64,000 nucleotides of DNA from positions 32,001-96,000 of the forward strand of contig CAVWHO010000021.1 of assembly GCA_963754875.1 (NCBI GenBank). The letters are read 5' to 3'. The notes beneath the pieces were generated by a model. That model made no database searches, was not told the DNA's origin, and saw only the letters and a list, made by a program, of their open reading frames with translations. Shown here piece after piece: positions 1 to 64,000 of this stretch (position 1 is its first letter; every line of letters begins with the position of its first letter). Both the position numbers and the translations under genes were made by a program. Source of the DNA: Nitrospirota bacterium (GTDB lineage: Bacteria; Nitrospirota; UBA9217).

Positions 1-732
1 ATCTGGAGCACCTATCACGCCGAACTCGAGTCCGTGGTCACTGAACTCGGCCAGTTCGAGATCAATCTCGATGAAGCGGGGCTTCAGCTCGATGAATATC
101 GCCAGAAGATCGACCAGATGGGGCCGATTAATGTCGACGCCCTCCAGGAATACAATGAACACAAGGAGCGATATGATCTCCTTTCCGCGCAGCAGACCGA
201 TATTAATGATTCCATCAATAATCTGAAAGCTACTATCGCCAAGCTGGACGGAGAGACCATTGAACTCTTCACAGAAGCATTCCATTCCATCCAGGAGAAA
301 TTCAAAGAGGTCTTCTCCCTTCTTTTTGAAGGCGGTCGGGCAGAAATCGTCCTCCTGGAGCCGGAAAACATCCTCGAATCCGGAATTGAAATCATTGCCC
401 AGCCGCGCGGGAAAAAGTTCCAGAGCATCACGCTCCTTTCGGGCGGCGAACGGGCGCTCACAGCCATCGCCCTCCTGTTCGCGGCCTTCCTGGTCAAGCC
501 GAGCCCCTTCTGCATGCTTGACGAAGTCGATGCCCCGCTCGATGAGGCTAACGTGACGCGCTTTACGCGCCTTATCCGCGAAATGAGCAGCCGATCTCAG
601 TTCATTACGATCACGCACAACAAACGGACCATGGAGATGGCCGACGCACTTTACGGCATAACGATGGAGGAGCCCGGCTGTTCCCGCGTGATCTCGGCAA
701 AGCTCAGGGAGACTGAGACGGTAATGGCATAA
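1..732 (+). CDS. smc: Chromosome segregation protein SMC, C-terminal part (5' end outside window)
   Basis: GPINVDALQEY, LSGGE signature, PSPFCMLDEVDAPLD Walker B/D-loop, QFITITHNK. Confidence 0.95.
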   Translation: MWSTYHAELESVVTELGQFEINLDEAGLQLDEYRQKIDQMGPINVDALQEYNEHKERYDLLSAQQTDINDSINNLKATIAKLDGETIELFTEAFHSIQEKFKEVFSLLFEGGRAEIVLLEPENILESGIEIIAQPRGKKFQSITLLSGGERALTAIALLFAAFLVKPSPFCMLDEVDAPLDEANVTRFTRLIREMSSRSQFITITHNKRTMEMADALYGITMEEPGCSRVISAKLRETETVMA

Positions 733-829
733 TTCAGTACGGGGTACAAAGTCCACAGTAACGGCGTGTGTGATCTGCACTCTGTACTTTGCACTTCCCT
801 TACTTTATTTCCTGTGTTATGCTCCGTTC

Positions 830-1840
830 ATGCTTTGTCGTAGAAGAGCTATCTTCAAAATACAAACCGTTACAGTGTTTTTCCAGCTGTTATTCCTTTT
901 CTCATGGACGCGCCACTACCCGCTTTTGCCGGACCCACCGACACTCCGACCGAGAAACCACAGCCACTTTCGAAACAAGCGGAGGCATCGGAGGCATTCA
1001 GACGTTTTGAACTCGTCTTCGAACCTGATGCCTACTACACGGATCTCGATCTCATCATCAGCTTGACCAAATCCCCGATCCCGCAGCTCGGAGAAATGAC
1101 GGAATCGGAAATTTACGGCAAACTCCTCTCCCGAGCAGCCTTGCTCCCACAATTTCTCGTACTCGAAGCGAGCATCAATCCCATGCCTTATCTCGGGACC
1201 TACATCAGGGAACACAATGAGCATTTCTATGATGATGCGCAGATATCCGGGAGCCTTAACTGGGTCAAGGCGCTTACTGCCGGTTTCGAGGAACCCTATG
1301 CCGTTTCGCTCTTCGCCGGCAATGTCGTCGGGTTCAGCGTTCCCGGAAGCAGGGAGATCGCGGGAAATGGTTACAGCGGGTACCTCTTCAGCGCGGGCGA
1401 CTACCAGATCAAGGACAACACGCTGATCCATGATCGTTGGATGGAGTTTGAGTGGAAAATGAAGGGCGACTGGAAGTCCCCGGTCAAGAAGCTGAGTTGG
1501 AGCTTTCGCATCGGCAGCCAAGCTACACGATAACCCGGACATCACCGACATCGTATATCTCTCGTTCAGGAGAAGCAGGCTCGATTACAAACCGGAGGGA
1601 TCATCGATTTTCAATAACAGCGGGTTTGAATATACCTATGACATGGACCGCCGCACCTTCTCCGCAATCCGCCATTACTTTTATGTGGATAAGAAGTGGC
1701 CTTTTCAGAACAGACGGATGGCTTTTTCGCTTGCCGTCGGTTTTGTGTGGGAATCGGCGAAAAAATATACCGGTGTGCTTGCCTCGGGCCGGGAAAAAAA
1801 CGACTTCCAATTCATTTTACGGCCCAACATCGAGTTCTAA
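830..1840 (+). CDS. Hypothetical exported/outer-membrane protein, interrupted by probable indels
   Basis: ORF 904-1533 continues in another frame after ...FRIGS as KLHDNPDITDIVYLSFRRSRLDY... to TAA at 1840, ending in FILRPNIEF (terminal Phe). A signal-like MLCRRRAIFKIQTVTVFFQLLFLFSW lies in another frame from 830. Confidence 0.55.
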
Positions 1841-1853
1841 GGGGATCGGGGCG

Positions 1854-3014
1854 TCAATGTCCGGGGGACGATGGGAGGATGATTTGGTCCGGTGTTACAG
1901 CTTCGACGGCTATTGTATTTACCGAATAATTCCCGAGGCCCGACAGGGGCAAGGACGAACCATACTTCTCCCGAAGTTCCGTTTCCCTGTCTTCGACGCA
2001 GACAATCGCCCGGATCCGTCCTTCCTGCTCTAAGACTGTAATGTGATCCGGATCTTTTGAAGCAGTACTCTCATAGGACGTTTCTTGGCGACACAGTTCC
2101 TCCTGGAGCGCCTTATCGAGGGTGGTTTTGATCGTCATGCCGCCCCGGTACAACTCACGTTCCCCGTAGATGTCCGCGAGCAGCTGTTCAAGAATGCGCT
2201 GATAGCAGGGTCTTCCCTTCACGCCGGTAAACGCAGTGAAATCAAATCTGTCTGTCCCCTCTTGCCGCAGTTTCAGCGGCGCAGCGAGGGCCGCCGCATA
2301 CTCCTCCTGGGTAATGAGTTTTGCCTGCTGCATATTAAACAGGACCCGCTCCTGACGCTCCCTCGCTTTTGCGGGCCTTTTAGCCGGGTTGTAGTAGCGC
2401 GGGTTCGGCAACATCCCAGCCAGCAGTGCAGCCTCGCCTATCGTCAGTTCGGAAGCATGTTTATCCAGGTAATACCGGCTGGCCGCTTCAATGCCGTAGA
2501 TGTTTTCTCCCCACTCGACTTCATTCAGGTATATTTCCAGGATCTGGCGTTTCGTCAGTATTTCCTCGGCTTTCCTGGCAAGCACATATTCCCGCAGCTT
2601 GCGGCTGATGGTCTTTTCCTTTGACAGGAACACGTTCTTTATCATCTGCTGCGTGATCGTGCTCCCCCCGCGGGCGAACCTGTGTTTTTGTACATCGAGG
2701 ACCAAGGCGTCCCAGGTAGCTTTATAGTTCACCCCGTGGTGCTCGAAGAAGGTATCGTCCTCGGCCGTGACAACGGCTTTTATGACGATATCGGGAAGTC
2801 CCTTGATAGGGACCCATATCCTGAATTTGCGGTCGAAATACTGGGTCAGGACATTGCCGTCCTTGTCCGACACTTCAGCCGCTGCTGCAGGCCGATAACG
2901 CTTGAGGAAAGCGACGTTGGGCAGATTGGTCAGGGTGGTTGTGACGAAGACAACAATTATTATAAGGACGAAAGCAAAGAGGATTGCAAGCCCAATGACA
3001 AAAAACTTTTTCAT
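1854..3014 (-). CDS. Peptidoglycan transglycosylase (GT51 domain) without transpeptidase domain
   Basis: N-terminal TM; EDDTFFEHHG, GGSTITQQMIKN, RKLRE, KRQILEIYLN motifs; no transpeptidase domain. Confidence 0.85.
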   Translation of the reverse strand: MKKFFVIGLAILFAFVLIIIVVFVTTTLTNLPNVAFLKRYRPAAAAEVSDKDGNVLTQYFDRKFRIWVPIKGLPDIVIKAVVTAEDDTFFEHHGVNYKATWDALVLDVQKHRFARGGSTITQQMIKNVFLSKEKTISRKLREYVLARKAEEILTKRQILEIYLNEVEWGENIYGIEAASRYYLDKHASELTIGEAALLAGMLPNPRYYNPAKRPAKARERQERVLFNMQQAKLITQEEYAAALAAPLKLRQEGTDRFDFTAFTGVKGRPCYQRILEQLLADIYGERELYRGGMTIKTTLDKALQEELCRQETSYESTASKDPDHITVLEQEGRIRAIVCVEDRETELREKYGSSLPLSGLGNYSVNTIAVEAVTPDQIILPSSPGH

Positions 3015-3023
3015 GAGAGAAGT

Positions 3024-3182
3024 CTATTTTTCTTCATCACGTTTGTGTTCGTGAAAATCATTATCCCTTCTACAGAAGGGCCCGGGGCCTTCTCCTCAAC
3101 CCAAGCCGATGCCCTTGTTGATTCTCCTGACAACAAGTACCACAGCCAAAAGAACAATTGTTATCGTTGTAAAATCGGCCAT
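3024..3182 (-). CDS. Small single-pass membrane protein with in-frame UGA, putative selenoprotein (52 aa)
   Basis: GGAG RBS 9 nt before ATG; MADFTTITIVLLAVVLVVRRINKGIGLG-UGA-GEGPGPFCRRDNDFHEHKRDEEK-TAG; TAG lies just upstream of the next gene start (3014). Confidence 0.55.
3065..3080 (-). promoter_or_regulatory. Putative bacterial SECIS hairpin
   Basis: CCCUUC-UGUA-GAAGGG, starting after a 15-nt spacer from the UGA, GU in apical loop. Confidence 0.5.
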
Positions 3183-3244
3183 ACGTAAATACTCCAGCGG
3201 TAAAATGAGGTAATTGGCACAATACACTCTAGAAAAGTTGATGA

Positions 3245-3802
3245 TTATTTCATTGCAATAATGCTCTTAAGAATCTGCACTGTTTGGGGATCCATCCAGT
3301 TACGCGGGCCAATCACCTTGTATCGTACAACCCCCTGGCGGTCAATGATATAGGTTTCTGGAAATTTGTACGTTCCGTAGAGGCCTGCAATGGACCGATC
3401 GGGATCAAGGAGCACGGGTACCTTCAAATTGTTTTGCCGCATAAACGATGTTACGGCGTTCGCACCGCCTTCATCGACGCTTACTGCGAACATCTCGAAG
3501 TCTTTACCCGAAAACTCCGGATAGAGCTTTGCGAGGAGGGGCAGTTCTTCGACGCACGGCGGGCACCAAGTTGCCCAGAAATGAACCATCACAACCTTGC
3601 CCCGGAAATCTGAAAGACTAAAAAACCGTCCGTCCGGAGCGGGAAGCCGGAACTCGGGCGCCTGGTCCCCGTTCGTGATGATCTTATTCCGCAGAGGCCT
3701 GTTTTTAACCACATACCCTGCGACAAAAAGGATCACTAAAAAAACCAGAAGAGAGAAAAAAACGACCTGTTTTTTGCTGCGCTTCGCTACGCTGTCACTC
3801 AT
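3245..3802 (-). CDS. TlpA/ResA-family thiol-disulfide oxidoreductase
   Basis: N-terminal TM, FWATWCPPCVEE, FPETYIID. Confidence 0.92.
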   Translation of the reverse strand: MSDSVAKRSKKQVVFFSLLVFLVILFVAGYVVKNRPLRNKIITNGDQAPEFRLPAPDGRFFSLSDFRGKVVMVHFWATWCPPCVEELPLLAKLYPEFSGKDFEMFAVSVDEGGANAVTSFMRQNNLKVPVLLDPDRSIAGLYGTYKFPETYIIDRQGVVRYKVIGPRNWMDPQTVQILKSIIAMK

Positions 3803-4009
3803 GGCACTCGGCCCCTACCAATAAAAATTATTTGCTATTATACGGGTTCTCCCTTCCAGGCGCAAGAACAAATCCGTCAGGGGGAGCGGCGGGTTACCCA
3901 GGAAACGATTGCGAAATACCCCGATACCGACCATGCCGCAGCGCTCCCGATAGTGATCCCAACAATGAGGTTTTCTTTTTATTAATCACGACTGTCGTAC
4001 TTTTTTGAT

Positions 4010-4037
4010 TTGAAAAAACAGGGCAGTTTGTTATAAT
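4010..4037 (+). promoter_or_regulatory. Sigma70-type promoter, probably leaderless transcript
   Basis: TTGAAA-16-TATAAT with TG extension; ATG 8 nt downstream, no SD. Confidence 0.55.
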
Positions 4038-4045
4038 GAAGCGAT

Positions 4046-5866
4046 ATGATTAGCGAAATTAAGCTGCACGGGAAAGCTAATGAAAAACTGGATTATTTCG
4101 TTACCATCACCGGCGCAGATTTAAGCAGCCGATACTGTTACGAGTCTCTTCCTGAGGGAGATCGCTTCTTTTCCGGGAGAAATGAGTTCATCATCTACCC
4201 GGATGGAATCAGCTATACCGGGACCGGCGGCAGCCTGTGTGAATACATGTTCGGCGTCGACCTTCCGCTGAAGGACCTTCTGCGGAAGGATGTTTCCAAC
4301 CGTCTCGTCATGTATGGAGCGTTCTATGACAAGTCTGACATCATTACGTTTACCAACAACACTGCGGGCAAAGAATCCTTCGACCACGTTTTTCTTACGG
4401 GCAACGCTGTTTCGAATTACTACTTTTTCTTCCATACGTCCCAAAAAACAGAGATCAAAGACATTCAGCGTGATATCCTGAAGAACATTGGCAAGCAACT
4501 GAAGCGGAGCACAACTGTCGGAGCCGGCAATGATACCCGGCTCTGCAGGGAAGTTTACGAATCTCTTGACGACCCCCGGGCACTCGTATTCCTTTTTCGC
4601 CTGCTCAACCGGCATAACGAAGAATATTTCCGCTCATTCAACAGATTTTATACTGAGCAAAAAACGCTTCTTCCAGAAGCACATGCTTTTCTCGACGACT
4701 TGGCAAAAAAATTCAACATCGTCCCCTACCAGCAGGAACGCATCAAGATCGACGGAATGTACAAACTTCCCGAAAACAAGAAGATCGTCGACGAATACAA
4801 GGACATTCTGATATCCGTATCTGAAAAAAGGCAGGTCAACCCCTCGGAACTTGCTAAGCTCTCCCGACTCCGCACGCTGAGCCTCCGACTCAACATCCCC
4901 CATACGCTTTTTGACACTCTCGACGAGCTTCTTCTCAAGGACACCAATATCGTCGAAGTCGAGGAGCCGGACTACGTGCGGGACAGCCGCGCAATCTTTG
5001 AAGGCCTGTTCTTTCATACCGACAAAATCAAAGGACACATCTCGCAGGAAGACCTCGTTAAGCTCTTAAAGGCCAAACAGAAATCGACCCTCGTCAGAGA
5101 CCAGGCATTCGAAGGCCTTCTGCTCGATACGGTCCGGGCCTGCGATGAACACGCGCGGGACCGCAACGACATGAGCGTTCTCGAAGCAATGAGTTATATT
5201 TTGACGTACTTCGATCGCTATGACAGCACTGCGACAATGATCAACAACCTTGCCTTCATGGAGAACTCGGCGCTGGGTGAAGACAACATACGCAGCATCT
5301 TCGGAAATAAGGAGGTCTTCGATCAGATCAGCCCCGAGCTCTTCCGCGAACTGTTTATCGGCGCGCTCCGGGAAAACCGATACCTGACGCGGTATGGCAG
5401 AAAAAAAGTAGATACGCTCTTTCAGGGGCTCCTGCAGATCAAGACCGGAGATACCACCTATCGCGAGCTTGCCGCTTCCATTTCAAAAATAAACGAAGAC
5501 GACAAAATGTATACTTCCATACACCGTTACATCAAAGACCGGTTCAGGAGCATTTATGCGGAGCTGAATTCAAAGGAAGACCAGGAAATATTCATTCAGG
5601 ACCTGAATCGCGAAATCCAGTCCAAAGAAATTATCCAGGGGCCGGTACCTCACGGCGTGTTCGAAGAAATCATCCTGGATATCAGAAAGGAATCATTTTA
5701 TCTGAACAATCTCCTGCCGCATATCATCGTGTCTCGGGACAATCGGGTGCGCGAAGACTTCCTGATGAACAGCGGTCTCGACCGTTTCTATGTAGAAGAA
5801 CTTGAGAAAGATTATTTTGAAATGAATAAAATCGAAAAAAACATCCTTGAAGAGATAAGAAAGTAA
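4046..5866 (+). CDS. Conserved hypothetical protein (TIGR04442-like)
   Basis: 606-aa ORF; IKLHG start, YQQERIKID, SGLDRFYVEELE recalled from this family. Confidence 0.7.
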   Translation: MISEIKLHGKANEKLDYFVTITGADLSSRYCYESLPEGDRFFSGRNEFIIYPDGISYTGTGGSLCEYMFGVDLPLKDLLRKDVSNRLVMYGAFYDKSDIITFTNNTAGKESFDHVFLTGNAVSNYYFFFHTSQKTEIKDIQRDILKNIGKQLKRSTTVGAGNDTRLCREVYESLDDPRALVFLFRLLNRHNEEYFRSFNRFYTEQKTLLPEAHAFLDDLAKKFNIVPYQQERIKIDGMYKLPENKKIVDEYKDILISVSEKRQVNPSELAKLSRLRTLSLRLNIPHTLFDTLDELLLKDTNIVEVEEPDYVRDSRAIFEGLFFHTDKIKGHISQEDLVKLLKAKQKSTLVRDQAFEGLLLDTVRACDEHARDRNDMSVLEAMSYILTYFDRYDSTATMINNLAFMENSALGEDNIRSIFGNKEVFDQISPELFRELFIGALRENRYLTRYGRKKVDTLFQGLLQIKTGDTTYRELAASISKINEDDKMYTSIHRYIKDRFRSIYAELNSKEDQEIFIQDLNREIQSKEIIQGPVPHGVFEEIILDIRKESFYLNNLLPHIIVSRDNRVREDFLMNSGLDRFYVEELEKDYFEMNKIEKNILEEIRK

Positions 5867-5868
5867 CC

Positions 5869-7053
5869 ATGCTCAGAATCAGAATATTGGACCGGTATAT
5901 ACTCTACGAGATGCTCCCGCCGTTCTTCCTGAGCATGGCGGTCCTTCTGCTTGTCCTTTTCCTCGAAAAACTATTCAGGCTGGCGGATCTCGTCGTTTCG
6001 AAGGGCGTCCCCCTGCTGTCTGTTGTACGGCTCCTGGCCTACGCCATGCCCAGTTTCATGGTCATCACCCTTCCCATGTCTCTTGTCGTCGCGTCGCTGA
6101 CCGCTTTTTCCCGCTTGAGTTCCGATTCGGAGATAACCGCCATGAAGGCGTCGCGGGTCAGCTTGTACGGTATGATTCGTCCCGTCTTTATCTTCTCGAT
6201 ATTTACCTTTATCGTTACGGCGTTCACATCGCTTACTCTCGTCCCAGCCGCGAATGAGGCGTTCAAGGTTCATGTATTCAATATGGTTAAGTCAAACGCG
6301 GTAGTCGGAATCGAGCCCGGCGTATTCAGCACGACATTCGACGGCGTGGTTATTTACGTGGACAAAATGGTCTCTCTTGATAACATGGAAGGCGTATTTA
6401 TCTTCGACGAACGGTCGGTCAAAGAACCATACGCCATTGTGGCAAAACACGGCAAACTTTCTGCGGATCCGAAATCGCTCAACGTCACTCTCGCACTGCA
6501 GGACGGATCGATTCACACACCGACGACTGATGACCAGTCGTATTCACTCATTAAATTTGCCTCAGCGCACCTCTTCCTCGATATCAACAGTTCGTTGACT
6601 GGAAAGGGCGATTCCGGCAAAAGCCTCGAGGACATGGGAAGCGGGGAACTGCTCCAGGAAATCAGCAAAGCCCGGCAGGAAGGCAGGCCGACATACCCCT
6701 TTGAAACGGAACTGCATAAGCGGCTCTCGATCCCTTTTGCATGCCTGATCTTCGGTTTGATCGGGGCCCCGCTCGGGATCAGGAAGCATCGATCCGGGAA
6801 ATCAGCAGGCGTCGCTATTGCGCTTCTGGTGTTTCTCGTTTACTATATGATCCTTGGCTCTGCGGCCAATTTAGCACAGACCGGAACAGCGTCACCGTTG
6901 TTGGCGTTCTGGATCCCGAACATTCTCTTGGTAGTTGCCGCCTGGGTCTTCGTCGTCAGAAAAGCCAATGACACAAATTCCATGGTCTGGAACAGGATCA
7001 CGATGATGTACTACAGCGTGAAGGGCCGTTTTAAAAATCCGAGTCTGCCGTAA
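5869..7053 (+). CDS. lptF: LPS export ABC transporter permease LptF
   Basis: ILDRYI start, RLSSDSEITAMKAS, ELHKRLSIPF; tandem with lptG. Confidence 0.88.
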   Translation: MLRIRILDRYILYEMLPPFFLSMAVLLLVLFLEKLFRLADLVVSKGVPLLSVVRLLAYAMPSFMVITLPMSLVVASLTAFSRLSSDSEITAMKASRVSLYGMIRPVFIFSIFTFIVTAFTSLTLVPAANEAFKVHVFNMVKSNAVVGIEPGVFSTTFDGVVIYVDKMVSLDNMEGVFIFDERSVKEPYAIVAKHGKLSADPKSLNVTLALQDGSIHTPTTDDQSYSLIKFASAHLFLDINSSLTGKGDSGKSLEDMGSGELLQEISKARQEGRPTYPFETELHKRLSIPFACLIFGLIGAPLGIRKHRSGKSAGVAIALLVFLVYYMILGSAANLAQTGTASPLLAFWIPNILLVVAAWVFVVRKANDTNSMVWNRITMMYYSVKGRFKNPSLP

Positions 7054-7071
7054 AAAATACATATTTCTCAC

Positions 7072-8157
7072 ATGACACTGCTCAGCAAACATATATTCAG
7101 GGAATTCATCACGCTTGTCGCTGGCGTCTTGGCGGTCATCATCGTCGTGTATCTTTCGGTGGAGTTTTTGCAGAAGGCGGACCGCCTCATCAAATTTCAT
7201 GCGTCGTTTTCACAAGTTGTGCGGTATTTTATTTACAGTATCCCGAGCATGATTTCATTGTCGCTCCCGATGGCTACCCTCATCGCCTCGCTGCTCTCGC
7301 TCGGCAACCTGTCACGCCACAATGAAATCATCGCCATGCGCGCCAGCGGCGTCAGCCTTGCAAGAATCATCATGCCCATGATCGTGGGAGGAGTGCTGCT
7401 CTCCGCCTTGGGTTTCCTCAACACTGAATACGTCATTCCTGTGTATAGTTCTCGCGCCGACTACGTTCGAAACGTAGAGATCGAGAAGAAACAGCAGCGG
7501 GTCATGTTCCAGCAGCACAAGCTTTGGCTCCGCGGACCTGACAACAGTATTGTAAACATCGATCTGGTGTCTCCGAACAGAAATGAAATGATCGGCATCA
7601 ATATCTACAAGCTAAACACGGATTATTCGCTGCGCGAGCGGATCAAGGCTGACAGCCTCCTGTGGGAAAATGGAAACTGGAGGCTTAAGCACAGCCGGAC
7701 ATTTACGGTGGTCGACGATGAAATTCGCTTTCATGTCTCAGACGACGAGATTTTCAATATCGTAGAGAACCCCAACGACCTGGGCACGATCGTCAAGGAT
7801 TCCCAGGAAATGAATTTTCAGGAGTTGTGGGATTACGTTAAGCGGCTCAAATCAAGCGGCTATAAGGCCGCATCATATGAGGTGGACTTATACAATAAAA
7901 TCGCCTTCCCCTTTTCCAGCCTGCTTGTGGTCATGCTGTCGATCCCTTTTTCGATCCATAAAGTTCGGAGCGGCGGTGCGGGCAAAGGGATTGCCATCGC
8001 TGTGGTTATTGCCTTTTTTTATTGGACACTCATGAGCGTTGGAGGATCACTCGGCCGCTCGGGTATGCTTCCCCCCATGGTCGCCGCGTGGTTTGCAAAC
8101 ATCATCTTTGGGTTTGCGGCAATCGTCGTTCTGGTCCGCATACAAAAAACAACATGA
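7072..8157 (+). CDS. lptG: LPS export ABC transporter permease LptG
   Basis: LSRHNEIIAMRASGVS, KIAFPF, AAWFANIIF. Confidence 0.88.
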   Translation: MTLLSKHIFREFITLVAGVLAVIIVVYLSVEFLQKADRLIKFHASFSQVVRYFIYSIPSMISLSLPMATLIASLLSLGNLSRHNEIIAMRASGVSLARIIMPMIVGGVLLSALGFLNTEYVIPVYSSRADYVRNVEIEKKQQRVMFQQHKLWLRGPDNSIVNIDLVSPNRNEMIGINIYKLNTDYSLRERIKADSLLWENGNWRLKHSRTFTVVDDEIRFHVSDDEIFNIVENPNDLGTIVKDSQEMNFQELWDYVKRLKSSGYKAASYEVDLYNKIAFPFSSLLVVMLSIPFSIHKVRSGGAGKGIAIAVVIAFFYWTLMSVGGSLGRSGMLPPMVAAWFANIIFGFAAIVVLVRIQKTT

Positions 8158-8172
8158 TGCAGCCTGTTGTGG

Positions 8173-8205
8173 AAACGCCTGGGGATTCCCGCAGGTCGTT
8201 TTTTT
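8173..8205 (+). terminator. Rho-independent terminator after lptG
   Basis: AAACG-CCTG-GGG-ATT-CCC-G-CAGG-T-CG followed by T7. Confidence 0.6.
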
Positions 8206-8272
8206 GCTCTGCTCCGAACTTCGGTTCAGCAAGCGCTCGCAGCGCTGAATTGCGATCAGTTGGCCAAATACC

Positions 8273-8632
8273 ATGAATAAACTTTTTTTCTCCCACCGCA
8301 TTCTCGATTCTCTTGTTGAAGAAGGCAGAATCAGACTCGATAAGAACATCCTTACGCTCCTGGATGGAGAACAGCTCTCTTTCGAGCTTGAACCTGCGTA
8401 CCGTTTCATTAAAACCGCGGACAACGGCCCCGACCCGCACAACCTTGTCGGCCGGATCAAGTACGAGAAAGAGCTCAAGGCAATGCGTGCCGAATTGTAC
8501 CTGAACTCCGTATTATACCGTGACACAGCCTACGAGGTGGAACCCGGGTTTATCGGCGAAAAAAAGGAGCTCCTGGACAGGCTTTCGGACACCGACCTCC
8601 TTGCCCGGTTTCTGCTGGAGGAACTGTTCTAA
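8273..8632 (+). CDS. Conserved hypothetical protein
   Basis: 119-aa ORF, protein-like composition, in line with downstream genes. Confidence 0.75.
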   Translation: MNKLFFSHRILDSLVEEGRIRLDKNILTLLDGEQLSFELEPAYRFIKTADNGPDPHNLVGRIKYEKELKAMRAELYLNSVLYRDTAYEVEPGFIGEKKELLDRLSDTDLLARFLLEELF

Positions 8633-8636
8633 CATC

Positions 8637-9317
8637 ATGGTTAAACGAATCACAAAAATTTTGCTTGGACTGGCGCTGGTCCCCTTCTGCCTGGGCTATC
8701 TCTGGCAGTTCTTTTCGATGATTTTTTCCATTTCGTACAAACCGCTTACGCCCTACTATTTCGCCGGGGGAGCCATTGCCTATCTGGCGGTCCATGCTCT
8801 GTTCAAAAAGCCGATTCTTGCCTATGTTTTCGGACATGAGCTTACTCATGCATTCTTTGCCATGCTTTTTGGAGGCTCCTTGAAATCATTTCATGCCAGC
8901 GATCGAGGCGGCCGTGTGACCGTGACCAAGTCAAACTTCATCATTACCCTGGCCCCCTACTTTTTCCCTCTCTATACGTTCTTCATCATTGTCCTTTACC
9001 TTATCGCCAGGGCAGCGGCGGCAGGAAGCGCCGCTATCAACACCCTTATCTTCTTCTCGGGTGTAAGTTTCACCTTTCATCTCTTACTCACGTTCCTGTT
9101 TCTCCAGACAGACCAGAATGATATAAAAGAACAAGGGACGGTCTTTTCCTATCCTCTGATTTTCCTGTTCAACATCTTTTTTGCGGCCTTCCTGATCAAC
9201 CTGTACATGGCCGATCATGAGGACTACCTGAGATTTCTTGCAGGTGGTATAATAAAAAGCGCGAATATGATTGCATATGTATTCTCAATGGCATACGGGT
9301 TTATTCAAAAAGCATGA
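8637..9317 (+). CDS. Membrane metallopeptidase, M50B-like
   Basis: Multiple TMs, HELTH zinc motif, LAPYFFP. Confidence 0.7.
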   Translation: MVKRITKILLGLALVPFCLGYLWQFFSMIFSISYKPLTPYYFAGGAIAYLAVHALFKKPILAYVFGHELTHAFFAMLFGGSLKSFHASDRGGRVTVTKSNFIITLAPYFFPLYTFFIIVLYLIARAAAAGSAAINTLIFFSGVSFTFHLLLTFLFLQTDQNDIKEQGTVFSYPLIFLFNIFFAAFLINLYMADHEDYLRFLAGGIIKSANMIAYVFSMAYGFIQKA

Positions 9318-9391
9318 AAAACGAGTCGGACCGCGCAAAACAAGGGGCACGCAGGTCCGCGGATAAGCGTTTTTCGACGAAAGGCAAACGG

Positions 9392-10003
9392 ATGCTGAAG
9401 GTAGGATTAACGGGCGGGATCGCAAGCGGCAAGAGCCTCGTCGCGCGAATTTTTAAGGACCTCGGTGCGCATATCATCGACGCCGATCGTATCGTCCATG
9501 ATCTGCTCGAGTTGGACCAAGAGGTCTACAAAGAGGTCCTTGACTTTTTCGGGAAGGACATCATGCGTGCGGACAAAAGCATTGACCGCCGGAAAGTAGG
9601 CGATATTGTCTTCAACGACGCTGAAAAACGGCAATGGCTCAACAACTGTCTGCATCCGCGGGTTTTCTCCGTGTATAACGAACAGGTACGGCTCTTATGC
9701 GACAGGCAACCCGAGTGTATTGTCGTGCTCGATGCCGCACTGTTGATTGAGACTGGGTACCATCGCGGAATGGACCGCGTCATTGTTGTCTACGCAGACC
9801 GGGAGCAGCAGGTGGAGCGGCTTACTGCGCGCGATAAATTGAGCCGTGAACAGGCTCTTGCCAGGATATCGAGTCAGATGCCGCTTAGCGAAAAAAGGGG
9901 CCATGCGGACTTCGTCATCGACAATACAGGTACCCGGGAAAGCACGGAACAGCAGGCCCGGGATATCTTTGACAAACTCAAACAGGACGCAGCACGAGCT
10001 TAG
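9392..10003 (+). CDS. coaE: Dephospho-CoA kinase
   Basis: VGLTGGIASGKS P-loop, IIDADRI, HPRV, RISSQM, ADFVIDN (alternative start 9314). Confidence 0.95.
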   Translation: MLKVGLTGGIASGKSLVARIFKDLGAHIIDADRIVHDLLELDQEVYKEVLDFFGKDIMRADKSIDRRKVGDIVFNDAEKRQWLNNCLHPRVFSVYNEQVRLLCDRQPECIVVLDAALLIETGYHRGMDRVIVVYADREQQVERLTARDKLSREQALARISSQMPLSEKRGHADFVIDNTGTRESTEQQARDIFDKLKQDAARA

Positions 10004-10015
10004 GAGGATGTTCGC

Positions 10016-10471
10016 TTGATTCGGATCGTCCCGATGAAGCGTGCTCATATTCCGGCCTGCCGAAAGATTACGGCCGTCTCGGAACCGTGGAAGTCGCTGA
10101 ACGAGCAGATCGACTTCACCCGTTACATATCCCTGACGCAAGCCTACGTCGGCATTGACGCCGGACGAGTGGCTGGCTTCATTATTTTCACTCCCGAACC
10201 TGTATTCGCGAGGGGCGGCTATCTCCGGGCCATCGGTGTGGCGCCGGATATCCGCAGACAGGGAATCGGGCAAAAATTGATGGCTTTTGCGGAAACAACG
10301 ACTGCGCGCCGTTCGCAGAATTTTTACCTCTGTGTTTCTTCGTTCAACCGGAAAGCGCAGTCATTCTATAAAACCATCGGTTACAGAAAAGTCGGAGTGC
10401 TTCCCGGCTTGATCATGCCCGGTGCAACGGAATTCATTTATTGGAAGAGGCTGAAACATTCATCAAAATAG
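10016..10471 (+). CDS. GNAT family N-acetyltransferase
   Basis: IGVAPDIRRQGIG acetyl-CoA motif, N..AQSFY..GY. Confidence 0.85.
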   Translation: MIRIVPMKRAHIPACRKITAVSEPWKSLNEQIDFTRYISLTQAYVGIDAGRVAGFIIFTPEPVFARGGYLRAIGVAPDIRRQGIGQKLMAFAETTTARRSQNFYLCVSSFNRKAQSFYKTIGYRKVGVLPGLIMPGATEFIYWKRLKHSSK

Positions 10472-10490
10472 AGAGGATGGCAGACAACAC

Positions 10491-11168
10491 GTGATCACGA
10501 AAAACCTGAAAAAAATAGAATTATTCAAGAACCTCTCCGACGACGAACTCAAGGAACTCGATCCCTATCTGATGAAAGAAACAGTCAAAAAAAAGAAAGA
10601 GATTTTTACCGAGGGCGACCAGCCCGAATGGTTTTATATCGTGTCAAAGGGTAAGATTAAAATCACGAAACTCTCGCAGGAGGGAAAGGAAATCATACTC
10701 GAACTCATTTCACCTACGGACATCTTCGGCGGCGTAGCAGTATTGAGCAATTTCCCTTACCCCGCCAATGCCGTTGCCATGGAAGATTCAGAGATCCTGA
10801 AGATCTCGCGAAAGAATCTGATGCGCCTCGTGGACCGTTTCCCGAACCTCATGTACTGCATAGCGCTCCAACTCGGAGACCGGATGAAAAGTTCCTACGA
10901 CTCGTTGAAAAACATCGCTTTGGAGCGCGTCGAGGCCAGGATCGCGGCGCTTCTCCTGAAACTGGCAAACAAGGTCGGCGAAGAGACAAAAGAAGGCCTC
11001 GTGATCGACATGCGTTTGACGAAACAGGACGTGGCCGACATGGTCGGTACGACCGTCGAAACATCGATCAGGACCTTCAGCAAGTTCAAGAAGCAGGGCC
11101 TGTTGTCCGATACGAATGGAAAGATCATCATTAAGGACCGCGATGGATTGATGGCTTTCTCGTCTTAG
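10491..11168 (+). CDS. Crp/Fnr family transcriptional regulator (DNR/HcpR-like, no Fe-S Cys cluster)
   Basis: cNMP-binding fold (IFTEGD..GKIKI..GKEII), HTH LTKQDVADMVGTTVETSIR. Confidence 0.92.
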   Translation: MITKNLKKIELFKNLSDDELKELDPYLMKETVKKKKEIFTEGDQPEWFYIVSKGKIKITKLSQEGKEIILELISPTDIFGGVAVLSNFPYPANAVAMEDSEILKISRKNLMRLVDRFPNLMYCIALQLGDRMKSSYDSLKNIALERVEARIAALLLKLANKVGEETKEGLVIDMRLTKQDVADMVGTTVETSIRTFSKFKKQGLLSDTNGKIIIKDRDGLMAFSS

Positions 11169-11219
11169 TTTGTTCCCGTAGGGAGCAAAGCACATCGAAC
11201 ATGTTGCAAATCCGCGCTC

Positions 11220-11633
11220 TCAGTGCGGCTGTTCTGTTTTCGCGAGCAGCGTCATCAACATATTATAGAAGAAGAGGAAAATCGCCACGGCCTGCGCCGC
11301 TCCCGCTGTGATGGTAATCATCCGGAAGGTGTCGTTTGCGCTGTATACGTTCAGAGTATAGAACACCAGCATCGCCACGAGCGAGATGTTTGCGAGATAG
11401 AACTGCACTTCTACGACTCTATTGCTGTACACCGGCCGCCCCATGAACCGCGGCAGGATGTGATACCCGACGCCGAAAATCATCATGGACACCCAGCCCA
11501 GCATATTGAGATGCGAATGCACGAATTTCATGGCCAGCATGTTCTGATTGCCCAGCATAATAATACCGAGTACGGCCGAGATACCGAGATACACGACGCT
11601 CATAACAATAAACCCTTTTACATACTTGTCCAT
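11220..11633 (-). CDS. Small 4-TM protein resembling a heme-copper oxidase subunit I / NnrS-like segment
   Basis: HSHLNMLGWVSMMIFGVGYHILPRF motif. Confidence 0.7.
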   Translation of the reverse strand: MDKYVKGFIVMSVVYLGISAVLGIIMLGNQNMLAMKFVHSHLNMLGWVSMMIFGVGYHILPRFMGRPVYSNRVVEVQFYLANISLVAMLVFYTLNVYSANDTFRMITITAGAAQAVAIFLFFYNMLMTLLAKTEQPH

Positions 11634-11694
11634 AGTGTATTGCCTCCGATCAATTTTTGCTGATCACACCATAGCGCCTTTATCGCCGGAACGC

Positions 11695-11710
11695 TATGAT
11701 ATGGCTCATA
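11695..11710. promoter_or_regulatory. Crp/Fnr-type palindromic box 1
   Basis: TATGA-TATGGC-TCATA; minus-strand -10 TATGGT at 11673-11668. Confidence 0.7.
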
Positions 11711-11728
11711 ATTTATTATACTTCATAA

Positions 11729-11744
11729 TATGATACAGGTCATA
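11729..11744. promoter_or_regulatory. Crp/Fnr-type palindromic box 2
   Basis: TATGA-TACAGG-TCATA; plus-strand -10 TATAGT at 11766-11771. Confidence 0.7.
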
Positions 11745-11801
11745 ACAGGCAGGAGATCTTTTTGGTATAGTACGTTCAACAAATAACCAAGGAGGCCCCC
11801 C

Positions 11802-12014
11802 ATGATTACAGAAAAAAAGAAGGTAACGAAAGATTCCATTATTGGCGACATCATCAAGATGAGCCCCGGCGCGAAGGCGGTGATCCAGAAACATTTCGGA
11901 GGCGGCTGCTTCACCTGCCCGGGCATCAACATGGAGTCCCTGTCGTTCGGTTCAATGATGCACAACATGGACCCTAATAAAATCGTTGACGAGATCAACG
12001 CTCTGGAGGACTAA
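11802..12014 (+). CDS. DUF1858 / hybrid-cluster-protein-associated redox disulfide domain protein
   Basis: VTKDSIIGDII, GCFTCPG..ESL, AGGAGG RBS. Confidence 0.8.
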   Translation: MITEKKKVTKDSIIGDIIKMSPGAKAVIQKHFGGGCFTCPGINMESLSFGSMMHNMDPNKIVDEINALED

Positions 12015-12016
12015 AT

Positions 12017-12154
12017 ATGGCCGGAAAAGAACTGAAGTGTTTCGTATGTGGTTCTGATGACAAGACCAGGGTGTATCTCCCCTGTTACCATGAAGGCAAG
12101 GAAAAAGTGGTCTGCACCCGCTGCCTTCCCATGCTGATCCACGGGGCGCACTAG
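12017..12154 (+). CDS. 45-aa Cys-rich (zinc-ribbon-like) protein, below ORF-track cutoff
   Basis: GGAGGA RBS; MAGKELKCFVCGSDDKTRVYLPCYHEGKEKVVCTRCLPMLIHGAH, two CxxC pairs. Confidence 0.75.
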   Translation: MAGKELKCFVCGSDDKTRVYLPCYHEGKEKVVCTRCLPMLIHGAH

Positions 12155-12225
12155 CGCCCCGCTTTCCTCCTATTTGGCTTCAGAATGCTGTGGAATTTTC
12201 GTCCCGACACTGGTAAACTGTTGCG

Positions 12226-12915
12226 ATGAAAAATGATCTTGCAATCGTCCTCGTGAGCGGCGGCATGGACAGCTGCGTGTGCGCGGCCATCGCACACAGC
12301 GAGTACCGGATCGCCTTCCTGCACGTGAATTACGGCCAGCGGACCGAGGCGCGGGAGCTTCGTGCGTTCAATGAAATTGCCGATTACTATAACGTAAAAG
12401 AACGCCTTTCCGTCAGCCTGGAACATCTCAGGATAATCGGCGGTTCGGCCCTCACCGATGCAACAATTCCGGTGCCTGACGCAGGGTCTTCGCAATCCGC
12501 ACTCCCCACTTCTCATTCAACAATTCCGATAACCTACGTTCCCTTCCGTAACGCTCACCTGCTTTCCATAGCCACGTCCTGGGCAGAGGTCATCGGAGCG
12601 AAAAAGATTTTTATCGGCGCTGTCGAGGAGGACAGTTCCGGCTATCCTGACTGCAGGGAAACATTCTATCAGGCATTCAACAAAGTCATCGAGATTGGCA
12701 CGAAGCCGGAAACACGCGTCGAGATAGTTACCCCGCTGATCCATATGAAAAAATCGGAGATCGTGAAGAAAGGCGCTGAACTCGCCGCGCCGCTCCATCT
12801 TACCTGGAGCTGCTACCAGAACAGTGAAAAAGCCTGCGGCAGGTGTGAGAGCTGCGCGCTGAGGCTGAAGGGGTTCAGAGAAGCCGGGGTGAAAGATCCT
12901 ATCCCCTATGAATAG
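12226..12915 (+). CDS. queC: 7-cyano-7-deazaguanine synthase
   Basis: SGGMDS, YGQR, YVPFRN, YPDCR, TWSCY..CGRCESC. Confidence 0.96.
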   Translation: MKNDLAIVLVSGGMDSCVCAAIAHSEYRIAFLHVNYGQRTEARELRAFNEIADYYNVKERLSVSLEHLRIIGGSALTDATIPVPDAGSSQSALPTSHSTIPITYVPFRNAHLLSIATSWAEVIGAKKIFIGAVEEDSSGYPDCRETFYQAFNKVIEIGTKPETRVEIVTPLIHMKKSEIVKKGAELAAPLHLTWSCYQNSEKACGRCESCALRLKGFREAGVKDPIPYE

Positions 12916-12968
12916 AAAATGATGGCTGCTCACAACGAATTTCCGTCACAGCAGCCTGATAAACGCCG

Positions 12969-13625
12969 ATGATCCTTTCAGAATTCATCAAGTCCTGGCC
13001 AATTCTTAAAAAACAGGTTAAAACCTTTAAACTCCCCTGGCTCGAAGGCTTTGTGGCACTTGATCGCGATCCCTTCAAGGTCCTCATTTCCTGCATTCTC
13101 AGCCTCAGGACCCAGGACAAGACAACAGGGGCCGCCTCGGAACGGCTCTTTAACCTGGCATCGACCCCCGAGGCATTGTTGCGCCTTTCCGCCAAAACCA
13201 TTGAAAAAGCAATTTATCCCGTGGGATTTTACCGGGTCAAAGCGCGAACCATTAAGGACATCGTCAGAGAGCTGACGGAAAAAAATCAATCGCAGGTTCC
13301 TGATACGCTCGAAGGTTTATTGACCTTAAAAGGAGTAGGGAGAAAAACGGCCAATCTCGTATTGACCCGCGGATTCGATAAATACGGCATTTGCGTGGAC
13401 ACTCACGTTCACCGGATCACAAACCGGTGGGGCCTGGTCGAGACGAAAAAACCTGATGAGACGGAACTCGTTTTACGCGAGATACTGCCCAGAAGATACT
13501 GGAAAGACCTTAACGCTGTCCTCGTTGCCTTTGGTCAACATATCTGTCAGCCTCTCTCGCCCTTCTGCTCCAAGTGCAAAATAAGGACGTATTGCAAGAG
13601 GTGCGACGTCAGGAAACACCGCTAG
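12969..13625 (+). CDS. nth: Endonuclease III
   Basis: HhH LKGVGRKTAN, VDTHVHR, C-terminal CQPLSPFCSKC..C cluster. Confidence 0.92.
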   Translation: MILSEFIKSWPILKKQVKTFKLPWLEGFVALDRDPFKVLISCILSLRTQDKTTGAASERLFNLASTPEALLRLSAKTIEKAIYPVGFYRVKARTIKDIVRELTEKNQSQVPDTLEGLLTLKGVGRKTANLVLTRGFDKYGICVDTHVHRITNRWGLVETKKPDETELVLREILPRRYWKDLNAVLVAFGQHICQPLSPFCSKCKIRTYCKRCDVRKHR

Positions 13626-13667
13626 CAGAAAATGGATGAAGGCGAGACACGCCGACTGGCTGGCATA

Positions 13668-14495
13668 TTACCGGGAAAAAGATTTATCGAGCATGGAGGT
13701 ATGTTTTTGCATTATTTTTTCAAGCATACGAACGATTCCCGTGCCCGTAGCATAGATGGATTCAATTAAGAGGTTTTTTTCAGCCGTATCATCAAAGAAA
13801 AGGTGAAGTTTCGATTCCATATCATCTTCCGGCTTCCAATAGCAGATCATCATCGGCAGTTTCGGGAGCGGATATAAGATCACCGATATATCCGAAGCGA
13901 ATGCGCCCCCGGATGGCATACCACTGAAGATGCGGACCAGATCTTCAAAGAGGTCCCCATGGGTATCGGCGATGAGTTTCAGCGGCTGTTCACATTTTCG
14001 CTCAAAAAGAGGATTCCACGTCTTTCCGTTTTCCAGTTCCCTGAACGGAACCCATCGACCGGAAGTACCTTCCCCTTTGCTGAAGAGAATATAATGAAGC
14101 AGCGGTATCGTGAACCACGGATGGGTATGGCAGTGCGATACGACATTGCCCTTAACATCGATCTCGAAATCCCTTCCGAGACACTTTAGCAGCAAAGACC
14201 CTCCGTCAAACCTTGCCCCTATTCTTTCCGCTCTTGAAGCAAGATCGATATTTACGATCTTCTCTTTGAGGTCTTTCAGTGCATCTTCTTGAATGGTTTC
14301 CAGGTTAACTTGCCTATGAATTTTTCCGACAAATTGAGAAAGGGTGTTCTTGTCAAGGTGCAGGCAATCGGAGATACTTTTTTCTTCTTTCAGTACCGCT
14401 GCAGCAAAAGCCAAACAGGTTGAAACCTGGCACTGGCCGCAATTGGATTTCGGCAATAGTTTAAAAATTTCAAGTGGCGTCGTAAATTTGGTCAT
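13668..14495 (-). CDS. Fe-S-binding domain plus DUF3786 protein
   Basis: LPKSNCGQCQVSTCLAFA N-terminus; WVPFREL, PLPKLPM..W..EDD. Confidence 0.8.
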   Translation of the reverse strand: MTKFTTPLEIFKLLPKSNCGQCQVSTCLAFAAAVLKEEKSISDCLHLDKNTLSQFVGKIHRQVNLETIQEDALKDLKEKIVNIDLASRAERIGARFDGGSLLLKCLGRDFEIDVKGNVVSHCHTHPWFTIPLLHYILFSKGEGTSGRWVPFRELENGKTWNPLFERKCEQPLKLIADTHGDLFEDLVRIFSGMPSGGAFASDISVILYPLPKLPMMICYWKPEDDMESKLHLFFDDTAEKNLLIESIYATGTGIVRMLEKIMQKHTSMLDKSFSR

Positions 14496-14637
14496 CGGGT
14501 GCTATTCTTTAAAATCCTAGGATTGACAGGTTACGAATTCACTCGCCTATTGTACGACGTCAAGTTGCTCCGATCAAGAGTAAATAGGCACTTCTTGCAG
14601 GAATGAGTACTCTAGGAGAGGTGAGCAGTGCGGCGGA

Positions 14638-15858
14638 CTACAGAAAGGACGTCACGAGAAGCGCAAGAGTCAATACGATCATGACCACGACCGTAGACCA
14701 GGCAATGATATCAAAGGTCCGCGAGTTGGTAAATTCTCCCATGATGTCCTTGTTGTTGATCAACACAAGCATAAAAATCAGCACAAAAGGCAGCATAACG
14801 CCATTCACAACCTGGGAGACGAGCATAATTGTAATGAGCGGCGCATTCGGTATGAGAATAATGAGCGCGCCGATGACGATGATGGCGGTGTAGAGCCACA
14901 TGAACTGAGGCGCTGTTTTAAAGTTTTTGTCAACGCCGGACTCCCACCCCATGCCCTCGCACACGTAATAGGCTGTGGCCAGGGGAAGAATGGACGCAGA
15001 GAACAGGGAAGCGTTTGCCAGCCCGATCGCAAAAAGCACGGAGGCGTGCGATCCTGCAAGCGGCGCGAGTGCGACAGCCGCATCTTTGGCATCAGTGATC
15101 TTTACGCCGTTCACAAAAAGTGTTGCGGCGCAAGCCACGATGATGAAGAACGCCACCACGTCCGTCATGATACACCCGACGATCACGTCCATGCGCGAGG
15201 CCCGGTAATTATCGATCTTTACGTTCTTCTCCACAACCGCTGATTGCAGATAAAACTGCATCCAGGGAGCGATGGTGGTCCCTACAATGCCGATCAGCAT
15301 CGTGAGATAGGACGGTTTGAAATTGAAGGACGGTTTAACCGTATCGAGCAGGATCCTGCCCCACGGCGGATGAACGAAAAAAGCCGAAAAAGCATAAGTC
15401 AGATAAACTGTACAGGCGATAAGGAATATTTTCTCAACGGCCCGGTAGGTCCCTTTTACCACGAGCAGCCAGACCGCGAAGGCCCCGATCGGCACAGATA
15501 TATACTTGCTCACCCCAAAAATCTCCATCGCCGAGGCCCATCCTGCGAATTCGGCCACCGTGTTGCCCATATCCGCGAGCAGCAGGCTCAGCATGAGAAA
15601 GAAGGTCATTTGCACGCCGAAATTCTCCCGGATCAGGTCAGCAAGCGTCTTGCCGGTCACCACGCCCATCCGCGCGACCATTTCCTGGACCACGATCAGC
15701 GCAATCGTTATAGGGATCAGCGTCCAGAGGAGCGAATAGCCGAAATGGGCCCCGGCCACCGAGTAGGTGGCAATGCCGCCTGCATCATTATCCACATTCG
15801 CGGTAATGATGCCCGGCCCGAGAACGGAGAGAAATACAAGTATTTTCCTTTTATTCAT
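14638..15858 (-). CDS. Nramp-family divalent metal transporter (Nramp-related Mg transporter type)
   Basis: GPGIITANVDNDAGG and GTTIAPWMQFY motifs, many TMs. Confidence 0.9.
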   Translation of the reverse strand: MNKRKILVFLSVLGPGIITANVDNDAGGIATYSVAGAHFGYSLLWTLIPITIALIVVQEMVARMGVVTGKTLADLIRENFGVQMTFFLMLSLLLADMGNTVAEFAGWASAMEIFGVSKYISVPIGAFAVWLLVVKGTYRAVEKIFLIACTVYLTYAFSAFFVHPPWGRILLDTVKPSFNFKPSYLTMLIGIVGTTIAPWMQFYLQSAVVEKNVKIDNYRASRMDVIVGCIMTDVVAFFIIVACAATLFVNGVKITDAKDAAVALAPLAGSHASVLFAIGLANASLFSASILPLATAYYVCEGMGWESGVDKNFKTAPQFMWLYTAIIVIGALIILIPNAPLITIMLVSQVVNGVMLPFVLIFMLVLINNKDIMGEFTNSRTFDIIAWSTVVVMIVLTLALLVTSFL

Positions 15859-16010
15859 GCTGAATCTGACCTTTTCCAGACTGCCCTGACAAGGGAAAGT
15901 AATGAGTACGACCCGCAGTTCTGCTTTCTGTTCTCTCTCCCCGGCAAAGGGCGTAATGCGATACTATGCTTTCCCGGAGCTGAAGATGACGGAAAACAGG
16001 AAATAAACTT

Positions 16011-17276
16011 TTACCGTTTTCTCCGTTTTTTTCTGGATGCCGTCGGCAGGAGGAAGTCAAGCACGTCGTCAACCGTTACGATGCCTCGAAGCACGTTGTC
16101 CTCATCCACTACCGGCGCGGCAAGCAGGTTGTACTTTGAGATAAACTCAGCCACGTCCTTTTGTCCCGCCTCGAGGGAAAGGGCCTTCACCGGAGTTATC
16201 ATGATATCGCTGAGAAGCGTTTCCGGCATGGCCAGAATAAGATTTTTAAGCGATATGACGCCGACGATCCTCTCATTGCTGTCGAGGATGTAGAGGTAAT
16301 AAATGGTCTCGACATCCGGAGCTTCGAGCCGCAATTCCTTGATCGCCTCTTCCACGGTCATGTCCGGAGGAAAGGCGAGATATTCAGTGGTCATGAGACC
16401 GCCGGCTGTGTCTTCCTCATGTTCCAGAAGTTCCTGGACGTCCTCTGCCTCTTCCCTGTCCATGAGGTTGATCAGTTCCTGCGCTTTTGCTTCGGGAAGG
16501 TCGCCCAAAACGTCAGCAGCCTCGTCAGGAGGCATCCGCTCGAGGATGTCCGACGCCCGCTCTTTGGACATGTCGTCGATAATATCGACCTGGACGTGCG
16601 GTTCAAGTTCGTGGAGGGCCTCGGCGGCGGTGTCTACGTCCAGTGTGCCGAAAATCGCCGTCCTCTCCCGCTGGGAAACGTCGCTCATGATCTCAGCCAA
16701 ATCAGCGGGATGGAGGTTGGCAACCTTCTGGCGGGATACCGTAAGTGTTAGGCGTGAAAGTTTCGGTTCGATGGTTTGCAGATAGTGCCAGCCGATCAAC
16801 CGGTGTTGGAGTCTAGAGTGCACCAGGCTGAAAAGCTTTTCTCCGCGCGCTTCCACTCCGAGCCTGCGCAGGATCCCGCGCAGCCCGATGTCCGCGGCAA
16901 CCAAGCACAGTGCTCCCTTTACATCGGCAAGTTCGAGATCGTTGACCCGGACGAGCTTGGCGCCGTTGATGTCCACGATCTGTTTGTCGAGCAGATCGCG
17001 GTATACGAGGATGTCGGTCGGCGCCACAGAAGCGGGTCCGAGGTTTTTCGCGAGCACATTGACCGAGATGACCCGTTTATTAAAGAGATTGACTGATGCC
17101 CATGGAAGCAGGAAGGTATCTTTCCTCGAAGCGATGACCAGCGCGCTCACCGCGGGAAAGGGTTCCCCCCTGATGACGATGATGTCCTTGAGTTTGCCGA
17201 TTTCCTCGCCCGTTTGGTCAAGCACCGGTTTTTGAGATACCTCGCTGGCAAATATTTCTCCGGCAAAAAAGGGCAT
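16011..17276 (-). CDS. PRC-barrel / MgtE N-terminal / CBS domain protein without membrane domain
   Basis: DLLDKQIVDING..RVND, LHPADLA, EDTAGGLMTTEY, GIVTVDD. Confidence 0.88.
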   Translation of the reverse strand: MPFFAGEIFASEVSQKPVLDQTGEEIGKLKDIIVIRGEPFPAVSALVIASRKDTFLLPWASVNLFNKRVISVNVLAKNLGPASVAPTDILVYRDLLDKQIVDINGAKLVRVNDLELADVKGALCLVAADIGLRGILRRLGVEARGEKLFSLVHSRLQHRLIGWHYLQTIEPKLSRLTLTVSRQKVANLHPADLAEIMSDVSQRERTAIFGTLDVDTAAEALHELEPHVQVDIIDDMSKERASDILERMPPDEAADVLGDLPEAKAQELINLMDREEAEDVQELLEHEEDTAGGLMTTEYLAFPPDMTVEEAIKELRLEAPDVETIYYLYILDSNERIVGVISLKNLILAMPETLLSDIMITPVKALSLEAGQKDVAEFISKYNLLAAPVVDEDNVLRGIVTVDDVLDFLLPTASRKKRRKR

Positions 17277-17570
17277 GACGACTCCACGGCGCGGGATAGC
17301 TGAGATGGTTTAGGTTATACCAGCGGCCATGAGTGAAGTCAAGAAAAAACAGGCCGCGCGCGCGCAAAGTATGCTACAATAGGTATTAGGACGACCCGAA
17401 AGAGCGGAGCGGAAACGTAAAATAACGATGGGCGTCTCGGCTGCAGGAAAATGCCGCCTCGAAATAAATTTTGCTGGTCACTGCCCTTATTTTCTGCTAT
17501 AGTCTTTCGAAAATTGTCGAACAACCTGTCACTTAAAAACACGGAACGCCGTGAAAGGAGAACGCCTTGT

Positions 17571-18173
17571 ATGGCAGAACAGACTGTCAAAGACCTGAAG
17601 AAAGAAATCTATCTGGTAATGCATAAAGCTCAGTCCATGCTTGAACTTACGGAAGAGGGTTTCATGAAAAGCAAGATGTCTTCTCTGGACCAGGCGGATG
17701 AAGTTGCCAGGGAAATCCACGCAAAAGAGGACTCGCTCACCGCTGCCCTCGCCAAACTGGCTGCCACGAACAGTGAAGCGCGGTCGATGCTGTCTGTCCC
17801 TGCTTCGATCGAAAAAATAGCGACCTACATCCATAGAATCGGTGAAAACAGCCGCGAACGTATTAAGGACGGACTCTTGTTCAGCGACAAGGCGATTATC
17901 GAGAGCGGCAAGCTGTTTACCAAAACCAAGGATATCCTGAAAAAAGCCGGAGAAGCGGCCGTAACCAACGCTGCTGCCACTATTGATACGGTGATAGCCG
18001 AAACGGATTCCCTTGAACGCATGGCCAATGACTTTGCTACCGCCCATGAAGAAAGGCTCGTGACCGGCGAGTGTTCGCCCAAATCTTCATCGAACTATCT
18101 GTGCATCCTTTATGCCTTCGACGATATGGGGGAGCACATCAAGAACAGTGTAAAGAAACTTTCCGGGAAGTAA
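17571..18173 (+). CDS. PhoU-domain-like helical protein
   Basis: GLLFSDKA, HEERLVTGECSPKSSSNYL resemble PhoU-like domains of Na/Pi cotransporters; AAGGAG RBS. Confidence 0.65.
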   Translation: MAEQTVKDLKKEIYLVMHKAQSMLELTEEGFMKSKMSSLDQADEVAREIHAKEDSLTAALAKLAATNSEARSMLSVPASIEKIATYIHRIGENSRERIKDGLLFSDKAIIESGKLFTKTKDILKKAGEAAVTNAAATIDTVIAETDSLERMANDFATAHEERLVTGECSPKSSSNYLCILYAFDDMGEHIKNSVKKLSGK

Positions 18174-18280
18174 TCTGCGGCTCACCTGCCACGGGCAGGC
18201 ACATAACCTGCCCTTTCCCGTGCACATCGGCATGAGCAGTATACTGGTCTCAATGTCGTGCCACGCGATAGCGGTCGTTT

Positions 18281-19063
18281 ATGCCTCAATCATGGAAACC
18301 AATAATCGGCCTGGCCCTGTCAGGCGGTGCGGCACGCGGCCTTGCTCATATTGCAGTTCTGAAGACCCTGGAAGAAGAAGGCGTCCCCATTCATGCCATT
18401 GCAGGTACCAGCGCCGGCAGCGTTGTCGGCGCCCTGTACTGCGCCGGCGTACCCCTTTCCCAAATCGAGCGCCTCCTCGTCCATGCCAAGTGGACCGACA
18501 TCCTCAAGTTTACGATACCGAAACAGGGGTTTATCTCCAGCGAGGGAATTTACCGCTTTCTGGAGGACATCCTGCCGATAAAGAAATTTTCCGCTCTTCC
18601 CCTTCCCCTCGCAGTCGTGGCCACAGACCTCAAAACCGCCGAGAAAGTTGTGATAACGACCGGCTCCATTGCCCGGGCCGTTCAGGCCAGCTGCAGTGTT
18701 CCCGTTCTCTTCACCCCTACGGAGCTGAGTAAGAAAATGCTGGTTGACGGCGGCGTTTCCAGCCAGATACCGGTCCGGGCAGTCCGGGAAGAACTGGGAG
18801 CCAGGCACGTCATAGCCGTAAATGTAAATTACAAGGCAATGGAATCGGACCATTACGACAACATGATCAATATCGCCACCCACTTATCGGCGCTTTGGGC
18901 ATCAAAGAATGCCCGGGAAGAGGAAAAACTTGCCGATGTTGCTATTGATGTGAATGCAAAAGGAATCGCAATTTATGACCTTTCCAAGGCAAAGGAGCTT
19001 CTCCGTCGAGGCAAAAAGGCCACCATTGAGAAATTGTCGCAGATCAGGGCACTTCTAGACTGA
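18281..19063 (+). CDS. Patatin-like phospholipase (RssA/NTE family)
   Basis: LSGGAARG, GTSAG, DGG motifs. Confidence 0.93.
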   Translation: MPQSWKPIIGLALSGGAARGLAHIAVLKTLEEEGVPIHAIAGTSAGSVVGALYCAGVPLSQIERLLVHAKWTDILKFTIPKQGFISSEGIYRFLEDILPIKKFSALPLPLAVVATDLKTAEKVVITTGSIARAVQASCSVPVLFTPTELSKKMLVDGGVSSQIPVRAVREELGARHVIAVNVNYKAMESDHYDNMINIATHLSALWASKNAREEEKLADVAIDVNAKGIAIYDLSKAKELLRRGKKATIEKLSQIRALLD

Positions 19064-19404
19064 TCAGATACTTATGGATGATAACCAGATTTTTTTACTG
19101 AAATCGACTTTGTTGAACGTTGATCATGACAAGTATCCTGGCGCTATATTTTTGCTTCATGACGAAAATATACCTTGAACCAGATTAGCCTCTTCAATCA
19201 CAAGATCTACTCCGCGGTAGTTTCGGCCTGTCGAAATTGCAAAGTTCGCTCGATTTTGTGACTTTACAATATTCCCTGATTACACCAGATGTTTTATCTG
19301 ATGCTATACTTTTAATAGTTGTGCAGGTACGACTTTGCAGAAAATAAATTTAACAAAATAAGGGACCCCATTCCTTCCGGGAGAATTTTACGGGAGAGTT
19401 TACG

Positions 19405-22344
19405 ATGCTCGATATAATGAATCCGGACAACTATATTTTCAATGGCTACGCGCTCCCCATGTTCATTGCCGCAGCAGCAATTGCTCTCCTTGGACTTTTC
19501 ATTCTCTTCCGTGAGCGGGGGTCAAGTGTCGGTTTCTCTTTCCTTTTCATGTGTCTGAGCGTCGGTCTTTATTTATTCGCTACCGGTGCAAACTATGCGA
19601 GCCGCGACGAGGGCCTGTCACTGCTCTGGATCAGGATCTCTCAATTGGGCTCTGTCTTCATCCCCACCACCATACTTCTCTTGACCGCGAACCGACTCAA
19701 CCTGATCCATCGGCGTCGTTTCGCCATCGCATCCAGCTTTGCTCTATCGACGTTCTTTGCTCTCGCGGCCTTATTCACCGATTTATACGTCAAGGGGAGC
19801 GCGCCGTTCTTCTGGGGAAGGTTTGTCCAGTATGGACCTCTGGGTTTTGTGTTCCTGGGATTTTTTTTCGGTATCATGGTTTTTGTTCTCCGCCTTTACT
19901 GGTTGGAATACCGGCAAAGTTCTACTGAGCGGCAGAAGAAAAGACTGAGAGGGCTGCTGATAGCCTTCAGCGGTGGTTACCTGGGCTCAGTTGATTTTCT
20001 TCCGGCTTTTGGCCTTCCTGTCTATCCGTTCGGATATCTCCCTATATGCTTCTTCGTTGTTATGAGCGCCTACGTTATCATTCGATACCGATTCACGGAC
20101 ATTACGCCCGAGCTTGCCGCGGACCGCATTCTGGAGACCATGCAGGGTGCGGTGATCGTTAGTGACCTTAAGGGCCGAATCCGGGTGATCAACTGCGTAG
20201 CCGAGGAGATGCTTGGTTATCAAAAAGCAGAACTCCTCGGCAGGGATATTGAATCTATACTTCCCTCTCTGGCAGTATTCAACACCACCTCTCTCTTAAA
20301 CGGTAAATCCTATTCTCATGAGATGACATGGCACAGCAGGAGCGGGCAGCAATTCGATGTAAACATCTCCGTATCCGCAATCACGAATTTATTGGACAAT
20401 GCACCAGTCGGGATCGTTTATACGGCATACGACATCACCGAGCGCAAAAAGGCGGAAGAGTCCTTGCGCCGCAGTGAGGAAAGCTACCGGGGGCTGTTCA
20501 ATGGCGTTGGGGAGGCGATCTTCGTACAGGACCGGCAGGGCCGGTTTCTCGATGTTAATGCGGCGGCGGAAAGATTGTACGGATACCCGCCCGAATATTT
20601 CATCGGAAAGTCGCCCCGTGAGGTATCGGCGCCCGGGAAGAACGATTTCAAAGCACTGGCTGTCGCGCTGGAAAAAGCATTTACCGGTGAACAACAGCGG
20701 TTTGAATTCTGGGGGCAACGTGCTAACGGCGAAGTCTTTCCCAAAGAGGTTCGTCTTGTGCGCGGCGCGTATGGCGGGCAGGATGTGATTTTCGCATCGG
20801 CAGACGACATTACCGAACGCAAGAGGATGGAGAACGCCTTGCAGTCGTCGGAAGCGCGGTTCAGAACCATTATCGAAAATGCTTCTACCGGCATCCTTGT
20901 CGTCGATGTCGAGACCAGGTATTTCCGGTATGCCAATCCAGAGATCTGTCGTATGCTGGGATATAGTCACGACGAGCTTATGGCTCTCGACGTAACGGCC
21001 ATTCATCCGATGGCGGAAAGGAGCGCTGTGATTGAGAAGTTTGCAGGTGACCAGAACATGCTGACCGTCTGCAACATGCAGACCGCTTGCCTTCGCAAGG
21101 ATGGAACGGTATTCCCCGTGGACATCAAATCGGCAATCCTGGAACTTGATGGAAAGTTGTGCCATGCCGGATTCTTCACCGATATTTCGGAAAGACGTCT
21201 GCTCGAAGAGGAACAACTGAAGACCCAGAAACTCGAAGCCATCGGCACGCTGGCCGGCGGCATAGCGCATGACTTCAATAACTTGTTGCAGGGAGTATTC
21301 GGCTACATTTCCCTCGCGAAAATGGTGAGGGATGATGGAGAAAAAACTTTTACTGCACTCGAACAGGCCGAGAAGGCGCTACACATGTCGGTTAGACTTA
21401 CAAACCAGCTTTTGACGTTCGCGAAAGGCGGCCAACCGTTGAAGAAACCGATCAATCTTTGGCCAGTCATTGAGAATGCGGCGAAATTTGCCCTGAGCGG
21501 GTCACGCTCCGATTACCGCATCGTCAGGGGCGACAATCTCTGGCAAGCAGAAGCGGATGAGGGCCAGATCGGTCAGGTGATTCAGAATATCGTGCTGAAT
21601 GCCGATCAGGCCATGCCGCAAGGCGGCCGCGTGGAGATTACAATAAGAAACGTTGATTCTTCTGTCAAGGATCTGCCGAAGGGTCTGCGGGCTGAGAAAT
21701 ACATCGAGATCGCCGTCAAGGACAACGGCATCGGAATTCCGGAACAGTATTTGGGCAGGATCTTTGATCCCTATTTCACGACCAAAGAACGAGGAAGTGG
21801 TTTAGGTCTCGCGACATCCTATTCCATCATAACAAACCATGATGGATTGATTGAAGCTAAATCCGAAGTAGGCAAAGGGACGACCTTCTTCGTATACCTT
21901 CCCGCGCTGGCAGCGACACAAAAAGAAGAGACGGACAAACCGATAACAACCGCAGTCCCGGTGCGTGCGGGGAAGATTCTGGTCATGGACGACGAACCGG
22001 TCATCCGGGCTGTTGCCGGGGAGCTGATCAGCGCTCTCGGTCATAGAGTGGAATTCGCGACCCGTGGTGAAGAAGCCATCGAGAAGTATGAGAAGGCGAG
22101 ACAGGAAGACAAAGCATATGATGTCGTAATTCTCGATCTGACGATACGGGGCGGGATGGGTGGCGCGGAGACGGTTCTGAAGCTGAAAGAAATCGATGAC
22201 AATGTCACAGCAGTCGTTTCGAGCGGCTACTCCGATGATGCCGTGATATCGCACTACCGTGTTCAGGGGTTCAAGGCCTTTCTTAAGAAACCCTATAATG
22301 TTGATGACCTCCGCAGAGTTCTTAATACGTTGCTAATGGGCTAG
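19405..22344 (+). CDS. Hybrid sensor histidine kinase (7TM, three PAS, HisKA, HATPase, REC)
   Basis: Hydrophobic N-terminus, DITERK PAS ends, AHDFNN H-box, DNGIG, GSGLGL, MDDE..LDL..K receiver. Confidence 0.93.
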   Translation: MLDIMNPDNYIFNGYALPMFIAAAAIALLGLFILFRERGSSVGFSFLFMCLSVGLYLFATGANYASRDEGLSLLWIRISQLGSVFIPTTILLLTANRLNLIHRRRFAIASSFALSTFFALAALFTDLYVKGSAPFFWGRFVQYGPLGFVFLGFFFGIMVFVLRLYWLEYRQSSTERQKKRLRGLLIAFSGGYLGSVDFLPAFGLPVYPFGYLPICFFVVMSAYVIIRYRFTDITPELAADRILETMQGAVIVSDLKGRIRVINCVAEEMLGYQKAELLGRDIESILPSLAVFNTTSLLNGKSYSHEMTWHSRSGQQFDVNISVSAITNLLDNAPVGIVYTAYDITERKKAEESLRRSEESYRGLFNGVGEAIFVQDRQGRFLDVNAAAERLYGYPPEYFIGKSPREVSAPGKNDFKALAVALEKAFTGEQQRFEFWGQRANGEVFPKEVRLVRGAYGGQDVIFASADDITERKRMENALQSSEARFRTIIENASTGILVVDVETRYFRYANPEICRMLGYSHDELMALDVTAIHPMAERSAVIEKFAGDQNMLTVCNMQTACLRKDGTVFPVDIKSAILELDGKLCHAGFFTDISERRLLEEEQLKTQKLEAIGTLAGGIAHDFNNLLQGVFGYISLAKMVRDDGEKTFTALEQAEKALHMSVRLTNQLLTFAKGGQPLKKPINLWPVIENAAKFALSGSRSDYRIVRGDNLWQAEADEGQIGQVIQNIVLNADQAMPQGGRVEITIRNVDSSVKDLPKGLRAEKYIEIAVKDNGIGIPEQYLGRIFDPYFTTKERGSGLGLATSYSIITNHDGLIEAKSEVGKGTTFFVYLPALAATQKEETDKPITTAVPVRAGKILVMDDEPVIRAVAGELISALGHRVEFATRGEEAIEKYEKARQEDKAYDVVILDLTIRGGMGGAETVLKLKEIDDNVTAVVSSGYSDDAVISHYRVQGFKAFLKKPYNVDDLRRVLNTLLMG

Positions 22345-22678
22345 TGTTCTCCTTCCCACGTTTCTTTACATAGCGACCTTGGGCACTATCTCCGATATGG
22401 CATTTGAAAGCTTCAAATCGAGGCATATTCAAAGCATGCCACGATGGAAGTAGCATTCGAAGCCACTTCTTCGAACATGACATTGCGTTTTTAAGGTCAC
22501 GGTGCAGCAATAGTTTTTCTCTCACAACTTCGCCCTCACAATCAATACATTGTGTACGGCATGTCAAATGTATCACAGGGAATATGCGTACTGACAATAA
22601 GCTCCGATAGTGGAATACATCCTCAGTTATCAATAAAAATAACATAATCACTATCTATGGGCCATGATCGGACGCTCG

Positions 22679-22871
22679 CCGGAACACGCGCGAGCGCGCG
22701 TGATCATGAGGGAAATAGTCCTACGCCTCCCCGTTCTCGCTGTGGTCTTCGCGCACCGTGCCCCACTGGCGCTCGCTCACTCAAGTAGGGGCCCCAGTTC
22801 TTCCAGAAAACCGCATGCGCGGCGTTCTCGGCCAGGCGCTTGTCCTCGGCGGTGATATGCCCTTCATGCAT
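22679..22871 (-). pseudogene. 5' remnant of a GH63/MGH1-like glucosidase
   Basis: [68 protein letters not shown] with a 4-nt insertion, premature TAG and truncation. Confidence 0.8.
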
Positions 22872-22958
22872 CAGCTCCTCCATTACATACCCTAAAGCTG
22901 CTGCCGATGATCAGCCCTGTGGAAAATCCCGGGGAGAGCGGCATGCCGCCGCACCGTG

Positions 22959-24485
22959 TTACGACCTCTGCCATTTGAGCCACGCCGTAAACATCTTCTT
23001 TACGAACGGAGTAAGACGCGTCCGATTATACGCATCGGCAAGCTTCTTGATTGCCTCCGCCTGGGTTGGATAGGGATGGATCGTCCGGCCAATCGCCGTA
23101 AGGCCAAGACCGGAGGTAATGGCGAGAGAAAATTCGTTGATCATCTCACCCGCGTGCCGGGCCACGATCGTTGCGCCAAGGATTCGATCGCCGCCCTTTT
23201 TGAGATGCACGCGGGCAAACCCTTCGGGTTCGCCGTCGAGCAGCGCCCGGTCCACGTCGGAAAACGGCACGGTAAGGGTCAGCACATCAATGTTCTCGCC
23301 CCTGGCCTCCTTTTCATACATCCCCACGTGGGCTATTTCGGGGTCGGTGTAGGTACACCAGGGGACGACGAGCGTTGAGGTTGTTTGTCTTGCCATGAAC
23401 AGGGCGTTTGCGATCAGGATGCGTGCCAGGGCGTCAGCAGTATGCGTGAATTTGTAGGGGTAGCAGATATCTCCGGCCGCAAACACGCGCGGATTCGAGG
23501 TCTGGAGCCGATCGTTTACCTTCACCCCATCACGAAGGTCATAGGCTATGCCCGCCTTCTCGAGTCCGAGCCCTTCAACGTTCGGGACCCTGCCCACGCC
23601 CACGAGAATTTCATCAACAGGCACTTCTACGGTTATGCCGTCCTCTTCAACGATGACGACTTTGCCATCCCTTTGCTTCTTGGCCCCAAGGATCTTTGCC
23701 TGAAGCCGTAGAGCGACCCCATCCCTCATAAGGGCCTTATGTATGATTTCCGCAGCATCAGCGTCCTCTCTCGGCAAAACATGTCCGCCGCGCTGGAGGA
23801 TGGTGACTTCGCTGCCCATGCGTGCAAAAGCCTGGGCAAGCTCGCAGCCGATGGGACCGCCGCCGATGACCGCGAGCCTCTTCGGAAGTTCCGTCAGCCA
23901 GAAAACGTTTTCATTGGTCAGGAAGCCGGTTTCTTCTATGCCCGGAATAGGAGGCGCTGCTGCACGCGCGCCGGCGCAGAGCGCGGCCTTTTTAAACCGA
24001 AGGCGCTTGCCGTCAACCTCGATGCAGTCCGGACCGGTGAATTTCGCGCCGCCAAAGAAAAGGTCCACTCCGAGTTCTTTACTAAAACGCTCCGCAGAGT
24101 CATGTGCACTGATCCCGGCCCTGATCCGGCGCATGCGTTCCATGGCCTTACCGAAGTCAATGGAAACATCCTTACCGTACCGTATACCGAACTCTTCTGC
24201 TGTCCTGACCTCGTAGGCTGCGCGGCTCGCCCTGATAATTCCCTTGGAGGGAACGCATCCGACGTTCAGGCAGTCGCCTCCCAGCATATGACGCTCGATG
24301 AGCGCAACCTTTGCGCCGAGCCCCGCAGCTCCTGCAGCAGTAACCAGTCCCGCGGTCCCCGCACCAATCACGACCAGGTTGTAGCAGGAAGCAGGTTCCG
24401 GGTTTTTCCATCCAGCAGGGTGGACGTTTTCGATAAGGGTCTTGTTGTTCTCGTCCTGCGGCAGTACCAAGGTCTGCGTTTCCAT
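22959..24485 (-). CDS. Pyridine nucleotide-disulfide oxidoreductase, mercuric-reductase-like (not true MerA)
   Basis: GAGTAG, GGDCLNVGCVPSK, GGGPIG, HPYPT; no C-terminal Cys-Cys, no NmerA domain. Confidence 0.88.
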   Translation of the reverse strand: METQTLVLPQDENNKTLIENVHPAGWKNPEPASCYNLVVIGAGTAGLVTAAGAAGLGAKVALIERHMLGGDCLNVGCVPSKGIIRASRAAYEVRTAEEFGIRYGKDVSIDFGKAMERMRRIRAGISAHDSAERFSKELGVDLFFGGAKFTGPDCIEVDGKRLRFKKAALCAGARAAAPPIPGIEETGFLTNENVFWLTELPKRLAVIGGGPIGCELAQAFARMGSEVTILQRGGHVLPREDADAAEIIHKALMRDGVALRLQAKILGAKKQRDGKVVIVEEDGITVEVPVDEILVGVGRVPNVEGLGLEKAGIAYDLRDGVKVNDRLQTSNPRVFAAGDICYPYKFTHTADALARILIANALFMARQTTSTLVVPWCTYTDPEIAHVGMYEKEARGENIDVLTLTVPFSDVDRALLDGEPEGFARVHLKKGGDRILGATIVARHAGEMINEFSLAITSGLGLTAIGRTIHPYPTQAEAIKKLADAYNRTRLTPFVKKMFTAWLKWQRS

Positions 24486-24539
24486 GCGCACGGGCCTCTC
24501 TTTCGGTAGTCGGAAAAGCCTTCATAAATGTGCCGGCCT

Positions 24540-24803
24540 TCTACTTCCAGATGATTCTCGGGGTGATGTCGCCGCCGGTGTCTCCGTCAGGGATAAAAAT
24601 TGGCCGTGTTGTCTTTTTCACATTGCCTCGTATGGTGGAAGAATATCAGTATCGGCATAAAAGTCACAGAAAAAAGCGGCATCCAGTGTGATGAGTACAA
24701 AAGGGAAGACAGGAAGGAACCGGAGAAAAATTATGGAATTAAATCCTTGGACGGCAGCACCAATATTAAAGACTGCCAGTATCCTCAGCCTCCTGGTTTC
24801 CAT
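24540..24803 (-). pseudogene. Degraded TVP38/TMEM64 (DedA/VTT) family remnant
   Basis: GFNSIIFLRFLPVFPFVLITL resembles the LRLxPxFPF core motif; early stop; position typical of this gene in ArsS clusters. Confidence 0.55.
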
Positions 24804-24826
24804 AATGCCTCCGGCGTTCTGTTTTC

Positions 24827-24844
24827 AGCAGACGACCGTCTGCT
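24827..24844 (-). promoter_or_regulatory. SECIS-like hairpin of the ArsS gene
   Basis: AGCAGAC-GGUC-GUCUGCU after a 16-nt spacer from the UGA. Confidence 0.7.
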
Positions 24845-25805
24845 ACGCGACTGTTCCCACTCATGACGAGCCATGTCCGGCTGTGCATCCATAACAGTGG
24901 TCGCCGAACGAGATCGATCGGTTAGCCAAAGCAGCGTAGTCGAAATCGTCGATATGCTGGGGCGCGCGGGCAGCGGTTGCAAGCCCAAACACCTGGTTGA
25001 AATCACAGTCGAATAGGGCACCATCCCATCCGACGTTAACTATATGCCGACACATGATGCCGTCCAACGTTCCAGGATTGAATGCGCCTGCAAGTTTGTC
25101 CAGGTATTTATCAAGGTTCCCCGTCCTGACGAGATATTCGCGGAACCTGCCGATCGGCATATTCGTGAACGTGTACAGACGGGTAAAAGAGATGCCGAAA
25201 CGGTCCTTGAGTTCACGCCGATACTCCGTCTCAAGGGAGCACTGGGATGGCGAGAGGAACATCCCCGGGGGATTGTACACAAGGCTCAATGAAGGGCCTC
25301 TCGAATCAATGCCGTAACCCAAACCATTCAGGATCTTCAACGCCTCAATGCTTTTTTTATAAGTACCGTTCCCGCGGATCCTATCGACGCTGTCCTCCAG
25401 ATAATAAGGCAGCGAGGCGATCAATTCCACGCCCTGATCGCGGTACCACTCCGGATACGAATCAAGCCCCCGTTCGAAGAAGACGGTCAGATTGGTGCGC
25501 ACAATCACGCGCTTTCCCGACGTTCTCGTTTCTCTTATGATCGTCCTTAACGATGGGTTCAATTCCGGAGCTCCGCCGGTAATATCAAGCGTCTCAAAAG
25601 GATTTTCCGTCACAGCACGGATCACCTGTGCAGCTGTTTTTTGGTTCATGACCTCCCGGCGTCCCTGACCGCCGGAAACGTGGCAATGTTTGCATGCGAG
25701 ATTGCAAAGGAATCCCGTGTTCACCTGAAGGACATTGAGGTCAATTGCCTTTAACGATTGCGATGAAATTTCGCTGATTTTTTCCTTGAATGACTTCATT
25801 TCCAT
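24843..25805 (-). CDS. arsS: Arsenosugar-biosynthesis-type radical SAM (seleno)protein; UGA at 24863-24861 read as Sec
   Basis: CNLACKHC, DITGGAPE, NMPIGRF, DCDFNQ; C-terminus HCYGCTAGHGSS-U-VGTVA-TAG (Cys homologs end GSSCGG). Confidence 0.85.
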
Positions 25806-25837
25806 GGCCGTCGCCGCACCAATCCTGCAGATCAGTT

Positions 25838-26170
25838 TTATAGTGAGTTCCGATCGACCGTATTATGTGCCTGGAGGGTGTGAATCAACGATGCGCCTCC
25901 TCGGATCGCAGAGGCCACGTGGACTGCTTCGGTGATGTGCTCCAGGCTCATGCCTTCCTCCAGACAGGATTTTGTGTACGCATCGATGCAATATGGGCAT
26001 TGGATAACATGGGCCACACCCACGCCGATCAGGACCTTTTCCCGCTTGGTCAGCTTACCCGGCTCAAGAGATGACGTGTACCAATCGATGAATTTCTTAA
26101 AAAGCACCGGGTTATGCTTACCCACATCCCCGAATTTTTCTAGATCTTCTGCTTTGTAATATTCGGTCAT
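25838..26170 (-). CDS. AhpD/carboxymuconolactone decarboxylase family peroxidase-like partner of ArsS
   Basis: REKVLIG..QCPYCIDAY, AIRGGASLIH; directly upstream of arsS. Confidence 0.85.
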   Translation of the reverse strand: MTEYYKAEDLEKFGDVGKHNPVLFKKFIDWYTSSLEPGKLTKREKVLIGVGVAHVIQCPYCIDAYTKSCLEEGMSLEHITEAVHVASAIRGGASLIHTLQAHNTVDRNSL

Positions 26171-26322
26171 TGCCCCTCTCCTTCTTTCGTTTAAATATTT
26201 CAGGATATCCTGCACGGCATAGGTACATATTTATTTACCTATCCAAATTGATCATCCAGAATGTCGTATCGTAGACAGCACTGACCTGTCTCGATAATAA
26301 GATATCATAGAATTGTTGAAAT

Positions 26323-26372
26323 AAAAAACCCTCAAACTTCATCCATAGCTAATCCCGGATAGATCTGAGGGT
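26323..26372 (-). terminator. Terminator downstream of the purH-like gene
   Basis: ACCCTCAGA...TTTGAGGG stem followed by a T-run on the minus strand. Confidence 0.6.
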
Positions 26373-26404
26373 ACTCTCAATTGCATGTATAAATTTCCGG
26401 TTGA

Positions 26405-27697
26405 TTAATGTTTAAACACGCGCTGGCCGGTAAAGACCATGGTCACTTTGGGGTCAGCTTCATTACACGCGGTAATTGCATCGAAATCCCTGTCCGACCC
26501 GCCGGGCTGCACGATTGCCGATACGCCCTCTTTAATGCCAACGTCAACGCCATCGCGGAACGGGAAAAACGCATCCGAGACCATGGTCGAACCGATGAGG
26601 CCGCCCTTGTCCTTCCTGGTCTGCTCGTCAATCTCCCTGAGCGCACCCTTGTCCCGCTTTCCCTTGTTTGCTTCCAGCTCGAATTCTTTATAAGGAATAC
26701 CGTATTTCTTAAAACAGAGAGCGTCGGCATACTTCGTATAGGCCTTAAAGATTGCGATCTCGGCAACACCTACACGGTCCTGTTCTCCGGTCCCGATGCC
26801 GACGGTGACGCCGTTCTTCACATAAATGACTGAGTTCGACGTAATCCCCTGCTCCACGTTCCAGCCGAACAGCATGTCGTCATACTCCTGGTCCGTGGGG
26901 GTCCGTTCAATCTTGTACTCCCGGCTTTTATAGACGGTTTTCGCTTCCTGGAAATCCTCTTTCATTCTAATTGCGTTTTTCTGGGACTGCTGAACGATCA
27001 AACCGCCGTCGATAAGCGCCTTAAATTCCACAAAGCTCATGTCCCGGTATTTCGCCAGTTCAGCAATCTTCTCGAGTTTGATAATGCGCAGGTTTTTGCG
27101 TTTTGCAAGGATAGCCACTGTCCCTTCTTCGAAATCAGGGGCTGCAACCACCTCAAGGTAGTTTGCATTCGCCATTTCGGCAAGCTGTTTGTCGATGGAC
27201 CGGTTCACGCATAGACAGCCTCCGAAGGCTGCAATGCGGTCCGCCATGTTCGCACGTTCGTAGGCGTCCGCGACGGTCTTTCCGTAAGCAACGCCACAGG
27301 GGTTGTTGTGCTTCATAATGGCGGCAACAGGACGTTCGGTCAGGAACTTGAGGATATTCAACGCATTGTCAAGATCGGTGAAATTCGTTTTCCCCGGATG
27401 TTTGCCTGCCTGGAGCATCTGTTCCTCGGTGATACTGCTCACCAGGCCGTTACCGGGTTCTATGAACCGTGCCTTGGCAAGAACAAGGTTCCCGCTGACA
27501 AGCTGGTACATCGCCGCCTGCTGGTCGGGATTCTCTCCGTACCGCAGCCCTTTTTCGATGACCTCTCCCGTACTTTCATCCGCGAGCTTCCATGACCTTT
27601 TCCGGTAAACCAGTTTTTGCTCGCCGTAGGTGATGGTCATTTCCGCGGGAAAATTATCGGACATGATGGTTTTATACATTTTTTTGATATCTGACAC
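26405..27697 (-). CDS. purH: PurH-family AICAR transformylase domain protein (no N-terminal MGS domain)
   Basis: LRYGENPDQQAA, KHNNPCG, AFGG, SDAFFPFRDG, IVQPGGS, RVFKH. Confidence 0.8.
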   Translation of the reverse strand: MSDIKKMYKTIMSDNFPAEMTITYGEQKLVYRKRSWKLADESTGEVIEKGLRYGENPDQQAAMYQLVSGNLVLAKARFIEPGNGLVSSITEEQMLQAGKHPGKTNFTDLDNALNILKFLTERPVAAIMKHNNPCGVAYGKTVADAYERANMADRIAAFGGCLCVNRSIDKQLAEMANANYLEVVAAPDFEEGTVAILAKRKNLRIIKLEKIAELAKYRDMSFVEFKALIDGGLIVQQSQKNAIRMKEDFQEAKTVYKSREYKIERTPTDQEYDDMLFGWNVEQGITSNSVIYVKNGVTVGIGTGEQDRVGVAEIAIFKAYTKYADALCFKKYGIPYKEFELEANKGKRDKGALREIDEQTRKDKGGLIGSTMVSDAFFPFRDGVDVGIKEGVSAIVQPGGSDRDFDAITACNEADPKVTMVFTGQRVFKH

Positions 27698-27726
27698 GAA
27701 GACCTCCCTACTAAGCTGGTTGAAAA

Positions 27727-28629
27727 TCAGACTTTATCCTCGGACTTTTGTCCGAGCAAGCCGGCAGGACGGATAATGAGCACAATGATCAGTACGAGAA
27801 AGGCAAAGGCATCCTTATACACGCTCGAGATGTAGCTTGCCCCGAAGTTTTCGATCAAACCGAGCATGAAACCGCCGAGCATCGCGCCCGGTATGCTGCC
27901 GATCCCTCCGAGCACCGCTGCAGTAAATGCCTTAATGCCGGCCAGATACCCCATGAAAAAGTGCACCACGCCGTAATACAGCGTCACCATGACCCCGGCT
28001 ACGGCAGCGAGCGCCGAACCGATCATAAAGGTGATGGATATGACCTGGTTGATATTGATGCCCACGAGGCCTGCCATTACGCGATCCTGAGACGTGGCGC
28101 GCATCGCTTTCCCAAGCCGCGTTTTCGCGACGAAAAGCTGGAGCCCGACCATGATAAGAACGGACGCAGTCAGAATGAATATCTGCGCCGGAGATACATT
28201 GGCCCCGAACAGGGAAAATCCTTCCGCAGGCAGCATGGGAGGAAGGTTCTTGTATTCCTTGCCCTGGCTCAGCATGACGAAATTCTGGAGAATGATCGAC
28301 ATACCCACAGCGCTGATGAGCGGCGCGAGCTTTGAGGCGTTCCTGATGGGACGGTATGCTACGCGCTCGATCACGGCCCCGTAGGCAGCGCAGAATGCCA
28401 TCGACACAAGGATGGTGACCAGAAGCGACAAGGGAAGACTGTAGGCCGTCAAGCCCAGATAAGTCAATAGGCCGAGTACGATGATACCGAGGTAGGCGCC
28501 GAGCATATAGACCTCGCCGTGGGCGAAGTTAATAAGCTGCAGAATGCCGTACACCATGGTATACCCGAGCGCGATCAGGGCGTACACCGCGCCGAGGGCC
28601 AGACCGTTTATGAGCTGTTGGGTGAACAT
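27727..28629 (-). CDS. livH: Branched-chain amino acid ABC transporter permease
   Basis: ALGYTMVYGILQLINFAHGE, KAFTAAVLGGIG. Confidence 0.9.
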   Translation of the reverse strand: MFTQQLINGLALGAVYALIALGYTMVYGILQLINFAHGEVYMLGAYLGIIVLGLLTYLGLTAYSLPLSLLVTILVSMAFCAAYGAVIERVAYRPIRNASKLAPLISAVGMSIILQNFVMLSQGKEYKNLPPMLPAEGFSLFGANVSPAQIFILTASVLIMVGLQLFVAKTRLGKAMRATSQDRVMAGLVGININQVISITFMIGSALAAVAGVMVTLYYGVVHFFMGYLAGIKAFTAAVLGGIGSIPGAMLGGFMLGLIENFGASYISSVYKDAFAFLVLIIVLIIRPAGLLGQKSEDKV

Positions 28630-28661
28630 AATTTATAAATGAGCAGCGACGCTGCCGAGGG

Positions 28662-29757
28662 TCATTTTACTTCCACAAATTTCCCGTCTTTGACCTGCCA
28701 GATCACATAAGGCGCCTTGGTCACATCGCCGTTCTTATCGAACGATATATCGCCGAATGCCCCATGGAAGTTGGTTTTGGAAATGTAAGCGGCGAGAATG
28801 TCACCGTCCGTGCTTTTGCTCTCCGCAATCGACGAGAGAATGATATTGGCCGCGTCATAAGCGTAGATCGAATACGGCCCCGGGTCCCCGTACTTGGCCT
28901 TGTATTTCTCCATAAAGGTCTTTGCCGTTGAAAGTCCGGCCGGTTCCTTCCCGAAGGTCACGTACGTCCCCTCGGCGGACTTGCCTGCAATGCTGATGAA
29001 CGTAGGGTCGAAGACCCCGTCGCCGGTGACCATGGGGATTGCCAACCCGATCTCCTTTGCCTGACGCACGAGCCTGCCCGCCTCGGGATAGATGCCGCCG
29101 AAGAAATAGACATCCGGCTTGTTCTCTTTGATCGTGGTTAACACGGCCTTGTAATCGGGGTCCCGCTGAATGATGCCGCCGTAATAGACCACCTGTACTT
29201 TTTCACCCAGCGCTTTCTTAAAATAATCCGCCAGCCCCTGGCCGTAAGCAGTTTTGTCATGAATAATCGCCACCCGGTTTGGATGAAGTTTGGTCAGGAC
29301 GAATTCTGCGGCAATGCGGCCCTGTTGGTCGTCGGTCCCACAGACGCGAAAAACTTTTTTGTAACCCTGGAGCGTAAACAGAGGGTTCGTCGTGGCCGGA
29401 GATATCATGACCATGTTCGCATCATTATAGTATTTCGACGTCGGGATGGAACAGCTTGAATTCCAGTGGCCGACCACGGCCACGGTCTTTCTGATTAATA
29501 AATTTGTTCGCTATGGAAACGGCCTGTTTGGGATCTGCCTGATCGTCGCCTGCCAGCATGACGATCTTCTTTCCCAGTACGCCGCCCCGGGCGTTCCATT
29601 CGGCTACGGCGAGCTCAACGGCATTCCTGAGGTCCACCCCCATTTTGCTCTGATCGCCTGTCATAGGTCCTGCTGCGCCGATTTTGATCACATTCTCATC
29701 CTGGTGGGTGCACCCCAGAAGGATCGTCAGCAGGATCATACAGAGAACTTTTTTCAT
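28662..29757 (-). CDS. livK: Branched-chain amino acid ABC substrate-binding lipoprotein; +1 indel near 29489
   Basis: LLGC lipobox, IKIGAAGPMTG, DDQADP; continues in ORF 28662-29483 (AVVGHWNS, DDQQG, YAYDA). Confidence 0.85.
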
Positions 29758-30391
29758 CGTGTCCCTCCCGAGAAAGAAATATCAGCTATCGCTTTTATCA
29801 TTGCTGCTGCAGCTTCGGCCGGATCTTCCGCACTGAGAATCGCACTGATGACTGCCACACCGTCTGCGCCGGCACGAATAACATCAGCGACATTCTCCTG
29901 CTTAATCCCGCCGATGGCTATGATCGGTATCGTAACCGCATTCCTGATGCCTGCCAGGCCTGCAATCCCTTGAATTGTTTCTGCGTCTTTCGTGGTGGTC
30001 GAAAAAATTGGTCCAAATCCGATATAATCCGCTCCCCGGCGTTCCGCTTCCCGCGCCTGCTCCAGGCTGTGCGTCGAGATGCCGATCAACTTCAGGGGGC
30101 CGAGAAGCTTTCGCGCCTGTTCAAGCGGAAGATCGTCCTGTCCCAGGTGCACGCCGTCCGCATCGACAGCCAAAGCGATGTCCGCGTGGTCATTTACGAT
30201 GAACGTCGCTTCGCTCTCGCGGGCGAGTTTGGCCAGTCGAAGTGATGTATCGTACAGTGATTTTCGGGAGCCTGTTTTATTACGGTATTGAAACAGCCTG
30301 ACGCCGGCAATGCGTGCCCGGGACATCGCCTGCTCGGGGCTTACGCGCAGTAGGCCCTGATCAAGAATCAGGCAGAGCCCTTTGAGTTCAT
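29754..30391 (-). CDS. thiE: Thiamine-phosphate synthase; probable missing base just after the ATG
   Basis: [33 protein letters not shown]; the ATG overlapping the accC stop is out of frame by one base. Confidence 0.88.
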
Positions 30392-31734
30392 ACGGCCGGA
30401 TTGCTGTACCTCTCCATGAATTTCGTCGAAATATTGCCCTGCTGGAAATCAGGGTCTGAAAGGATCTTTTTATGCATGGGGATGGTCGTTTTGACGCCTT
30501 CGATGATGAACTCGTCGAGTGCACGCAGCATGCGCATGATGGCCTCATCACGACTTTCCGCATGTACGATGAGCTTTGCTATCATGGAATCATAATAGGG
30601 CGGGATGACGTATTTGTTGTATGCCGCGGTCTCCACCCGCACGCCGAGGCCCCCCGGGGGGTTGAACGTGGTTATCGTCCCCGGCGAGGGCGTAAATTTT
30701 TCCGGGTCTTCCGCGTTGATGCGGCACTCGATGCTGTGTCCCTTGATCCTGATCTGGTCCTGGGTGAACGAAAGCGGCAACCCTGATGCCACGCGGATCT
30801 GTTCCTTCACGAGGTCCAGGCCGGTTACCATCTCGGTCACCGGGTGCTCCACCTGGATTCGCGTGTTCATTTCCATGAAGTAAAATTTCTTGTTCTCGTC
30901 CATCAAGAACTCGATAGTCCCCGCATTGCGGTATTTGACGTTTTTCGCAATGGCAACGGCCATCTCTCCCATGGTTTTTCGCAGATTTGCATCGACGATG
31001 ACCGACGGCGCTTCTTCAATGAGTTTCTGATGACGGCGCTGGATCGAGCATTCCCGCTCACCGAGGTAAACGGCGTTGCCCTTGTCATCGGCCATGAGCT
31101 GGATCTCGATATGGCGCGGCTGGAGGATGTATTTTTCAATATACACGTCGGCGTTACTGAACGCAGCCAGCGCTTCCGTCTGCGCCATGACGAAGGCGTT
31201 GGCAAAATCGGCTTCATCCATGACGACGCGCATGCCCTTGCCCCCGCCGCCGGCGGAGGCTTTGACGATCACGGGAAATCCGAGTTCGCGGGCGATCTCA
31301 AGGGCGCTGTTTTCTTCCGTTACCACCCCGTCGCTGCCGGGCAATACAGGCACGCCAGCCTTTTTTGCGGTTTCGCGTGCCTTTGCCTTGTCTCCCATGA
31401 GCTTGATGCTCTCGGGACTCGGCCCGATGAACTTGATCCCGGTAGAACCGCAGATCTCGGCAAAGCTGGAATTCTCGGCCAGAAAGCCGTACCCGGGATG
31501 GATGGCTTCCGCATCGGTAATTTCGGCCGCGCTGATGATGCTCGGTACATTCAGGTAGCTGTCTGCGCTTTTCGGCGGGCCGATGCATACGCTTTCGTCG
31601 GCAAAACGCACGTGGAGCGAGTCGGCATCGGCGGTCGAATGAACGGCAACGGTCTTAATGTTCATTTCCTTGCATGCCCGGATGATCCGAAGCGCAATCT
31701 CGCCGCGGTTGGCGATCAATATCTTTTTAAACAC
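30388..31734 (-). CDS. accC: Acetyl-CoA carboxylase biotin carboxylase
   Basis: [38 protein letters not shown]. Confidence 0.97.
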
Positions 31735-31791
31735 GCGAACACCTCGTGTACAATATTTTCAAGTGATAGTTCTCCTGGTATGCGCGCAGTG

Positions 31792-32266
31792 CTACATCGG
31801 CTCGATCACAAAAAGAGGCTGGCCGTACTCCACCGGTGACCCGTTCTCGACGACGACTCTGGACGATCTTGCCGGCTGTTTCCGACTCGATCTCATTCAT
31901 CAGTTTCATGGCTTCAATGATGCAGAGCACCTGCCCCTTCTTGACGATATCGCCGACTTCCACGTAGGGCGGTTTGTCCGGGGAACTCGCCCGGTAGAAC
32001 GAACCGACGATCGGCGCAGTCACTTTGATCTGGTTCGTTTTGACAGGCTCGGCCGCGCGTTGTTCCGCCTGGGCTGACGGAGTCTCGGCAACGGCAGGAG
32101 CAACGATGGCGTGAGGAGGATATTCCATTCGGGGCATGGTCGGATGGAAGGTAACATCTCCGCCCTTCCGGATCCTCACTTTCACCCCGGAACGTTCGAT
32201 CTCCAACTCAGAGACGTCCGTGCCCTTCAACATCTCGATTAGTTCCTTAAGTTCTTTAAGGTTCAT
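31792..32266 (-). CDS. accB: Biotin carboxyl carrier protein; +1 indel near 31861
   Basis: EAMKLMNEI; the expected tail [24 protein letters not shown] lies in the shifted frame. Confidence 0.92.
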
Positions 32267-32304
32267 GATTACTCCTTCTCGGTCACGATGATGAAAGAAC
32301 GGAA

Positions 32305-32871
32305 CTACTTTTTCACACGCTCAATGAAGGTGCCCGTACGCGTGTCGATCTTTATGACATCACCCTCGTTCAGATAGAACGGAACCTTGATCACCGCGCC
32401 GGATTCCACGGTCGCGGGCTTGGACCCTCCCGAGGCCGTGTCGCCGCGCACGCCCGGGTCAGTTTTTGCGATCGACAGCTCCACGAACATGGGAATGTCA
32501 ATATTAATCGGTTGTCCCTTATGGTAGAGGACCTTGATTTCCATATTTTCCTTGAGGTAGTTGATGCTGTCCCCAAGTTGCTTTTCATTCAGGGACACCT
32601 GCTCATAGTTCGCCGTGTCCATGAATACGCGGTCCTTGTCCGCGGCATAGAGATATTGCATGTTTTTTTCTTCCAGTTCAGGGACATCGACTTTTTCTCC
32701 CGACCGGTATGTCCGGTCGATCACGTTGCCCGACTTGAGACTTTTTATCTTCGTCCTCACGAAAGCCCCGCCCTTGCCGGGCTTCACGTGTTGAAAATCG
32801 ACGATTACATAGGGCTCACCGTCTATTTCGATCTTTAAACCGTTTCTGAATTCAGCTGTTGATACCGGCAC
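32305..32871 (-). CDS. efp: Elongation factor P
   Basis: [20 protein letters not shown]. Confidence 0.97.
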
Positions 32872-32978
32872 CGCTGCTACCTCCCTTTCGTTATTCCAAG
32901 CAAAATAGTTTGGATCTTACATCACTCATGAGTCCGCGCATACAGAGGTTACTACAAACGCGTGGACGCATCGATACG

Positions 32979-34061
32979 TTACGCCTTCTTTAAGATCTCC
33001 AGTTCCCTCGGCAACGAAGTCAGCACCTTCCTGCCCTGCTCCGTTACAAGGACCATGTCTTCGATCCTGACCCCTCCCCAACCGGGAATATACACGCCGG
33101 GCTCCACCGTGAACACCATGTCCTGCTCGACCTCGTCGGTTGAGAGAGGAGATACGGAAGGTCCTTCGTGCACCATCAGACCGATGCCGTGGCCCGTTCC
33201 GTGGCCAAAATGGGCTCCATGACCGGCTCTCGTGATTATTTCGCGGGCAACGGCGTCGACGACTTTGCAGCTTATGCCCGGACGGACAGACTGCATCGCC
33301 GCCTCCTGAGCCTGCAAAACCAGACCATGAATTTCTTTCTGTCGTGCCGTTGGTTTTCCAACGCAAAGCGTCCGTGTGATATCGCAGTAATAGCCGTCCG
33401 CCTCTGCGCCGAAGTCGATGGTTACGAGATCGCCGTTCCTGAGGCGGCGGTTCGACACCGAGGCATGGGGCATGGCGCCGTTCCCTGCCGATGCCACAAT
33501 CGTATCAAAGGCCGCCTTGCGCGCGCCTTTCTCGCGCATCAGGAATTCGAGAGTGAGCCCCAGTTCCCGCTCCGCTGCTCCCGGCTTAACGTATCGCAAC
33601 AATTCCTGGAATGAGCTTTCTGCGCGCCTGATGGCTTTGCGGAGGGAAGCGAGTTCGTCACGGTCTTTCCGCATTCTCAAGGGCCTGAGCAGTTCCCGAT
33701 GCCCGCGGAGTTTGAGCCCGAGCTTCTGCAGTTTCTTCAGTTCTTCGATCGTGAGCGCAGATTCTTCGAACCAGAGGGTCTTCATGCCCTGGTCGAACGC
33801 AACGTCACGAAGGGCGGAAAAAAAATCTTTCTTTTGGATCACTACGTCAACATCCGAAGTCTCTTTACTCGTCTGGAGCTTGTACCGGAAATCCGTTATC
33901 AAGAATGGTTTGCCGAACCCGATCAGGAGAGAACCAGCTGAACCGGTGAAGCCGCTCAGGTAACGTACGTCCTCGCGGCGCGTAACGAGCAACGCCTCGA
34001 TGTTGCCCGATTTCATGAGTTTTCTGAGCCGGGAAATTCGCGTTTGTGTCGGCCGCATCAT
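32979..34061 (-). CDS. M24 family Xaa-Pro peptidase
   Basis: [32 protein letters not shown]. Confidence 0.92.
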
Positions 34062-34510
34062 TTCGTGCTCTTCCCGCCTGCTGTAACCAATCCTACTGCG
34101 GCTCTGACCGCAAGAAGATAGCTCTCCGGTCCAAACCCCGTGATCTGGCCGGCAGCCACACCGGAGATATAGGAATGTTTTCGGAATTCTTCGCGCTTAT
34201 AGATGTTGGAGATGTGTGTTTCCACCGTCGGGATGCCTGTCGATGAGATGGCATCCCGCAGAGCAACACTCGTATGCGTGTAGGCCCCGGGGTTGATCAC
34301 GAGGGCCTGGTACATGCCCATAGCGTCCTGGATTTTCTGCACCAGTTCCCCTTCATGGTTCGACTGGAAAAAGGCCACTTCTACGCCGAGTTCCGCGGCA
34401 AGGGCGGTGATCCGATTGTTAATGTCATCGAGCGTCACGGAACCGTAGATATCGGGCTCACGTTTTCCAAGGAGATTCAGGTTGGGCCCGTTCATGACCA
34501 AGATTTTCAT
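34058..34510 (-). CDS. aroQ: Type II 3-dehydroquinate dehydratase
   Basis: [35 protein letters not shown]. Confidence 0.97.
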
Positions 34511-34523
34511 GAAACCCCCATAG

Positions 34524-34550
34524 AAAATAAAAAACTGCCTGAGGCAGTTT
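34524..34550 (-). terminator. Terminator-like hairpin between roadblock gene and aroQ
   Basis: AAACTGCC-TCA-GGCAGTTTTTTATTTT on the minus strand. Confidence 0.55.
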
Positions 34551-34585
34551 CCTGTACAAACAGCAAAAAAGACATAACGTTTCCT

Positions 34586-34942
34586 TCAAAACTCTTTCAA
34601 CAGTTTGGGCACGGACATCCTGAGGAGGAACCTTCCCTTCCCGAAATTACCTTCAGGTTTGATTATTAAAACAAAAAAGTACTCGTCATTCAATCTCCGG
34701 AGCATGATCATGGCGATGTCCGTAATGACCGTCACTTCCTTGGTTGTTCCCATCTGTGCAGCCTGCGAGCCTTTTTCAATTTCCTTGAGAAGTGCGGAAT
34801 ACTCTACGGTCATGGATTGGATATCCATGTCCTTATTTACTGAATATTCTTCGACCGGGATTCCGTCCAAGCCGACGATGAGAGCGCCGAGCGCCCCCTC
34901 GGTACCGTTCACGACCTCTTGCAGGATGTCGGCAAAGGACAT
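34586..34942 (-). CDS. Roadblock/LC7 domain protein (MglC-like)
   Basis: GALIVGLDGIPV, GNFGKGRFLLR; conserved position upstream of aroQ-efp-accBC. Confidence 0.8.
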   Translation of the reverse strand: MSFADILQEVVNGTEGALGALIVGLDGIPVEEYSVNKDMDIQSMTVEYSALLKEIEKGSQAAQMGTTKEVTVITDIAMIMLRRLNDEYFFVLIIKPEGNFGKGRFLLRMSVPKLLKEF

Positions 34943-34945
34943 TCG

Positions 34946-36604
34946 TTATCTCTCCTTTTTGATGTTGCTCAGCCAATGTTCCAGCCGGTCGATTGTCGCC
35001 TTGTTCACTGCGGCGCCCGACTTCGGTGCAGGACGGACCGTATCCTCTTGTGCCGGCGGCTGCAGAGCCGACGGAGGAATATATTCACGGGGCTCGAAAT
35101 CGGCGTATTGCGGTATAGGCCTGGCCTTTTCCTCCCGTGGAGGCATGAATATTTCATCGGCAGCCGTTCCTTCGGCTGCAGGTCCCGTCAATTCCTCCGG
35201 TTTATTCTCCGGTCGGTACTCCTGAGGCTCTGCGAAAATATCTCTTTCTAATTTTTTGGCAGGCTCATAAGATGACGTCAGATCTTTCTGTGGGTCGACG
35301 TACAGCTCTGCATCAAGCGTGATTTCTTCCTCTTGACTCTCAACAGGAGGCACGTACTCTTTCGGTTCAGTAAACAATGCCGCTTCTTCCGTGGATTCCG
35401 GCGCGGTCTTTTCTTCCGCAGCCGGGGTAAGCACTTCCTCGGACACGGCTATTGCCATTGCCTTTACCCGCTCCAGTTTGTCCTTCAGACCGCGGCTGTT
35501 GGGGTTATCTGCCAGCATCCGCTGATAGATATCAATAGCTTTTTCAAAGAACCCTTGAGCGATGTAGAGTTCGGCAAGTGTGTCCGTGGTAAAATCATCA
35601 GCTCCCGTTTGGTCAAATGCGTGTTCTTCTCCGGGAGGTGCCGGTTCGGGCTCTTCTCCGATCACCGCATTTGAATCAGGAATGTTTATCTCCTCAGTTT
35701 TCGCCTCGGCAGATACCGGCTCTTCCAAAAAAGTACTGGAAAACGCCGGGACGGCATCGGCCTGTTCCTCTGCGGGATTTATTTCAAAAACTTTTTCCGA
35801 AAAGAAGTCGATCTCCGAAGACGCTGGGGCCGGCAAAGGAGCCTTCTCATCAAGCGGCTCAATCACGAATACTTCTTCCGCTTCTTCCTGCTCGCCGACC
35901 GGTGAGGCAGGTTGCTGAGCCGCGTCAGGGGGCCGCTCGTTCAACTGCGTTGATTCATCCAGCAGCGCTGCAACCGGTTTCTCCACTACCGGTTCGTTTT
36001 CACCCTGTACAGGAACAGCATCCGGCGTGTGTACCGGTGAAGCCTCAGACGTCGGCTCCTCTGCTGCAGGAGCGGGAGATGACGAAGACAACGGCGGCGA
36101 TGTCCCTGCTGATGATTGCATCGGTTCTGGAGGATACGAAACAGCCTTGTCAGGTGAGGTCCGGGGGGTCTGCGGCACAACGACTGCACCGGTGTCAACT
36201 CCGGCCTCCAGGTCTGAAATGAGCGAAGCAACCTCCGCATCACTGGGATTAAGTGCAAGCGCTATTTTGTAATGTTTGAGCGCTTCCTTCTGCCTGTTCT
36301 GCAGAAGATGCAGGTCGCCCAGTTTTCTCTGTGCAAGCAGGTTGTCGGGGATCGTTTTTACAACCTCTTCAAATTCTTTCTGAGATGCTGCAAAATCTCC
36401 CTGCCCCAGCAGCAGTCTGCCGAGGAAAGATCGAGCGGTCACATATCCCGGATTGATTTTGAGCCCCTCCGAAAGCACATGGATCGCCATCTCAATGTCC
36501 CCGATTTTTTTGTACTCTTCTGCAAGCGGCACAAAAAGTTTTGACTTGGGGTCTTTAGAGATACGCTCCGTTAATTTGGCTATTTCGGAGGAGTCTTTTG
36601 CCAT
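34946..36604 (-). CDS. TPR protein with long acidic/Pro-rich linker
   Basis: DPKSKLFVPLAEEY TPRs, TDTLAELYIAQGF TPR, C-terminal IDRLEHWLSNI. Confidence 0.85.
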   Translation of the reverse strand: MAKDSSEIAKLTERISKDPKSKLFVPLAEEYKKIGDIEMAIHVLSEGLKINPGYVTARSFLGRLLLGQGDFAASQKEFEEVVKTIPDNLLAQRKLGDLHLLQNRQKEALKHYKIALALNPSDAEVASLISDLEAGVDTGAVVVPQTPRTSPDKAVSYPPEPMQSSAGTSPPLSSSSPAPAAEEPTSEASPVHTPDAVPVQGENEPVVEKPVAALLDESTQLNERPPDAAQQPASPVGEQEEAEEVFVIEPLDEKAPLPAPASSEIDFFSEKVFEINPAEEQADAVPAFSSTFLEEPVSAEAKTEEINIPDSNAVIGEEPEPAPPGEEHAFDQTGADDFTTDTLAELYIAQGFFEKAIDIYQRMLADNPNSRGLKDKLERVKAMAIAVSEEVLTPAAEEKTAPESTEEAALFTEPKEYVPPVESQEEEITLDAELYVDPQKDLTSSYEPAKKLERDIFAEPQEYRPENKPEELTGPAAEGTAADEIFMPPREEKARPIPQYADFEPREYIPPSALQPPAQEDTVRPAPKSGAAVNKATIDRLEHWLSNIKKER

Positions 36605-36638
36605 GATTTTTCTTGTGTTATCAAATTGATGCAAAAAA

Positions 36639-36668
36639 ATTTTACCAAAAACAAGGGTTAAAAGTCAA
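36639..36668 (-). promoter_or_regulatory. Sigma70 promoter of the TPR-roadblock operon
   Basis: TTGACT-18-TAAAAT with TG extension. Confidence 0.55.
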
Positions 36669-36938
36669 GGTAATACTTTCTACACGGTACTCCATTATTC
36701 CCGAGTTCGTTCATAAGTATTACAAATATTTTTTGTTTCATGCGTTTTCCCCTTGTTAGGAGAGCCGAATCTTTATATTTCTACCCACGACTCCTGGATA
36801 AGGGTGTCTCGTCATGTGTGAATACGAGGCGTACTTCGATATGAAATAAGATGGCAAAACTTTGTACGTGACGGGCCATTGCAGACGGCTGGCAGTATCG
36901 ATTGCCGACGGCAAGTGAGAATTAGAATGTCTATCAAT

Positions 36939-37481
36939 TTAATTGGCGTTGCAAACGTCGGCGCCGCGTCTGAGGGCATTTTCGTTCAAGGGGATCAAAG
37001 AATGTCTCCGGGCGGGCAGCACCTGTTTCAGTGCGGCAAGCACTGAATCAAGAGCAACCACTCCCGTCTTTTTCAGGAGTGCTCCAAGCATCACCATATT
37101 TGCTATGCGGATATCGCCAAGGTTTTCGGCAATATCATTCGCCTTGATATCAATCCGGGAAATATCCGATCGAGACGATGCAGCCTGGACGAGCGAGGTG
37201 TTTAAAAAAAGCTGCCCCCCCTGTTTGATTCTTGTCTCGAACTTCTTGAATGATGCCTCGTTAAAGATGACCATGGCCGAAGGATTTCGCACCACCGGTG
37301 ATCCGATTTCATCATCAGATATGATCACCGTACAGTTTGCCGTTCCTCCGCGGATCTCCGCCCCATAGGACGGGAACCATGTCACATGCTTGCCTTCGAG
37401 CATGCCGGCATATGCCAGCAGTTTGCCTGCGACGAGAACACCCTGGCCTCCAAAGCCCGCAATCATCACGTCCTGATACAT
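36939..37481 (-). CDS. 2-oxoacid:ferredoxin oxidoreductase gamma subunit
   Basis: AGFGGQG, PSYGAEIRGG, NMVMLGA. Confidence 0.92.
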   Translation of the reverse strand: MYQDVMIAGFGGQGVLVAGKLLAYAGMLEGKHVTWFPSYGAEIRGGTANCTVIISDDEIGSPVVRNPSAMVIFNEASFKKFETRIKQGGQLFLNTSLVQAASSRSDISRIDIKANDIAENLGDIRIANMVMLGALLKKTGVVALDSVLAALKQVLPARRHSLIPLNENALRRGADVCNAN

Positions 37482-37483
37482 GT

Positions 37484-38263
37484 TTACTCAACCCCCCTGG
37501 TTGCTGAGCTTTTGCCTCCTGGCTTGTGCCCTTCGTCTTTATACACTCCCAAAGGATAATATTTCATCATGCTATTTCGCACCCATTCTACAGCCTGGTT
37601 CGGCGTCAGTCCCCAATCGGTCGGGCACATCGAAAGTGCTTCCACGAAAGAGAAACCGCGCCCCTCAATCTGGTTCCTAAAAGCTTTTTGAATGGCCTTC
37701 TTAGCGGCGAGGACATTCTTCGGGCTGTCGACCGAAACGCGTTCTATATACACGGGTCCGTCCAGCGTCGCGAGCATCTCGCACACTCGAAGAGGATTAC
37801 CTGCTTGATGAACGTCCCTGCCCTTCGGTGTGGTCGTTGTCTTCTGGCCAGGTAGCGTCGTTGGGGCCATCTGACCGCCGGTCATGCCGTAGTTCCCGTT
37901 GTTGACGAAAATGACGGTAATATTCTCACCTCGAGCAGCTGCGTGGACGATCTCTGCCGTGCCGATAGCGGCAAGGTCACCGTCACCCTGGTAACTGAAG
38001 ATCACGGCGTCAGGTCTCGATCGCTTCATCCCGGTGGCGATCGCCGGCGGCCTTCCATGCGGGACTTCAATCATATCGATGTCAAAGTAGTCGTATGCAA
38101 AGACGGCGCAACCTACCGGCGCTATACCGATAGTCTGGTCGCGGACGCCGAGGAAATCGATCGTCTCGGCAACGATCCGGTGAAGCACACCATGGCTGCA
38201 TCCCGGGCAATAACGGAATGGTTTGGCTTTGAGAGAAGTCGGCCTCGAAAATACTTTATTCAT
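37484..38263 (-). CDS. 2-oxoacid:ferredoxin oxidoreductase beta subunit (TPP-binding)
   Basis: YCPGC, PVGC, HGR, QGDGD..IG, NNGNYGMTGGQ, CPT. Confidence 0.93.
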   Translation of the reverse strand: MNKVFSRPTSLKAKPFRYCPGCSHGVLHRIVAETIDFLGVRDQTIGIAPVGCAVFAYDYFDIDMIEVPHGRPPAIATGMKRSRPDAVIFSYQGDGDLAAIGTAEIVHAAARGENITVIFVNNGNYGMTGGQMAPTTLPGQKTTTTPKGRDVHQAGNPLRVCEMLATLDGPVYIERVSVDSPKNVLAAKKAIQKAFRNQIEGRGFSFVEALSMCPTDWGLTPNQAVEWVRNSMMKYYPLGVYKDEGHKPGGKSSATRGVE

Positions 38264-38344
38264 GATCACCTTCCGACAAAAATTGCTTGACAATCAACCC
38301 TGTAGTCTGTTATGTTATCGTCCTGTTTGAGCTGACCACGTTAT

Positions 38345-38420
38345 GCCGAGGTAGCTCAGTTGGTAGAGCAGAGGCCTGAAAAGCCTCGTGTCCGCAGTTC
38401 GATTCTGCGCCTCGGCACCA
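38345..38420 (+). tRNA. tRNA-Phe (GAA)
   Basis: GCCGAGG acceptor stem, anticodon arm GAGGC-CTGAAAA-GCCTC, GTTCGATTC, encoded CCA; upstream TTGACA-18-TATGTT. Confidence 0.97.
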
Positions 38421-38457
38421 TTCCTCTTTTATTCCGCATTCCGAAATCCGCATTGTT

Positions 38458-39855
38458 TCATTCTTTATCAAACAAGCCGAGCTGCAACATCTTTTCACCG
38501 GGGAAAGGAACCGGATATTCGCCGTCGAAGCAGGCAGCGCAGAAATTCACCGGGAACGGGACTACCTTCTGAATTCCTTCCATACTGATGTAACCGAGCG
38601 TATCGGCGGTAATATATTTCCTGATCTCCTCGATGCTGTGAGAAGAAGCAATGAGTTCCTGGCGGGTCGGCATATCAATGCCGTAGAAACAAGGATAGGA
38701 CGTCGGCGGCGAGCTGATGCGCAAATGGACTTCTGCGGCTCCCGCATTCCGGATCATTTTAATGATCTTTTTGCTCGTCGTACCGCGCACGATGGAGTCG
38801 TCCACAACAACGACCCGCTTTCCTCTGAGCGCATCTTTCACCGGATTGAGTTTTATCTTGACGCCGAAGTGCCTGATGCTCTGCTGCGGTTCGATAAAGG
38901 TACGACCCACGTAATGGTTCCTGATCAGGCCCGTATCAAAGGGAAGTCCCGCCTCTTCGGCGTACCCCAGGGCTGCGGGAACGCCTGAGTCCGGCACCGG
39001 AATGACGACATCGGCAGGAACGCCGGTTTCCCGGGCAAGCTGCCTGCCGAACTCTTTCCGGATTGAATAGACGTTCTGGCCGAAGACCATACTATCAGGC
39101 CTGGCAAAGTAGATAAATTCAAAAATGCAGTGGGATGGCTTGGCGGGTTTGAACGGGAACGTGGACTGAATTCCTTTGCTGCTGATTACGACCATCTCGC
39201 CGGGCGCAATATCGCGGATATATGTCGCTTCGATGAGGTCAAAGGCACAGGTCTCCGACGCAACGACATAAGCGCCGTCCAATTCCGCCAGCGAGAACGG
39301 CCTGAACCCGTTCGGATCGCGGACCGCGATCAACTCGTCTTCCGTGATGAGCAGGAGGCTGTAGGAACCCTGAACATGGCTGAGGGCGTCCACGATCCGT
39401 TCATGCAGGGTAGCGGCCCGGGACTGGGCGATCAGATGCACAATCACTTCAGTGTCGGTCGTGGTCACAAATATCGAACCGTAAGCTTCCAGCTCGTCTT
39501 TGAGAATTCCGGCGTTCACCAGGTTACCGTTGTGAGCCACGGCGAGGCCCCCGAGCGCGAAGTTGACTAAGATCGGCTGGATATTGAATGCAAAGCTGCC
39601 CCCCGCTGTCGAATAGCGATTATGCCCGATGGCCGTATGACCGGGGAGCTTCTTGATCCGTTCTTCATTGAAGATGTCGGCTACAAGACCCATGGACTTC
39701 TCGCCGTAAAGCCGTTTGCCGTCGGAAGATACGATCCCCGCAGACTCCTGACCTCGGTGCTGAAGCGCGTAGAGACCAAGGTACGTAAGGTTCGCCGCGT
39801 CCGGATGGCCGAAAACGCCGAATACGCCGCATTCTTCATGAAGTTCGTCAAACAT
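38458..39855 (-). CDS. purF: Amidophosphoribosyltransferase
   Basis: [34 protein letters not shown]. Confidence 0.97.
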
Positions 39856-39860
39856 AACTC

Positions 39861-41162
39861 TTATACCTTCTTTTTAAAAACCCGCTTGAAAATATAGTCA
39901 ACTTTCTTGAGCGTGTGCGACAGGTCGAAGCAGTCATCGATTTCGCGGCTGCTCAAATACTTTCGGATATCCCGGTCATTCTGCAGACGCTGCTTGAAAT
40001 CCCCGCCCTGCTTCCAGACTTCCATGGCATTCCGCTGCACATAGGCATATGCTGTTTCGCGTGAAAGTCCCTTTCCCACCAAGGCAAGCATGACGGTCTC
40101 CGAATGGAAAAGACCTTTCGAAAGTTGCATGTTCCGTTTCATGTTTTGGGGATAAACGAACAGTTTTCCTATCAGGCCGTTGAACCGTACCAGCATGTAA
40201 TCAATGAGAATGGTGCTGTCCGGAATGATGATCCGTTCGGCAGAGGAATGACTGATGTCCCGTTCGTGCCAGAGTGCAATGTTTTCCATGGATGCCAAGG
40301 CGTTCGCCCGGACCACCCGGGCGAGTCCTGAAAGGTTCTCGGCGGAGATAGGGTTCCGCTTGTGGGGCATGGCAGAAGAGCCTTTTTGGCCTTCGGAGAA
40401 GTACTCTTCCGCCTCGAGCACTTCGGTGCGCTGGAGATGTCGGAGTTCTATGGAAAATTTTTCGATCGACGAGGCAATAAGCGCAAGCGCTGAAAGGAAT
40501 TCCGCGTGCCGGTCACGCTGCACTACTTGGGTCGCAACTGGTTCCGGCTTGAGCCCCAGTTTGCGGCAGACGTAGGTTTCAACAAATGGATCGATGTTGG
40601 CAAAGGTCCCGACGGCCCCGGACATCTTGCCAACGCTGATCACGTCACGGGCCCGTTTCATCCGCTCCAGGGCACGACCCATTTCCTCGTACCAGAGCGC
40701 CATTTTGAGTCCGAAGGTGACCGGCTCGGCATGCACTCCGTGAGAGCGGCCGATCATAACAGTGTTTTTGTGCTTCTTGGCCTTCTGTTTCAGGGTGGAA
40801 AGAACACTCTGGATGTCATTGATGATGATATCCGACGCTCTGCGCATGAGCGTGGCAAGCGACGTATCGAGCACATCCGAGGACGTGAGCCCCAGGTGGA
40901 TGTAGCGTGAATCGGGGCCGACCTTTTCTCCCACGGCGGTAAGGAATGCGATGACATCGTGCTTTACGATCTTTTCAAGGGCATCGATCCGTGCGACCTT
41001 AAAATCAGCCTTTTTTTTGATAGTCGCAAGCGCTTTCGCCGGAATGAGCCCCAGTTTTGCATTCGCCTCGCATGCTGCCAGTTCAACCTCGAGCCATGAG
41101 CGGTATCTGTTCTCCGGTTCCCAGAGGCCGGCCATTTCCGGCCTGCTGTAACGAGGAATCAT
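39861..41162 (-). CDS. purB: Adenylosuccinate lyase
   Basis: [26 protein letters not shown]. Confidence 0.97.
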
Positions 41163-41206
41163 CTAGGTCTCCTAAAAGTGGTTTCGTTCGGTTCTGCTCG
41201 TAACGT

Positions 41207-41704
41207 CTAGGACATGCTCAACTGCGAGAGCTGTTTATAGGCACCTTCATCGGGAGCAATTAAAGAAATTTTCAGACTGCGGCCGCCGGCGCCTTCGGCA
41301 ATCCCTTCACGAAACGCCGGCATGGCTCCTGCGGACAGGACTCCCGGTGCTTGAAAATATTCCATTGCCACATTTGTAACGCCGGCACCCAACACACAGG
41401 CTGCCGCTGTTTTGACGGCAGTCCTCAGCGACGATGTTGAAAAGCCCGCTTTCGTACCAAGCCCTATGAGGAATATTTTTTGTGACGGCACTTTTCCCCG
41501 CGATGTGAACAGTGCAACATCGCCGATCGCTCCAAGCAGCTTGTTCTTGATCAAGAGACTGGACAGAGCGCCGCACAGCAGCCAGTCCAGCTGCCCTGCA
41601 GCGCCCTTGAGCGGTCTGACATCCTGGAAAAAACCGACAATGAGGCCTTCAGCTTCGACTTTTTTTATGTCCTGGAGTATGACCTGCACTGTGACACCAG
41701 ACAT
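41207..41704 (-). CDS. Stand-alone peptidase M17 N-terminal domain protein
   Basis: DVRPLKGAAGQLDWLLCG.LS, KIFLIGLG; no catalytic domain. Confidence 0.7.
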   Translation of the reverse strand: MSGVTVQVILQDIKKVEAEGLIVGFFQDVRPLKGAAGQLDWLLCGALSSLLIKNKLLGAIGDVALFTSRGKVPSQKIFLIGLGTKAGFSTSSLRTAVKTAAACVLGAGVTNVAMEYFQAPGVLSAGAMPAFREGIAEGAGGRSLKISLIAPDEGAYKQLSQLSMS

Positions 41705-41711
41705 CCTTTCA

Positions 41712-42143
41712 CTACTCCTCGATCCTGCTCTCGTCCAGTTTTCCGGTCATTCTGGCAACACGGTCCAGGATGCCGTTTACGAACGCTCCGGATTCTTCAG
41801 TCCCGTATTTCTTGGCTATTTCGATTGCTTCGTTGATTGTTACACTGGTGGGGATATCCATCCGATAGAGGATCTCATAGATCGCCATCCTGAGTACATT
41901 GCGGTCCACGACCGCCATGCGGTCCAAACTCCAGTTCTGCGCACAGTCCTGAATAAGTCCGTTGATCCTGGTGACGTATTTAAATGTTCCCTTGACGATC
42001 TCTTCGGCAAAAGCTTTGACTTCTTCGTCCGGCTGGTATTCTGCCCAGAAATGCTTCAGGACAGCAGCTGAGGGCTTCTCTTTTTTGATGTCGAGCTGAA
42101 ACAGTATCTGGAGCGCGTGCTCCCTTGCCTTGCGTCTCTTCAT
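41712..42143 (-). CDS. nusB: Transcription antitermination factor NusB
   Basis: RRKARE.ALQ, DRNVLR, INEAIEIAK, FVNGILD. Confidence 0.96.
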   Translation of the reverse strand: MKRRKAREHALQILFQLDIKKEKPSAAVLKHFWAEYQPDEEVKAFAEEIVKGTFKYVTRINGLIQDCAQNWSLDRMAVVDRNVLRMAIYEILYRMDIPTSVTINEAIEIAKKYGTEESGAFVNGILDRVARMTGKLDESRIEE

Positions 42144-42177
42144 ACCCCGCCGTCTGGCTGCCGTTTCAAATGTATCT

Positions 42178-42648
42178 TCATACGGTAAACTGCTTCATCA
42201 GATTCGCCATCTCGATGGCCGCGAGCGCAGCGTCCCAGCCTTTATTGCCGCTCTTCGTTCCCGCCCGTTCGATCGCCTGCTCTATCGTATCCGTCGTTAA
42301 CACCCCGAAAATGACCGGCAACCCTGATTCCAGGGAAACAGCTGCCACGCCTTTGCTCACTTCGGCGCTCACGTATTCGAAATGCGGTGTAGCTCCGCGG
42401 ATCACCGCACCGAGACAAATAATGGCATGGTACTTCTTCGACTGTGCCAGCACTTTCGCTGCGAGCGGGATCTCGTACGCACCGGGGACCTTGAGGATCT
42501 CGACATCGCTGTCAGCAACACCATGCCGCTGCAGCCCATCAAGGGCGCCGTCCACCAGCCTGCTTGTAATAAAGTCATTGAACCGCGCCGCAACGATCCC
42601 GAATTTGAGCCCTTTGCCGCTCAAATCTCCCTGGATTATTTTTGCCAT
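42178..42648 (-). CDS. ribH: 6,7-dimethyl-8-ribityllumazine synthase
   Basis: [25 protein letters not shown]. Confidence 0.97.
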
Positions 42649-42702
42649 CAATCCCTCCGTTCACTCACCGTACTTTAAGCCCGGCATTCAGAACTCTCAA
42701 CT

Positions 42703-43914
42703 TTATACTTTCTCCAGCATGTGTCCGAGTTTGCTCTTCTTCACCTTGAGGTAGTTAAGGTTTCTTGCATGGGGGTGCATCTCGATAGGAACGCGTGCCA
42801 CCACGGTCAAACCGTAGCCTTCAAGGCCTACGATCTTCTTGGGATTATTGGTAAGCAGCCTGATCTTACGGATGCCGAGATCGCGAAGGATCTGAGCGCC
42901 GACGCCGTAGTCCCTGAGGTCGGCCTTAAATCCGAGGGCAAGGTTCGCTTCAACGGTGTCCTTGCCCTTGTCTTGAAGTTCATACGCCTTGAGCTTGCCC
43001 TCAATGCCGATGCCGCGGCCTTCCTGCCGCATATAAAGAATCACACCCTTGCCTTCCGCATCGATCATCTGCATTGCGTTGTGGAGCTGTTCCCCGCAGT
43101 CGCAGCGTTGAGACCCGAACACATCGCCGGTGAGGCACTCGGAATGGACACGCACCATGACATCATCATCGGGTTTGATGTCGCCTTTGACGAGAGCGAT
43201 ATGGCTCTGGCGATCTATGTCATTGGCATAGAGGATTGCCGTGAACTCGTTTCCGTAAGAGGTGGGGAGCTTTGTTACCGCCACCCTGCGGACGAGAGAT
43301 TCTTTCGTGACCCGGTAGGCAATGAGGTCCTTGACTGTTACGATCTTCATGTTGTGTTTCTTGGCGAACTCGGTGAGCTGAGGCACCCGCGACATAGTGC
43401 CGTCGTCGTTCATGATCTCGCAGATCACGCCAGCGGGATACAGGCCCGCGAGCCTGGCCAAGTCCACCGAGCCTTCGGTCTGACCGGTACGCTGCAGAAC
43501 GCCTCCCGGCTTCGAGCGCAGCGGGAACACGTGCCCGGGCCTGGCAAGGTCTTCGGGGCCTGCCTTCGGGTTTATGGCAGTCTTGATCGTGGTAGCCCGG
43601 TCTGCTGCGGAAATACCCGTGGTCACGCCCTTCTTGGCTTCGATGGAAATAGTAAACGCCGTACCGAACGAGGAGGTGTTGTCCGTGGTCATCATCGGGA
43701 GCTGCAGGTGTTCCACACGCTCGGGCGTGAGAGACAGGCAGATAAGACCGCGTCCGTGGGTTGCCATGAAATTAATTGCCTCGGGAGTCACCTTCTCCGC
43801 TGCCATGGTTAGGTCGCCTTCATTCTCCCGGTCTTCATCGTCGACGAGTATGATCATCTTGCCTTTTTTTATATCGTCAAGAGCTTCTTCAATGGTATTG
43901 AACTTCATGTACAT
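42703..43914 (-). CDS. ribBA: DHBP synthase / GTP cyclohydrolase II
   Basis: [35 protein letters not shown]. Confidence 0.97.
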
Positions 43915-43992
43915 CACCCCTTCAAATGCCTCTTCCGCAGCCCGAATCTCGCCCCGGCAATCGGTACGCTGGGTACCGCTTCCAGAATTGTT

Positions 43993-44631
43993 TCACGCAA
44001 ATCCGTGTTTCTTTAAAAGTTCCAGACTCACGCTCCCTTCGACCCTCCCTGACAGGAGCCGTTCAACATACTTTCCAATGATGTCCGCTTCCAGGTTCAC
44101 GCTGTCACCTACGGACTTGAACCCCAGTGTTGTGAGCTTTGCGGTGTGAGGAATCATGGCAACCGAAAAGCCCGTTTTGTCAACATCAGCTACGGTGAGA
44201 CTGATTCCGTCTATGGCAATGGAACCTTTTTTTATTACATAGCGAAGGACGGTCTCCGGTGCGTCGAGGAAGATCCGCCATCCGTTTCCTTCTTCCCGTT
44301 TGCTGCGGATGCGGCCTACGGAATCCACGTGGCCGCTCACGAGGTGGCCGCCGATCCGGGCTGAGAGCTGAAGCGCTCGTTCGAGGTTTACCTTTGTTCC
44401 GATTTTCAAATTACCGAGATTCGTGACGTTGAGCGTCTCAACGGCAACGTCGGCGGAGAACTCGTTTTTGCCCAGATCCACAACCGTGAGGCAGACACCG
44501 TTCACGCAGATGCTGTCTCCCAGGACCGTGCCGTCGAGCACCGTTGAAGCGGAAATCGTGAGACGTGCGGCGCCGGCATCACGCCTCAAAACTTTTACGT
44601 TCCCCAATTCTTCCACGATTCCGGTGAACAT
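43993..44631 (-). CDS. ribE: Riboflavin synthase
   Basis: MFTGIVE, GVCLTV, GGHLVSGHVD, KGSIAIDGISLTV. Confidence 0.96.
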   Translation of the reverse strand: MFTGIVEELGNVKVLRRDAGAARLTISASTVLDGTVLGDSICVNGVCLTVVDLGKNEFSADVAVETLNVTNLGNLKIGTKVNLERALQLSARIGGHLVSGHVDSVGRIRSKREEGNGWRIFLDAPETVLRYVIKKGSIAIDGISLTVADVDKTGFSVAMIPHTAKLTTLGFKSVGDSVNLEADIIGKYVERLLSGRVEGSVSLELLKKHGFA

Positions 44632-44677
44632 TTGTTATAAATTCTATCCTTAGTAAAATAGTTATCGAGCCGGTCGG

Positions 44678-45445
44678 CTACTGCAAGGGCGGAAGCAGGA
44701 CGATCTCGATCCTGCGGTTCTTGTGTCTTCCTTCTTCCGTGTCGTTCGAGGCAACCGGTTGGTACTCCCCGTAGCCAGTGGCGGAGAGCATATGCGGGTC
44801 AAGACCGCCTTCTTCCTGGAGATATCTCACCACCTCGGTAGCCCGGGCGGTCGAAAGTTCCCAATTGGTCGCGAACCGGTTCTTGAGCGCGCTCACGATC
44901 TGTATGTTGTCCGTGTGGCCGTCAACCTCGATCCGTTTGTCCTTCACGTCTTTCAAGATGGTGACGACCTTTGCAAGCACCGCCTTCCCTTTTTTGCCGA
45001 CCTTTGCGCTTCCCGAAGCGAAGAGAATCTGGTCCACCATGGTCACTGTGAGACGGTCCTTCATTTCCTTGATCTGAACCTGGCCTTCCTGGATCTCCTT
45101 CTCAAGCTTTTTCTGTAAATCCTGGTAGGTCTGGGTGGCCTTCTCGAGCTGCTCTGCCTTCTCTGCCTTCTCAGACAATTGACTGACTTTCGCTTGGAGC
45201 GTTTCGGTGTCCTTCTGTATTGCTTCTTTTTCCTGTTGAAGCGCGGTCTTTTCCCCTTGGAGCGCCGCGCGTTCTTTTTTCAGCGCATCCACCTCCGAAG
45301 TGAGGCTCTTAATTTGCGCCTGAAGATCATCAGCCTTTGCGCTCAGCGATTCTGCTTCTTTGGCTTTGAGATTATACGTAGATTGAGAAACGCAACCGCT
45401 CATCAACAGCAATGCAAATAACGGTAAAACAAGATGTTTTTTCAT
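44678..45445 (-). CDS. OmpA/MotB-domain lipoprotein with coiled coil
   Basis: LMSGC lipobox, GHTDN, NWELSTARA, NRRIEI. Confidence 0.88.
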   Translation of the reverse strand: MKKHLVLPLFALLLMSGCVSQSTYNLKAKEAESLSAKADDLQAQIKSLTSEVDALKKERAALQGEKTALQQEKEAIQKDTETLQAKVSQLSEKAEKAEQLEKATQTYQDLQKKLEKEIQEGQVQIKEMKDRLTVTMVDQILFASGSAKVGKKGKAVLAKVVTILKDVKDKRIEVDGHTDNIQIVSALKNRFATNWELSTARATEVVRYLQEEGGLDPHMLSATGYGEYQPVASNDTEEGRHKNRRIEIVLLPPLQ

Positions 45446-45634
45446 GCATGCCTCCTGATTATAGTAGCACTTCGCGATAAGGTGATGAACCTGGTTATAA
45501 TAGCTTTAGCATGCTTTATTGTCAAGAACATTATAGATTTATGCTATGTCGAAATATACTGTTCACCTTCTTTTACAATAGGCCGCCACAATTGTCGTGG
45601 ATTATCTCTTTCTGTCGCTGCTACGAATGAAGTT

Positions 45635-46207
45635 TTATTTTTTCCCCGACACTTGAGCCAGAAAGTCCGCGTCACTCAGCATGGCTTTTACCGCATCTGC
45701 AAGGGCCAGGCCGGCCAGCCGATTCACCAAGGCGTTTGCAGACTCGAAAAAACCCAGCCCCGATTCTGCACTTCCCTCGTAATTTTTAGACCATCCTGTT
45801 GATGAGGTGACTGCTGTTTTTACTTTGAACTGGTACGTGTCTCGTATCTGGTTAAAAATGATTTCCGGCAGCGCGATGCTCAGTGTTAACGAAGCGTTGG
45901 CCCGGACGTGCGCCCCGCGTTTTGCAAGCTCGCCTGCCAGGGACTCGACGAGCTTTTTTGACCACGCTTGTTTGTTCGCGACAAAGCCAAGGTTCTGCCC
46001 CTTATCGTTCAATATCTGAAAATCCGATGACTCTTTTTCAGCATTAACAACGATAAGAGAGACCCCGTTCATCGGAGGTGTTTCTACGTTCTTGAGCACT
46101 GGGACGGCGTTCGGCATGACCTTAACACCGCAACCCGTAAGCAACATTGCGCTGCAGACCAGTAATGCGACAATACCGTGATGGATCGATGCATGTAACT
46201 TTTCCAT
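45635..46207 (-). CDS. Hypothetical lipoprotein
   Basis: LLTGC lipobox, AGGAGG RBS. Confidence 0.75.
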   Translation of the reverse strand: MEKLHASIHHGIVALLVCSAMLLTGCGVKVMPNAVPVLKNVETPPMNGVSLIVVNAEKESSDFQILNDKGQNLGFVANKQAWSKKLVESLAGELAKRGAHVRANASLTLSIALPEIIFNQIRDTYQFKVKTAVTSSTGWSKNYEGSAESGLGFFESANALVNRLAGLALADAVKAMLSDADFLAQVSGKK

Positions 46208-46464
46208 GGAAAACCTCCTGAGGATAGTACACCGTAAACTTAACTATTACTTAATTGTTAATAGTATCGTAGAGCCGGCTTAATTTGTTTCGAGCATCGT
46301 TCTTTGTAAAGTTCCAGGAAATGCAGGCTTTAAGCCGGTTTCGGGGTTTCCCATACGAAAAAAGATCGGGGATGTTTGCAGTCCAGCAGTTAGCGGTTCA
46401 ATCATTCCGATTCAACGAGAATGGGAAGCATTTGACGCCCTCGCTCTGCATCCTCTCATTTCAT

Positions 46465-48057
46465 TCATCGCGCCCTTTTTCCCGTGATCTTGCTCATAGC
46501 CCGCTCGGACAATGCCGTGATCGTAAGCGAGGGGTTCACGCCCGGATTGGCCGAGATCATCGAGCCGTCGCATATATACATGTTCTCGTATCCGAACACT
46601 TTGTTGTCTTTGTCGATCACTCCCTCGTTCCTGTCCCTGCCCATGACCGCGCCGCCAAGGATATGCGCGGTCGTGGGAATGCCGAAGAGCGTTTCCGTCA
46701 AGAGCACCATGGGTTTCCCGTTCACCAGCGCTGCGTATCTCCGGGCCAGATCACCTGCTTCAGGAATAAAGGCCGTCGGCCGCTTGCCCTGTTCTGCTGT
46801 GGTCTTCATGCCGAATATGCCTTGCTCCAAACGCAGCGTGCTGTCGATAGTCTGCATGAACAACAGGACTTGTGTTCTCTTTGCCCAATCGCGGACAAAA
46901 TAGACCTTCAGGTTTTTGATGGGGTGAAGCATGAGGTCGATCACGACTTTCAAAAGTCTGGTTAAAGCACTGCGGCCTTGGGCAAAAGGCGATCCCAGCA
47001 GCCTCCAGAATCCCGACCCCGAAGGATACCGGACCGGTTCAAGGTGGCTGTGTTCATCGGTATGGAGGATCGAGCTGATGGCAATGCCGTCGGAAAAGGT
47101 CCTGTCCTTGTCGAGCGTAGTCACGCCTATAAGGCTCTCTGAGTTGGTGCGTACACGCGACCCGACCCTGTCCGACAGGTTCGGGAGCGATCGTTTTTTC
47201 AGCTTGAGCAGGAGTTTCACGGTACCGAGCACTCCGCCGCTGAATACGATGCCGGAACAGGTACCAGAACTTCGTTTGCCAAACAACGACGTCGTAGAAC
47301 GCCAGAAAACCCGGTATCCCCGAGCACCGTCTTCCCGGCTGAGCGGATGTACGTCGTAGACAAGTGATTCCGGTCGGATCGACGCCCCTCCCTGTTCCGC
47401 AAGATAAAGATAGTTCTTGTCAAGGGTATTTTTCGCGTTATAGCGGCATCCTACCATACACCCGCCGCAAAATGTGCAGCCGCTGCGATCGGGCCCCTTC
47501 CCGTTAAAGTACGGGTCCGGTACGTTTTTCTCCGGTTCTCCGAAAAAAACCGCCACCCTCGTCGGTTCAAAGGCCGATTCCTTGCCTATCTGCTTAGCCA
47601 GCGTCTGGAGCGATTTGTCACCGTTCTCGAGACGGGGACAGGTCACCGTGCCGAGCATCTTCGAAGCCAGGGGATAAAATTCCTGGAGCTCGTGCTGCCA
47701 GTCCGCAAGATGGGACCAGCTTGATGCCTGAAAGAAATCTTGTTTCGGAACCGGCAGTGTGTTGGCATACACAAGCGACCCGCCACCCACGCCAACGCCC
47801 GAGAGGATCGTGACGTGACGGAACCAGGTAATCTTGAAAAACCCGAAGAACCTGAACAGCGGCAGCCAGAGCCATTTTTTCAGGTTCCAGTTCGTACGGG
47901 GAAAGTCTTCGGATCCCAGCCTCTTCCCCTTTTCGAGCACCAGTACCTTGTAACCTTTCTCCGTCAACCGGAGGGCCGACACGGATCCGCCGAATCCTGA
48001 TCCGATAATGATGTAATCGTAATCGAAGTTGCCGGCTTTCTGTCTGGAGTCCTTCAC
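46465..48057 (-). CDS. GMC oxidoreductase, cholesterol oxidase-like
   Basis: GSGFGG, GVGGGSLVYAN, CTFCGGCMVGC, TAHILGG, GVNPSLTI. Confidence 0.9.
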   Translation of the reverse strand: MKDSRQKAGNFDYDYIIIGSGFGGSVSALRLTEKGYKVLVLEKGKRLGSEDFPRTNWNLKKWLWLPLFRFFGFFKITWFRHVTILSGVGVGGGSLVYANTLPVPKQDFFQASSWSHLADWQHELQEFYPLASKMLGTVTCPRLENGDKSLQTLAKQIGKESAFEPTRVAVFFGEPEKNVPDPYFNGKGPDRSGCTFCGGCMVGCRYNAKNTLDKNYLYLAEQGGASIRPESLVYDVHPLSREDGARGYRVFWRSTTSLFGKRSSGTCSGIVFSGGVLGTVKLLLKLKKRSLPNLSDRVGSRVRTNSESLIGVTTLDKDRTFSDGIAISSILHTDEHSHLEPVRYPSGSGFWRLLGSPFAQGRSALTRLLKVVIDLMLHPIKNLKVYFVRDWAKRTQVLLFMQTIDSTLRLEQGIFGMKTTAEQGKRPTAFIPEAGDLARRYAALVNGKPMVLLTETLFGIPTTAHILGGAVMGRDRNEGVIDKDNKVFGYENMYICDGSMISANPGVNPSLTITALSERAMSKITGKRAR

Positions 48058-48138
48058 GATTCATCCCCGCCTGAATGAGATGGAACCTTTCTGATCACGA
48101 CAGAGGCCGTGTTTGCCCTGGTTCCCAACTTAGAGATC

Positions 48139-48876
48139 TCACTCCTTATCCTTTTTCCCGCCGATATCAACCTGCCGGGACTGGAGCCGTTTGTAATAAA
48201 AGTTCTGGCCGTACAGCACACTGACCGGATTGTGCCCCGTGACCCGGTCCTTCACTATGAGGGTGGTAACTGGCGCGTTCGAATATTTCGCGAACAGCAT
48301 GTCATGTCCGACACAGAGGCCCACAATGGCATTCATTTCCGTCTGCGCTTCATTCAAGAGCTTTGCCTGCGCAACGGGATTGCAGGCAGGTTCGAATGTC
48401 TTGGGCCTCACCTTGTCTGTTTCAGAAAGGCCCAGTTCCAGCTTGTCGATGCTGCCGGTCTTGCAGCAAACGCTGATCGGAGTAAAGCCCTGGGCCTTCA
48501 GGATTTGGGCAAGCCTGTTCGTCTCGTCAAGAAGCCCGATGCAGGTTGCGATCCCGATCTTCTTGTAGCCCATCAGCTTTGCAAAGGCCACAGTATCCTC
48601 AACACGCGTCCAGCGGGCATTCACGGCGTCGCTGCCCGGAACCGGTTGGTAGCACAGACCTTCCACCTTCGCCGCGACTTTTGCCATCTTCGCGTCCTGG
48701 CTTTCTCCTTTATAAAGCCCGAAGCATTCCTTGATCACCTGTTCATGTTCCCGGGTCGGGCAATAGCCGGGCTTTGCAGGCCGTTTTGCCGGATCAGCGC
48801 TCCAGCAGTTCGTTGCGCCGGATTTCTGCCATACGCTGCTGCAGAGCGCACAGGAAAATTCGTTTTTATTTGTCAT
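48139..48876 (-). CDS. DUF1847 metal-binding protein
   Basis: TRVED, IGIATCIGL, SVCCK, CNPVAQA, GLCVGHD, KDRVTGHNP. Confidence 0.88.
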   Translation of the reverse strand: MTNKNEFSCALCSSVWQKSGATNCWSADPAKRPAKPGYCPTREHEQVIKECFGLYKGESQDAKMAKVAAKVEGLCYQPVPGSDAVNARWTRVEDTVAFAKLMGYKKIGIATCIGLLDETNRLAQILKAQGFTPISVCCKTGSIDKLELGLSETDKVRPKTFEPACNPVAQAKLLNEAQTEMNAIVGLCVGHDMLFAKYSNAPVTTLIVKDRVTGHNPVSVLYGQNFYYKRLQSRQVDIGGKKDKE

Positions 48877-48965
48877 AGAATTCTTCCCTTTTAATCGAAT
48901 AGTAAATGCACTTTGGACCACTTATTTTACTGTTTTCAGAACAACTCTCCGGTGTTCTTCCGATA

Positions 48966-49457
48966 TCACCATTTATTCTTATGAACCTTTTTTACATCAT
49001 ACCTGCCTTCCGGTTTTGGAGGTTTCTCAAGAGGATAACCGATGGGGACAAAAGAAAACGGCTGCACATTTGCGGGGATACTCAAAAGGGCCTTGACGTG
49101 AGGTATATTTTGGGGAAACACCGTGGTCCATACGCCGCCCAGTCCTTTTGCATGGACCGCAAGAAGGATGTTCAGCGTTGCAGCAGAGCAGTCCTGGACA
49201 GCGTAGCCCTTGGCCTTTTCGTTCTGCAGGTCCTGGCATACCAGGATGCCCGTAGGAGCGCCTTTAGGTGTGTTCGTATTGATCTTATAAAACTCTTCAA
49301 GTACAGATCCGTCAAGCACAATGAATTGCCACGCCTGCTCATTAATTGCCGAGGGGGCGTTCATTGCTGCTTCAAGAGCATCCTGTATATCTCTTTCAGA
49401 AACTGCGTCAGGTTTGAATTTTCTGACGCTTCTTCGGGATTTAAGCAGCTCAAGCAT
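48966..49457 (-). CDS. Nitroreductase family protein
   Basis: RRSVRKF, APSAINEQAW, NILLAVHAKGLG. Confidence 0.92.
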   Translation of the reverse strand: MLELLKSRRSVRKFKPDAVSERDIQDALEAAMNAPSAINEQAWQFIVLDGSVLEEFYKINTNTPKGAPTGILVCQDLQNEKAKGYAVQDCSAATLNILLAVHAKGLGGVWTTVFPQNIPHVKALLSIPANVQPFSFVPIGYPLEKPPKPEGRYDVKKVHKNKW

Positions 49458-49675
49458 GGCGTTTCTCCTTGTTCGAATAATCTGATTATGCACGTCTGAA
49501 GTGTATCATGAGCATAGAACTGAGCCAATTGAAAATCAGGAGTATCGGTTCAATCTTTCAAGGAGGTTTCTGAATTACAGAGTGAGGAAGTCCGGCTTCG
49601 TCATGTCATGATCAGAAATGCACTGTGCCCTTTTCTGAGCATCTCAAGGTTTGCGTCTCCGGGGTCGCGTTCCGG

Positions 49676-50446
49676 CTATCGCCAGGGATCGACAGACTCA
49701 AGAGCCAGTGTCTCTTTGACATCCCGCGTGATTTCATCTCGAATAAAACTTCTGATAAATTCCTTGTCCTGCGGGGCGATGTTGACAAACTTAAGCCCGA
49801 TTCCCGGCTCTCTGTGCTGCCCTACGCTGGTGTAGCTGTACACAACCGAACCTTCGGCCGAAATCGTTCGGTCTTTGACATGAAACCGGACAGTGATCCG
49901 CCTGTTTCTGGGATACGGTTTGTAGGTAGGTACGTACATGCCGTGTTCAGACAGGTCGATGGCACAAGAGTCTTCGGGACATTCAAGCGGCTCGTTGTTC
50001 AGAGATACGGGCGACCGGGCATCGATCCTGATACTTTCACGCGGTATTGGTTCAATGAGCGTCTGGACAATCCGGTAGAGCTCCTCGGACTGGATGGGTT
50101 TTGTAATGCAGCCCGCCGCACCGTTATCATAACATTGCCTTTCCGCAGCGGCGTCGCTGAGGGGGACCGTAAATACAACAGGGAGGGAGGCGGTACGCCT
50201 GGCTTGTTTAAGCATATGGAAGAAGTCCATGCCGCTCATGCCAGGAAGGACCAAATCAGTTACAACAAGCGCAGGGACATCTGCACTAATCAATCCGAGA
50301 GCTTCAGAAGCAGTGTACGCTTCGGAAACGTTGTATTCGAACCGCTTGAGCAGCAGGCAGATAGAAAGCATTGACTGGGTTTTATTGCCCACAACCAGGA
50401 TCGAGCTGTGCCCTCGTTTTTTCCCGAACGATGACGTGGTGTCCAT
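49676..50446 (-). CDS. Receiver-PilZ protein, paralog 1
   Basis: REC (VTDLVLPGMSG, KP) plus RESIR, DLSEHG, GIGLKF. Confidence 0.85.
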   Translation of the reverse strand: MDTTSSFGKKRGHSSILVVGNKTQSMLSICLLLKRFEYNVSEAYTASEALGLISADVPALVVTDLVLPGMSGMDFFHMLKQARRTASLPVVFTVPLSDAAAERQCYDNGAAGCITKPIQSEELYRIVQTLIEPIPRESIRIDARSPVSLNNEPLECPEDSCAIDLSEHGMYVPTYKPYPRNRRITVRFHVKDRTISAEGSVVYSYTSVGQHREPGIGLKFVNIAPQDKEFIRSFIRDEITRDVKETLALESVDPWR

Positions 50447-50656
50447 GCTGTTCCCCCCTTTTGCTGCCCTACGGAAAAGTCATTAGTTTGGTTGCAGTTT
50501 CTTCATTAGATAAAACATGTAAATATTATAAACTATTATGGCACCGGATGCACTAGTCTATTACTAAATACCGCATTTTTTATCTTTCCGCTGGAATAGT
50601 GACTGGAGTTTCCTGTAAGCTGCAGGGCTTCTGTAATTCTCGTGACGAGCACCGAA

Positions 50657-51457
50657 CTATTTCTCATGTCCAGCAACAGGCACGGCAATGCCGTCCATCA
50701 ATTTTTTCGCGATAAAAAGCCTGATCGATTCCCTGTCCTCGGGCCTGATCTGGGTAAACTTGACACCCATGCCTACTGTCTTTTGCGGGTCTCCGGCAGG
50801 CACGCTGTATATGACCTTTCCCTCGACCCTGATGCCCCAAGCCAAAGACCGGTCCAGATACAGGGTGAAAGATGATGTCGATCCATAGGGCAGCGGATTT
50901 TGCGCGCTCACATACATCCCCTGTTCGGAAATCGCCGTGACTTTCTCTTTTTTCTCGCCGCCCGTCGGCAAAACACCACCTTCCACGATCACATCCAGGG
51001 ACGTCGTAAGCCGGACGAAACGCCGGGGCGTTCGGGAGGCGGGTTCCGTGGCCATCTGAACGGCTTCGTAGAGCTGGTTATGGTCAGCCGGCTGCATCAG
51101 ATACGCGGCGCACCCGGCCTGTTCACAGGCCTGACGATAAGAAGGGGATTCCAATGAAGTGTAGATGAGGACCGGAACGCTGTTCGTACGAGGGTTTTGC
51201 TTGACGTCCTTCAGAAGCTCGATGCCGCTCATCTGGGGAAGAGCAATCTCCGTCATGATGAGGAGGGGTATGGTCAGTTCCATGATGATCATGGCTTCCT
51301 CGGCTGTCTTTACCGGGAAAACGTGATATTTGAGACGCTGCAGCAAAACGCACGTGAAAAACTGTTTGGAGCAGTCGCCGTCAACAACAAGGACGATCTT
51401 TTTTTCCGGGTCGGTTCCCGACAGGCCGGTTTCGGGTGCCGATTTCTTTTCAATCAA
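50657..51457 (-). CDS. Receiver-PilZ protein, paralog 2 (atypical REC)
   Basis: MTEIALPQMSG, RRFVR, AISEQG, GMGVKF. Confidence 0.85.
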   Translation of the reverse strand: MIEKKSAPETGLSGTDPEKKIVLVVDGDCSKQFFTCVLLQRLKYHVFPVKTAEEAMIIMELTIPLLIMTEIALPQMSGIELLKDVKQNPRTNSVPVLIYTSLESPSYRQACEQAGCAAYLMQPADHNQLYEAVQMATEPASRTPRRFVRLTTSLDVIVEGGVLPTGGEKKEKVTAISEQGMYVSAQNPLPYGSTSSFTLYLDRSLAWGIRVEGKVIYSVPAGDPQKTVGMGVKFTQIRPEDRESIRLFIAKKLMDGIAVPVAGHEK

Positions 51458-51546
51458 TGTCCGTTCTCCTTCAATGCAAATTAGGACAGTTCAGAGCATC
51501 CGACCCCGATGTCAAGACTATATCTCAAAATTACTGCCAGGGTATC

Positions 51547-52284
51547 TTACGGGGAGACTTCCCTCATGACGTCCTCGCGAATGAACTCTCTGATGAACGC
51601 ATGGTCTTCGGGAGCCATGCGGAGAAACTTGAGCCCCATGCCGGGTTCCGAAAACGGTCCGTCACCATACCGGTGGCTGTAGAGGACTGTTGCTTCTGCA
51701 GGGATTACTCTGCCGTTGATGTTCATCTCCACGGTAACATGTTCATTCCGGTCATGGGGTTCACGCGTGCGGACATACATGCCGTGCTCGGACAGAACCG
51801 AGGCGCATTCACCCTCGATGCAATCGAGCGGAACGTTATTCACGGATACCGTCAGCCGAGTTTCGATACGGATGTTCGACCGTGGAGTGGTTTCAATGGC
51901 CGCCTGGACGGCCCGGTAGAGATCTTCTACCTGGACGGGCTTCGGAAGCGCCGTGATTTTGAGGGCGAGGCACCTCCGCTCCGCAGCCTCGTCTCCGGTA
52001 GGTCTGAGAAAAATCATGGGGACGGAAGCAGTGCGGGGGTCCTGTTTGAGCAGGCTATTGAGGTCAACGCCGCTCATTACCGGGAGATACAGGTTCGCAA
52101 TGACGAGAGCAGGGATTGCCACCGATACCATGTCGAGCGCCTGGACCGACGTATTCGCAGTGCATACACGGTAGCCGAACCGTTGGAGGAGCATGGCACA
52201 CGTGAACAGGTCGGTGGTTTTGCTGTCCACGACCAGGAGGTAGCGCTTCGTACGTTTGGTCGAACCCGATGCAGTACGATTCAT
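51547..52284 (-). CDS. Receiver-PilZ protein, paralog 3 (atypical REC)
   Basis: IANLYLPVMSG, RSNIR, VLSEHG, GMGLKF. Confidence 0.85.
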   Translation of the reverse strand: MNRTASGSTKRTKRYLLVVDSKTTDLFTCAMLLQRFGYRVCTANTSVQALDMVSVAIPALVIANLYLPVMSGVDLNSLLKQDPRTASVPMIFLRPTGDEAAERRCLALKITALPKPVQVEDLYRAVQAAIETTPRSNIRIETRLTVSVNNVPLDCIEGECASVLSEHGMYVRTREPHDRNEHVTVEMNINGRVIPAEATVLYSHRYGDGPFSEPGMGLKFLRMAPEDHAFIREFIREDVMREVSP

Positions 52285-52376
52285 GGTTTACTCGCTCTCG
52301 TGCGCTGTCTGAAATATAATAAGTTATGGAGATAGGAGCAAACCGTCTCTCCACTCAAAGATCAATAATTCAATCG

Positions 52377-53273
52377 TCATTTCATCAACGAAAGGATCGC
52401 CTTCCTGTCCATCTGTTTCAACAGTTCGGTTGCTCGATTCCTGTCCGCGGTAATGATAATTTTTATGGTCTGCGCCTTAACGCTTTGGGTCTCATGCGGT
52501 ACATGACCGCGGAACACCCCGTTTCCCGCCTGTTGCCAATCACCAAAGAGAATAATGGTCTTGCCCTCTTGCCAGATCGTAGGCCCCTTCCGCTCCCCTA
52601 CACGGCGGAACGCGAACGCGGCTCCCGTGACCGAAACCGGCTCATTGTTCGCGGCTTCCGCCCATTCATCGTTCACGACGATATCGACGACGGCCTCGGC
52701 ATCTTTGATCAAATATTGGTCGACATCGCGACTGATCTTATTATCAACGTCCTCATGGATGGCGTGCATCTTCCGGCCGTTCTCATCCAGTTCGTCATTC
52801 AGCCGCTGCATTTCCGCTTGGTTCTTGCGCCGGGTAGCTTTGCGCAGGGCCAAGGAGGTTGTAGTCTGCTGTCTCAGCAGATCATTGATCTGCGCATTGG
52901 CTTCCTCTCCGTGTCTTTCAGAACTTTCGGTGTAGACTTCATTAAGTCTTTTTTTTTCATCCTTCATCCCAGCAACACGCTTGTACTGAATCTGATACGT
53001 GAAGCGATATGGATAATTTGGCCCCGCGTTCGTTGACTGCGGCAAAGGACCGCTTTTTGTCTCGCCGGCAATGGTCCATCCCGCAGGTGCTAGGGGCATT
53101 GCTTGCTTTAGTTTGTTCAGGGCCGGCAGAACGGTAGACGTATAAAAGCTGCTCTCCTCCTGGGCAACCGGTTTTGGATCATCACCGGCATGGACAGGGA
53201 GTGCTGTACTGGAGAAAATAGCGAGAATGACGGTGATAAGGAGGGACGTCGACTGTTTCGTTGATCCTGTCAT
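52377..53273 (-). CDS. Hypothetical secreted protein with central coiled coil
   Basis: Signal peptide ending PVHA; helical mid region. Confidence 0.75.
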   Translation of the reverse strand: MTGSTKQSTSLLITVILAIFSSTALPVHAGDDPKPVAQEESSFYTSTVLPALNKLKQAMPLAPAGWTIAGETKSGPLPQSTNAGPNYPYRFTYQIQYKRVAGMKDEKKRLNEVYTESSERHGEEANAQINDLLRQQTTTSLALRKATRRKNQAEMQRLNDELDENGRKMHAIHEDVDNKISRDVDQYLIKDAEAVVDIVVNDEWAEAANNEPVSVTGAAFAFRRVGERKGPTIWQEGKTIILFGDWQQAGNGVFRGHVPHETQSVKAQTIKIIITADRNRATELLKQMDRKAILSLMK

Positions 53274-53429
53274 AATTTTGCTGTTTATCACAAAGTTTTA
53301 GATCGAAACCGTACTGATTACCCGTGCGCAGAGATCATCCGGCACGTACGTATTCTGAAGACATCCGTGAAGCTTGAGATAGTTGCAATAAAAAACGATT
53401 TACCGAACGTCCGTTGTTGGGATACTTAA

Positions 53430-53762
53430 TCAAAAATCCGGAAAAAGTTTAAGCGACAGCGTCTTCCCGTGCCCTATCTCAGCTGTTGCCGCCAGGATAC
53501 CTCCTTCGATATAATCAAGCTTGAAATTCTGATGTCCTTTTTTGACAACGCTCTTAGCATCCGCCGGGCAGCCCGCTTCGCAGCCCGCAATGCCTTTGAC
53601 CATGCGCGGCAACAGTCCCCGCACATCCAGACCGTTCAATTTTTGTCCTTTTGACGCGAGGAACTGCTCAATCTGCCTAACCAGGGAATCGAGGTCAAGG
53701 CGAAAAGGGTTATCGATACCAATCGATATCGATTCTTTGTCTATGCGTACATCAAGTTCCAT
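53430..53762 (-). CDS. Hypothetical protein with CxxxC motif
   Basis: AAGGAGG RBS; GIAGCEAGCPADAK. Confidence 0.75.
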   Translation of the reverse strand: MELDVRIDKESISIGIDNPFRLDLDSLVRQIEQFLASKGQKLNGLDVRGLLPRMVKGIAGCEAGCPADAKSVVKKGHQNFKLDYIEGGILAATAEIGHGKTLSLKLFPDF

Positions 53763-53816
53763 TCTTAGCTATTCCTCCTTCACAGACGCCGATTTTAGCT
53801 GATTTGATAATCGGAG

Positions 53817-54004
53817 AAAAAAAAATTCGACGTAGTCGTTCCCTCTCGCGTGCCGATGGTGCCCTGCTCATTCCCGATGGTGTTTATATTCGTGCAGCAT
53901 CGGCTATGCTTTCATAAGCGTGAGTGGGATTTGCATTTCACCCAACCTTGTCGGCTAGCTCTTTTCATCGGCAGGCATCTGGCACGAACAGGCCAACACA
54001 ACGT
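53817..54004 (-). ncRNA. Candidate structured RNA (small RNA or 5' leader), family unknown
   Basis: Nested complementary blocks CGTGCC/GGCACG, GATG/CATC, CCTGC/GCAGG, CGATG/CATCG, internal hairpins, 3' T9 run on minus strand. Confidence 0.35.
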
Positions 54005-54027
54005 ATATTACAAAGCCGAACAAAAAA

Positions 54028-54783
54028 TTATAAAGGCTTGATGCCCCTTGTAATCTCGTCTTTGATATACTGCCGGATCACTCCCTGGGCTTGAGGTGTT
54101 ATCCGCGTAAACTGGAGACCCATGCCGGGTTCCTTGAACGGCCCTTCCCCGAACGTGTGGCTGTAAAGCACTAAGGCCTCGGCAGAAACGCTGTTGTCGC
54201 TGATGAGCATTTGGATATGAATCAAAGCTTTTTTCGGATAGGGCTTGAGCGTCCGGATATAGAGCCCCTTCTCGGAAATGACCGATACGCACTCCCCCTC
54301 CGCGCAATCGAGGGGCACATTGTTCACGGTAACGGCCAGGCGTGTAACGACTCGCATGGCGCTCCGTGGCGTGTTTTCTATGGCGGATTGCACCGTACGA
54401 TAAACCTCCTCGGCCTGGATAGGTTTCCGAATACAGGCAACGCAGCCATGTTGCCTGCATTCCAGTTCCACTGCCGGTGTGAGGTTGTTGGTTGCGGCGA
54501 TCACCGGCACGTCGGCAGTGCGCTCGTCCTCATTTAGCCTGTGGGCAAATTCAAGGCCGGTCATCCCGGGGAGGTTCAATTCAGTGATTACGAGCGCCGG
54601 AAGCGCCACAGATGTCATCTCAAGCGCCTCTTCAGCAGTTTTTGAAGTACAGATATTGTATTCAAGCCGCTGAAGAAGCATAGCGGCATAAAAAAGATGA
54701 TTCGCGTCGCCATCAACAAGGAGGAGAAAGCGGCTGTGACGATTAGACGATTTCGTTGGAGCTGTACGAAGGTATTCTGTCAT
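54028..54783 (-). CDS. Receiver-PilZ protein, paralog 4 (atypical REC)
   Basis: ITELNLPGMTG, RSAMR, VISEKG, GMGLQF. Confidence 0.85.
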   Translation of the reverse strand: MTEYLRTAPTKSSNRHSRFLLLVDGDANHLFYAAMLLQRLEYNICTSKTAEEALEMTSVALPALVITELNLPGMTGLEFAHRLNEDERTADVPVIAATNNLTPAVELECRQHGCVACIRKPIQAEEVYRTVQSAIENTPRSAMRVVTRLAVTVNNVPLDCAEGECVSVISEKGLYIRTLKPYPKKALIHIQMLISDNSVSAEALVLYSHTFGEGPFKEPGMGLQFTRITPQAQGVIRQYIKDEITRGIKPL

Positions 54784-55206
54784 AGATGCCAATCTCCCAG
54801 AAAAAATGAACATCTTCTTGCTGCGCAACAGGTCGGCTGATGCCCAAACTGTCGATATTTACTCAATAAACGTACTATAAAACAATAGAAAAGGCAAGAA
54901 TATTAGCAAGCTTCCAACACTGTCAGTCCAATGCCGAAGCTCTACACATCATCCGAAGAGTTCTTTAAGCGAGAATCAATCCTGTTTCATTAACTCATGC
55001 CTTCGCCACAATAAACGGCAAGAAAATTCACCTGTGAGATTTGCGCTGAATACAAGTCAGACTGCAAATCTGAATTCAGAACCATGCTTCTTAGAAACAT
55101 ATCCCACTGTTACCCATAGTAACCTTGTGAAATGTGCAGAACTCGTCTTTTGCATGAGAAAATACGACAATTTTCACCACTCTCAAGGCAGAGTCACAAC
55201 AAACCC

Positions 55207-55235
55207 TTGACATTGACACCTTAATATCAGATAAT
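55207..55235 (+). promoter_or_regulatory. Sigma70 promoter of accA
   Basis: TTGACA-17-GATAAT. Confidence 0.55.
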
Positions 55236-55325
55236 AACCACCATCTTACCAGAGCTTCATGCCTTTGCCGCGTCATTATGAGCGGCATATCTTTTTTTAC
55301 GTATCAATGGCACAGGGAGTGCGTT

Positions 55326-56285
55326 TTGCCGCAAGAATACCTGGAATTTGAAAAACCAATAGCCGAGTTGGAAAAAAAGATCGAGGAGTTGACGCTTTTT
55401 ACTTCCAACGGCGGCATCGACCTTGAAGAAGAGATATTAAAACTCCAGAAGAAATCCGATCAATTGCTCGCGGAGATATATTCCAAACTCTCGCCATGGC
55501 AGAAGGTCCAAATATCCCGCCATGCGAACCGACCTTACACGCTCGATTATATCGAAGCCATGCTGACTGATTTCGTCGAGATGCATGGTGATCGTGGTTT
55601 TGCCGACGACCCGGCCATTGTCAGCGGGATGGCCAAACTCGACGGCAAGCCCGTCGTGGTCATCGGCCACCAAAAAGGCAGGACAACGAAGGAGCGGGTG
55701 TTTCGCAACTTCGGCCAGCCGAATCCCGAAGGATACCGAAAAGCCCTGCGACTGATGCGGTTTGCAGAAAAGTTCAACCGGCCCCTTATTACCTTTATTG
55801 ATACCCAGGGCGCCTATCCCGGGATCGGCGCGGAAGAGCGTGGCCAAGGTGAATCGATTGCGCGTAACCTCTATAGTATGTCGATGCTCAGGGTGCCCAT
55901 CGTAACGGTGGTGATCGGCGAAGGCGGGAGTGGAGGCGCACTGGCCCTCGGTGTCGCAGACCGCGTCATGATGCTCGAGCATGCAACTTACTCCGTCATC
56001 TCCCCAGAAGGATGCGCGGCGATCCTCTGGAACAACGGAGCAAAAGCCAGCGAAGCCGCAGAGCTGCTCAAACTTACTGCACAGGACCTGTTTCAGATGA
56101 GGGTGATCGATGAGGTGGTAGAAGAACCGATCGGCGGTGCGCACCGCGATCCGCGACGGGCCGCGGAATTGTTGAAAGAAGCGATCACGAGGAACCTCGG
56201 CGAAGTGGGGAGCATGGAGCCGGACGGTCTGGTACAACTCCGCTATGAAAAATTCAGAAAGTTAGGAATGTTCGACCAGCTCTAG
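55326..56285 (+). CDS. accA: Acetyl-CoA carboxylase carboxyltransferase alpha
   Basis: YLEFEKPI, HGDRGFADD, PEGYRKA, GEGGSGGA; TTG start after GGGAG. Confidence 0.97.
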   Translation: MPQEYLEFEKPIAELEKKIEELTLFTSNGGIDLEEEILKLQKKSDQLLAEIYSKLSPWQKVQISRHANRPYTLDYIEAMLTDFVEMHGDRGFADDPAIVSGMAKLDGKPVVVIGHQKGRTTKERVFRNFGQPNPEGYRKALRLMRFAEKFNRPLITFIDTQGAYPGIGAEERGQGESIARNLYSMSMLRVPIVTVVIGEGGSGGALALGVADRVMMLEHATYSVISPEGCAAILWNNGAKASEAAELLKLTAQDLFQMRVIDEVVEEPIGGAHRDPRRAAELLKEAITRNLGEVGSMEPDGLVQLRYEKFRKLGMFDQL

Positions 56286-56290
56286 CTATA

Positions 56291-56644
56291 TTACTCAATG
56301 TCTTTCTTCAAGCGTTGAACGGTAGTCCTTAACCCCGCGATTGCATCTTGAACGTTCGCGAAGTTTGATAAAAAAAGCAGTAGGCAATAATCTCCCGCTA
56401 CCGGTACAATCAGCTCATTCCCCTCTTCAAGCGAAAAGAGCACGGCATTCACAGCCCCCAAGCCGAGGCGCGCGGCGATCTCCCGGATATGGTCCAGATG
56501 GATCTCTTTCCATGCGCCAAGCAACTTCAAATCACCGCCATAATCTCCAGACTGAGAGATCATTTCTCCCTCGCCGTCCAGAAAAACGACGGCCCGAGAG
56601 CCCGGTACCGATGCGATTAGTTCATCCAAAATCTGCTGGATCAA
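56291..56644 (-). CDS. Second roadblock/LC7 domain protein
   Basis: QILDELIASVPGSRAVVFLDGEGE; GGAGG RBS before TTG. Confidence 0.7.
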   Translation of the reverse strand: MIQQILDELIASVPGSRAVVFLDGEGEMISQSGDYGGDLKLLGAWKEIHLDHIREIAARLGLGAVNAVLFSLEEGNELIVPVAGDYCLLLFLSNFANVQDAIAGLRTTVQRLKKDIE

Positions 56645-56845
56645 CCGTACCCTCCGAACTGATGGATTCCGTTTGTCCTGAAAAAAGCGCTTGCACCGAC
56701 AAACACAGATTTGCACACGTTCCTAAAAGATCACAAGAGGAAGATAAACCGCTCTTTAGCGATAAAACTTTGCTTTTCAGTTTTAAACCGTGTTCCTCCA
56801 ATAGTGCAACTCCACTCACAAGGTTTGTTCGCAGTTCCCGCATCA

Positions 56846-57548
56846 TCAACTGAAGATGACGAAAAAGAGGAATGTGATGCCGGTACCCAGCAGGGCTCCC
56901 GCTACGACCTCACGAGGCCGATGGATGCCAAAGCGACCACCTGCTCCAGCTGACCATGAACGCAAGCAGGAAGGTCAGGATAATGACAGCAAGAGAATCA
57001 GTAAGAAAAAAAGTGGCCGACCAGATGGAAAACGATACTGCGGCATGGCCGCTCGGCATACCTCCCCTGAGCGGTTCTCCCTTCCCGACAAAGGCTTTTA
57101 TGATGATCACGAGAATGACCACAACGACAAGGGACACGAAAGATACGACGTCGTGCGGTGCTTTCCGGGGATACCAATGGCCATCCATGATGGTGTTCTT
57201 GAGCGCCGGGTACAGGATCAGATATCCCAGCGTAAGGGCGCCGATCGATGCGATGAGCACGACACCGGCGGCGATGTCCTTCGCAATTTTCGCCAGAGGA
57301 TGATACTCCACGGATATCATATCTACCGTCGTCTCGATTGCAGTATTCAGCATTTCCATGGTGAGCACAAGCACAATGGCCATGCAGAGCAGAATAAACT
57401 CGGTCCGGGAAATGTTCAGGACCAGGCTGAGGATAAGTGCAGCCAACGCCGCATACAGATGATAGCGCATATGCCGCTGGGTCTTGACTGAGTAGATGAT
57501 CCCCTCGATTGCAAGGTTTGCGCTCTCTATCCATGTTGTGGGTTTCAT
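56846..57548 (-). CDS. dgkA: Diacylglycerol/undecaprenol kinase fused to PAP2 domain; +1 indel near 56930
   Basis: EMLNTAIE, AKIAKDIAAG, GGMPSGHAA; tail GIHRPREVVAGALLG..FS-TGA in shifted frame. Confidence 0.85.
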
Positions 57549-57982
57549 GAAGCCGGCCTTTTCAGGAGCATTTGTTCTTTGCGACGCATCCTGCGAGCTT
57601 CGGCAGGACCTCGTTCATGGTCATAGCCGAGCAGATGGAGCAGCCCGTGCACGAGCAGCAGATCAATCTCACGGGTGAGCGAATGACCTGCGGTATGCGC
57701 TTGTTTCTCCGCCACGGGGACAGAAATGACGATGTCGCCGAGGAGGTCCGGCCGCACATCTGCAAAAGGCCCTTCCCGCATGCAGAAGGAAAGCACATCT
57801 GTGGTCCCGTTTTTGCCGCGGTACTGCCTATTGAGGGCGCGCATGATCCGGTCTCCCGCAAACAAGACGCTCACCTCGGCATCAGGATGCCCGAGTTTCC
57901 TCAACAGGGTCGAGAGTTTCTTCTTTATTCCTGCCAGTGCCAGTTTTCTTTTCTTCTGAGTGTTTTTTATCCTGATGTTCAC
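57545..57982 (-). CDS. ybeY: rRNA maturation endoribonuclease YbeY
   Basis: LNRQYR, TDVLSF, LGDIVI, HGLLHLLGYDH; GTG start. Confidence 0.93.
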   Translation of the reverse strand: MNIRIKNTQKKRKLALAGIKKKLSTLLRKLGHPDAEVSVLFAGDRIMRALNRQYRGKNGTTDVLSFCMREGPFADVRPDLLGDIVISVPVAEKQAHTAGHSLTREIDLLLVHGLLHLLGYDHERGPAEARRMRRKEQMLLKRPAS

Positions 57983-59675
57983 TGCGTTTTTTTTCTCCGG
58001 GGAACTCGGTGCCGGGATAATCGATGCGGTGGTGGAAGATGCCACTGAGGATGAGATTGAAGCTTCGGGAGATGTCCCGCAGGTCTTTCAGTGTGAGGTC
58101 GCACATACTCAGCTGGTCGTCGAGGAAAATACGGGTAATGACACTGCTCGTGAGCGCCTGGATGCGCTGCGGCGTCGGATCGTCCAACGTCCTTGACGCG
58201 GCCTCTACGGAGTCGGCGAGCATCACGATTGCGGCGACCTTTGTCCGAGGCCGCGGCCCGGGGTATCGATAATCTTCTTCGGCAATGGCAACGAAAGGCT
58301 GCAGTTCTTTTGCTTTCTGATAAAAATAGGAGATCAGTGAGGTGCCATGGTGCTGCTGGATGATTTCGATCACTACAGAAGGAAGTTTGTGTTCGCGGGC
58401 CACATCCACGCCTTCCTTGACGTGTGACGCGATAATGAGGCTGCTCATCGAGGGCATAAGTCGGTCATGCTTGTTCTCAGCGGCACGCTGGTTCTCGATG
58501 AAGTAACCGGGTTTGTGGATTTTTCCGACGTCGTGATAATATGCACCGACGCGCGCCAGAATAGGGTTTTCGCCGATGGTTTCCGCAGCCGCTTCGGAAA
58601 GATTGCCGATGAGGATGCTGTGATGATAAGTCCCGGGGCTCTTGTAAACAAGTTCTTTGAGCAGCGGCTGGTTGGGATCCAGCAGTTCCAACAGTTTGAT
58701 ATCCGTGGCGATATCAAAGACCGTTTCGAAGAACGGCAGCGTCACCGAGACGATCATGGTCACCCCGACAGCGCCGAGAAAACCGGCTGCCAAGTCATAC
58801 CACCCGCGCGTCAGCAGTTCCCCCTGATAGAAATCGATGCCGCTGATGACCAGGAGGTTGACAAGCATAGTAAGAGCGCCGGCCTTCAGTACGGCAGTCC
58901 TTTTCTTGCATTGGATCACACTGAGTGCGGCGACGATGCTGCCTAAAAAAAAGTAGATCGGGATAAAAGGATCTCCTTGAAAAGAAATGCCGAGCAGGAC
59001 GCTTACGACGAAGGAGAAACCCAGAGCAAGATGAAAATCGAGGAGCAGGCAGACAAGCATGGCGCCCAAAGCTACGGGAAGCGCAAATCCGATCGTCATG
59101 ATATCCAGCTGTAGTTTGTCTGCAATCAAAGAAATAAACTGTTTCGCAACCTGGGATACGGAGACCGTAAGGAACAAGAGGAGGGCCAGCAGCAGGATTT
59201 TCCTCGTATCTTCGAGGAGAGCAGGGCGGTATCGTCGTATATCGCGGTAGAACAGGTAGAAAATGATCAGGACCAGGGCCGCCAGACCGACATAGGCCTG
59301 AAGGCGGTTGCCGATCCCTTCGCGGCGACCGATTTCCGCTAATATCCGGGCCTCGCGCTCAGTCGCCCGACTGCCCGATTCGATAATCGGCTCTCCTTTA
59401 TCCACGTTGAACGAGATTATGGCCTTGTCCGGACCGGGATATTCTATCGAAAGCGCATAGGGGGCTATGATCGTCCGTGTTGCAAGGTCACCCTTTTCAA
59501 GGAGCGGGATCCGCGGCAGCAGCACGAATGCCAGAAGGGCCGAAGTGATGAAGGCGATGCAGATGTTGAGAAGTGTGGGGACCGGCGAGGCCACTGCAGG
59601 CCGTTCTTCGCGGTCCGCGTCCGGTGCCTGGTTCTTCGGGAGAAGCTTTATGATTGTGTCATTTTTGCGGTTCAT
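57882..59675 (-). CDS. 7TM-HD family phosphohydrolase (PgpH-like)
   Basis: TM block, PGTYHHS, YYHDVGK, QHHGT, LADSVEAASR. Confidence 0.9.
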   Translation of the reverse strand: MNRKNDTIIKLLPKNQAPDADREERPAVASPVPTLLNICIAFITSALLAFVLLPRIPLLEKGDLATRTIIAPYALSIEYPGPDKAIISFNVDKGEPIIESGSRATEREARILAEIGRREGIGNRLQAYVGLAALVLIIFYLFYRDIRRYRPALLEDTRKILLLALLLFLTVSVSQVAKQFISLIADKLQLDIMTIGFALPVALGAMLVCLLLDFHLALGFSFVVSVLLGISFQGDPFIPIYFFLGSIVAALSVIQCKKRTAVLKAGALTMLVNLLVISGIDFYQGELLTRGWYDLAAGFLGAVGVTMIVSVTLPFFETVFDIATDIKLLELLDPNQPLLKELVYKSPGTYHHSILIGNLSEAAAETIGENPILARVGAYYHDVGKIHKPGYFIENQRAAENKHDRLMPSMSSLIIASHVKEGVDVAREHKLPSVVIEIIQQHHGTSLISYFYQKAKELQPFVAIAEEDYRYPGPRPRTKVAAIVMLADSVEAASRTLDDPTPQRIQALTSSVITRIFLDDQLSMCDLTLKDLRDISRSFNLILSGIFHHRIDYPGTEFPGEKKRSEHQDKKHSEEKKTGTGRNKEETLDPVEETRAS

Positions 59676-60633
59676 TCGACGCCTCGTGCCGCTCATAGGC
59701 TTTAATGATCTGCTGGACCAGCTTATGGCGAACGACATCACGGTTCGTAAAATAGACGAACCCGATCCCCTCGATGCCTTCGAGAATTTTCTGAACCTCG
59801 ACGAGACCGGAACCTTTGCCGCTGGGAAGGTCGATCTGGGTTATGTCGCCGGTGATGACTGTTTTTGAATTAAACCCGAGTCTGGTAAGGAACATTTTCA
59901 TCTGCTCGGAAGTGGTATTCTGCGCTTCATCGAGGATAATGAACGAGTCGTTCAGCGTTCTGCCGCGCATGAACGCCAGCGGTGCGATCTCAATATCGCC
60001 GCGTTCAACCAGTTTGTTTGCTTTTTCCGTCTCGATCATATCATAGAGGGCGTCGTAGAGCGGCCGGAGATAAGGATTGATCTTTTCGTAGAGGTCGCCG
60101 GGCAGAAAACCGAGCTTCTCCCCTGCCTCGACGGCCGGACGCACCAAAATGATTCTGCTGACCTCGCGATGCAGGAGGGCCGAGACCGCCGTGGCCATGG
60201 CAAGGTACGTCTTTCCCGTGCCAGCAGGACCGATACCGAAGACGACATCGTACTGATTGATCGCCTCGACATACTTACGCTGGGTCTCGTTCTTCGGCGA
60301 TACGGCCCGTTTTCTGCTCGAGACCGGAATTGTTTTTTGAAAAATGTCCTTCAACGCTGATGAGGGGTCGGAAGAAAATGCGTGAATGGCGGTGTTCACA
60401 TCGTCTTTCTGGGTGATGATCCCTTGGCTGAGCATGTCGGAAAGCTGTCTAATGAGCCGTTCTACATTCGCCACCGCACGTTGATCACCCTCGATTTGGA
60501 TCCTGTTACCCCGCGCATTCAGAATCACACCGTAGGTGTTCTCGATCAACCTGAGGTTCGTGTCCTTGTCTCCGTAAAGACTTGGCAGCGAATGTTCATT
60601 CTCTATGATAAGGTTTACTGCGGTGGTTTTCAT
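59659..60633 (-). CDS. phoH: PhoH family ATPase
   Basis: GPAGTGKT, RPAVEAGE, MRGRTL, DEAQN, VVRH. Confidence 0.95.
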   Translation of the reverse strand: MKTTAVNLIIENEHSLPSLYGDKDTNLRLIENTYGVILNARGNRIQIEGDQRAVANVERLIRQLSDMLSQGIITQKDDVNTAIHAFSSDPSSALKDIFQKTIPVSSRKRAVSPKNETQRKYVEAINQYDVVFGIGPAGTGKTYLAMATAVSALLHREVSRIILVRPAVEAGEKLGFLPGDLYEKINPYLRPLYDALYDMIETEKANKLVERGDIEIAPLAFMRGRTLNDSFIILDEAQNTTSEQMKMFLTRLGFNSKTVITGDITQIDLPSGKGSGLVEVQKILEGIEGIGFVYFTNRDVVRHKLVQQIIKAYERHEASNEPQK

Positions 60634-60718
60634 CCCGTGAATACGGCCAGTACGCCAGAGGCCGTATACTTGATAATGCAATATGGTAGCATGTCACCCC
60701 TGCAATGTCAATTTTCTT

Positions 60719-61273
60719 TTAATAGTCAATCCCCTTCTGGGCGGGGATGCCACGATCATAGGGATGTTTGACATTGCGCATTTCCGTCACCAGGTCGGCT
60801 GCTTCGATGACCTCGGGACGAGCATTTCTGCCGGTCAGGACTACGTGCAGCATCGATGGTTTTTGTGCGAGCAGATCGAGGACGTCGTTGACATCGATGA
60901 GACCGAGAGCCACGGCGGTATTGATCTCATCGAGCACGACAATATCCCGGGACCCCGACAGTATCCGCTGGCGCGCGAGGGTCATGGCTTCAGCCGCCGA
61001 CCGTTTGTGATCTGACAGGGGTTTTGCATCACCACAGCATTGGACAAACCCGCTCCCCAGCGAAATGAACTCAAGTTCAGGAGCCAGTCGTTCCGAAGCC
61101 TTCGCCTCTCCGGTCGGGTTCGAACTCTTGATGAATTGGATCACCGAGACGGACATGTGATGGCCTGAAGCACGCAAAGCGATGCCCAGGGCTGCGCTTG
61201 TCTTCCCTTTCCCGTCTCCGGTAAATACGATGGTCAGGCCTTTGTTCAGGATGCACTCCCTTGCCGGTTTCAC
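60719..61273 (-). CDS. cobO: Cob(I)yrinic acid a,c-diamide adenosyltransferase (CobO/BtuR)
   Basis: TGDGKGKTSAALG, QFIK, LDEI, LTGR, ADLVTEM..KHP. Confidence 0.92.
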   Translation of the reverse strand: MKPARECILNKGLTIVFTGDGKGKTSAALGIALRASGHHMSVSVIQFIKSSNPTGEAKASERLAPELEFISLGSGFVQCCGDAKPLSDHKRSAAEAMTLARQRILSGSRDIVVLDEINTAVALGLIDVNDVLDLLAQKPSMLHVVLTGRNARPEVIEAADLVTEMRNVKHPYDRGIPAQKGIDY

Positions 61274-61453
61274 GCAACTGCAGTGGGTTTAACGATGAAT
61301 CCTGCCGAGCAGTTTGCTCCCGTTTCATGTAAGAAACGCCTACAAACCGGCTTGCATCGAGGGATCATAACATGTTGCCTGGGAAAACTCAAGAGCATTG
61401 CTTTTCGCTTCCTGCGCTTTGCATTTTGACGTGACCGGTGTATAATGCCCCTC

Positions 61454-63455
61454 ATGCATCTGGGGAAAAACCTGTTCTTGTATCTATTCCTGACCCTGAC
61501 GGCTGTCTGCATGGGCGGCGCGATCGGCTTCATGATCTTCTCCGTTTGGGACCTGCCTGAAGTAAAGACCCTTGAAGAATACAGCCCGAATATCACATCC
61601 CGTGTCTACTCCGAATCCAACCAGCTGCTTGCCGAGTTTTACCTGCAGAACCGTACTCCTGTAACTCTCGATGACGTTCCCAATATGATGGTCAATGCGC
61701 TCATCGCTACCGAAGACACGCGGTTCTACCAGCATTTCGGGATCGATCTGCGTGGTGTCATCCGGGCCGTGTTTCGTAATATTCGGGCGCGGAAGATTCT
61801 GGAGGGCGGTAGTACGCTCACACAACAACTGGCCAAAGTCCTTTTCCTGACACCGGAGCGGAGCTATACACGAAAGCTCAAAGAGATGGCCCTTGCGCTC
61901 CGGATCGAACAGCGGTATACGAAACAGGAGATACTCGCACTTTATCTCAATCAGATCTATTTTGGAAGCGGCGCTTACGGCATCGAAGCGGCGGCGCAGA
62001 TCTACTTTGGAAAACCGGCAAAAGAATTGAACCTTGCCGAATGTGCCCTTTTGGCAGGACTTCCCCGATCACCGCGGTACTATTCGCCGTTTAAATCGCC
62101 GGCCAGTGCACTCAGCCGACGTGCGTATGTCTTGAACCGTATGGTCGCAATGGGAGTCATCAGCACCATGCAGGCGGAAGAGGCCAAGAAAGCCCCGTTG
62201 CCGGTCCAGGCATCCGTCAAGGCCGCGGGAAGGGCTCCGTATTTCGTTGAGTATGTACGGCAGAAGGTCGAGGAGCGTTTCGGATCGAGCATTCTTTATT
62301 CAGGCGGGCTGAATATCTACACCAGCATCAACGATGATCTACAGAATTACGCGGAGCAAGCCGTGCAATCCGGTCTCGCGAAGATTGAAAGTCAAAAAAG
62401 GAAACCGGGGCCATCCCGGCGGCTCCAGTCTGCTCTGCTTGCCATAGAGCCGGCAACAGGACGAATCCGCGCCATGGTCGGTGGCCGCGATTTCAGCCAG
62501 AGCCAGTTTAACCGCGCAGTGCAGGCCCTCAGACAGCCGGGTTCTGCCTTCAAACCAATCATCTACACTGCGGCATTAGAACACGGATACAGCGCCTCGG
62601 ATATGCTTGACGATTCGCCGTTGATAATCAAGGTGAACCGGAACAAAGACTGGTCTCCCGAAAACTTTACCCGCACCTACCAGGGACCGGTCACCCTGAG
62701 AAGAGTACTGGAACAATCGCTGAACGTACCCACGGTCCGGCTTGTCGACAAAATCGGGACTGATGAAATCATCCGATATGCCAGAAAGCTGGGGATCAGA
62801 AGTCCCCTCACCCACTATCTGCCGCTCGCCCTCGGCAGTTCCGGTGTTACCCTGGCCGAACTTACCTCGGCTTTTGCCGTCTTCGATAACCACGGAGTGA
62901 AATTAGGGCCGATATCGATCCTGTCGATTACCGACAATGCAGGACGGGTCCTCTACACGAATGACGCCGTGCCGGAACAAGTCATAAAACCTGAGACCGC
63001 ATACCTTATCACCTATCTTTTAAAAGGAGTGATTGAACATGGCACCGGGTGGAAGGCGCGGGAGCTCAACAGGCCCGCATCAGGAAAGACCGGAACCACG
63101 AACGATTATCGCGATGCCTGGTTCGTCGGTTATACACCGGATCTGGTTGCGGGCGTGTGGGTCGGATACGACGACCAGACGAGCATCGGGCACGAAGGAA
63201 ACCGGCGCGCGGGCCGCGCTTCCCATCTGGCTCGAATTTATGAAAAAGGCCCATTCCGAACGCAACGCTGAAGAATTCTCCGTACCGGACGGAATTATCT
63301 TCAAGCAGGTGGATCCCAAGAACGGCCTTTTGAGCACCGAGCGCTGCCGCAATTCCATTCGTGAAGCCTATCTGCCCGGCACGGAACCGCGCCAATTCTG
63401 CGATGAATCCGGAGGGGCGTCCGATGAAACCCCGATCCAAGATGAGGCCCCGTAA
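61454..63455 (+). CDS. mrcA: Penicillin-binding protein 1A; +1 indel near 63189
   Basis: EDTRFYQH, GGSTLTQQ, RQPGSAFKP, SLN, GKTGTTN; C-terminus ETGARAALPIW... in shifted frame. Confidence 0.9.
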
Positions 63456-63468
63456 ACCCATATAAATA

Positions 63469-63497
63469 TTGACAATGCAATTATTGTTTGTTAATCT
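63469..63497 (+). promoter_or_regulatory. Sigma70 promoter
   Basis: TTGACA-17-TAATCT with TG extension. Confidence 0.55.
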
Positions 63498-63524
63498 TGA
63501 GTAGCTATTTTTCGGCTATCGAAA

Positions 63525-64000
63525 ATGTCAAATCCTCTCATTTCCAGGATCCTCGACAGGCTGGTCCCTGCAAGGCTTTTTTCGCGATTGACTATTGCAA
63601 AAAAAATGCTGTTGGGGTACATGACGCTCGTGGCGCTCACTGTCGTCGTCGTGGCGTATGCCCTCGTCAGCCTGCAGCGGATCAACACCCTGAACAGAAG
63701 CATTGTCAAAGTGGACGTCGTGGTGGAAGAAGCTTCTGACAAGATGCTCGATGCATTGCTTGCGCAGGACACTTATGAAAAACGGTTCCTGATACTCAAA
63801 AGCGCTGACATGAAAAACCTGTTCATGAAGCGGGGGAAAGAATTTCGAAGCTGGCTCGCGGTCCTCAAAAACCTCCCCGATCGCAACGGCCTCCCCATTG
63901 CAACCATCGACGCGCTGTACACGAAGTACACCGATCTCTTCACGAAAGAGACCAAGTTGGTCCGGAATCGGGCCGTCGAGCAGGCATACGCCATATCCAA
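63525..64000 (+). CDS. Membrane sensor protein (histidine kinase or MCP), N-terminal part, runs off window
   Basis: Open frame MSNPLISRIL..RLTIAKKMLLGYMTLVALTVVVVAYALVSL then helical periplasmic domain. Confidence 0.7.
   Translation, partial: MSNPLISRILDRLVPARLFSRLTIAKKMLLGYMTLVALTVVVVAYALVSLQRINTLNRSIVKVDVVVEEASDKMLDALLAQDTYEKRFLILKSADMKNLFMKRGKEFRSWLAVLKNLPDRNGLPIATIDALYTKYTDLFTKETKLVRNRAVEQAYAIS

Follow-up and report, generated by a model that had tools for sequence, protein, structure and literature searches.

The window analyzed here is the whole 64,000-nucleotide stretch of DNA from a Nitrospirota genome (G000). Its minus strand carries a micro-ORF at positions 3182–3024, located between the genes for a TlpA/ResA-like thioredoxin (3245–3802, minus strand, upstream) and a peptidoglycan transglycosylase (PF00912; 1854–3014, minus strand, downstream). 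The micro-ORF starts with ATG at 3182–3180 and, as read from the sequence, is preceded by a Shine-Dalgarno (SD)-like GGAG (3195–3192) 9 nt upstream of this start; an SD-like motif 4–13 nt ahead of the start was present in 34 of 52 homologous copies. The product would have 52 residues (about 5.8 kDa) if the in-frame TGA at codon 29 (3098–3096), the predicted selenocysteine (Sec) codon, is decoded, and 28 residues if this UGA is a stop. A single helix (residues 4–25; 3173–3108), consisting of a hydrophobic core followed by RRINK, was assigned from AlphaFold2 and hydropathy, and the sequence GIGLG directly precedes the TGA. The frame then remains open for 23 further codons and ends with TAG at 3026–3024, 9 nt ahead of the transglycosylase ATG at 3014. 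Downstream of the TGA lies a SECIS-like hairpin, CCCUUC-UGUA-GAAGGG (3080–3065), whose loop supplies the codon for Cys37 (3074–3072), followed by a charged, predicted disordered tail that ends with the TAG (3064–3024). All these elements were found as the original prediction had described them, including the 15-nt spacer and the G in the hairpin loop, which occupies loop position 2. The plus strand over the same interval contained nothing meaningful. No promoter or terminator was called on the minus strand between tlpA and the transglycosylase start, which is consistent with, but does not prove, a single transcript for the three genes. On the plus strand, a 209-aa ORF without a Pfam or NCBIfam match (904–1533) is convergent with the transglycosylase gene.

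To determine how widely the micro-ORF occurs, a 19-sequence profile was searched against 401 genomes of the phylum Nitrospirota. All of the 52 matches at E ≤ 1.5e-5 fell within family f1, which comprises the same 64 genomes as one Nitrospirota class; outside f1, the best match in the 401 genomes (1.5e-4) was only partial, and no homolog was recovered there. With a 53-row profile, 52 copies were located in 51 of the 64 genomes and in 17 of the 19 genera of this class. An apparent second copy in G000 (C8:188362, E 7.5e-4) had no helix and was rejected as a chance match. Beyond the phylum, the coverage consisted of a protein library and of 26 of the 64 parts of a contig collection, and at least one locus, in a Nitrospirota MAG, was among the matches listed for these parts. 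No relatives were found in viral contigs, plasmids, or the PDB, and word-index protein searches returned only short matches of truncated length. The best ESM Atlas score (0.83) belonged to an unnamed protein and is taken as a lead only. Of the 64 genomes, 13 had no match. Eight loci have the transglycosylase but not the micro-ORF, as a result of at least three separate losses on a quick version of the tree; the micro-gene is dispensable. Decayed remnants were present between tlpA and the transglycosylase gene in two close relatives (L006 and L007), and in the decaying gene (G001 and G011), the start, helix, and hairpin eroded together.

The machinery for Sec insertion (selA, selB, selC, and selD), which the original prediction had proposed to check, is complete in G000: selA, selB, and selD exceeded their cut-offs, selD itself carries a TGA, and tRNA-Sec was found. 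At least 10 recognizable selenoprotein genes are present in this genome, including two FdhA (by motif), SelD, and two ArsS, with further HesB-like, PrdB-like, OS_HP2/DUF1573, UXX-star, and VhuD-like candidates. Of 10 submitted read-through candidates, seven matched selenoprotein-type families, several of them below the cut-off. Among ORF-bearing genomes with at least 90% completeness and at most 5% contamination, selA was present in 24 of 24. The five ORF-bearing genomes without a selA match were all 63–89% complete; the two that were checked also lacked an EF-Tu-level match, and one of them has a TGA-containing selD. Sec use is almost universal in the class, so the co-occurrence is consistent with Sec decoding but does not discriminate. 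Reassignment of TGA to Trp or Gly was rejected, since TGA closes 623 of 1,580 long ORFs (39% of the stops in the genome) and the only tRNA found with a UCA anticodon is tRNA-Sec.

Several other loci were recorded during this survey. One arsS gene lies within the window (24846–25805, minus strand); it encodes a radical SAM selenoprotein that scored above the cut-off, with the UGA (24863) five codons ahead of the stop and a hairpin loop GGUC. The second arsS with a TGA is located at G000:C20:451549–452451. A 118-aa ORF with LUGGC and an 8-bp hairpin (loop GUGC, 22 nt) was found at L106:1–354 (G000:C20:231175–231528, plus strand); it had no NCBIfam match at 1e-5 and presumably resembles a DsrE-type selenoprotein. 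A stand-alone PrdB/GrdB-like gene with UxxC and a hairpin (L107:1–831; G000:C7:164301–165131, minus strand) scored below the family cut-offs. In the few-contig assemblies G217 (C10:284363–285600), G231, and G242, selA was fragmented or partial, likely due to indel errors. Regularly spaced TCCCCGC-GTGT-GCGGGGA hairpins at G000:C8:22268–22900 (minus strand) likely represent a CRISPR array.

In every copy (52 of 52), a single stop codon interrupts the frame; it is a TGA at the same place and never TAA or TAG. The terminal stops, in contrast, are TAG (28 copies), TAA (18), or TGA (6). The original prediction had allowed for homologs closed by TAA or TAG at codon 29, and none of the 52 was of this type; it had also allowed for a misread TGG or TGC. 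An assembly error was rejected on the basis of the 52 copies and of a contig from an independent sequencing run that spans the site with 11 differences, none of them at 3096–3098. The frame downstream of the UGA was open for 21–29 codons, and in 52 of 52 copies it was open over 20 codons (25 expected from shuffles). This openness is weak evidence because none of the 52 copies had a stop in the +1 frame either, and only the +2 frame was closed. Past the hairpin, the tail has a coding signature: the frequency of T at codon positions 1, 2, and 3 was 5%, 1%, and 20%, respectively, A accounted for 64% of codon position 2, and about 57% of the encoded residues were K, E, D, or R, with <2% hydrophobic. 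The ratio of synonymous to non-synonymous changes was 13:21 in the tail compared to 38:30 before the UGA; the tail sequence is weakly constrained. A search of 1.84 billion representative proteins gave 16 matches, of which 14 ended just before codon 29, one was a spurious repeat protein, and one was full-length. The full-length homolog (P0003, 52 aa, E 2e-18; from ENA, on two contigs of at most 2 kb, protein sequence only) has Cys at position 29. The Cys-for-Sec homologs that the original prediction proposed to look for are represented by this one protein: additional protein and metagenome searches gave no further Cys form, and nine metagenome matches with a Cys codon, none of which had the helix or synteny, were taken as chance. 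As judged from sequence conservation, the micro-gene is real, and UGA29 is very likely, though not certainly, read through with Sec.

The hairpin of the query begins its loop 21 nt after the TGA. In the bacterial SECIS model, as described in the accessible part of PMC13188914, the loop has 3–9 nt, the stem 4–16 bp, a G is at loop position 1 or 2, the spacing is 16–37 nt, and the MFE is ≤ −7.5; the query has a 4-nt loop, a 6-bp stem, G at position 2, a spacing of 21 nt, and −8.7 kcal/mol with flanks (−7.4 kcal/mol for the bare stem). The segment from the UGA to the hairpin reached ≤ −7.5 in 50 of 52 copies. Taken alone, the query hairpin did not exceed chance, with folding z-scores of +0.31 to −0.91 and three of four fragments folding otherwise, and a loosely similar hairpin follows 3,614 of the 150,148 TGA triplets in the whole genome. 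The support for this hairpin therefore comes from its conservation over the 52 copies. Of 357 stem cells, 91.6% were paired, compared to 86.1% in shuffled alignments (0 of 500 shuffles as high) and 56–71% in slid ones, and 22 double-sided stem changes were observed compared to 6.5 in shuffles (0 of 500). Covariation at four of seven pairs was not exceptional (56 of 500 shuffles), and the copies are related. The loop G was present in 52 of 52 copies, and the loop started 21 nt after the TGA in 49 copies and 24 nt after it in three. The spacer indels (three copies) are of 3 nt, and the variants with a 5-nt loop have a slid stem and no indel; the reading frame is thereby kept. An intrinsic terminator at this position was rejected, as none was called and there is no U-tract. 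Scans of the whole genome for such hairpins contained too much noise for candidates to be ranked, and a narH-like ORF that they returned was discarded as a selenoprotein candidate.

The loops of the other Sec hairpins of the genome start 17–23 nt after the UGA, so the micro-ORF hairpin matches them in geometry; it differs from them in loop sequence (GGUC, GGUCU, GGU, GGAC, GUUC, and similar). The same applies to the arsS element of the window (24822–24863, minus strand, loop at 23 nt), which the micro-ORF hairpin mirrors according to the original prediction: the geometry agrees, but the loop is GGUC in arsS and UGUA in the micro-ORF.

Loop bases 1–3 form the codon for Cys37. This codon was TGT in 50 of 52 copies and never TGC, against 73% TGC genome-wide, which indicates that its second and third positions are fixed by the RNA. 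The first loop base was U in 50 of 52 copies, across two loop geometries. Since a SECIS here needs no U, this suggests that Cys37 is under selection as a residue. Together with G26 and G28, Cys37 is one of the residues conserved at >90%. However, U-x7-C did not hold up as the fixed motif it was proposed to be: its Cys is the hairpin-loop UGU, the spacing was x8 in three copies, and Cys37 was lost in two of 52, in two independent events on the quick tree. One of the Cys-less copies (L005) has a TTG start codon and two decayed copies as its sister group, and the other (L082) has CNC further along the tail. The U-x7-C motif is plausible, but not fixed.

The location between tlpA and the transglycosylase gene was confirmed at the locus and in most copies: the micro-ORF followed tlpA in 47 of 52 and preceded the transglycosylase gene in 46 of 52. 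The claim failed for five copies located elsewhere (L073:853–1011, L074:3014–3181, L076:3038–3202, L081:3001–3153, and L085:2988–3164), which form a distinct subtype upstream of other genes of envelope type: eptA (two copies), a PF03865-like ORF (one), or an unnamed 142-aa membrane protein (two). All five detached copies retain the helix, TGA, and hairpin. Four of the five genomes, representing only two lineages, have lost the micro-ORF before the transglycosylase gene, and the fifth has both. In G023, the transglycosylase gene has moved away and the micro-ORF is still with tlpA. The TlpA protein has a WCPPC motif and is not a selenoprotein; its motif was CPPC in 53 and CPSC in one of the 54 sequences read, and a selenoprotein TlpA was rejected. 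In five loci from four genera (L030, L031, L033, L049, and L062), selA is head-to-head with the tlpA–micro-ORF unit, possibly with a single origin, and elsewhere the divergent neighbor is mostly a TIGR04442 family protein (4046–5866 in the window).

AlphaFold2 modeled the helix at residues 4–25, with pLDDT 84–89 across residues 1–20, and left the tail unstructured (pLDDT about 43–54; mean 66, pTM 0.36). The median 19-residue hydropathy of the helix was 2.28 over the 52 copies. The net charge of the first eight residues was negative in 48 of 52 copies, and the stretch from the helix end to Sec was net positive in 52 of 52; the outlier in this pattern, L085, has a doubtful start. According to the positive-inside rule, the positive flank of a membrane helix faces the cytoplasm. 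When this rule is applied to the charge distribution, the predicted topology is N-out/C-in, with the tail and Sec in the cytoplasm.

The original prediction of a 52-aa single-pass membrane selenoprotein from an unrecognized family, encoded between a TlpA-like thioredoxin and a transglycosylase, is supported. On balance, we lean toward a membrane selenopeptide with a single helix and a cytoplasmic Sec, which would sense redox state or soft metals and thereby influence a partner protein in the membrane. This reading starts from the observed ORF, invariant TGA, hairpin covariation, coding signature of the tail, Sec machinery, and synteny. Following the bacterial SECIS model, the hairpin would recruit SelB with Sec-tRNA, so that UGA29 would be decoded as Sec, and the helix would insert into the inner membrane in the N-out/C-in orientation given by the positive-inside rule. 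The Gly-rich GxGxG-U-G loop would expose Sec just beneath the cytoplasmic surface of the membrane, where Sec might pair reversibly with Cys37 in a Se–S bond or bind a metal together with it, with the charged tail as a soluble spacer. Through its helix, the microprotein may, in the manner of AcrZ and MgtS, act on a larger membrane protein, for which the operon neighbors are candidates. Read-through, topology, chemistry, and partner are thus the predicted parts. The detached copies are intact, residues near Sec are conserved, and one Cys homolog was found, all of which argues that the product itself matters.

Alternatively, the micro-ORF could be a selenium-sensing leader, in which the main role of read-through would be to deliver ribosomes to the TAG located 9 nt upstream of the transglycosylase gene, so that re-initiation would occur only with Sec-tRNA. 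The arrangement is that of a coupled leader: only a few nucleotides separate the stop from the start of the transglycosylase gene, which has no normally spaced SD motif. Among the 45 loci measured, the read-through stop lies 9 nt ahead of the transglycosylase ATG in 26 and at −4 to +12 in 43. An SD-like motif was present 4–13 nt ahead of the transglycosylase start in 0 of 44 loci (rough background 45 of 149) and 14–22 nt ahead of it, within the micro-ORF tail, in 27 of 44 (rough background 7 of 149). According to PMC10666635, translational coupling weakens sharply as the distance grows and has almost disappeared at about 20 nt, so a halt at the UGA, some 81–84 nt upstream, would uncouple the transglycosylase. 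However, six of the 52 copies have no transglycosylase downstream, one locus has a 180-nt gap, and overlaps of −1 or −4, typical of efficient coupling, occurred in only two of 45. A normal SD was also absent, by eye, at the transglycosylase in the eight loci without the micro-ORF, which makes weak initiation unspecific, and a leader would need neither the conserved helix nor GxGxG-U nor a Cys homolog. We rate the leader, the main rival reading, as unlikely. The two readings can both hold, and a selenium-gated switch that also yields a membrane selenopeptide, tying synthesis of a cell-wall enzyme to the selenium supply, would be conceivable at similarly low probability. The obligatory link to cell-wall synthesis proposed earlier was not upheld, as the transglycosylase gene is missing downstream of those six copies and the tlpA–transglycosylase pair persists without the micro-ORF in other genomes.

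The original prediction had also suggested a redox module with TlpA, in which the tail would be outside and exchange electrons with the CxxC of TlpA. The micro-ORF follows tlpA in nearly all loci and stays with it in G023, but the CxxC of ResA/TlpA-type proteins is normally extracytoplasmic, and nearly all copies have a charge asymmetry from which the tail is expected in the cytoplasm, likely placing Sec opposite the TlpA active site. The helix also lacks a conserved Cys that could pass electrons across the membrane, five copies are detached from tlpA, and tlpA is kept where the micro-ORF is lost. Such a module is improbable.

Very doubtful, too, is a distant, Sec-using branch of PF12669, the family of Cys-rich membrane peptides associated with FeoB, that would bind iron or an Fe–S cluster. 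PF12669 was the only Pfam family matched repeatedly (12 of 53 members, from the helix through the residues up to Sec), and the micro-protein shares with these peptides a length of about 45–50 aa, an N-terminal helix, basic residues, and Gly with a chalcogen residue. Nevertheless, the best E value was 0.034, the query scored 9.3 bits against a gathering cut-off of 27, and the match may reflect merely a helix with basic residues. The Feo four-Cys motif Cx3-5Cx2-3Cx6-8C, as given in the accessible part of PMC8749426, is absent; only U and one C are conserved, with Sec in place of Cys. No feoB was present in the neighbor clusters scanned, and PF12669 had no match above the cut-off in five genomes. 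Least probable of all is that the UGA is an ordinary stop, producing a 28-aa membrane peptide upstream of a conserved RNA hairpin with another role (mRNA stability or protein binding): gene callers do end the protein at the UGA, TGA is a common stop in this genome, and the hairpin itself accounts for much of what is conserved after the UGA (PFCRRD), but this reading is opposed by the exclusive use of TGA at codon 29, the fixed SECIS geometry, the frame-keeping indels, the codon periodicity past the hairpin, the full-length Cys homolog, and the missing terminator-like U-tract.

None of the 53 members reached a Pfam or NCBIfam cut-off, and none matched the selenoprotein models of NCBIfam 20.0 at E ≤ 10; the PDB gave no match. 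As a positive control, the same NCBIfam scan recognized seven other read-through ORFs of the genome, some below the cut-off. Table 1 of PMC13188914 lists 119 bacterial selenoprotein families and subfamilies, none of which, within the accessible part of this source, has the micro-ORF sequence or, by name, its architecture. The micro-gene family was also not described in the literature searched, including the accessible passages of BSepDB (PMC13326102) and deep-Sep (PMC12013277). The micro-gene is thus likely a new selenoprotein family of unusual architecture within a known kind, absent from the catalogues checked. The families of Haft and Tolstoy 2025 are said to be included in the 119-family table. 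A groundwater survey by Deng et al. 2026 (Cell Rep 45:116760) reportedly contains unvalidated new selenoprotein candidates, which could include the micro-gene family.

If so classified, the family adds to the bacterial selenoproteome a member with one membrane helix and no enzyme fold, an architecture not named in the accessible part of the 119-family inventory. Although the family spans almost the entire class (17 of 19 genera), annotation does not see it, because gene callers stop at 28 aa and methods based on Cys/Sec pairs have almost no Cys homolog to work with; it therefore marks a blind spot in current selenoprotein searches. Its small size permits synthesis or heterologous expression, by which the role of Sec without a catalytic fold and the control of the next gene by Sec could be addressed. 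The selenium-gated switch, if true, would be a bacterial Sec-decoding leader gene that governs a non-selenium gene.

The micro-gene resembles bacterial selenoproteins with an in-frame SECIS, as far as these are covered by the accessible sources, in its in-frame UGA, its coding-region hairpin with a G at loop position 1 or 2, the loop at 16–37 nt, the Gly-rich GxU context, and possibly, on the strength of one protein, a Cys homolog. Unlike the listed ones, it is known from a single class, and Cys forms are almost absent. A similar short Gly–Sec motif is found in UXX-star (NF041114 and NF041211; GxGU; about 70 aa) and in the DG selenoprotein (NF049953; GUxG), but these models are glutaredoxin-like or span 172 positions, and they match other loci of these genomes and not the micro-ORF. 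The eukaryotic SELENOK and SELENOS are single-pass membrane proteins with Sec in a disordered cytosolic segment near the C-terminus; in the micro-protein, Sec would lie about nine residues past the helix and depend on a bacterial-type SECIS, so the likeness is an analogy only. AcrZ and MgtS are single-helix bacterial regulatory microproteins, and we know of no microprotein of this type that bears Sec. The AcrZ profile gave one chance-level match among the 53 members. Like AcrZ and MgtS, the micro-protein is small, has one helix with a predicted N-out/C-in orientation, and was missed by annotation.
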